This document shows positions 1 through 32,000 of a stretch of DNA of 32,000 bases, one piece after another (within the stretch, counting starts at the first letter, position 1; each line of letters begins with the position of its first letter). Made by a program: the position numbers and the translations under genes. The notes under the pieces were generated by a model. It did no database searches. It was not told the DNA's origin and worked only from the letters and a program-made list of their open reading frames with translations. Source of the stretch: Candidatus Nitrosopumilus koreensis AR1 (GTDB taxonomy: Archaea; Thermoproteota; Nitrososphaeria; Nitrososphaerales; Nitrosopumilaceae); contig NC_018655.1 of NCBI RefSeq assembly GCF_000299365.1, forward strand, positions 120,001-152,000, read 5' to 3'.

Positions 1-1383
1 GGGGAAAATATTCTGATAAAGGATAATCGAGGTGCAATTTTAGATAACAAACTGTTTGGATATGAATCGGATTCTGGTGCAAATAGAATATTTGGACAAG
101 TTGTAATTAATGATTGGAAAAAACTTTACAGATTAGAAAAAGGAAAAATTCTAACTGATCAACGTGAAGGGCTAGATTATAATCACAAATTCAACAAACT
201 TTTAGAACAGATAATCAGAACACACCTAAAACCGATTATTGATGCTGAGAAAGAAAAACAAGGCAGTAATCCTAGGCTTGAACAAGGCTTAGACAAGAAT
301 ATCAAAAAAGCATTTGCGTTTATCAACAAAATTATGATGAAGGATCCTGATGCGGGAACTCATGAAGAAGAACTTCCTGATGTGCCCCCAGAAGGAATTG
401 AATTTTCAAAACCATCATTAACAATTCCATTTGAAAAAACAAAAAAACTCAAATTATTGTTAAATCCCGGTAGAGTTCCAACTAATTCTGAAATTGCATT
501 ACGAGTATTTGGTGAGGCAATCACAATAAGTCCTGAAAATTCCATTAGTGCTCCTGGAACATATGACGTAGATGTCCCATATGTGGAAATTGAAATTACA
601 GGAAAGAAGTTAAACGCAAGAAGTACTCTAAAGGCCTATTTTGGGGAAATGGTGGCAGAAACAGAAATTTTTGTTGTGCCAGAACAATTTTTCCAGCCAA
701 AACATGGTTTTGCATTTAAGCCCTCCAAAGCCAATTTGATTCCAAAAAAATCGCGAAAAATTAAACTTGTCATAGATACAAATCTTGTAGATCCGGGCAC
801 ACCAATAGAGATCTCTTGTGATGATGAGAGAGTTGAATTTTCACCCAAAAAACTTACTGTTACAAATCCTCCAAATCTTGGCAAATATCTCACCGAAGAA
901 ATAATAGAAATTTCATGTAGTAAACTGGGATTAAAGGCAAAGTTAGTTGCTGAAACAAAGACGAATGCAGGTGAAGACAGACAAGCAATATGTGAACTAG
1001 AAGTTAAAGAAAAAGAGCCTCCAAAACAATTTTTCAAAGACTATGAACTAGATCCTAAAGGAGAAAAAAGAGTTCGTTCAAGATTCAAAGATGGAATTAT
1101 CTATGTTCACGTAAATGCTCCTATTTTGTTATTCACTTTTGGTAGAAATCAAAAGAATCTCAGAGATAAGAAAGCAGAGGCCATCTTTATGTTGGCAGAT
1201 ACAGTTGTTCAGAGAATGGCAATGGAATGGGCAACATGGAAGGCCGATAATAATAAACTCGATATACTATCTGATAGAGCTACAGAAATTCAAGTTGAGA
1301 AAAACAGTATTGAATACGAATACGGTCTTCAAATTCATCAAATGATAGTTCAAGGATTTACAAAAAAACTAGAGGATCTTTAA
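1..1383 (+). CDS. C-terminal 460 aa of a large protein starting upstream of the window; MORC/paraMORC-like transducer segment followed by tandem beta-sandwich-like repeats
   Basis: Frame 1 is open from base 1 (GENILIKDNRGAILDNKLFGYESDSGANRIFGQVVINDW..TDQREGLDYNHKFNKLLEQII) and is continuous with the track ORF 334..1383, so the Met at 334 is internal. The N-terminal visible segment resembles the S5-like region that follows the GHKL ATPase in MORC proteins. This is a comparison from memory, not a search. Repeated motif: EFSKPSLTIPFEKTKKLKLLLNP / FAFKPSKANLIPKKSRKIKLVIDTN / VEFSPKKLTVTNPP. Confidence 0.6.
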   Translation, partial: GENILIKDNRGAILDNKLFGYESDSGANRIFGQVVINDWKKLYRLEKGKILTDQREGLDYNHKFNKLLEQIIRTHLKPIIDAEKEKQGSNPRLEQGLDKNIKKAFAFINKIMMKDPDAGTHEEELPDVPPEGIEFSKPSLTIPFEKTKKLKLLLNPGRVPTNSEIALRVFGEAITISPENSISAPGTYDVDVPYVEIEITGKKLNARSTLKAYFGEMVAETEIFVVPEQFFQPKHGFAFKPSKANLIPKKSRKIKLVIDTNLVDPGTPIEISCDDERVEFSPKKLTVTNPPNLGKYLTEEIIEISCSKLGLKAKLVAETKTNAGEDRQAICELEVKEKEPPKQFFKDYELDPKGEKRVRSRFKDGIIYVHVNAPILLFTFGRNQKNLRDKKAEAIFMLADTVVQRMAMEWATWKADNNKLDILSDRATEIQVEKNSIEYEYGLQIHQMIVQGFTKKLEDL

Positions 1384-1400
1384 TCGGTAAGGAATAAAAA

Positions 1401-1802
1401 ATGGATGCCAATCAAAAAGATTCTGCATTCCATATTGACATTAGTGATTTAGAGGAAATTGAAAAGAAAGAAAGAAAAAGAAAATACATCAATGAATATC
1501 AAAGAAAATATGCCAAAAGATCATATGTAAAAGATAAACTAAGCAAACAAAAACAAAACAAAACACTAACTGAAAAAATTAAGAAACTAGGAACAGAAGA
1601 TCCACATAGGATTTGTAAAAAATTGGGACGTACTAGAGCATACGGACGACGACATCCAGAATACTTTTACCGATGCTCAAAATGTGATGTGTCTTATTCA
1701 GATAAAGAAAAAGAGCATTTCTATAAAGAAAACAAATGCCCATGTTGCCATTTGATGTTAAGACAAAGGAAAACTGTTACTCAAAAGAAAAGTCTCAATT
1801 AA
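1401..1802 (+). CDS. Highly basic zinc-ribbon protein, 133 aa
   Basis: The ATG lies 18 nt after the upstream stop, suggesting an operon. The N-terminal half is Lys/Arg-rich. The C-terminal half carries CSKC..(18 aa)..CPCC, a four-Cys zinc-ribbon pattern. Confidence 0.6.
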   Translation: MDANQKDSAFHIDISDLEEIEKKERKRKYINEYQRKYAKRSYVKDKLSKQKQNKTLTEKIKKLGTEDPHRICKKLGRTRAYGRRHPEYFYRCSKCDVSYSDKEKEHFYKENKCPCCHLMLRQRKTVTQKKSLN

Positions 1803-1909
1803 AGATCTAGTTATAAGTAACATTCAAAAATATGATATTCATACTTAGAGGCATACTAATAAGAATAGTTTGTAGATACACCTGCAGGAGGAGCCTCATC
1901 TCAAAATAA

Positions 1910-2386
1910 TTAGAATCGAACACTTCCTTGTTCATCAAAATCAAGATTAGAATTTATCTTTGCAATTATAGCTGAAATCAATACCAGAACTACACCTACA
2001 TAAAATATCTCAGGTATCCAATCAAGTGTAATTCTAAAGATAAGAATTATCCAACCTATGAAACCAGTTATAGATACAAACAATCCAATTATGCCAAGTC
2101 GAAAAATTGCATATAGCAAAACAATGAGTTCAAGAATTCCAGCAATGGCTGAAACAGGTTGGAATACATTAGCCCAAAACCATATCAGAGTCTCATTTCC
2201 AAGTGATTTGATTAGTTCCCCAAGAAAGATTTCATTTATTGTAGCAGGATCGATATCATGTCCAAATTGTACAATCACATAAAGTGAAATTGCAGAGAAC
2301 AAACTAAACAAAAAAACTTTATACGGATCATCGAGTTCTTTTATCCATTCAATAAACTCTACAATAGAAGGTTCACGTTTACTCAT
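1910..2386 (-). CDS. Integral membrane protein, about 4 TM helices, 158 aa
   Basis: Hydrophobic segments: VFLFSLFSAISLYVIVQF, LIWFWANVFQPVSAIAGILELIVLLYAIF, LGIIGLFVSITGFIGWIILIF and IFYVGVVLVLISAIIA. It is the last gene of the co-directional minus-strand cassette. Confidence 0.6.
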   Translation of the reverse strand: MSKREPSIVEFIEWIKELDDPYKVFLFSLFSAISLYVIVQFGHDIDPATINEIFLGELIKSLGNETLIWFWANVFQPVSAIAGILELIVLLYAIFRLGIIGLFVSITGFIGWIILIFRITLDWIPEIFYVGVVLVLISAIIAKINSNLDFDEQGSVRF

Positions 2387-2467
2387 ATTGAAACAGCATA
2401 TGTTAAGATAAGAGGTTCATAAATGATTCCAACCTGTTAGTCTTGCAGTAGAGAAAGAATTTGAAAA

Positions 2468-2896
2468 TTATTTAGATTTTTTTAGTTGATCAACATCTTT
2501 TCTCAATTGAGTAAAATCATGGTTTAATTTTTCATATTTTTTGTCATTTTCTTCATTAGTAACAAATTGATTATAGAATAACAATATTGAACTTCCGGTC
2601 CCCCATGCAACAAAAAATAATGAAAGAATTAATTCCACAGCAGTTTGGCTTTGAGAGAGTGCCCACATTCCCATAGGCGTGACAACAAGACTAATCATTA
2701 ACATCTTATAGAGATTTTTCTTTTCTGTTCTTTTGTACCAGGAAATCCCATCTTGTAACCCCAACGGATTATTATAATATCCTGGATGGTTTGCAGGAAA
2801 AATCTTCATGTAAAAATTATCAAATGAATGTAAGGCTTTTGAGAGTTTTAGTTTAATTTCAAATTTATGTTTTTTTGGAGTTGTGATGGCACTCAT
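2468..2896 (-). CDS. 2-TM protein with a C-terminal coiled-coil tail, 142 aa; architecture reminiscent of SLATT-type 2-TM effectors
   Basis: A soluble N-terminus of about 60 aa ends in ISWYKRTEKKNLY. Two hydrophobic helices follow (MLMISLVVTPMGMWAL and AVELILSLFFVAWGTGSSILLFY), then EENDKKYEKLNHDFTQLRKDVDQLKKSK. It lies immediately downstream of the cyclase-like gene. Confidence 0.55.
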   Translation of the reverse strand: MSAITTPKKHKFEIKLKLSKALHSFDNFYMKIFPANHPGYYNNPLGLQDGISWYKRTEKKNLYKMLMISLVVTPMGMWALSQSQTAVELILSLFFVAWGTGSSILLFYNQFVTNEENDKKYEKLNHDFTQLRKDVDQLKKSK

Positions 2897-2992
2897 GTTA
2901 TTCTATTAGTAAAACTAATTTTTAATGTTTATTGCAATAAAAATTGAATCAAATCTTTTACTCTTAGTTGGTAATGATGATATGTAGAAAAT

Positions 2993-3781
2993 TTAGTTAT
3001 TATTTTGAATATGTTCAACAAATGCTAATGTATTACGTATTTTCAGGGTAGGTTCAATTCCAGGATTTTCATTTAGTTGTGCTTGAAGTATTTGATTGAC
3101 ATTTTTAGAGGAGTCAACCTTATGCCAGATATTATTTTCATCCGTAATTTCGCCCATAGATCTATGAGTATTCATTATTCCCTCATACGATTTGATAAAA
3201 TTAATCCCATAACCGTTTTTTTCAGTTAACCCTTTCAAGGGAACATCATATGGTGTAATGTACACGTTTTCATTGTAATCTTCATTATCTGCAGATAAAC
3301 TTGCATTTCTAGAAGCAATAATATTTGCAGATGGTGCTAATGAAACACCAATCCATTGGGATTGTTCATAGTATTCTGCAGCTTCAAACATAATCTTTCC
3401 TGTAAGTGCTCTATCATTTTCATAATAATCCCCATACGCAATACAACCACGAAATGGAATATTGAGACATAGTCCTAATGCCAGTAAATAGGATGCAGCA
3501 CTTGAAGCAAATTTTAGCAACACATGATCACCCCAATCCTGGGTTTTGAGTGGAATTTCAGGATCAGGTGAAAAAGACATCAGAACAGTATCGGAAAATG
3601 ATCTAATTTTCATCAACATTCCGACCTCTTTTGCAGTGTCTGCATTTTTTTCCATGAATTGCAGAATTTGTTCCCATTCATTGAATAGGAAATTCTCTTG
3701 ATCTTTATTCCATCTAGCTTTTGTTCCTAAAGCATCCAGTAGAACTATTGCTCCTCTTTTCATAGATTGTACAGCAGACAT
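2993..3781 (-). CDS. Palm-domain nucleotide-cyclase-like protein (class III cyclase / GGDEF superfamily pattern), 262 aa
   Basis: Motifs occur in the same order as in class III cyclases. AIVLLDALGTK (D16) matches the beta1 metal-binding Asp. KIRSFSDTVLMSF (D64) matches the second metal Asp and the RxGGDEF position. IPFRGCIAYGDYY matches lRiGihtG. GKIMFEAAEYYEQSQWIGVSLAPS matches the GdtVNlAaRle...i.vs helix-strand. The canonical Asn/Arg pair in that helix is absent. Confidence 0.45.
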   Translation of the reverse strand: MSAVQSMKRGAIVLLDALGTKARWNKDQENFLFNEWEQILQFMEKNADTAKEVGMLMKIRSFSDTVLMSFSPDPEIPLKTQDWGDHVLLKFASSAASYLLALGLCLNIPFRGCIAYGDYYENDRALTGKIMFEAAEYYEQSQWIGVSLAPSANIIASRNASLSADNEDYNENVYITPYDVPLKGLTEKNGYGINFIKSYEGIMNTHRSMGEITDENNIWHKVDSSKNVNQILQAQLNENPGIEPTLKIRNTLAFVEHIQNNN

Positions 3782-3871
3782 ACAAAATACAATGAAAAAT
3801 GACTATTTATTTTGAATTCTTATAAAATCAAGATATATTTCTGATGAAACCTTTTACTCTTGCAGTCTAAA

Positions 3872-4468
3872 CTATCTTAATTTCGGAATGCTTCTGAAGT
3901 AATACTTGGAGGTGTCTTTAGATAAACAACATACAGCCTTTTCAATTGGTGTGAATTCCTTCTTTTTCTCAATAAAATAATACATGTATGTTAGTAAAGC
4001 CCTATGAACTCCGTCCATTAACATGAATGGACCTTCTGGGGATGTCCCACCAATCATCCAAGAATATCGTCGTGCAATTTCAGGATCATATTCTTGGAGA
4101 GTGGACTTCATCCAATCCATTCCTTTAGAAAAGTTAGAAAAATGGTTTTTATCATATTCAGAATTCCAGTTTTGTTGTTCAGAATTGGGTAGCCAAACAA
4201 AATCTGCAGAATGGAGAAGTTTTGCATAATGTGACAGTTGTGTTATGTCCGAGTCAAACAATGACCAACCATATCTTTTACCATAAGGACCAATTTTGTC
4301 ATTGTAATAGATATGTAGATTGTTTTCAAAATCAGATTCATTCAGAGTAACATAAAAGAATCTGACTTCATTTCCCAGATTGTTGAAAACAGATTGTTTT
4401 GAGAATTTTGGATCATAATCTACCTGAAATGCTTGTTCTCTAGAAATTTCCTCCAGAAAATGGGGCAT
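3872..4468 (-). CDS. Hypothetical protein with a ParB/sulfiredoxin-like DGxHR motif, 198 aa
   Basis: The C-terminal segment EGPFMLMDGVHRALLTYMYY matches the ..y.l.DGhHRl.A.. core of ParB-like nuclease/NTPase domains. The rest is unrecognised. It is the first gene downstream of the integrase, on the same strand. Confidence 0.4.
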   Translation of the reverse strand: MPHFLEEISREQAFQVDYDPKFSKQSVFNNLGNEVRFFYVTLNESDFENNLHIYYNDKIGPYGKRYGWSLFDSDITQLSHYAKLLHSADFVWLPNSEQQNWNSEYDKNHFSNFSKGMDWMKSTLQEYDPEIARRYSWMIGGTSPEGPFMLMDGVHRALLTYMYYFIEKKKEFTPIEKAVCCLSKDTSKYYFRSIPKLR

Positions 4469-4583
4469 ACAAAATCATAATTTTAGACATTATTTTCATT
4501 ATCGGTCAAATGGCGACTACTTGTTATCCTCTCTAACAACGTGTTCCTAATCAAATTTGAACCAAATGTTCGTTCTGAATAAA

Positions 4584-5801
4584 TTATTGAATGATTTCTA
4601 AGACTTTTTCAGGTGGAATTTGACCATAACTCTTCTTTAACTCATCTATAGTATGCCAGCCTCCCACCTCTGCAATGATTCCATAGTTGTAATTGGTTTT
4701 AGACAACCAATAATGAGCACCCAAATGTCGCAGAACATGTGAAGGACGAGTTAGAAAATATGTTTCATTTTTTCCTAAATCTTGAAAAATTTCAACGAGT
4801 TGTCGATTGATGGTTTTTTTGAAAGCATGTTCTGCAAGTGATGACTCGACAATTCTATCGCAGTTTCTATCTTTTAATAATTTCAAACTTTTTTGAGTAT
4901 CTTCTCTTGTAATGTACTTTATCCATTTTCCTCCACGGATATTTTCAGTCTTTGATTCAATCACAGACATAAGAAATATGGTGTCATCATGTTTTGTTTT
5001 TAGTTCTGTCCAATCATTTTTCATGTTGTACAGAGCACCAAATCGTGCACAAGATTCGATTCCAACCCAGAACCACCTGTATACATCTGAATCTAAACCC
5101 CATTTTTCCTTGATGAACTTGTCTGCTGCATCAAACTCTTCTTGTGTGAATCTAATGTCTGCATATTTTCCATGATGGGGAACTTTTTGAGACATTACTC
5201 CTGAAACACCTTTTCTCCAGGTAATATCGTAAAACGAACAAAAGTCTCTTACTGCTTGTGCTTTGTGGTAGACGGTAGTATTCTTTCCGGTAGGTTTGCA
5301 TCCACGATTAGAGCATACAACATCACCGTTTTGGAAATGCTTTGCAAACGTTCTCATGATTTTTTCAGTTTTCTTTGCAGAGATTGTCAGATCATAGGGA
5401 GTTACCTTGCAGGTATTGCAAACAATCTCAAGGGAGCGTAGTCTGTTTCTCCAGGACTTTAGTGGCATTCCTTGCTTTCTTGTCAGCATGTCATCCATCC
5501 ATTCAGAGACAAGGGGGTCAGATGTGATGGAATGGTGTTTGTTGAACTCCCGGAACTCTTGGTCTTTTGATTTTGGCAAAAAGAAATGGCCTGACCTTAG
5601 GCGGACCATCTCTCCTCTCTGCGATAATAACTTGATGTAATTGTAGACGGACTGTCTGGCGATTCCAAGTGCCTTTGCAATCTCTGGTGGCTTTAGCGGG
5701 TAGGGCCTGTTTCCCTTGGCGTAAAGCAATCTATGGATTTCCTCTAGAATGTCATCTTGTGATGCTTTCTTGCCGTAGAGGGTTATCTTTCGACGTGCCA
5801 T
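4584..5801 (-). CDS. Tyrosine recombinase / phage-type integrase with an N-terminal wHTH, 405 aa
   Basis: N-terminal HTH: PEIAKALGIARQSVYNYIKLLSQRGE. Catalytic-domain signature: CARFGALYNM (Arg box), SHVLRHLGAHYW (HxxR), GGWHT, and KKSYGQ (Tyr nucleophile) near the C-terminus. Confidence 0.85.
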   Translation of the reverse strand: MARRKITLYGKKASQDDILEEIHRLLYAKGNRPYPLKPPEIAKALGIARQSVYNYIKLLSQRGEMVRLRSGHFFLPKSKDQEFREFNKHHSITSDPLVSEWMDDMLTRKQGMPLKSWRNRLRSLEIVCNTCKVTPYDLTISAKKTEKIMRTFAKHFQNGDVVCSNRGCKPTGKNTTVYHKAQAVRDFCSFYDITWRKGVSGVMSQKVPHHGKYADIRFTQEEFDAADKFIKEKWGLDSDVYRWFWVGIESCARFGALYNMKNDWTELKTKHDDTIFLMSVIESKTENIRGGKWIKYITREDTQKSLKLLKDRNCDRIVESSLAEHAFKKTINRQLVEIFQDLGKNETYFLTRPSHVLRHLGAHYWLSKTNYNYGIIAEVGGWHTIDELKKSYGQIPPEKVLEIIQ

Positions 5802-5946
5802 TACTCTGCAGGCAAGTCTCGAAAAAATTTTTGAAAGCGGAAACTATGGGATGTTTGTGCAATTAGCATTAATCTAATTGGACAAACTTCATGTTTTTAA
5901 AATTAAATGCAAATATACCCGGATGACTAATAATATTGGACAAACC

Positions 5947-5966
5947 TTTAGGGGTTAACCCCTAAA
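5947..5966. repeat. 20-bp perfect palindrome TTTAGGGGTTAACCCCTAAA
   Basis: Read directly; the sequence equals its own reverse complement. It is flanked upstream by two copies of ATTGGACAAAC (5877..5887 and 5934..5944). It lies in the 430-bp non-coding region upstream of the integrase. Confidence 0.9.
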
Positions 5967-6233
5967 AAAACAAACAATGTTAAAATAATTTTTAATTATT
6001 TTAGACTATTTTAGAAACAGGCATTCAAGAATAAAATTCCGTCCAACTAAATTTTCTCTATCAAAATTTCATCTTAGCAGATTTCCTATCTTGTCAAACC
6101 AAAACTACCTAGAGCCACTCAAGACATGAAATACTATGAAAACATCTAGAATGATAACAAAGACAAACAAAAGAATGTGGCAGTCAGATGACTTTGCATT
6201 GTACTGTTTTTGATTAAAATATTTTCTTGCTGC

Positions 6234-6473
6234 CTAGATTTCCTTAATCTCTGTAATGGTCCCTTGAACAGAATCCATCTTGATTATTGCCTTTTTCTCG
6301 CCCCAACCTAATGCAACATACCAGTCTCCTGCATCTTCATGATACTTTGTTTCCAGAGTTTGAATGGTATCTGGTGCAGCGTTGTATTTTTTTGCAATGC
6401 CTGATACTGCAAGGGCTATTGCATCCTTTTCTTTTTCCAACCTTCTCTTCATTAATCCAATTCCAGGACTCAT
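6234..6473 (-). CDS. Small hypothetical protein, 79 aa
   Basis: An ORF with non-repetitive, plausible composition. No recognisable motif. Confidence 0.5.
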   Translation of the reverse strand: MSPGIGLMKRRLEKEKDAIALAVSGIAKKYNAAPDTIQTLETKYHEDAGDWYVALGWGEKKAIIKMDSVQGTITEIKEI

Positions 6474-6590
6474 GGAGTAACTAGATCATGTCATCTAATA
6501 TAGTTAATTCATAATATTGGCCATAATGTCGAATTTTTCTAATTGACACTTACAATATTTCAAATAACCCAATTACGTTATAGGAATAAA

Positions 6591-7184
6591 ATGAAACTAA
6601 CTCAAAGACTTTCAAACTCTGCAATAGCAAAATCAGGCACGCTTGTTTCGCTAGTTTCTATTTTCTCTATGGTTGGTCCAATCATAATTGTTTCAGCAGG
6701 ATTCTGGGATGCAATTTCCCATATTCTAAAAGAACCAGAGTTCTTTTGGAGCCCTTCTCACATTGTAGTCTACTCTGGTGTCTCGATGACTGCCTGTGCT
6801 GCAATTATGGGAAGCATACTGATAATCCGAAAATCGGTTCATCGTTCTCTTAAAACTGGAATCAAACTGGTAATTGTTGGCTCCCTTCTACAGATTGTTT
6901 CAGGCTTTGGCGATTCTCTGTCCCATGATCTTTTTGGAATTGATGGATTAATCTCCTGGTCCCACCAACCTCTGGAGATAGGACTTTTACTTGCATCATT
7001 AGGTGCAGTTTTGATTTTAAAAAATAGAGAACATACAAAACTCAAAATATTTCTTCCATTCTCTATAGTAACGTTTTTGTTTTTTACTACTTGGCTGATT
7101 TTTAATTTTGTATTGATTTTTGGGCATACCATTCAATGTATTCAGATCTATGAGATATTCTCTTCAGGTTGCTCAATACTATAG
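6591..7184 (+). CDS. Integral membrane protein, about 5-6 TM helices
   Basis: I prefer the ATG at 6591 (MKLTQRLSN...) over the track's TTG at 6543. Several hydrophobic helices, with His-containing loops (WDAISH, DSLSHD, SWSHQP). Confidence 0.6.
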   Translation: MKLTQRLSNSAIAKSGTLVSLVSIFSMVGPIIIVSAGFWDAISHILKEPEFFWSPSHIVVYSGVSMTACAAIMGSILIIRKSVHRSLKTGIKLVIVGSLLQIVSGFGDSLSHDLFGIDGLISWSHQPLEIGLLLASLGAVLILKNREHTKLKIFLPFSIVTFLFFTTWLIFNFVLIFGHTIQCIQIYEIFSSGCSIL

Positions 7185-7639
7185 TTTTTAATTTTGAAAA
7201 ATGAAATAATCAACATTACGATGGCACCAACAAAAATCATTAGCCCTGATGGCACCATTTCCTGAGAATTTGTATCCCCCAATTCTATCTGCACATAAAT
7301 TGAATTTTTTGCAATGTTGGTAATTTTTATGGTATGTTTGCCGTCCTCTTTAAAATCAAAATATCCTACTGACATTTTTGTTTGAACCATTTGTTCTTGA
7401 ATCACGTTGTCTCTGGGATCTAGTATCTGAACAAATACCTCCTCTCCTGAGAATTCAGGTATGTATAATTTGAAATATCCAATACCCATACCAAAAAATT
7501 CTGACTCTGTCTCAAATGAATTAGATTGTTTTAGTACAATTGAATCGTATTTTTTTTCAGTCTCATCAAAAACATACGCTGTCCAAATCATTCCTACAAT
7601 TACCAATGCTAATCCAAGTTTGAATGGAGATATTCTCAT
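7148..7639 (-). CDS. Membrane-anchored protein with N- and C-terminal TM helices and a beta-rich middle, 163 aa
   Basis: N-terminal FKLGLALVIVGMIWTAYVF and C-terminal LMIFVGAIVMLIISFF helices. Its 3' end overlaps the convergent gene by 37 nt. Confidence 0.55.
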   Translation of the reverse strand: MRISPFKLGLALVIVGMIWTAYVFDETEKKYDSIVLKQSNSFETESEFFGMGIGYFKLYIPEFSGEEVFVQILDPRDNVIQEQMVQTKMSVGYFDFKEDGKHTIKITNIAKNSIYVQIELGDTNSQEMVPSGLMIFVGAIVMLIISFFKIKNYSIEQPEENIS

Positions 7640-7682
7640 TTCATCATGCAGAGAAATTATTTGCTTAATAAGATAATCTAAA

Positions 7683-7756
7683 GGGCTCGGAGGGCTTCGA
7701 TCCCTCGACCTGGCGGTTCGAAGCCGCCCGCACTATCCAGGCTGTGCAACGAGTCC
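7683..7756 (-). tRNA. tRNA-Arg (anticodon UCG)
   Basis: The reverse complement folds as a cloverleaf: GGACTCG TT GCAC AGCCTGGATA GTGC G GGCGG CTTCGAA CCGCC AGGTC GAGGG ATCGAAG CCCTC CGAGCCC. The anticodon loop CU-UCG-AA gives UCG. There is one A3.C70 acceptor mismatch, A at position 54, and no encoded CCA. Confidence 0.8.
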
Positions 7757-7780
7757 AAACAAGTAAGAATTTAACGGGCC

Positions 7781-7787
7781 TAAATAT
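7781..7787 (-). promoter_or_regulatory. Candidate TATA box for tRNA-Arg
   Basis: ATATTTA on the minus strand lies 25-31 nt upstream of the tRNA 5' end, the typical archaeal TATA spacing. Confidence 0.35.
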
Positions 7788-7800
7788 CTGTCTAGATACT

Positions 7801-8976
7801 TTGAAGGTATCAAAAAAAGTAGCAGGTGTAGAGTACGCAATTAGAGATATTGTTCTTGCTGCAAGAAAAGTACAACAAAAAGGAATGCAGGTAGATTATC
7901 TCAACATTGGTGATCCTGTCCAATTTGGTTTTCAACCACCTGATAATGTTAAACAAGCTTTGATTGATGCAATTAACAATGGTGAAAATTACTATTCTAC
8001 TTCTGAAGGTCTTTTGGAATTAAGACAAGAGATTGCTAAAAAAGAAAACGCTAAAGGCTTGTCTATTTCTGCTGATGAGATTCTAGTTACAAATGGAGTT
8101 TCAGAAGGACTAGACATGGTAATCTCATCAATTGTTGAGGAAGGAGATGAAGTGCTGCTTCCAGGACCCTATTATCCTCCTTATGCTTCTTATGTTAGAC
8201 TGCATGGTGGAATTCCAGTAGAGTTTGCAGTTGACTTGGATAACTCTACTCCTGATATTGAGGATATCAAATCCAAAATCACCTCAAAGACTGTTGCTAT
8301 TTGTTTGATTAGTCCAAACAACCCAACTGGCGTTGTATTTAATGAAAAATCACTCAAAGAACTAGTAGATATTGCAAATCAGCATAATCTCTACATCATA
8401 TGTGATGAAATCTATGATCAGATAATTTTTGATGAAAAATTTGTAGGAATTGGCAAAGTTGCAGGAGACTCTCCGGTAATTGTTCTAAATGGTTTTTCCA
8501 AAGTCCATCTAATGTCTGGCTGGAGAATTGGCTATATTGCATTTAACAATTCACCAAAACTTGATGCAATTAGAGAGAATCTTCCAAAACTAGCCAGAGT
8601 GCGAATTGCAACCAGTCTGCCCGTACAACATGCTGCACTAGAGTCATTACGAGGACCTCAAGACTATATCTCAAACTTTGTGACTGAAATAAAAAAACGC
8701 AGAGACTTGGTTGTAAAGAGACTAAACGAGATGCCAGGACTGTCTTGTCCAAATCCAAAGGGCGCATTTTATGCATTTCCAAAAATTGAAGACAATAGAT
8801 TTGGAACAGACAAAGAATTTGTTACAAAACTATTGGAATCAAAAGGAGTTTTAACTGTACATGGTTCTGGTTTTGGAGAAAAATATGGCAGTGGTCATTT
8901 CAGGTTAGTTTATCTTCCAAGCCTTGAAGTTTTGGATTCAGCAATGAACAAGATTGAGGAATTTGTACGTCAGTAA
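7801..8976 (+). CDS. Class I/II pyridoxal-phosphate aminotransferase (aspartate/alanine aminotransferase-like)
   Basis: The track start at 7744 overlaps the tRNA, so I use the in-frame TTG at 7801 (MKVSKKVAGVEYAIRD). Motifs: SPNNPTG, YIICDEIYD, and NGFSKVHLMSGWRIGY (PLP-binding Lys). Confidence 0.85.
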   Translation: MKVSKKVAGVEYAIRDIVLAARKVQQKGMQVDYLNIGDPVQFGFQPPDNVKQALIDAINNGENYYSTSEGLLELRQEIAKKENAKGLSISADEILVTNGVSEGLDMVISSIVEEGDEVLLPGPYYPPYASYVRLHGGIPVEFAVDLDNSTPDIEDIKSKITSKTVAICLISPNNPTGVVFNEKSLKELVDIANQHNLYIICDEIYDQIIFDEKFVGIGKVAGDSPVIVLNGFSKVHLMSGWRIGYIAFNNSPKLDAIRENLPKLARVRIATSLPVQHAALESLRGPQDYISNFVTEIKKRRDLVVKRLNEMPGLSCPNPKGAFYAFPKIEDNRFGTDKEFVTKLLESKGVLTVHGSGFGEKYGSGHFRLVYLPSLEVLDSAMNKIEEFVRQ

Positions 8977-9371
8977 CTCCAAACAGAAATCTTTTCAGGA
9001 ATAATTTCAATAATACAGTCAGTATCATCAAGTAATTCTTTTGCTGACTTGTTTTCCAATGTCTTAAAGTAACGTAAAAGAATCTTTTTTGCAATTGTTT
9101 TTACTTTGGATTTTTCTAAAATCACATTTGCCTTTCCTTGACCCATCACACCATAGATGTTGGGCGCATTAACTCCTGTATCTACACAAAAAGAGACTCT
9201 GTTGTTTTTCTTTGCATTTTTTGCCTTTTGTGTCTTGGTGTTTGTGCCAATGTAGAATTTTTTAGCACTGTATCTGTACCAAACAGGAACAATGTGTGGG
9301 GTTTTGTTTTTTCCAATAGTAGATAACCGCAGTATCTTTTGAGTTTTTAGAAATTCATCTTTTTTGCTCAT
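8970..9371 (-). CDS. Pyridoxamine 5'-phosphate oxidase-family FMN/F420-binding protein, 133 aa
   Basis: RLSTIGKNKTPHIVPVWYRY..KFYIGTNTKTQKAKNAKKNNRVSFCVD is the typical PPOX split-barrel N-terminal pattern. Confidence 0.65.
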   Translation of the reverse strand: MSKKDEFLKTQKILRLSTIGKNKTPHIVPVWYRYSAKKFYIGTNTKTQKAKNAKKNNRVSFCVDTGVNAPNIYGVMGQGKANVILEKSKVKTIAKKILLRYFKTLENKSAKELLDDTDCIIEIIPEKISVWSY

Positions 9372-9588
9372 GTCTTCTGAATCCCAATGCTATCATAAAA
9401 ATACCAAAGGCCAGCATTGCCATTGATACCTTTTCATTAGTAATTTCACCATTTATCAGAAACTCTTCAACAAACTCTGGTCCCCATATCAATAACTGTC
9501 TGACTAAGACAATCCCTGCCATAACAGAAAATAAAACTCCGATAGCTGTATACCAATTTCTACCTCGCCTATAGTATTCGTGGCTCAT
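9355..9588 (-). CDS. Small 2-TM membrane protein, 77 aa
   Basis: Two hydrophobic helices (WYTAIGVLFSVMAGIVLV and VSMAMLAFGIFMIALGF). Overlaps the downstream gene by 17 nt on the same strand. Confidence 0.5.
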   Translation of the reverse strand: MSHEYYRRGRNWYTAIGVLFSVMAGIVLVRQLLIWGPEFVEEFLINGEITNEKVSMAMLAFGIFMIALGFRRHEQKR

Positions 9589-9603
9589 GATAAAAGGACC
9601 GAC

Positions 9604-10275
9604 TCAGATGATTTTAATTCCGGGATTTTTTATCTTGTTTTGAATCATTGCGTTTAGCAGCAATGGCGTTGACATTTCTGCAAGATATGATAATTCTATT
9701 GGTCCCAAGTAAATTGATCTCAAACCTTTGATTTCATCAATTAATGTATTGACTACACCGACTGACTCTTTGTCATCTCCACATACAAAAATATCATAAT
9801 CTAGCTCGAGAGTTGGATTCACCAATTTTTTCTCAGATATTACATGAAATGCAGAAACTAATTTTGATTTATCTTTCATATGGTTTGACACTAATTTGTA
9901 TGAGAATGGCTTGTTGTCTTTAATTGAAACACACTCAAATCCAACATCTGTTTTAGTCATTGGAACGATTGGTGATACTACAACACAATTGTCATTAACT
10001 TCTGGTAATATCCCAGAACACACTGAATCAATATTTTCATATGGAATTGACAAAATCAACACGTCACTTTCTTTTGCAACTGAAACATTATCGTTTCCAG
10101 AAATACTTCCTTTAATTTCACCAAATGCCTCTTTTGCCAAATTTGTATACTCTACAGCTGATTCTGCTGCTCTTGCAGCATCCCTAGAACCAACTATTAC
10201 ATCGTGATTTTGTGACCATCTCAGGGCAAAGCCTTTGCCCATTCCACCTGTACCGCCAATAATTCCCACTTTCAT
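9604..10275 (-). CDS. npdG: NADPH-dependent F420 reductase-like oxidoreductase
   Basis: N-terminal Rossmann motif MKVGIIGGTGGMGKGFALRW and a length of about 220 aa, both typical of the NpdG family. Confidence 0.7.
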   Translation of the reverse strand: MKVGIIGGTGGMGKGFALRWSQNHDVIVGSRDAARAAESAVEYTNLAKEAFGEIKGSISGNDNVSVAKESDVLILSIPYENIDSVCSGILPEVNDNCVVVSPIVPMTKTDVGFECVSIKDNKPFSYKLVSNHMKDKSKLVSAFHVISEKKLVNPTLELDYDIFVCGDDKESVGVVNTLIDEIKGLRSIYLGPIELSYLAEMSTPLLLNAMIQNKIKNPGIKII

Positions 10276-10325
10276 GATTAATCACAGACAATGTTATTAT
10301 TATCTCTATTTGAATTTCGAACAGA

Positions 10326-10949
10326 TTGGGACAAATAATTTTCCTAAGACACGGTCAGGCAAAAAATAACACTGAACGAATTTTAGCAGGACGAACTGAA
10401 GGTGTGCCGTTAACTGATGTTGGTCAACAGCAAGCACAACATACCGCTGAACTACTTGAGCATATGAACATCTCTGCAATTTATTCTAGTCCAATACAAA
10501 GAGCAAAGCATACTGCAGAAATTGTTGGAAAACATAATTCCCTTGATGTAACAATTGATGATAGATTAATCGAACTTGATATGGGAAAATTCACTGGTAT
10601 GGCATATGATGAAATATTTAATGATCATGGAAATGTCTTTATGAAATTCTATCAAGGTGATCTTGAAATTGCTCACAACGGAGTTGAAACTTTTGATGAA
10701 GTCAAAAAAAGGGTATTGGGAATTGTTAATCATGTAGTTGAAAAACATCCTGATGAAAATGTTGTACTAGTCACTCACATGGATCCTATCAAAGCAATGC
10801 TTTCAACTGTAGTTGATCTGTCTCCAACAAATCTATTTGAACTAATTATAGCAAATGCATCATTGAATCTCTTTAGAGAAAACAAACGAAAATTCTCAAT
10901 TTCTGGACTTAACGTAATGCATCCAACTAGATTCGATCAAGGTTGGTAG
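10326..10949 (+). CDS. Histidine phosphatase (phosphoglycerate mutase) family protein
   Basis: TTG start. RHG motif (IIFLRHGQAKNN), a second catalytic region VVLVTHMDPIKA, and SSPIQRAKHTAE. Confidence 0.75.
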   Translation: MGQIIFLRHGQAKNNTERILAGRTEGVPLTDVGQQQAQHTAELLEHMNISAIYSSPIQRAKHTAEIVGKHNSLDVTIDDRLIELDMGKFTGMAYDEIFNDHGNVFMKFYQGDLEIAHNGVETFDEVKKRVLGIVNHVVEKHPDENVVLVTHMDPIKAMLSTVVDLSPTNLFELIIANASLNLFRENKRKFSISGLNVMHPTRFDQGW

Positions 10950-11004
10950 CTAATAATCTTGAAAACCCTTAAATAGAAATCATAGGTCACGACAGTCATT
11001 CACT

Positions 11005-11265
11005 ATGAAGGGTATAGTCGGGTTATTCCTAGTATTGGCTGTTTTAGTAGTAGTTCCTGCTGTAGAACATGCTTTTGCTGCAGGTGATGAACCAGGCGAA
11101 TATCTTGATCGTAGAGTAATAATTTGGAATTTATTCTTTAGAATGATGACTATTGCATTTGTAGTTGGTGCAGTTGTATCAGGTACTATTATTTGGCAAG
11201 TTTGGAGATTTAGAGAATCTCATCCAAAAGCAAAACCAACTCCATATGAGGGGACTGACTGGTAG
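11005..11265 (+). CDS. Small membrane protein at the head of the oxidase operon, 86 aa (signal/TM helix plus a second TM helix)
   Basis: GIVGLFLVLAVLVVVPAV and MMTIAFVVGAVVSGTIIW. The stop is 2 nt before the subunit II start. It looks like the N-terminal helix region that is fused to subunit II in other lineages. Confidence 0.6.
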   Translation: MKGIVGLFLVLAVLVVVPAVEHAFAAGDEPGEYLDRRVIIWNLFFRMMTIAFVVGAVVSGTIIWQVWRFRESHPKAKPTPYEGTDW

Positions 11266-11267
11266 AA

Positions 11268-11699
11268 ATGAGTGGACATTCTAACTGGCCTGAATGGATT
11301 TACGTTGGTGTTGTAGTTGCTTTGATGTGCTGGGTTGGTGCAGAAGCTTGGGAAGCAGAAAGACTCGTAGAACATGTTCCTGCCGATGCCGAAGTTATCA
11401 AAGTAACAGGACAACAATGGTTCTGGTCTTTTGAACATGAAGATGGAACAAAAGAAATTGGTGAGTTGCATGTTGAAAAAGGCAAAGCCTACAAATTGGA
11501 AATTCATTCAAAAGATGTTAATCACTCTTTTAACATTCACGATTATGTTGTTTTGATGGATGCAATTCCTGGCAGAGTTAACACTGTATGGTTTGCACCA
11601 ACTGATGTTGGTGAACATGATATTCAATGCAGAGAATATTGTGGATTAATTCATTATAACATGCGTGGAACATTAATTGTGGAGGAACCACACTCTTGA
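11268..11699 (+). CDS. coxB: Heme-copper oxidase subunit II (CuA cupredoxin domain)
   Basis: QQWFWSFEH, DVNHSFNI, and the CuA motif C-REY-C-GLI-H-YN-M (CxxxCxxxHxxM). Confidence 0.85.
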   Translation: MSGHSNWPEWIYVGVVVALMCWVGAEAWEAERLVEHVPADAEVIKVTGQQWFWSFEHEDGTKEIGELHVEKGKAYKLEIHSKDVNHSFNIHDYVVLMDAIPGRVNTVWFAPTDVGEHDIQCREYCGLIHYNMRGTLIVEEPHS

Positions 11700-11736
11700 T
11701 AACGCTTTTATCCATATTGCTGGAGGGAATTAACTA

Positions 11737-13263
11737 ATGGTTCTAGAACTACAAAAACCACGTCCGATTTGGCAAATAATGTTCTCAACACATCACACTG
11801 ATGTTGGTTTACTTTATCTTATCACATCTTTAGGATTCTTGTTTATGGGAGGTGCATTGGCACTTGCAATAAGAGCTGAGTTGTTCTTGCCAGGATCACA
11901 AATTATTGCTGATTCGATGACCTTTAACAGAATCTTTACTGTTCACGGAACTACTTTGATCTTCTTGTTTATCATACCATTTGCATCTGCAGTTGGTAAC
12001 TACTTTGTACCTATCATGGTCAGATACAAAGACATGGCTTACCCAAAGCTTAATGCAATTGCATTTTGGATGATTCCACCTGCTGGAGCCCTTATCTGGC
12101 TAGGATTTGCAGACTTTACTTGGTATGCCACTCCTCCTTATTCTATTATCAGCGCACCAGGTCCTGCTGCTGACATGTGGATATTTGGACTAAAAATTTT
12201 AGGTGTATCTTCTGTTCTTGGTGCAATTAACTTTGTTGTTACGATTCTCAAATGTAAACATCCTGACATGTCCATTGGTCAAGTTCCACTTTTGGCTTGG
12301 TCTTTCTTGTCATCCTCATTGATTATTCTTGTTGCAATTCCAACATTTGCAGCAGCATTATTGATGCTCTTAACTGATAGACTTGGTGTTACTGGATTCT
12401 TTAATCCTGCAATGGGAGGAGATCCAATTGCATATGCACACTTGTTCTGGTTTACATTCCATCCTGAAGTATACGTTCTCGTTATTCCAGCTATTGGTAT
12501 GATGTATGAAATTATTCCAAGATTCTCAAGAAAACCAATCTATAGTTTCAATTCTGGTATCTTTGCATTTGTATTATTATCAATTGTCGGCTTTTCATCA
12601 TGGGCACACCACATGTATGCAACAGGAATGTCATTTACAGAAAAGACTGTATTTATGGTAGGAACACTTGCAGCAGTTCCAGCATCTGCAATGCACGTCT
12701 ATAATTTCATTGCAACAATGTGGAATGGCAGAATCAAATTCTTGACCCCAATGATGTGGTCTGTTGGTGGTATTGCTTTATTCTTCTCTGCAGGTGCAGG
12801 TGGTGTTGCAAACGCTGCTATGCCATTAGACTTTACAACACATGATACTTACTGGGTAGTTGGACACTTCCATCTCTTTGTGATGGGAACTATTGCATTT
12901 GGTTCAATTGGATTCCTCTACTACATGTACCCATATGTCACAGGACGAATGTATAATGAAACAATGGGTAAGATTCACTTTATCATGTCTTTCATAGGAA
13001 CTGTGTTGGTCTTCTTTACACAACACGTACTTGGTTTATACGGTATGCCAAGAAGAATTTTCGATTATCCACCAATCCCAGAATGGATTGCAATGAACCA
13101 AATCGCATCAGTTGGTGCAATGATTATTGGAGTCAGCATGGCAATATTTTTGGCAAACATGATTTACAGCGCTGGAAAAGGAAAACCTGCAAACACAGAG
13201 GATCCATTTGGTGTTGGAGGCAAATACTATTATCCATTTGAGGCAAAGAACCCATCACATTAG
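11737..13263 (+). CDS. coxA: Heme-copper oxidase subunit I
   Basis: Twelve-TM-type sequence with WFTFHPEVYVLVIPAIG (the His-Tyr site), SWAHHMY (CuB histidines) and HDTYWVVGHFHLFV (heme ligands). Confidence 0.95.
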   Translation: MVLELQKPRPIWQIMFSTHHTDVGLLYLITSLGFLFMGGALALAIRAELFLPGSQIIADSMTFNRIFTVHGTTLIFLFIIPFASAVGNYFVPIMVRYKDMAYPKLNAIAFWMIPPAGALIWLGFADFTWYATPPYSIISAPGPAADMWIFGLKILGVSSVLGAINFVVTILKCKHPDMSIGQVPLLAWSFLSSSLIILVAIPTFAAALLMLLTDRLGVTGFFNPAMGGDPIAYAHLFWFTFHPEVYVLVIPAIGMMYEIIPRFSRKPIYSFNSGIFAFVLLSIVGFSSWAHHMYATGMSFTEKTVFMVGTLAAVPASAMHVYNFIATMWNGRIKFLTPMMWSVGGIALFFSAGAGGVANAAMPLDFTTHDTYWVVGHFHLFVMGTIAFGSIGFLYYMYPYVTGRMYNETMGKIHFIMSFIGTVLVFFTQHVLGLYGMPRRIFDYPPIPEWIAMNQIASVGAMIIGVSMAIFLANMIYSAGKGKPANTEDPFGVGGKYYYPFEAKNPSH

Positions 13264-13270
13264 GAGATAG

Positions 13271-14239
13271 ATGAAAATGAGTCACGATACACAAACCGTT
13301 TACAGAACCACTCCTGCAAGAACCGGAAAGATGATGGCAATTATGTTAGGAATCTGTATTGTTGGAGGAGCAATCTTCTTTTCAATGTGGGATTATTGGA
13401 TTTCACAACCTGCACCAGTTGTTGCAATGATGGCAGGAGAAGCAGATAAAGCCGCACCAGCCGCAGCTACTGGAAAGACAATCACACAAGATCTTTCATT
13501 TATAGAATCATCAGATTTTAGGACTTTGGCGTTTAATTCATTACCTGGAGAACCAAATCACAATCCAACAATTAACATGAATGTTGGTGATAAAGTGGTA
13601 TTTGATGTAATAAATGATGGAAAATCATTCCATGCATTTGGTGTCACAAAAGCTGATGAAGGCTTTGCAGGAATTATTCCTGGCAGTGAAATTGGAGCAG
13701 CATCTAATCCACTAAAGCCAGGTGAAGGTGGAACTTCAGAGTTTGTTGCAGGTGAAGAAGGCACTTACTACTACATCTGTACAGTTCCTGGTCACAGGGA
13801 ACAAGGAATGGTTGGTGAAATCATTGTAGGCTCTGCACAAGGCGGTGGCAGTTCTGGTGTTGCAGCAGCTCCAACAGGCGTGTCTCATGACTTTAATTTG
13901 GACTTTGTAGAATCTGATGATTTTAGAACATTAGCATTTAATGCATTACCTGGATTTGATGGTCACAATCCTGAAATTCGTGTAAGCTCTGGTGATGAGG
14001 TTACTATAACCTCTACAAATACTGGTAAATCATTCCATGCATTTGGAGTTGTTTCAAACCCTGAAGACTTTAACAATGTAATTTGGGATTCTGCAATTGC
14101 AGCAGCATCTAATCCTCTAAAACCTGGTGAAAGCGGTAGTACTACTTTTACTGCTGGTGCACCTGGAACATATTATTACATCTGTACAGTTCCTGGACAT
14201 GCATTACAAGGCATGCAAGGTAGTTTCATAGTAGAATAG
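13271..14239 (+). CDS. Membrane-anchored protein with two tandem plastocyanin-like (type 1 blue copper) domains
   Basis: An N-terminal TM helix (MMAIMLGICIVGGAIFF) is followed by two roughly 115-aa repeats. Each repeat carries GKSFHAFGV and YYYICTVPGHxxQGM, the His/Cys/His/Met T1 copper ligands. Confidence 0.85.
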   Translation: MKMSHDTQTVYRTTPARTGKMMAIMLGICIVGGAIFFSMWDYWISQPAPVVAMMAGEADKAAPAAATGKTITQDLSFIESSDFRTLAFNSLPGEPNHNPTINMNVGDKVVFDVINDGKSFHAFGVTKADEGFAGIIPGSEIGAASNPLKPGEGGTSEFVAGEEGTYYYICTVPGHREQGMVGEIIVGSAQGGGSSGVAAAPTGVSHDFNLDFVESDDFRTLAFNALPGFDGHNPEIRVSSGDEVTITSTNTGKSFHAFGVVSNPEDFNNVIWDSAIAAASNPLKPGESGSTTFTAGAPGTYYYICTVPGHALQGMQGSFIVE

Positions 14240-14241
14240 TT

Positions 14242-14685
14242 TTGGCAATTCAATATCTTGCATTATCTACAATGGTTGTTTTGTATTCACTAATGTTCTT
14301 AGGTGGATATGTTTCTGCGGCAGGACTTGGTCTTACATGTCCTGAATGGCCACTTTGTCCAAATGGTGTAATGCCCTCTGAAGAATATCTCATTGAATGG
14401 ATTCATAGATTTACTGCGGCAACTACTGGTACACTAGTAATTGCTACAATGATTGCAGCAATGATTAACAAAAACTCACACTGGAAAATTAAACTTACAA
14501 GCTCTCTTGCGACAGTTTTTGTTATTACACAAATCATTCTTGGTGCTCTCGTGATTGATCTAAAACTACATGCATTGCTAGTTGCAATTCATCTGGGAGT
14601 TGGTATACTGTTATTCTCCATGGTCTTGTTGACTACATTATTTGCATTTAGAATTTCTAGAGTTCAAATAGAGTCTAGGGTTTAG
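14242..14685 (+). CDS. ctaA: Short (4-TM) heme A synthase-like protein
   Basis: TTG start. GLGLTCPEWPLCPNG is the CtaA/Cox15 Cys pair. EWIHRFTA and LLVAIHLGVG are conserved His positions. The 147-aa length corresponds to half of a bacterial CtaA. Confidence 0.65.
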   Translation: MAIQYLALSTMVVLYSLMFLGGYVSAAGLGLTCPEWPLCPNGVMPSEEYLIEWIHRFTAATTGTLVIATMIAAMINKNSHWKIKLTSSLATVFVITQIILGALVIDLKLHALLVAIHLGVGILLFSMVLLTTLFAFRISRVQIESRV

Positions 14686-15199
14686 ATTTTTTAAAAATTT
14701 TTGGTACATAAATGTACATTACAACACCTGTTAGTGCTAATGCTCCTACAGTAATTGCTGCAAAGAAAATAGCTCCAAATGGACTCTGAGTTCCCATGTT
14801 AAATGTATAAGTTAAGACCTGACCATTTTCCTTCATGTCGTACAAGTCAATTAACACTATATGATTTCCTGAGTTTTTCCATATGTAGTCAAATTCCCAA
14901 TGAGAACCCTCTATTGATTTTGGAAGAATTGCATCAATCTGTTGATCATTATAAAATATTCTTATTCCCATTGTAAATCTGTCAACTTCTTCATAATCAA
15001 AACCCTCAGTAACTCTAATCATAAATTGAGATGGTTCATCAATTTGAGGAAATTCAGGAGATGTTGCTACTTGGACTCTATATCCTCCGTAGAATTCCTC
15101 AGCAGAGTTAAACATTGAATGAGCAAACACATCACTTACTCCGGGTGTTGAGAAAAGTATCAAAATTGAAAAAATCAAAACTGATCGCTTTTTTGTCAT
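14675..15199 (-). CDS. Secreted protein with a C-terminal TM anchor, 174 aa; predicted mature N-terminus begins with His
   Basis: Signal peptide VLIFSILILFSTPGVSDVFA | HSMFN, a beta-rich body, and a C-terminal helix AIFFAAITVGALALTGVVMYIYV. Confidence 0.6.
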   Translation of the reverse strand: MTKKRSVLIFSILILFSTPGVSDVFAHSMFNSAEEFYGGYRVQVATSPEFPQIDEPSQFMIRVTEGFDYEEVDRFTMGIRIFYNDQQIDAILPKSIEGSHWEFDYIWKNSGNHIVLIDLYDMKENGQVLTYTFNMGTQSPFGAIFFAAITVGALALTGVVMYIYVPKIFKKSKP

Positions 15200-15294
15200 T
15201 TATGATTTGTAGACTTTGGATGAATATATTGTAACTCGTTCCTTTCAGAAAATCTTCAAAACCTTTAAATCCTTATTGCCAAGACATTGAATCG

Positions 15295-15891
15295 TTGACC
15301 CTCGTAACAAAATCAATCGATATTAAGACACCTGTAGAAAATGTCTTTACCTATTTTGCAAGACCAGAACATGTTTCTGATCAAATCAAAACTGATGCAG
15401 TAGGCATGACCGTTGTTCCTATGGATATCAAGGAAGGCATGGGTGTAGGTACAACCTTTAGAATTATCGGTGACTTTAGCGGTAAACGTTTAGAGTGGGA
15501 TTGTGAGACAATTGAATTTGTCAGAAATGAAAAGATAACTGCAAAACAGATTGAAGGCCCATTTAAGAAATGGCAAATTACTAATGAATTCAAGTCATTA
15601 GGAAATAACCTCACAAGAGTTACAATGTCAGTAGACTATGAAATGCCATTTGGCCCATTGGGTGCAATTATGGATAAAGCAAAGTTTGCAAAATCTGCTG
15701 AGAGAGGAATGGAGACTGCTCTTTACAATGTTAGAGGTTTGTTGGAAGGAAATGGTTCAATTCCGGTATATATCACACTAGAAGCATACCAAAAACTTCT
15801 TGCCGAAAAGAAAAAGATGAATGATGTTCCAGTTTCAACTGCACTAACTGCAATCATTGAAAAATACAACGAAATTGAAGCTAAAGCATAA
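15295..15891 (+). CDS. SRPBCC (START/cyclase-dehydrase) superfamily protein with a C-terminal helical extension
   Basis: SIDIKTPVENVFTYFARPEH..W..TNEFKSLGNNLTRVTMSVDYEMPFGPLGAIMD is the typical polyketide-cyclase/SRPBCC layout. Confidence 0.6.
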   Translation: MTLVTKSIDIKTPVENVFTYFARPEHVSDQIKTDAVGMTVVPMDIKEGMGVGTTFRIIGDFSGKRLEWDCETIEFVRNEKITAKQIEGPFKKWQITNEFKSLGNNLTRVTMSVDYEMPFGPLGAIMDKAKFAKSAERGMETALYNVRGLLEGNGSIPVYITLEAYQKLLAEKKKMNDVPVSTALTAIIEKYNEIEAKA

Positions 15892-15923
15892 AACATAATT
15901 TTCCTTTATTTTAGAATCTTAAG

Positions 15924-15931
15924 ATTAATAA
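15924..15931 (+). promoter_or_regulatory. Candidate TATA box for tRNA-Lys
   Basis: ATTAATAA lies 26-33 nt upstream of the tRNA 5' end. Confidence 0.35.
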
Positions 15932-15956
15932 CAACTCTGGGCTTAGTATTTTTGGT

Positions 15957-16030
15957 GGGTCTATGGCGCAGCCAGGTAGCGCACCGGACTCTTAATCCGG
16001 TTGTCAAGGGTCCGAATCCCTTTAGACCCG
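15957..16030 (+). tRNA. tRNA-Lys (anticodon CUU)
   Basis: Cloverleaf: GGGTCTA TG GCGC AGCCAGGTA GCGC A CCGGA CTCTTAA TCCGG TTGTC AAGGG TCCGAAT CCCTT TAGACCC G. All stems are Watson-Crick paired and no CCA is encoded. Confidence 0.9.
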
Positions 16031-16145
16031 CTATTATCTGACATAAATAAATCCTGACACACAATTGAAAAATTTCTTGTTGAATATTGTGAGGGATTAT
16101 TTGGAAAACTAGAACATACCGCTCAATAGTTCATGAATTATAATA

Positions 16146-16174
16146 AAAGATTGGGCTAAAGTTGCCCAATCTTT
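16146..16174 (-). terminator. Strong hairpin (11-bp stem), possibly a terminator or processing element downstream of the response-regulator gene
   Basis: AAAGATTGGGC-TAAAGTT-GCCCAATCTTT. On the minus strand it is followed by a T/A-rich run (TTTTATTATAATT). Confidence 0.3.
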
Positions 16175-16322
16175 GGACGATGGTAAACTATAGCAGGTGA
16201 CATGGCATGATTACCATTCTTTCTTTGAGTAATTTACCTTAAAAGAAAATAGTAGAAATGATTAGTATGATCTAAATACTATTTTTTTCAGACTGGAACT
16301 GCTTTTAAATTTCTAAATGAAA

Positions 16323-16715
16323 TTACTCTAATTCAATTTTAGAGTATTTTTGTGCCAAATCTTTTAACTGATCAACGCCAAGCGGTTTTGCAATAACTTT
16401 GATTAGTCCTTTTTTTATTGCTTCTTGATTTTTGGGTTCGTATTCTGAAACTCCTGTAATAATTACAACACTGGCATCTTTGTCTATTTCTTTGATTTGA
16501 TTAAATGCTTCATACCCATCAAGTACTGGCATGTCTCCATCCATTATAACTAAAGATGGATTGAATTTTCTAAATTTTTCAACACCTGCTTGACCATTTT
16601 CAGCAGTTATGACTTCAAAATTATTCAATTCAAGAATTTCTTTATAAATATTAAGTAAATCTATATCGTCTTCAACAACCAGAATTCTTGTCTTCATGGT
16701 AAATCTTACATTCAT
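16323..16715 (-). CDS. CheY-like response regulator receiver (single domain)
   Basis: RILVVEDDIDLL, VIMDGDMPVLDG (phospho-acceptor Asp) and VIITGVSE..AKPL. The start may be the internal Met (MKTRILVV). Confidence 0.85.
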   Translation of the reverse strand: MNVRFTMKTRILVVEDDIDLLNIYKEILELNNFEVITAENGQAGVEKFRKFNPSLVIMDGDMPVLDGYEAFNQIKEIDKDASVVIITGVSEYEPKNQEAIKKGLIKVIAKPLGVDQLKDLAQKYSKIELE

Positions 16716-16806
16716 AATTTACTATTAAAGGTATTCAATTTTTTTAAAAAAGTTAATACCATGATATACTCATATATGTTGAAAATATAAAAAATAGTGA
16801 TCTTAT

Positions 16807-18579
16807 TTGAGTAAAAATGACTCTCTTCCAAAACTAGATTTTGTTAACACCAAATCTGTTTTGACATTTTTAATTATAACATTGGTTTCTATTACTTTGT
16901 TATATCAGGTAAGACCATTTGTAGATGATGCTCAATTTGCTTGGATTTCAGTCCCTGCATATCTTTTTTCAACTGCAATCCTAACAATAGTTGCTATAGT
17001 AGTTGGAATAAAATTATACAAACAAAAACACTATCAAACAAAAGGATTTTTCCTCTTTGCTATAGGCGCAGTATTTTGGTTTATAGCTGAATTCATTTGG
17101 TTAATGTATGATCATATTTGGGATGGTAGTCCATTTCCATCTGAAGCCGATATTTTTTACGTAGCTGCATATCCGCCTATGACCACATTTTTGTTTATAT
17201 CGTTAAAACCAGTTCTTAATTCTGTTAGCAGAAATGTTTGGTTGTTTGCAATTGCTTTAGCTGCTTCATTTTTGTTTCCATCTGTTACTGCAGCATATGA
17301 TGATATGTTGGGTGAAGATGCATTTCCAACAGCTATAGCTCTTGCATATCCAATAATGGGATCAATCCAAGTAGTTCCTGCAATTGTTGGAATTATGTAT
17401 CTTGCAAAGAAAGGTGCAAATTTTTCTTGGATGTTAATTTTATTTGGATTTATCATATATGGTACTGCAGATACATTTTTCTTATTTGCCGAACTTGATG
17501 GAACCTATTACGATGGCCATCCAGTTGATCTGCTTTGGTTGTACACTTACATTCTACTAATTTTTGCATTTTATATTAGATATAAGATTTCAAAGATACC
17601 CACTACTGAACAACATGCCATGTTCTTTTCTGAAAAGGTACAATTTGAAACAATTAGTAAATTTGGAATTCCGCTGACATTAGCAATAATTACTATGGTT
17701 ATTGGAATTTCTCTTATTCATTCAATCTTTATGGAAACTGATGAACAAATCACTTCTCAAAATATTATGCTTGGAGTTGTTGCTATGCTGGCAGTTTTTG
17801 CAGCAATAGTATTAACTTTGAACAAAAATCTTTCTCGTCTAGTTAAAGTTAGAACAGAAGAACTTGTTGAACAAAAAGAAAGTCTTGAAAGGCTTGTAGA
17901 TGAAAAAACAAGAGAGATATTAAAATCAGAACGACTCTCTGCAATTGGTGAATTATCTGGAAGACTTGCACACGACTTGAGAAATCCTTTATCTGTAATG
18001 AAAATGTCTGTGGATTTATTAAAAGAAACTCCTCCAGATACAAAACTATCTGATCCAACTCTAAGTAAACGTCTTGATTTAATGGAAAAAAGTATTGATA
18101 GAATAGCTCATCAAGTAGATGATGTGTTAGACTTTGTTAGGCTTTCACCACTCAAATTAGTTCAAGTTTCTGTACGTGACACTATTCAAAACTCTATCAA
18201 TAAAATCAATGTGCCAGATAATATTCATCTTCGTATATCTGGTAAAGATTTGGAAATCAAATGTGATCCAGTTAAACTAGATGCTGTATTTCTAAATCTT
18301 CTTGTTAATGCAATTCAAGCGTTACCTGATGGTGGAGAAATTGAAGTTAAAATTTCTCAAAAAAATAACTTGGCAATTTTAGATTTTATTGATTCTGGTG
18401 AGGGAGTTTCTGATGAGAATCTTGGAAAAGTATTTGAGCCTTTATTTACTACTAAACAGAAAGGTACAGGTCTTGGATTGTCTAGCTGTAAAAGTGTTGT
18501 AGAACAACACAATGGAACAATATCGATAAAAAACAACCCTTCAACTTTTACTGTATTTTTACCAATAGATTCTGAATAG
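16807..18579 (+). CDS. Sensor histidine kinase with a polytopic N-terminal membrane domain
   Basis: At least 8 hydrophobic helices, then a coiled coil, the H-box SGRLAHDLRNPLS, the N-box LNLLVNAIQA, G1 IDSGEGV and G2 GTGLGLSS. It is divergent from the receiver gene. Confidence 0.9.
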   Translation: MSKNDSLPKLDFVNTKSVLTFLIITLVSITLLYQVRPFVDDAQFAWISVPAYLFSTAILTIVAIVVGIKLYKQKHYQTKGFFLFAIGAVFWFIAEFIWLMYDHIWDGSPFPSEADIFYVAAYPPMTTFLFISLKPVLNSVSRNVWLFAIALAASFLFPSVTAAYDDMLGEDAFPTAIALAYPIMGSIQVVPAIVGIMYLAKKGANFSWMLILFGFIIYGTADTFFLFAELDGTYYDGHPVDLLWLYTYILLIFAFYIRYKISKIPTTEQHAMFFSEKVQFETISKFGIPLTLAIITMVIGISLIHSIFMETDEQITSQNIMLGVVAMLAVFAAIVLTLNKNLSRLVKVRTEELVEQKESLERLVDEKTREILKSERLSAIGELSGRLAHDLRNPLSVMKMSVDLLKETPPDTKLSDPTLSKRLDLMEKSIDRIAHQVDDVLDFVRLSPLKLVQVSVRDTIQNSINKINVPDNIHLRISGKDLEIKCDPVKLDAVFLNLLVNAIQALPDGGEIEVKISQKNNLAILDFIDSGEGVSDENLGKVFEPLFTTKQKGTGLGLSSCKSVVEQHNGTISIKNNPSTFTVFLPIDSE

Positions 18580-18593
18580 TCACTATAATCAAG

Positions 18594-19148
18594 TTATAGT
18601 TTTTTCAATAACACAAATCGTCTTTTTTCAGGCTCAATGTCTTCATGCATATCCACATCACTTACAATTCGTACCTTGTAATTCATCCAACGTTTAACCA
18701 TATTACGTGATTTTTGATTCTCATCAATTTCTTTTTCTACATCATTAAATGTCTCGCAATTCATAATGTATTTTCCTGCAACTCTGTGCATCTCTGAAAT
18801 TCCTTTTTCTAACGTTTCATCATCTAGATAATTTAATAATCCATGAGTAAACACAAAATCTATTGATGAATCTTCAAATGGTAAATCTGAAATGGTTCCT
18901 TTCTTAAAATTGGCTACTGATAATTTTTCCTTTGCAATATCTAATGCGTATTCATTAAGATCAATTCCATGAATCTGAAAAGTATTTGGAAATAATCTTA
19001 AATCAATTCCAGTCCCACATCCAATTTCTAAAACACTTGTACAATGTAGTGATGTGGCAAGATCTTTTGTGAATTTTGCAAATTCTTCATTATATCTTGA
19101 CTCATTTTCATCTGCATATTTTTTCCAAAATTCTTCATTGTAATTCAT
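18594..19148 (-). CDS. Class I SAM-dependent methyltransferase
   Basis: Motif I VLEIGCGTGIDL, followed by HGIDLNE and IDFVFTHGLLNY. Confidence 0.8.
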   Translation of the reverse strand: MNYNEEFWKKYADENESRYNEEFAKFTKDLATSLHCTSVLEIGCGTGIDLRLFPNTFQIHGIDLNEYALDIAKEKLSVANFKKGTISDLPFEDSSIDFVFTHGLLNYLDDETLEKGISEMHRVAGKYIMNCETFNDVEKEIDENQKSRNMVKRWMNYKVRIVSDVDMHEDIEPEKRRFVLLKKL

Positions 19149-19185
19149 GTATCTTTTAAGATATGGCAGTATTTGATGCTAATTG

Positions 19186-19347
19186 TTAATGACTACATTT
19201 GCATGGGATGAGCTTTGTATCAAATGTACAGTCGTGAGGACCATCTGACTTTCCTTGTGTTGGAATCTCTTTCATACAGTCTTCATGACGACCTTTTCTG
19301 CAAAACCAACAGATTTCTTGGTTGTCTCCAGTAGCACATGAATCCAT
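19186..19347 (-). CDS. Small Cys/His-rich protein, 53 aa, not in the ORF track (below its length cutoff); putative zinc-binding
   Basis: Hand translation of the minus strand gives MDSCATGDNQEICWFCRKGRHEDCMKEIPTQGKSDGPHDCTFDTKLIPCKCSH*, with 7 Cys and 3 His. It fills a gap between two minus-strand genes that is otherwise empty and has above-background GC. Confidence 0.5.
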   Translation of the reverse strand: MDSCATGDNQEICWFCRKGRHEDCMKEIPTQGKSDGPHDCTFDTKLIPCKCSH

Positions 19348-19388
19348 AGTTTCTATCTATTTTTATGGGTAAAAAACCTCGTGGAAGT

Positions 19389-20303
19389 TTAGATATATGT
19401 TAACCATGGCAAGAATCTTTCATCTTTGCCCATCACTACATCAGTAAATGATTTTTGTAGTGCTTTTGTAATGTTGCCCATTTTGCCTTTGCCAATTTTT
19501 ACTTTGTCAATCTGCGTTACGGATTTTACTTCAGCAGCAGTACCTGTCATGAATACTTCATCAGCAGCGTAGAGATCATCTCTTTCTAGATCTCGTTCTA
19601 TTACAAACCCTCCGTTTTCTTCAATGATCTGTATTACGCTATCTCTTGTAATCCCCTCTAATCCTCCTGCAGATAGTGGTGGAGTTTGAATAATGTCATC
19701 TTTTACAATGAAGATATTTTCAGCACTACCTTCAGCAATTTTCCCATGCAAATTCAGCATGATTGCCTCATCATATCCGTTTTCTAATGCTTCCATCCTT
19801 GCTAGTGCTGCGTTTGCATAGTTTGATGCTGCCTTTGCTTGCATTGGCTGGGATCTAGAATCAATTTTTACCCAACTTGATACTTTACATTTTGCTCCTG
19901 AGAATTTTCCAGCTTTTGATTCGCCCATCTTCCATTCCCAACATGAAATAGATGCATCAACTTTGTTCTGTGTTGGGGTTAAACCCATAGTTCCATAACC
20001 ATAATATGCTAATGGTCTAATGTAGCATTCTTTGAGCTTACTTGCTTTTACTGTTTGAATGATCCCGTCAGAAATCTCTTGTTTTGAAAACTGCATTTTC
20101 ATTGAATACAGTTTTGCTGATTTGAAGAATCTATCTACGTGTTCTGGTAATCTGAAAATGGCAGAACCATTTGGTGTATTGTAACATCGTATGCCCTCAA
20201 AAATTGATGTAGAATAATGTAACGCATGAGTTAGAACATGGACTTTGGCATCTTTGAATGGCACTAATTTCCCATTCATCCATATTTTTCCAACTTCTTC
20301 CAT
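19389..20303 (-). CDS. ilvE: Branched-chain amino acid aminotransferase (class IV PLP enzyme)
   Basis: IWMNGKLVPFKDAKVHVLTHALHYSTSIFEGIRCY, NYANAALARMEA, and EVFMTGTAAEVKSV, all typical of IlvE. Confidence 0.9.
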   Translation of the reverse strand: MEEVGKIWMNGKLVPFKDAKVHVLTHALHYSTSIFEGIRCYNTPNGSAIFRLPEHVDRFFKSAKLYSMKMQFSKQEISDGIIQTVKASKLKECYIRPLAYYGYGTMGLTPTQNKVDASISCWEWKMGESKAGKFSGAKCKVSSWVKIDSRSQPMQAKAASNYANAALARMEALENGYDEAIMLNLHGKIAEGSAENIFIVKDDIIQTPPLSAGGLEGITRDSVIQIIEENGGFVIERDLERDDLYAADEVFMTGTAAEVKSVTQIDKVKIGKGKMGNITKALQKSFTDVVMGKDERFLPWLTYI

Positions 20304-20399
20304 GGGAGAGGAAAAAAACCATGCTAATTTAAAGAATTATCTTTTGATACTGTTTTTTGTTATTGGAAACTACATATCTGACTAGATTTAAAATGTGAT

Positions 20400-20606
20400 A
20401 TGGAATGGACTTTGGGATATGTCGCAATTGCCCTTCTTGTCATAGGATTAATTGGTCAGGCATTTGAAATGAGAAAAATTCGTCAGACTGCATACAAGGA
20501 TGAACAATTAGGCTCGCCTACAATTTTTACAAATAAGAAAAATTTCAAGTGGTATGGAATTCTTGGAATTGGGATAATTCTTTGGTATTTTGCTGAGCGT
20601 ATGTAA
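20400..20606 (+). CDS. Small 2-TM membrane protein, 68 aa
   Basis: LGYVAIALLVIGLIGQAF and WYGILGIGIILWYF helices. Confidence 0.5.
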   Translation: MEWTLGYVAIALLVIGLIGQAFEMRKIRQTAYKDEQLGSPTIFTNKKNFKWYGILGIGIILWYFAERM

Positions 20607-20607
20607 T

Positions 20608-20625
20608 CTGATCTATATAGATCAG
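20608..20625. repeat. 18-bp perfect palindrome CTGATCTATATAGATCAG containing a TATATA core
   Basis: Read directly. It lies just after the stop of the 68-aa ORF and about 25-30 nt upstream of the GC-enriched RNA-like element. It could be a terminator hairpin, a TATA-box promoter, or both. Confidence 0.8.
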
Positions 20626-20647
20626 CTCTAAATACTAGAAACGGCAA

Positions 20648-20754
20648 CATAAAGTATCGCGTGTTTAGGGTAACGCCGGACTGAATCTAGATAATGGTCC
20701 AAGAACAAACCCTTGATGGCGCTACTGGTGTAAAAACCGTACGCCATACTTTCG
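20648..20754 (+). rRNA. Candidate 5S rRNA (short, roughly 105 nt; ends are approximate)
   Basis: A GC-enriched non-coding island in AT-rich DNA. Terminal helix AAAGUAU/AUACUUU. Three-way-junction fold with GGGU..ACCC and GGCG..CGCC helices. GGGUAACGCCGGACUG closely resembles my recollection of crenarchaeal 5S (GGGUAACACCCGGACUC). Downstream, ..GGUCCAAGAACAAACCC parallels ..CCGGAAGUUAAGCC. UACUGG is present in the 3' domain. Confidence 0.5.
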
Positions 20755-22170
20755 CTAAATAAAATTAATTTTTGAAATCTCTTGATGTATCGCACTAATT
20801 GCTTTTCTAATATTGTCTTTTGTATCTTCTACAACAATAACTATTCGTGAAGTTTCTTCTTGCGCATCCATGTTCAAAATATTTAATCCTGCTTCACCTA
20901 TCTTTGCACTTGTTCTAGATGCGACTTGTTGAACTCGCCACATCTCGTCTCCAATTAATGTGATAACTCCTCTGTTGTATGTTATTGTTGCAAGAGAATC
21001 AAATCCCAGCAAATATTTTTCATTTCTTTTCACATAATCTCCATCTAGAAATAATATTCTTGAAAACTCCATGCCGTCTTTTGTAAATGGGGATAAAATA
21101 ATAAATTCACTATAACGTTTGTCTTTGTCTAACGACGTCAACAATCTTTGTATTGATGCTGTCTCAATTCTAAAAATAGCACAATTTTCTTTTCCTGTAA
21201 CAATTTTGATGGGATGTCCTTTTTGCTCATCTAATGTCCGTTTTATTATGGTAATTTTATCTGGATTTTTCATGTTTGTAACTGTGATTGACATGTCAAC
21301 ACCATTTTCTACAATTTCTTTAATTGCTATTGGATCTAATATTTTCATTCCAAACATCCCTGCAAGTCTTGCTTCGTTGTACGATAATTGATGAACTTCT
21401 CTTAATCCTGATTCTATAATTTTTGGGTCAGCTGAAACTACTGCGCTATCTTTCTCAAAATCTATGCTGGTTTCATATTTTTTATGAAACAAAATTCCTA
21501 AATCTGCAGCTGTACGATCAGACCCTCCGCGCTCATATGTAGTCATGACATTGTCTGTTGTTTTTCCGATAAATCCACCTATGGTAACTACCTCATTTTG
21601 TTCCACTATTTTTTCAGTTTTTTCTATTTTTGCACGGGATTCTGATGTTAGAAAATTTGTTGATTCTATGTTGTTATCTGTTATTATGGGCCAATCTTCA
21701 AAATCTATAGATTCGGATTTGATATTGTTACTTCTTAGGATGTAATTCATCACATGAGACATCAAAATCTCCCCTGAAAATGCTAGTGCGCGTGAGCGTA
21801 CTTCGTCAACAAATTCTTTATTCTCAGTTGTCTCGTCTAGTGCTTTTCGGACTTTTTCAAGATTTAAATCAATTATATTTCTACATCTTTCTTTGTTTTC
21901 TGAATTTACCAACTCTAAAATTTTCTGATATGTCGATTTGATGATTTCTAGTGATGGGGCAGTGCCATTTGCAGCATTTTCTCCTTGCTCTAATATTACA
22001 TCTGTTAGTGAACGTTTTTTTCCATTATCAATTGTTAATGGTGCTGAAAAAACTGCAATTACTTTGGCATCCTTTTTCAAATTAGTAATTCTTTGAATTA
22101 TTTTCGGAATGGATATTCCATCTGGGCCTATTGCACTACCTCCAAATTTTGCTACAACCAATTTCGTCAT
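20755..22170 (-). CDS. Aspartate kinase-like amino acid kinase with a C-terminal regulatory (ACT-like) region
   Basis: N-terminal KLVVAKFGGSAIG (amino-acid-kinase P-loop-like motif), GGSDRTAADLG, and a 471-aa length. Confidence 0.65.
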   Translation of the reverse strand: MTKLVVAKFGGSAIGPDGISIPKIIQRITNLKKDAKVIAVFSAPLTIDNGKKRSLTDVILEQGENAANGTAPSLEIIKSTYQKILELVNSENKERCRNIIDLNLEKVRKALDETTENKEFVDEVRSRALAFSGEILMSHVMNYILRSNNIKSESIDFEDWPIITDNNIESTNFLTSESRAKIEKTEKIVEQNEVVTIGGFIGKTTDNVMTTYERGGSDRTAADLGILFHKKYETSIDFEKDSAVVSADPKIIESGLREVHQLSYNEARLAGMFGMKILDPIAIKEIVENGVDMSITVTNMKNPDKITIIKRTLDEQKGHPIKIVTGKENCAIFRIETASIQRLLTSLDKDKRYSEFIILSPFTKDGMEFSRILFLDGDYVKRNEKYLLGFDSLATITYNRGVITLIGDEMWRVQQVASRTSAKIGEAGLNILNMDAQEETSRIVIVVEDTKDNIRKAISAIHQEISKINFI

Positions 22171-22186
22171 GGTACTTTATCAAAAA

Positions 22187-23209
22187 TCAATGGCTATCTA
22201 TTAAGCTTTGAATAATTTTGGCAGCTTTTGTTGCACCTTCTGTATTGATTTGCTTTCTTCTTTCATCTAATTTCTCTATAATCAGTTTGTCAAGTCTTTT
22301 GATATCTTCAAAAACAAATCCTTGATCTTTAGCATTATCTTCTTGTTCAAAATGGCCTTTGATTGGAATAAATATTGCAGGCGTACCGTACGCATTAGCT
22401 TCATCAATTGTTGATTTTCCTGCAAGTGAAATTAAAACATCTGATGCATAAATTATCTCATGTAAATTGTCTACAAATCCTAAATTTATTACATTTTCAT
22501 AATTTCTGTTAACTGATGGACCAGAAACTAGTACAACTTTAATGTCTTGATTAATTTTTGAAACAGCACCTAATGCTTTTTCAATTAAAAATAATCCTGC
22601 ATCAGTACCTCCAATGGAAATAACAATAGTTTTTTTGTCAAAAGAAAGTTTTTCTCGTAATTGTTCTCTTGTGTGGTTTGTTTGTCTTACTATTGGTCCT
22701 ACTCTTTTGATATTGTCTTTAGAATCTCCAATTTCTGGAATTATTACGCTTTCACATTTTTTTATAATTTCTTGCATTGATTTATTCATCTTTTTCTCAA
22801 TAAATGATGCCAAACCTTTTGTGAAATGTGTCTCTAAAATATCAGTAATGAGGATAGTCGGAATTTTCATTTCTTGAGCTACTGATAGTGATGCAAAATC
22901 CTCATCACTTACCGCCAAACTTGGATTGTCTTTTTGTAAAATCTTCTGTGAGATATTTTTGCAATCTCTATAATATTGATAGTAATTCCAGAGCCATTTT
23001 GCAGGATTTTTCAATATTCCATTTTCAACAGTAAATGAAGGTGGTTTATAGACATCTTCTACTTGAATCTCTAATTTTTTTAAAATTCTTGCAGCACCAC
23101 TACCAGTAACAAAATTTGTTGTGATATTTTGGAAATTACTTTCAATTGCAATGTCTCTTGTTATGTGACCTAATCCTATTGGACTGGAAAAAAAATCTAA
23201 ATGAACCAT
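22187..23209 (-). CDS. GT-B fold glycosyltransferase (MurG/GT28- or GT1-like)
   Basis: N-terminal SSPIGLGHITRDIAI, central ISIGGTDAG, and C-terminal LAGKSTIDEANAYGTPAIFIP, the nucleotide-sugar-binding pattern. Confidence 0.65.
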   Translation of the reverse strand: MVHLDFFSSPIGLGHITRDIAIESNFQNITTNFVTGSGAARILKKLEIQVEDVYKPPSFTVENGILKNPAKWLWNYYQYYRDCKNISQKILQKDNPSLAVSDEDFASLSVAQEMKIPTILITDILETHFTKGLASFIEKKMNKSMQEIIKKCESVIIPEIGDSKDNIKRVGPIVRQTNHTREQLREKLSFDKKTIVISIGGTDAGLFLIEKALGAVSKINQDIKVVLVSGPSVNRNYENVINLGFVDNLHEIIYASDVLISLAGKSTIDEANAYGTPAIFIPIKGHFEQEDNAKDQGFVFEDIKRLDKLIIEKLDERRKQINTEGATKAAKIIQSLIDSH

Positions 23210-23257
23210 GAAATTGTTATTTTTTTATCAAATTTTTAGATTCTTACCTTCTCAAAG

Positions 23258-23264
23258 TTTAAAT
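23258..23264 (+). promoter_or_regulatory. Candidate TATA box for tRNA-Val
   Basis: TTTAAAT lies 24-30 nt upstream of the tRNA 5' end, preceded by a purine-rich BRE-like CAAAG. Confidence 0.4.
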
Positions 23265-23287
23265 GGTTTTTAACTACGTTGGTTTCT

Positions 23288-23362
23288 GGGCTCATAGTCC
23301 AGGTCGGTTATGACGTCGCCCTTACACGGCGAAGATCCGGGGTTCAAATCCCCGTGGGCCCA
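23288..23362 (+). tRNA. tRNA-Val (anticodon UAC)
   Basis: GGGCTCA TA GTCC AGGTCGGTTA TGAC G TCGCC CTTACAC GGCGA AGATC CGGGG TTCAAAT CCCCG TGGGCCC A. Canonical T-loop and no encoded CCA. Confidence 0.9.
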
Positions 23363-23382
23363 TTCCTTTCGAAATCTTATTA

Positions 23383-23664
23383 ATGATAATTAGTATCAAT
23401 ATGTGGTTCATTTTGGCAAAACGAAAAGTTCGAACTGGTAGAGGTACAAGGATAATCGAAGTCGATGATAAAGACTCTGCTTGGTCGGGAAATGATTTCA
23501 AAAAACTTCAAGAAGAAAGAAAAAAAGCATCCTCGAACAAGTATATCACAGTAGGCCGTGGAACTGCTAAGATTAAGTTTGGTGATATGGAAAGTACACC
23601 AATAAAATCCACTAAAGGCATGTGGATCAGTTCAGGAAGAGGCACTGGAAAAAGAAAACTCTGA
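23383..23664 (+). CDS. Small basic protein with three GRGT motifs, up to 93 aa (the true start may be the internal Met at MWFILAKRK)
   Basis: TGRGTRIIEV, VGRGTAKIKF and SGRGTGKRKL. Lys/Arg-rich. No family recognised. Confidence 0.45.
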   Translation: MIISINMWFILAKRKVRTGRGTRIIEVDDKDSAWSGNDFKKLQEERKKASSNKYITVGRGTAKIKFGDMESTPIKSTKGMWISSGRGTGKRKL

Positions 23665-23759
23665 TAGTAGATACCAAATAATCAATGAATGTACATTCCT
23701 TATCTAATATTGTCAATCAATTTTTAATCAAAAATTAATTAAAAAAATTTAGTTGTCAG

Positions 23760-24107
23760 TTACTTGAAAGAACGCACTTTTCTAACAACTTTGTTGTGAT
23801 CTAGTGAAGCAGTTGTAGTGATATACAGAATATGGTTTCTTCCTGCTGGAATAACTAGTCTCTTGACTTTGTCATATTCTGCAACAACATATTTGCATGG
23901 TCCTAGACTCCTCATCAGTTTTTTGCGTTGCTTCCAATCTTTTGCTGCAGCCTTTAATGATGCTAAGCTCTGTTTCTTTGACACCAAAAGATTTACCTTC
24001 TTAGAACGTGCAGAGAACAATAAATTGCCTTTGAGATCACAGACGCTTACCACTCTTACAGAAGGGCTGATTTTCAAAATCTTTTCAACAGCATCCTGAA
24101 TTTCCAT
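23760..24107 (-). CDS. Hypothetical protein, 115 aa; paralog of 24240..24611
   Basis: Shares ..IL...P..R...V.D.., DWK.RK, LG..Y...EYDKVKR and D.N.VV..V with the divergent neighbour. Confidence 0.6.
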   Translation of the reverse strand: MEIQDAVEKILKISPSVRVVSVCDLKGNLLFSARSKKVNLLVSKKQSLASLKAAAKDWKQRKKLMRSLGPCKYVVAEYDKVKRLVIPAGRNHILYITTTASLDHNKVVRKVRSFK

Positions 24108-24239
24108 AATAGTAAGAAATCTTTCTAGATGATAAGATTTTCTAAATCAATTTTAAATCTCATTTTTAGTCATTTTCTTAACAAATAGTGCCTGAATCAA
24201 TTTTTTACTTTAATAATTCGTGTTCTATAGAACATAATA

Positions 24240-24611
24240 TTGGATTACGAAAAATTCTGTTCACAGATTTTGGATGCTGATCCCAAAATTAGATTTGCCA
24301 CAGTTTATGATGAATGGGCAGCTCGTGTAGGTGGCGGTATGAGAGAAGGTTTGAAAAATTTGCTTTCAGATCATGCAGAAAAAGAATTGGTAAATCTCTC
24401 TATATTAGACTGGAAAGCACGTAAAGACATGTCAAAATGGCTTGGAAAAACCATCTATACTCTTGGTGAATATGACAAGGTTAAACGATTCTCATTTTAT
24501 CTTGGTGATGATCATTTGCTTCTTGTAAGTTCTGAAAAAGATAATGATACCAACACTGTAGTTGATGAAGTCATTCGATTATATTATGAAAATCAGGACA
24601 AAAAATCTTAA
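24240..24611 (+). CDS. Hypothetical protein, 123 aa; paralog of 23760..24107
   Basis: TTG start. ILDWKARKDMSKWLGKTIYTLGEYDKVKRF aligns with AKDWKQRKKLMRSLGPCKYVVAEYDKVKRL in the neighbour. Confidence 0.6.
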   Translation: MDYEKFCSQILDADPKIRFATVYDEWAARVGGGMREGLKNLLSDHAEKELVNLSILDWKARKDMSKWLGKTIYTLGEYDKVKRFSFYLGDDHLLLVSSEKDNDTNTVVDEVIRLYYENQDKKS

Positions 24612-24635
24612 TTTAGAAACATACTATGAATAATT

Positions 24636-25628
24636 GTGGATAATATATCAAAAAAATTTCTAATTGTATCTTGCTTTGCTTTATTTTCATTGATTTTTCT
24701 AGGCGCAATTTATGCTGGAACAAATGAAATTGCTGTTGGTGCTGGACAAGCTCCGTCATATCCAACATGGATTGGAATTTCATATGTTGCAGGATTGTCC
24801 ATGATTGTACTTCCTTGTACACTTCCATTAGTTTTCATCATAGTTCCACTAAGCATAGGTCAGGGATACAAGAAAGGCCTCTATATGGCATTACTATTTG
24901 GAGCAGGATTAACACTAACAATTTCTGCATATGGTATTGGTGTTGGAATACTTGGACAGACTGCAGAATTAGATCAAATTTCAACATACATGTTTTTGAT
25001 TGCAGGAATTGCAGCTTTTGTTTTTGGTTTGTCTCAATTAAAATTATTGAAACTCAAACTTCCCTCGTATTCTGGAACCCCGAAGTTTATTCAAAAACGT
25101 GGAGATTTTTCAAAATCATTTTTTATGGGATTGTTGCTAGGAAACGCAGGAGTTGGTTGTCCCAACCCATTGTTTTATTGGTTGCTAATTTACATTGCAG
25201 GAACAGGAAGTATTGAAATTGGTGCAAGTTTGGGAGCCATTCATGGGGTTGGAAGAGCAATTCCTCTAATCTTAATGTCTGTGCTTGCAATTGTTGGAAT
25301 CAATGCAACTAAAGGATTGACTAGAAATCAAATTAAAATTGAAAAAGCAACTGGGTGGATGTTAATTGTAATTGGCTCATTTTTGATAATTAATGGATTG
25401 CCAGAGGGTCATGAATGGTATGAAGAAACCTTCATTCACCAAGGATGGAACAAACTTGTTGAACTAACCATGATTCCAGCTGAATTTGAAATGGATGAAC
25501 ACGAACATGCACATGAAGATCAAAATATTTCAAAAGAGATTATACCTTTCATTATAATCAGTTTGATTGGGTTTGCTATAATTTGGTATTTGATTAATAT
25601 GAGAAAACAAGGTACGGTAATGGCATGA
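24636..25628 (+). CDS. CcdA/DsbD-family thiol-disulfide transmembrane electron transporter with a His/acidic C-terminal segment
   Basis: GTG start. Polytopic. MIVLPCTLPLVF has the CcdA Cys-x-x-Pro helix and GNAGVGCPNPLF has the second Cys. EFEMDEHEHAHED lies before a final TM helix. Confidence 0.7.
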   Translation: MDNISKKFLIVSCFALFSLIFLGAIYAGTNEIAVGAGQAPSYPTWIGISYVAGLSMIVLPCTLPLVFIIVPLSIGQGYKKGLYMALLFGAGLTLTISAYGIGVGILGQTAELDQISTYMFLIAGIAAFVFGLSQLKLLKLKLPSYSGTPKFIQKRGDFSKSFFMGLLLGNAGVGCPNPLFYWLLIYIAGTGSIEIGASLGAIHGVGRAIPLILMSVLAIVGINATKGLTRNQIKIEKATGWMLIVIGSFLIINGLPEGHEWYEETFIHQGWNKLVELTMIPAEFEMDEHEHAHEDQNISKEIIPFIIISLIGFAIIWYLINMRKQGTVMA

Positions 25629-25762
25629 AAGATCCTGTTTGTGGTATGGATGTGGGTGAAAAAGGAGAGGCATTATTACATGATGGTAAAGAATATCGAT
25701 TTTGTTGCGCTTCATGTAGATGGGCCTTTGAACAAAACCCTGAACAATTCATTGAGTCATGA
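25625..25762 (+). CDS. YHS/TRASH-type metal-binding mini-protein, 45 aa, not in the ORF track
   Basis: MKDPVCGMDVGEKGEALLHDGKEYRFCCASCRWAFEQNPEQFIES*. DPVCGM..(x)..Y.FCS..C...F is the YHS signature. ATGA overlaps occur at both ends (25625-25628 and 25759-25762), indicating translational coupling. Confidence 0.7.
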   Translation: MKDPVCGMDVGEKGEALLHDGKEYRFCCASCRWAFEQNPEQFIES

Positions 25763-25983
25763 AAGTCCAAGTTCTAACTACTCCTGGCTGTTCTGCCTGC
25801 ACCACACTAGAAAAAATGTTGGACAAACTTAAGATACATTATGACTTGATTGATGTTGCAGAAAAACCTGAATTTTTAGAAAAATATCCTATATTCACTG
25901 TACCTGGTTTAGTGATTGATAATAAATTAGAGTTTGTTGGAATTCCAAAACTTACTGAATTAAAGAAAAAACTTTCTAAATAG
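25759..25983 (+). CDS. Small thioredoxin-fold / glutaredoxin-like protein, 74 aa
   Basis: VQVLTTPGCSACTTLEKMLD has the CxxC site, and FTVPGLVIDNK has the cis-Pro region. Confidence 0.75.
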   Translation: MKVQVLTTPGCSACTTLEKMLDKLKIHYDLIDVAEKPEFLEKYPIFTVPGLVIDNKLEFVGIPKLTELKKKLSK

Positions 25984-26023
25984 CAAGAAATGTTTTTTAT
26001 ACTGCACAAATTTGATATCTTAA

Positions 26024-26275
26024 ATGACGGATTACTCACTTAATGAAAAAATGATTATTGTACAATATGGGATTAAAAAATATGAAAATGAAGAAACACT
26101 TATCCAAAATTTAAAATCTATTTTTCCTGAAAAAGACATACAAAGGTGTATTGATACTTTGATAGGAACTCAAAAAGTGCGAAGAATTGGTCCTGAAGTG
26201 ATACAAAATAATGAGAGTCACACAGAACTACCTGACATTCCAGATAACCTAAAACCTATAATTGATTCACTTTGA
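26024..26275 (+). CDS. Hypothetical protein, 83 aa
   Basis: An ORF with ordinary composition and no motif recognised. Confidence 0.45.
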   Translation: MTDYSLNEKMIIVQYGIKKYENEETLIQNLKSIFPEKDIQRCIDTLIGTQKVRRIGPEVIQNNESHTELPDIPDNLKPIIDSL

Positions 26276-26296
26276 TAAATTTTTAAGTGATATTCA

Positions 26297-26758
26297 ATGT
26301 TGAAACTTATGAATTACAAAGGAATTTTTTTAACAGGTATTTTTACTGTAGTGATCCTTTCAATGTCTACATTTGCATTTGCTCATCCTCATCCTGGTCA
26401 GATACTGATTAATGGCCATACACATGAAACACAAACAGAAATTATTCCATTAAGTGGAATAATGGCACTTGAAAAGTCAACTGTTTTTTTCCATGCACCT
26501 GAAGATAATACTTTGCCATGGGGATTTGTAGAGGGGAAAATTGCAAATCATGTTGAAGGTTATCCTGTCATAATTCAGATTTTTCAAAATAACGATGCAG
26601 TTCATTTTGCTCAGACTGATGTAGGAGAGGATGGAAAATATGAATACAAATTTAGAGTATTACATTCTGAAAATGGAGAAACAAAGAAAATATTTGACGG
26701 GGATTATTCTGTAAATATCTTCAAAGTAGTTTATCTAAACCAAGAAAATTTTATCTAG
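26297..26758 (+). CDS. Secreted protein whose predicted mature N-terminus is His-rich (HPHPGQILINGHTHE), 153 aa
   Basis: Signal peptide FLTGIFTVVILSMSTFAFA | HPHPGQ, followed by a beta-rich body. Confidence 0.6.
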   Translation: MLKLMNYKGIFLTGIFTVVILSMSTFAFAHPHPGQILINGHTHETQTEIIPLSGIMALEKSTVFFHAPEDNTLPWGFVEGKIANHVEGYPVIIQIFQNNDAVHFAQTDVGEDGKYEYKFRVLHSENGETKKIFDGDYSVNIFKVVYLNQENFI

Positions 26759-27636
26759 AATCCTCTTAAGCCCTGAGGACGCATAATTTCTGGATGTTGT
26801 TTCATCCATTCTATCTTATCTAACATTGCCTGTTTGTCTTGAGGAAAAGTTCCTTTAATGGTATATGCATTTGAACCATGATTTGCTCTAAATACAATCT
26901 CATCTTTTGTATCAATCTGTTCGATCAAACTTTGTAATTCTTCTAATGATTCATCATCATCAATTCTAACAAATTCACCTCCAAACTTATCAAGAAATTC
27001 TTGCTTGATTCCATTTTCTAAATAGAGAGTTAATGCACCTACATAATGCGGAGAACAAGCACTGATTACTTCAGCAGTACCTTTGATATGCTCTTTTGAA
27101 TATTTTCTGCCTCCTAATCCCAAAATTACCATACATGACATAATGTAACCAGCTTCCTTTGCCTTGTTGACTGATTTGATGATAGTTTTTCCAATTGCTC
27201 CTTTAGTTACTTTTTTTAGAACAATATCTGATCCACTTTCAATTCCTAAATAAAACATATCAAGACCTGCTTCATTCATTTTTTTTAATTCATCAGATGT
27301 CTTTTTTAAAATGTTCATTGGCATTGCATAACAAGAAATCCTTTCAATCTTTGAAAATTTTTCTCTAATGTACTTTACAATTTTTATCATATATTCTGAA
27401 TCAAGATTTAGTGCATCGCCATCTGCAAGAAAAACCCTTCTAGTTTCAGGCAAATATTTTGCCATCATGTCAATTTCTGACTTTACTTCATCCCATGGCC
27501 TCTCAGAATATTCTTTTGATCTATACATGTCACAAAAAGAACATTCGTTAAATGAACAACCTAATGTTACCTGAAAAATCAATGATCTTGCTTCAGAAGG
27601 TGGTCTATACAGTGGTGCATCATAATTTAACATCAT
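26755..27636 (-). CDS. Radical SAM domain protein
   Basis: LGCSFNECSFCDMY cluster (spacing Cx4Cx2C as read), then FLADGDAL, GIESGSD and a TIM-barrel-like alternation. N-terminal PLYRPPSEA. Confidence 0.75.
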   Translation of the reverse strand: MMLNYDAPLYRPPSEARSLIFQVTLGCSFNECSFCDMYRSKEYSERPWDEVKSEIDMMAKYLPETRRVFLADGDALNLDSEYMIKIVKYIREKFSKIERISCYAMPMNILKKTSDELKKMNEAGLDMFYLGIESGSDIVLKKVTKGAIGKTIIKSVNKAKEAGYIMSCMVILGLGGRKYSKEHIKGTAEVISACSPHYVGALTLYLENGIKQEFLDKFGGEFVRIDDDESLEELQSLIEQIDTKDEIVFRANHGSNAYTIKGTFPQDKQAMLDKIEWMKQHPEIMRPQGLRGF

Positions 27637-27735
27637 TTCTTATTTCACTATTTTTGGCTGATTATGTTTTTTATACTTTCATTATATTTGCGCAAAATAC
27701 CTTTTAGTGGTAGGCAAGAAAAATTTACATTCATT

Positions 27736-28038
27736 ATGGCAAATGATCCTGATGCAAAAAGACTACTTTGGTTCATTTTTGCTGGTTCCCGTGGAGGTCT
27801 AAACAGGTTAAAAATTATTTCAAAATTAAAAGAAAATCCGTTAAACACTAACCAATTAGCAAACGAATTGGGTCTTGATTACAAAGCAATTCAGCATCAC
27901 ATTAAGGTACTTGAAAAAAATAATTTGATAACAAAAACAGGTGAAAAATACGGCATTATGTTTTTCATCTCAACTTTTTTAGAAGTAAATATGGAGACAT
28001 TTGAAGAAATTGAAGGAAAATTGGATAAAAGTAAATAA
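27736..28038 (+). CDS. ArsR-family winged-helix transcription regulator
   Basis: I prefer the ATG at 27736 (MANDPDAKRLL). RLKIISKLKENPLNTNQLANELGLDYKAIQHHIKVLEKNNLI is a classic ArsR HTH. Confidence 0.75.
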   Translation: MANDPDAKRLLWFIFAGSRGGLNRLKIISKLKENPLNTNQLANELGLDYKAIQHHIKVLEKNNLITKTGEKYGIMFFISTFLEVNMETFEEIEGKLDKSK

Positions 28039-28063
28039 AAGCTCAAGAGGTGTTTTTCTCTAA

Positions 28064-28348
28064 ATGGAACCTACATCTCTGATTTTGTCAATTGTCTCAA
28101 TTATCAATATGGGCATACTTGGAATTTTGATTGTCATATTTGGAAGAATGTATGGAAAAACAAGGGCACAACTTCCGCTTGGAATGATTGTTGTTGCTGC
28201 TATGTTATTTTTACATAATGTAATTGGTGCTATGGCTTACTTTTCAATGGATCAAATTTTCTCACATGATATATTCCCATATATGTTGGGAGTTGGTGTT
28301 GCTGAGCTTGTCGGATTGATAATATTCTTAAAAATTACTTTAGATTAA
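28064..28348 (+). CDS. Small membrane protein, about 3 TM helices, 94 aa
   Basis: Hydrophobic helices throughout. Immediately downstream of the ArsR-like gene. Confidence 0.55.
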   Translation: MEPTSLILSIVSIINMGILGILIVIFGRMYGKTRAQLPLGMIVVAAMLFLHNVIGAMAYFSMDQIFSHDIFPYMLGVGVAELVGLIIFLKITLD

Positions 28349-28383
28349 TCTTAGTTTAATTGTAACAAAATTAATCAGAACAC

Positions 28384-28827
28384 ATGTTACAGGAATATCT
28401 GAAGCTTAACAAAAATATTCTAATTGCATTTGCTGCATCAATTATAATTTCGGCAATTATTGCACAAATTTTATCTGATCAGGCTGATTATCTAAACACA
28501 ACATATACTACAATTGCTGATTATCTCATTTACTTTTCTGTTTTTAGTGGATTGTTCTATATTGATAACCATAAGAAATATCGTCTAAAATCAGGTAAGA
28601 CCGACACAGAAAAATTAAAACATGATCTAAAAAGGCTTATCACTTCTCTTAGCATTGCAGAAATTATCTATACAATAGTTAGATGGGGTTTACAATATTA
28701 TTTTCTAGTGATTAATTATGATCCATATTTAGCATCAATTGCATCACAAGGAATATCTACAATTATTTACATGATAGTAATTAATCTAAGTGTAAAGATA
28801 ACGAGGCTGTATAAAGATGGGAATTAG
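28384..28827 (+). CDS. Membrane protein, about 4 TM helices, 147 aa
   Basis: ILIAFAASIIISAIIAQIL, IADYLIYFSVFSGLFYI, and further helices. Confidence 0.55.
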   Translation: MLQEYLKLNKNILIAFAASIIISAIIAQILSDQADYLNTTYTTIADYLIYFSVFSGLFYIDNHKKYRLKSGKTDTEKLKHDLKRLITSLSIAEIIYTIVRWGLQYYFLVINYDPYLASIASQGISTIIYMIVINLSVKITRLYKDGN

Positions 28828-29173
28828 TGTTTATGTTGATGGTTCTGGAGGTTCTAGTGGTGGATACGGTTTTTTTGTAAAAGAAACTGGCGAATCTTTT
28901 TATGAAAAAAAACCTGAAATTACTAACAACCAGGCTGAATATTTAGCAATAATTTCTGCATTGAACAAATTTGTTGATTCTAATGAAGAAATTACAATTT
29001 ACAGCGATTCAAAAAATACTGTAAATCAACTTAATCATGAGTTTGCAATAAACAATGAACAATTACGTAATTTGGCTAGAGAAGCTTGGAATCTAATTGG
29101 AAAATTTTCTAATTTATCAATAATTTGGGTACCTAGAAAAGAGAATTTAGCAGGAAAAATGCTGGGAAGCTAA
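28817..29173 (+). CDS. Short RNase H (type 1)-like protein, 118 aa
   Basis: VYVDGSG (Asp), NNQAEYLAIISAL (Glu), IYSDSKNTV (Asp). The C-terminal ENLAGKML has Gly where the fourth acidic residue (..AD.LA) is usually found. Confidence 0.65.
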   Translation: MGISVYVDGSGGSSGGYGFFVKETGESFYEKKPEITNNQAEYLAIISALNKFVDSNEEITIYSDSKNTVNQLNHEFAINNEQLRNLAREAWNLIGKFSNLSIIWVPRKENLAGKMLGS

Positions 29174-29236
29174 ATTTTAGAGATCAGAAATTTCTATGAA
29201 TAACTTTATTATACAAAATCTTTTGATCAACGTTAC

Positions 29237-31332
29237 ATGACAGAATCTGTCGTTTTATCTCCCAAATCAATTGCAGTAATTGGTGCATCTGATAAAAGAG
29301 GAAGCGTTGGTGCTACTATCACTTCAAATATTATGAATGGGTTTAAAGGAACAGTTTATCCAATTAGTCCTTCTAGGGAGACTGTATTTTACAAAAAAGC
29401 ATACAAGAGTGTTCTAGATGTTCCAAAATCTATTGATCTTGCAGTAATCGTTATCAAAAATACATTGGTTGCACCTGTGTTAGAAGAATGTGGTAAGAAA
29501 AAATTAAAGGCGTGATTATCATCACAGCTGGATTCAAAGAAGTTGATGAAGAAGGAGCAAAACGTGAACAGGAAATCAAAGATATTGCTAAAAAATACAA
29601 AATTCAAGTTATTGGGCCCAATTGTCTTGGTGTCATGAACCTTGATCCAAAAACAATGATGAATTCTACTTTTCTTAAGATTACACCAAAATCTGGAAAA
29701 ATTGCACTTGTTTCCCAAAGTGGAGCAATTTGTGCTGCACTGGTTGAAGATGCTAGTGCCCAAGGAATTGGTTTTTCTGCAGTCGTAAGTCTTGGAAACA
29801 AAGCTGCGATGAGTGAAGTTGATGTACTAAAGATCCTTGCAAATCATAAACAAACTAAGGTCATTGTCATGTATCTTGAAGATATGGGTGATGGCCAAGA
29901 ATTCCTTAAAGTTTGTAAAAATATTACTAAAAATCTGAAAAAACCTGTACTTGTCCTCAAATCTGGACGTAGTCCTGAAGGTGCAAAGGCTGCAATGTCT
30001 CACACTGGAGCATTAATGGGTTCTGATGAAATTTATGATGCTCTTCTAAAACAATCTGGTGCAATCCGTGTTGATACAATGGAAGAATTATTTGATTATG
30101 CAACAGCTTTCTCAAAACAACCACTGCCTTCAAGTGGTGATTTAGTTATTGTTTCAAATGCTGGTGGACCTGCAATTATCTCTACAGATGCATGTTCAAA
30201 GGCTAACATTAAGATGGCTGATATTACAAATATCAGGAAAAAAATTGATGAGGTAATTCCTCCTTGGGGAAGTTCTAGAAATCCAGTAGACATTGTTGGT
30301 GATGCTGATTTTAATAGATTCCATAATGTTTTGGATCGTGTATTAAAGCATCCAAAAGTTGGTTCTGTAATTTCCATGTGTACTCCTTCTGGTACGCTAA
30401 ATTATGATAAACTTGCGGAAGTTATTGTTGATATGTCAAAAAAATACAAAAAAACAATGCTTGCAAGTTTGATGGGATTGGATGAAGGGATTACAAACAG
30501 AGAAATTTTGGCTGCAGGAAATGTTCCATATTATACATATGCTGAAGGTGCAATCAGAACACTTGCTGCCATGATTAGGTTTTCTAACTGGGTCAAATCT
30601 TCACCTGGTAAGATAACGAAATTTAAAGTAGACAAAACTAAAGCTAAAAAAATATTTGACAAAGTAAAAAAAGAGAAAAGACCAAATCTATTAGAAGAAG
30701 AAGGTCAAGAAGTTCTCAAAGCATATGGTTTACCCCTTCCTAAAAGTGCACTTGCTAAAAATGAATCTGAAGCAGTAAAAATTGCAAAGCAAATTGGTTA
30801 TCCTGTTGTAATGAAGATTGCATCTCCTCAAATTATTCATAAATCTGATGCAGGTGGTGTTAAAGTCAATTTAACAAATGATGCTGAAATTAAAGATGCT
30901 TTCAAAACTATAGTCAAGAATGCAAAACAATACAACAAAAAAGCAGAGATCAAGGGCGTCTTGATTGTAGAGATGGTTAAAGGTGGCAAAGAATTAATCA
31001 TTGGTTCAAAACTAGAACCTGGATTCGGTTCCGTAATTATGCTGGGTATGGGCGGAATTTACGTTGAAGTTCTTAAAGATGTTACATTCAAACTTGCTCC
31101 AGTAACTGACAAAGAAGCAGATGATATGATAGCATCAATTAAAACTCAAAAACTCTTACAAGGAGTTAGAGGCGAAAAACCCTCTGACATTACAAAACTC
31201 TCTGAATGCATTCAGAGACTATCACAGCTAGTTTCTGACTTTAAAGAGATCAAAGAATTAGACATGAATCCTGTTCTTGTTATGGAAAAAGGAAAGGGAT
31301 GTCGAATTCTAGATGTACGAATAGGCATCTGA
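29237..31332 (+). pseudogene. ADP-forming acyl-CoA synthetase (NDP-forming acetyl-CoA synthetase family; positionally the 4-hydroxybutyrate-CoA ligase of the HP/HB cycle) interrupted by an apparent 1-nt frameshift
   Basis: Two track ORFs (29237..29515, 92 aa; 29512..31332, 606 aa) together give about 698 aa of one protein. These comprise a CoA-binding N-terminus (SIAVIGASDKRGSVG), a ligase-CoA domain (VSQSGA, MSHTGALMGSD) and an ATP-grasp C-terminus. The frames switch at the A6 tract 29498..29503. One extra A would read GKKKIKGVIIITAGF. Confidence 0.8.
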
Positions 31333-31405
31333 TCGCCATTTATTCCTAAATTTGTGCAAGCGTAAATCTAGAATATTTATACAACATGAAACTGATTATT
31401 GTTAC

Positions 31406-32000
31406 ATGGCTAATGTCTTAAAGACAATTAGAACTGGTGATGATTATATTGAAAGCCTTAGAGGCCGAGATCTCAAAGTTTACCTTTTTGGTGAACTAGT
31501 TAAAGAACCAGTGGATCATCCTATGATCAGACCCTCAATTAATGCAGTTGCAGAAACTTATGATCTTGCAGTACGTGAAGAAGCACTAGCTTCTGCTGAC
31601 TCATCAATTACTGGACTTAAAGTAAATCGATTTTTACATATTGCAGAAAGCGCTGAAGATTTAGTTTTACAAAATAAAATGCAAAGAAAACTTGGTCAAA
31701 ATACTGGTACCTGTTTCCAAAGATGTGTTGGAATGGATGCCCTGAACTCTTTACACTCTACAACTTTTGAAATTGATGAAAAACATGGAACTGATTACCA
31801 TAAAAGATTTTTAGAATTTGTAAAAATGGTTCAAAAAGAAAATCTTGTAATTGGTGGTGCCATGACTGATCCTAAGGGAGATAGAAGTAAAGGACCATCA
31901 GAACAAGATGATCCTGATCTGTTTACACGTATTGTTGATACTGATGAAAAAGGAGTTTACGTTTCTGGGGCCAAAGCACATCAAACTGGATGCATAAATT
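31406..32000 (+). CDS. 4-hydroxybutyryl-CoA dehydratase (4-hydroxyphenylacetate-3-monooxygenase/AbfD family), N-terminal 198 aa; continues beyond the window
   Basis: The frame is open from the ATG at 31406 to the window end (MANVLKTIRTGDDYIESLRGRDLKVYLFGELVKEPVDHPMIRPSINAVAETYDLA..NRFLHI..QRCVGMD..). It has the family-typical N-terminus and sits next to the ADP-forming synthetase, as in Nitrosopumilus. Confidence 0.8.
   Translation, partial: MANVLKTIRTGDDYIESLRGRDLKVYLFGELVKEPVDHPMIRPSINAVAETYDLAVREEALASADSSITGLKVNRFLHIAESAEDLVLQNKMQRKLGQNTGTCFQRCVGMDALNSLHSTTFEIDEKHGTDYHKRFLEFVKMVQKENLVIGGAMTDPKGDRSKGPSEQDDPDLFTRIVDTDEKGVYVSGAKAHQTGCIN

Follow-up and report, generated by a model that had tools for sequence, protein, structure and literature searches.

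A predicted class III cyclase-fold protein without a fixed effector in the cargo of the archaeal element NitKor-E1

Immune signalling in type III CRISPR, Pycsar and Panoptes systems is built on enzymes with a cyclase or palm fold. In the genome of Nitrosopumilus koreensis AR1, a gene for a 262-aa protein with palm-like motifs (NKOR_00650) lies close to an integrase gene and is followed by two genes for small membrane proteins. This arrangement raises the question of whether the locus encodes a nucleotide-signalling cassette of the abortive-infection type, as a first-pass annotation had proposed, or whether the cyclase-like protein acts independently of the genes next to it. We analysed the 32,000-nt stretch of DNA that contains the locus (hereafter the window), together with homologous loci from other genomes, with respect to the predicted structure of the protein, the conservation of its residues and the recurrence of its neighbours.

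The locus at the integrase end of NitKor-E1

Four co-directional minus-strand ORFs follow the integrase gene, exactly as first annotated (Table 1). The intergenic gaps from the integrase gene through the four ORFs amount to 115, 90, 96 and 81 bp, and three of the four ORFs are annotated by NCBI (NKOR_00645, NKOR_00650 and NKOR_00655). The motifs reported for the 262-aa product, VLLDALGTK, RSFSDTVLMSF, FRGCIAYGD and GKIMFEAAEYYEQSQWIGVSL, were all found and sit on columns that are invariant in its family. Within the 142-aa product, the described WYKR...Y is followed by hydrophobic segments at residues ~62-80 and ~89-108 and then by the charged tail, and about four hydrophobic segments were counted in the 158-aa product, which agrees with its description as a 4-TM protein. 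Scans of the four proteins and their neighbours against Pfam, NCBIfam, PADLOC and PHROGs returned nothing significant for the four. The earlier statement that they belong to no named defence family thus holds for the models of these collections. The same applies to the reported lack of cNMP-binding, SAVED and CARF domains, none of which was detected at E<=1 in Pfam and PADLOC.

The annotation had placed these genes on a thaumarchaeal mobile element, and this element can be named. As judged by the match to its att sequence, positions 1-6269 of the window are the integrase end of NitKor-E1, a cryptic integrated element of N. koreensis AR1 (Krupovic et al. 2019, PMC6563490). Both the att sequence and the 'intragenic' nature of the target are given in supplementary file 3 of that work. 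No att repeats were found within the window, and the site is taken from the literature; it falls within the 3' end of a 79-aa target gene (6234-6473, minus strand). The integrase, the att site and the cargo genes of the window are all part of the element as described in that source. It mentions TerS/TerL, VapBC, a PD-(D/E)XK nuclease and the integrase, and a cyclase-like gene does not appear in the text consulted.

Table 1 Features of the locus in the window (extent of NitKor-E1 and att sequence after PMC6563490 and its supplementary file 3)
Feature	Position	Strand	Description
NitKor-E1, integrase-proximal part	1-6269	.	cryptic integrated element of 15.4 kb; remainder past the left edge of the window
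158-aa ORF	1910-2386	-	about four TM segments
142-aa ORF NKOR_00645	2468-2896	-	2-TM ORFan with charged C-terminal tail
Motif copy 2, AAGAGTAAAAGATTTGAT	2948-2965	-	52-69 nt upstream of the 142-aa gene
262-aa ORF NKOR_00650	2993-3781	-	class III-cyclase-fold (palm) protein, not fused
Motif copy 1, AAGAGTAAAAGGTTTCAT	3844-3861	-	63-80 nt upstream of the 262-aa gene
198-aa ORF NKOR_00655	3872-4468	-	soluble protein; function not assigned by any profile
405-aa HTH and tyrosine-integrase-like gene	4584-5801	-	PHROG integrase match, E=3.5e-5; HTH matches
att site CCCTTGAAC	6261-6269	+	right border of NitKor-E1; one exact match in the window

Predicted fold and active site of NKOR_00650

The palm fold claimed for the 262-aa protein is borne out by structure prediction. 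An AlphaFold2 (AF2) model built from 9 sequences (pLDDT 82.9, pTM 0.85) shows the secondary-structure order b-a-a-b-b-a-b-a-b-a-b-b, which corresponds to the palm topology b1-a1-a2-b2-b3-a3-b4-a4-b5-a5-b6-b7 of class III cyclases. The best 50 Foldseek matches in the PDB are all class III adenylyl or guanylyl cyclase (AC/GC) domains, with a probability of 1.00 and E-values from 3e-6, and the best matches in BFVD are cyclase-domain proteins of giant viruses. At the sequence level, the PF00211 profile did not match the protein at E<=1, and PDB sequences searched with the single sequence and with the family profile gave no match. Alignment of the family profile to the catalytic domain of sGC alpha (4ni2_A) by hhalign reached a probability of 0.4%, which is not significant; this alignment puts D16 on the Asp of the DIVGFT motif. 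Because sequence-level similarity to any cyclase is absent, the link to cyclases rests on one predicted model.

Conservation within the family includes the two aspartates that had been singled out in the first-pass annotation. D16 and D64 are invariant in sets of 148 and of 40 diverse family members, as are G112, G117 and G145, and K21, R111, E133, K183, K247 and N250 are near-invariant in both sets. In the AF2 model, D16 ends a strand formed by residues 6-17 and D64 lies between the strands 55-62 and 65-72; the class III arrangement of one Asp at the end of β1 and one in the β2-β3 hairpin is present in NKOR_00650. D16 and D64 are putative metal-binding residues, and K21, R111 and K183 are putative phosphate-binding residues.

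In class III cyclases, an Asn and an Arg on helix α4 stabilise the transition state. The canonical pair is indeed absent from NKOR_00650, as had been noted: mapped by motif register and not by superposed structure, α4 carries no conserved Asn or Arg and displays D/E-A-A instead. After G128, the family consensus reads P-A-I-D-E-A-A-x-Y-Y and the sequence of NKOR_00650 K-I-M-F-E-A-A-E-Y-Y. Since this pair is missing, the domain could be inactive or perform a different chemistry. A C-terminal helical extension of ~65 aa is specific to the family and contains the conserved residues K247-x-x-N250-T251-x-x-F254.

A large family and its changing neighbours

The family of NKOR_00650 spans archaea and bacteria and comprises 4,445 cluster representatives at E<=1e-3, 1,521 at E<=1e-10 and 139 at E<=1e-30. 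Models for it are absent from Pfam, NCBIfam, PADLOC and PHROGs, and its sequences show no link to known cyclases; with PADLOC at E<=1, both the 262-aa protein and a Bacillus homologue were without match. Within the limits of the material searched, an earlier description of the family was not found in the literature. Relatives carry N-terminal fusions to Mrr_N, REC, recombinase-like and PF21648-like domains and to an unknown ~300-aa domain. The PF21648-like family also occurs as the upstream partner of other cyclase-like family members. Through this fusion and operon coupling, the structural-genomics orphan 'integron cassette protein' (PDB 3fy6, PF21648) obtains a first functional link. The 198-aa protein of the window was considered as a divergent member of this partner family and rejected (hhalign probability 0.2%).

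For the genomic contexts, we compared 87 loci, labelled L with a number, which form 67 independent groups. Phage-type settings include a lone opposite-strand moron between tape-measure and methyltransferase genes (L095-97) and a cyclase-like gene adjoining TerS/TerL/portal genes (L094). On the plasmid pMC319, the family gene is flanked by Septu and OLD. Dnd and PD-Lambda-5 genes neighbour some members, TIR genes are found next to members in L003, L081, L006 and the L025 group, and other members lie within Dcm/Vsr/helicase/PLD islands. An integrase gene is located upstream of the family gene in the window, L003 and L013; the one in L003 is a homologue of the window's integrase and directly precedes the cyclase-like gene. 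Many members reside among housekeeping genes such as those for TPP enzymes, citrate synthase and oxidoreductases or at the Cdv locus, and a defence role is therefore neither general nor proven.

The cassette proposal implies that the genes travel together, and this is not what the comparison revealed. No partner gene is universal across the 67 independent groups and no TM partner family recurs among them; 22 of 39 well-flanked loci lack any close co-directional neighbour. A multi-TM gene lies downstream in two of nine cases, which does not differ significantly from a background of 9.4%. The idea that the TM neighbours of different loci are one hidden family was rejected, as phmmer at E<=10 returned self-hits only. 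With respect to the window itself, the four genes were never found together in the other loci compared. The 142-aa protein matches only itself among 5.8 billion sequences. The 198-aa protein has just two homologues (79% and 71% identity), and the contigs carrying them (L088-L091) do not contain the cyclase-like gene. Conversely, all three neighbour genes are absent around the closest homologue of NKOR_00650 (70% identity, L002).

For the 198-aa protein, AF2 modelling with an input of 3 sequences gave a pLDDT of 41, too low for the model to be used; its LMDGVHRAL motif might mark a ParB/Srx-like fold, and Pfam returned no ParB match. Relatives of the 158-aa protein were not found in viral contigs, plasmids or the fetched loci, nor did it match a family in Pfam, PADLOC, NCBIfam or PHROGs. 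The SLATT-type architecture ascribed to the 2-TM protein could not be substantiated, given that neither the 142-aa nor the 158-aa protein matches SLATT or S-2TMbeta at E<=1 in Pfam and PADLOC. The best matches of the two are a sub-threshold DUF2663 (19.6 bits against a cutoff of 25.2) and DUF5676. Their small size leaves both TM proteins without room for any of the known nucleotide-sensor domains.

A single feature hints at local co-regulation. An ~18-nt motif, matched twice in the 32 kb compared with 0.08 matches expected, precedes both the 262-aa and the 142-aa gene (Table 1), and a third, weaker copy with four mismatches is found at ~2430-2450, upstream of the 158-aa gene. At the L002 locus, the motif is absent. 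Independent occurrence of the genes had been named beforehand as the observation that would speak against a signalling cassette of three to four genes with TM effectors, and since they do occur independently of each other, this claim fails. The 198-aa, 2-TM and 4-TM genes are element-specific, unrelated cargo and not effectors of NKOR_00650, and the apparent 'cyclase + pore' pairing in the window reflects cargo genes that came to lie side by side by chance.

Candidate functions and relation to known systems

What, then, might NKOR_00650 do? The reading we consider probable is that of a stand-alone nucleotidyltransferase, predicted and probably active, which is carried as mobile-element cargo. 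The protein would most likely be a metal-dependent enzyme that uses NTPs, in which D16 at the end of β1 and D64 in the β2-β3 hairpin hold two divalent cations and K21, R111 and K183 hold the triphosphate. Its product could differ from a standard 3',5'-cNMP, because Asn/Arg are replaced by D/E-A-A and a C-terminal helix with the K..NT motif is added. The gene behaves as an autonomous module that is exchanged among mobile elements, prophages, plasmids and defence islands, and in the window it is cargo at the integrase end of NitKor-E1. The varied N-terminal sensor and DNA-binding modules of its relatives are what might be expected of a regulated output enzyme. Its output might be read by something encoded elsewhere, or nucleotide conversion itself might be the effect. 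The analysis documents the fold, the conserved residues, how large and widespread the family is, and that the neighbouring genes are independent; from these features we infer catalysis, the substrate and a role in the conflict between host and mobile element. A signalling enzyme without an identifiable receptor is an incomplete mechanism.

Other explanations have to be weighed against this one. Under the cassette hypothesis, an infection-triggered nucleotide signal from the cyclase-like protein activates the adjacent 2-TM and/or 4-TM protein, following the logic of Pycsar, CBASS and Panoptes. Adjacency and shared orientation of the window genes and the motif common to their upstream regions would fit, as would a small multi-TM gene placed tightly downstream in L015/L048 (-1 bp) and L028 (overlap), and the TIR protein found at the same position in L003 is what effector swapping predicts. 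Panoptes, moreover, is a complete system made from a minimal palm cyclase and a 2-TM effector (PMC12657230). However, the 142-aa protein is an ORFan, the L002 homologue has neither such neighbours nor the motif, the TM neighbours elsewhere are mutually unrelated and not enriched, and neither TM protein shows a match to a ligand-binding, SLATT, S-2TMbeta or cNMP-binding domain. Spacing of 81-96 bp between the genes, together with a promoter-proximal motif that recurs, suggests that they form separate transcription units, and we regard the hypothesis as quite improbable.

Alternatively, the family might consist of regulatory second-messenger synthases, divergent cyclases or GGDEF analogues with host-encoded receptors, without any particular role in conflict and only occasionally carried by mobile elements. 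The REC and sensor-type fusions, typical of signalling output domains, the housekeeping neighbourhoods of many members and the absence of a fixed effector are in line with such a function. It accounts less well for the recurrence as prophage morons, between Septu and OLD on a plasmid and beside TIR, Dnd and R-M genes, for the Mrr_N fusion of some members, and for a patchy distribution in which near-identical genomic contexts lack the gene; we consider it unlikely. A catalytically dead palm domain, serving as a nucleotide- or nucleic acid-binding sensor or scaffold or as an anti-defence protein of the mobile element by which immune nucleotides of the host are bound or diverted, would be compatible with the missing transition-state pair, carriage by mobile elements and phages, and the lack of an effector partner. 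Yet D16, D64, R111 and K183 are essentially invariant at 22-36% identity, which is hard to explain without catalysis, and the Mrr_N and REC fusions speak for a regulated output and against a sponge; this explanation appears very improbable. We tentatively entertain, as possible though not likely, a further reading for the family as a whole: a new and widespread single-gene immune or conflict module, common to archaea, bacteria and their mobile elements, whose product or NTP consumption blocks invaders without an adjacent effector. Here, non-canonical class III-fold chemistry would be coupled to DNA-sensing (Mrr_N, recombinase-like) or other sensor domains in the relatives.

The analysis thus defines a family of thousands of sequence clusters in which the class III fold and the two-Asp centre are intact, the catalytic helix is altered and a fixed effector is lacking. 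Should the family prove active, the biology of microbial conflict would gain a new nucleotide-producing enzyme, one of the few such candidates in ammonia-oxidising archaea. A single-gene mode of conflict, if true, is not represented among the known cyclase-based defences.

Known cyclase-based systems resemble the locus to different degrees. CBASS combines a CD-NTase of the Pol-beta fold with a Cap effector, whereas the fold of NKOR_00650 is the class III palm, and the CBASS models of PADLOC gave no match. Pycsar (PycC with PycTM or PycTIR) also employs a cyclase of the class III fold, there directed against phages, and TM or TIR genes adjoin the family members of the window, L015, L003 and L081. 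It differs in that no PycC model of PADLOC matches NKOR_00650, that its effectors contain a cNMP-binding domain found in none of the 142-aa, 158-aa and L003 TIR proteins, and that the partners of the NKOR_00650 family are not conserved, most members standing alone. Panoptes, in which the minimal Cas10-type cyclase mCpol operates with a 2TM-beta effector (PMC12657230), places a small palm cyclase beside a small 2-TM protein and, among known systems, comes nearest to the cassette idea. Unlike mCpol, the 262-aa protein matches class III and not Cas10/mCpol domains in its top fold matches; the 142-aa protein has no beta-rich sensor domain or S-2TMbeta match, and the Pfam models mCpol and S_2TMBeta had no match in the window proteins.

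The best structural matches of NKOR_00650 are the class III AC/GC domains (PF00211; 4ni2, Ma1120, CyaC), with which it shares the palm fold, the order of elements and the placement of both aspartates. The Arg that opens β4 (mRiG, FRGC in NKOR_00650) and a Lys in the C-terminal β-hairpin are likewise common to both. In contrast, the NKOR_00650 family has D/E-A-A in place of the α4 Asn/Arg, no evident base-specifying Lys/Asp or Glu/Cys pair, an added C-terminal helical segment with the K..NT motif, and no similarity to them at the level of sequence profiles. GGDEF and Cas10 palms are set apart by GG(D/E)EF or GGDD, where the hairpin of the family reads F-S-D-T, by the lack of a PF00990 match and by their absence from the best 50 structural matches of NKOR_00650. 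They nevertheless have the palm superfamily and the two-metal Asp arrangement in common with it, and GGDEF domains, like the NKOR_00650 family, are output domains that are combined with many N-terminal sensors, including REC.

Predicted fold and active site of the cyclase-like protein

The AlphaFold2 model of the 262-aa protein is confident (pLDDT 82.9, pTM 0.85) and arranges its elements as b-a-a-b-b-a-b-a-b-a-b-b, after which the C-terminal segment is helical; this single predicted model, built from a shallow alignment of 9 sequences, constitutes our evidence for the fold. A Foldseek search of the PDB returned 74 matches at E<=1e-3, the best 50 of which were all catalytic domains of class III adenylyl/guanylyl cyclases (e.g. 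sGC 4ni2_B, E=3e-6); TM-scores normalised to the target were close to 0.6. Viral structures gave one match at E<=1e-3, a giant-virus 'response regulator' (E=1.3e-5), followed by a giant-virus guanylate-cyclase-domain protein (E=2e-3). The class III cyclase-type palm proposed by the first-pass annotation is thus supported by the predicted model and its top 50 Foldseek matches. At the sequence level, the protein matched none of the Pfam, NCBIfam, PADLOC and PHROG models at E<=1, which for PADLOC and Pfam agrees with the earlier view that it belongs to no named defence family. Neither the protein nor its family profile matched PDB sequences, and hhalign of the profile against the sGC catalytic domain (identical to 4ni2_A) gave a probability of 0.4%, the lone alignment placing LLDALGTK on LFSDIVGFT. 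As the model matches class III domains while sequence similarity is absent, the evidence supports the fold but not membership in the curated class III family; these proteins are a separate family with a class III fold.

The peptide motifs quoted earlier were located in the 262-aa product. In the model, D16 lies at the end of β1 and D64 in the β2-β3 hairpin, the canonical sites of both metal-binding aspartates. Across 148 diverse family members D16, D64, G112, G117 and G145 are invariant, and G10, L18, G19, K21, F62, S63, T65, R111, G128, E133, A134, W143, P150, S151, P181, K183, K247, N250, T251 and F254 nearly so. By analogy, we take R111 (FRGC) and K183 (PLK hairpin) to occupy the phosphate-binding Arg/Lys positions of class III enzymes. 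The canonical Asn/Arg pair of helix α4 is missing, as had been pointed out, and the family carries a conserved D/E-A-A in its place.

Family architectures and genomic contexts

A word-index search retrieved only 9 relatives of the 262-aa protein. An exhaustive profile search raised this to 4,445 cluster representatives with E<=1e-3, the weakest of which could be other palm proteins; at cutoffs of 1e-10 and 1e-30 there were 1,521 and 139. The structural proposal leads to a large cyclase-fold family that lacks annotation, with members in Nitrosopumilus, Nitrosarchaeum, Nitrososphaeraceae, Bathyarchaeota, Thermoplasmata and many bacterial phyla. None of the INPHARED phage genomes carried the gene. 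No description of the family was found in the literature searched, and one may exist elsewhere.

The stand-alone form is the most common architecture. Other members are fused to an N-terminal Mrr_N winged helix, a REC domain, a degenerate tyrosine-recombinase-like domain or a soluble N-terminal domain of ~300-350 aa that is conserved but unannotated, occurs in at least 8 cluster representatives, matches nothing in Pfam and is a candidate new sensor domain. A PF21648-like domain either shares a polypeptide with the cyclase-like domain or is the product of a separate upstream gene (~215-220 aa) in tight translational coupling with it; this partner matches the 'integron cassette protein' PDB 3fy6 (E=4e-8). 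This Rosetta-stone link provides the first functional context for the structural-genomics orphan 3fy6/PF21648. The 198-aa protein of the window, compared as a candidate relative of this partner, proved unrelated.

The genomic contexts fall into two groups. The first is of mobile or defence type. Here, the gene lies beside DndB/C/D-like genes and a PD-Lambda-5_A homologue, after or before a TIR protein gene (loci L003 and L081), or directly downstream of an integrase (L003 and L013). In further loci it converges, at 5-22 bp, with a gene for a ~1,118-aa protein combining AAA_16 (STAND-like), TPR and C-terminal TIR domains, which looks like an Avs/NLR-like defence gene. Two Mrr_N-fused members reside in Dcm/Vsr/HATPase/TIR and Dcm/Vsr/helicase/PLD islands, and on the B. 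thuringiensis plasmid pMC319 the gene has an OLD-family nuclease on one side and, on the other, a complete Septu system (PtuA E=6e-132, PtuB E=4e-97). In viral contigs L095-97 it is a lone opposite-strand gene between a tape-measure gene and two DNA methyltransferase genes, which are tandem paralogues in the prophage-like L096; in viral contig L094 it lies just 5' of TerS/TerL/portal. The second group, a substantial minority, is plainly housekeeping (TPP enzyme, citrate synthase, oxidoreductases, a Cdv/CPSase locus).

The four genes as cargo of NitKor-E1

Krupovic et al. 2019 (PMC6563490) present NitKor-E1 as a 15.4-kb cryptic integrated element of the N. koreensis AR1 genome, with a tyrosine integrase, TerS/TerL, VapBC and a PD-(D/E)XK nuclease, and with the att site CCCTTGAAC in an intragenic target. 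This site occurs once in the window, within a 79-aa ORF at its 3' end. Window 1-6269 is therefore the integrase-proximal end of this known mobile element, which carries the four genes as cargo and is inserted in a small protein-coding gene and not in the nearby tRNA-Arg. Two further cargo genes, for a 133-aa and a 349-aa protein, are convergent with the four-gene run. The integrase-like protein also matches, at residues 119-227, the Pfam DNA polymerase alpha zinc finger zf-DNA_Pol (E=2.7e-7; 30.9 bits, above the 25.7-bit cutoff), a match odd in a recombinase that may stem from a Cys-rich insertion.

Features in the window and in fetched loci or contigs (L-numbers); P-numbers are family cluster representatives
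Feature	Position	Strand	Basis or remark
405-aa HTH + integrase-like gene	4584-5801	(-)	PHROG integrase E=3.5e-5
198-aa ORF, NKOR_00655	3872-4468	(-)	ORF
262-aa ORF, NKOR_00650	2993-3781	(-)	ORF; exact sequence identity
142-aa ORF, NKOR_00645	2468-2896	(-)	ORF; two hydrophobic segments
158-aa ORF	1910-2386	(-)	ORF; about four hydrophobic segments
Motif copy, 262-aa gene	3844-3861	(-)	upstream match
Motif copy, 142-aa gene	2948-2965	(-)	upstream match
Weaker motif copy, 158-aa gene	about 2430-2450	(-)	upstream match
NitKor-E1 cargo, 133-aa Lys-rich protein	1401-1802	(+)	C-terminal CxxC...CPCC zinc-ribbon-like motif; weak PADLOC PDC-S13 match, E=0.003
NitKor-E1 cargo, 349-aa protein	334-1383	(+)	no family match
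att site CCCTTGAAC	6261-6269
79-aa ORF	6234-6473	(-)	contains att site
tRNA-Arg	7682-7756
AAA_16-TPR-TIR gene	L009:5732-9094, L025:841-4197, related loci		Bathyarchaeota MAG and several related metagenome contigs
~300-350-aa N-terminal domain	L099:6001-7803		P0092, P0095, P0108, P0114, P0117, P0122, P0124, P0126
PF21648-like domain, fused	L017:4299-5003
PF21648-like domain, separate upstream gene	L015:4309-4956 (L015/L048), L059:994-1377, L071:4156-4593, L092:4328-4993, L093:4311-4964		L092, L093: Bacillus plasmids
Tandem DNA methyltransferase genes	L096:5730-7324	(-)	prophage-like
Element with 198-aa homologue	L088:114-5876		integrase-bearing

All four minus-strand ORFs announced downstream of the integrase-like gene were found, separated by gaps of 115, 90, 96 and 81 bp, and the two small products have the TM content ascribed to them. 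The multi-gene abortive-infection cassette that the first-pass annotation built on this arrangement is unsupported, because the genes occur independently of each other, an outcome that the annotation itself had named as refuting it. Among 5.8 billion sequences, word-indexed so that very divergent small TM proteins may escape, the 142-aa protein found only itself. For the 158-aa protein, searches of viral contigs, plasmids and the fetched loci turned up no relative. Two close homologues of the 198-aa protein (79% and 71% identity) lie on contigs devoid of a cyclase-like gene; the former sits in a different integrase-bearing element (33-kb contig L088) whose genes are otherwise unrelated, which shows that cargo is shuffled between thaumarchaeal integrated elements. 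None of the three window neighbours accompanies the nearest cyclase-like homologue (P0002, 70% identity, locus L002).

We also inspected 87 loci fetched from genomes and metagenomes, which form 67 independent groups and in which ORFs were called crudely. When all neighbours were clustered by BLAST, no partner family recurred save in clade-specific cases. Flanks of at least 600 bp on each side were available for 39 independent loci, of which 22 had no co-directional neighbour within 150 bp and only 9 had a co-directional downstream neighbour, 2 of these 9 being multi-TM vs a 9.4% background. Small TM genes following the cyclase-like gene in L015/L048, L028 and L056 were considered as one family; they are mutually unrelated and unlike the window's proteins.

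A hint of a local functional link among the cassette genes, and the sole one, is an ~18-nt motif, AAGAGTAAAAG(G/A)TTT(C/G)AT, found twice in 32 kb vs 0.08 expected, 50-80 nt 5' of the 262-aa gene and of the 142-aa gene, and absent from L002. It suggests separate, possibly co-regulated promoters rather than an operon, and may serve NitKor-E1 cargo genes as a common operator or promoter element.

Proposed activity and relation to known systems

Sequence and model point to a putative metal-dependent nucleotidyltransferase that would use NTPs and, by analogy with other class III-fold enzymes, would probably be dimeric. Its product is possibly other than a 3',5'-cNMP, given the replaced Asn/Arg pair and the additional, conserved K..NT helix. 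As no dedicated effector lies alongside in most genomes, the target of the product would be encoded elsewhere, or the reaction itself would be the effect, via NTP consumption or a toxic nucleotide.

We are moderately confident that the 262-aa protein is a stand-alone active enzyme carried as mobile-element cargo. The invariant two-Asp/Arg/Lys centre, the varied N-terminal modules and the single-gene mobility are what one would expect of an enzymatic output domain under regulation, and we regard an inactive sensor or anti-defence protein as very improbable. The occurrence on mobile elements, as prophage morons and in defence islands speaks for a possible role in host-parasite conflict; a second-messenger synthase devoid of such a role, to be set beside the housekeeping minority, appears rather unlikely. 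A cyclase acting with TM effectors would fit the gene order and the shared motif, yet given the independent occurrence of the genes we judge it quite improbable. The stand-alone enzyme thus remains our preferred reading.

Among known systems, this is not Pycsar, as PycC does not match the protein and a cNMP-binding effector is absent here. The system is not CBASS, because the fold of the 262-aa protein is wrong. Nor is it Panoptes: the protein is neither Cas10- nor mCpol-like, and 2TM-beta is absent. The SLATT-type reading of the TM proteins did not hold: no SLATT match was obtained, searches of Pfam and PADLOC with the 142-aa protein gave no SLATT, S-2TMbeta or cNMP-binding matches, and the window's TM proteins are not of this type. 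The fold is like that of class III cyclases, although the 262-aa protein fails their sequence-profile and Asn/Arg criteria, and by analogy it is predicted to work like such an enzyme.
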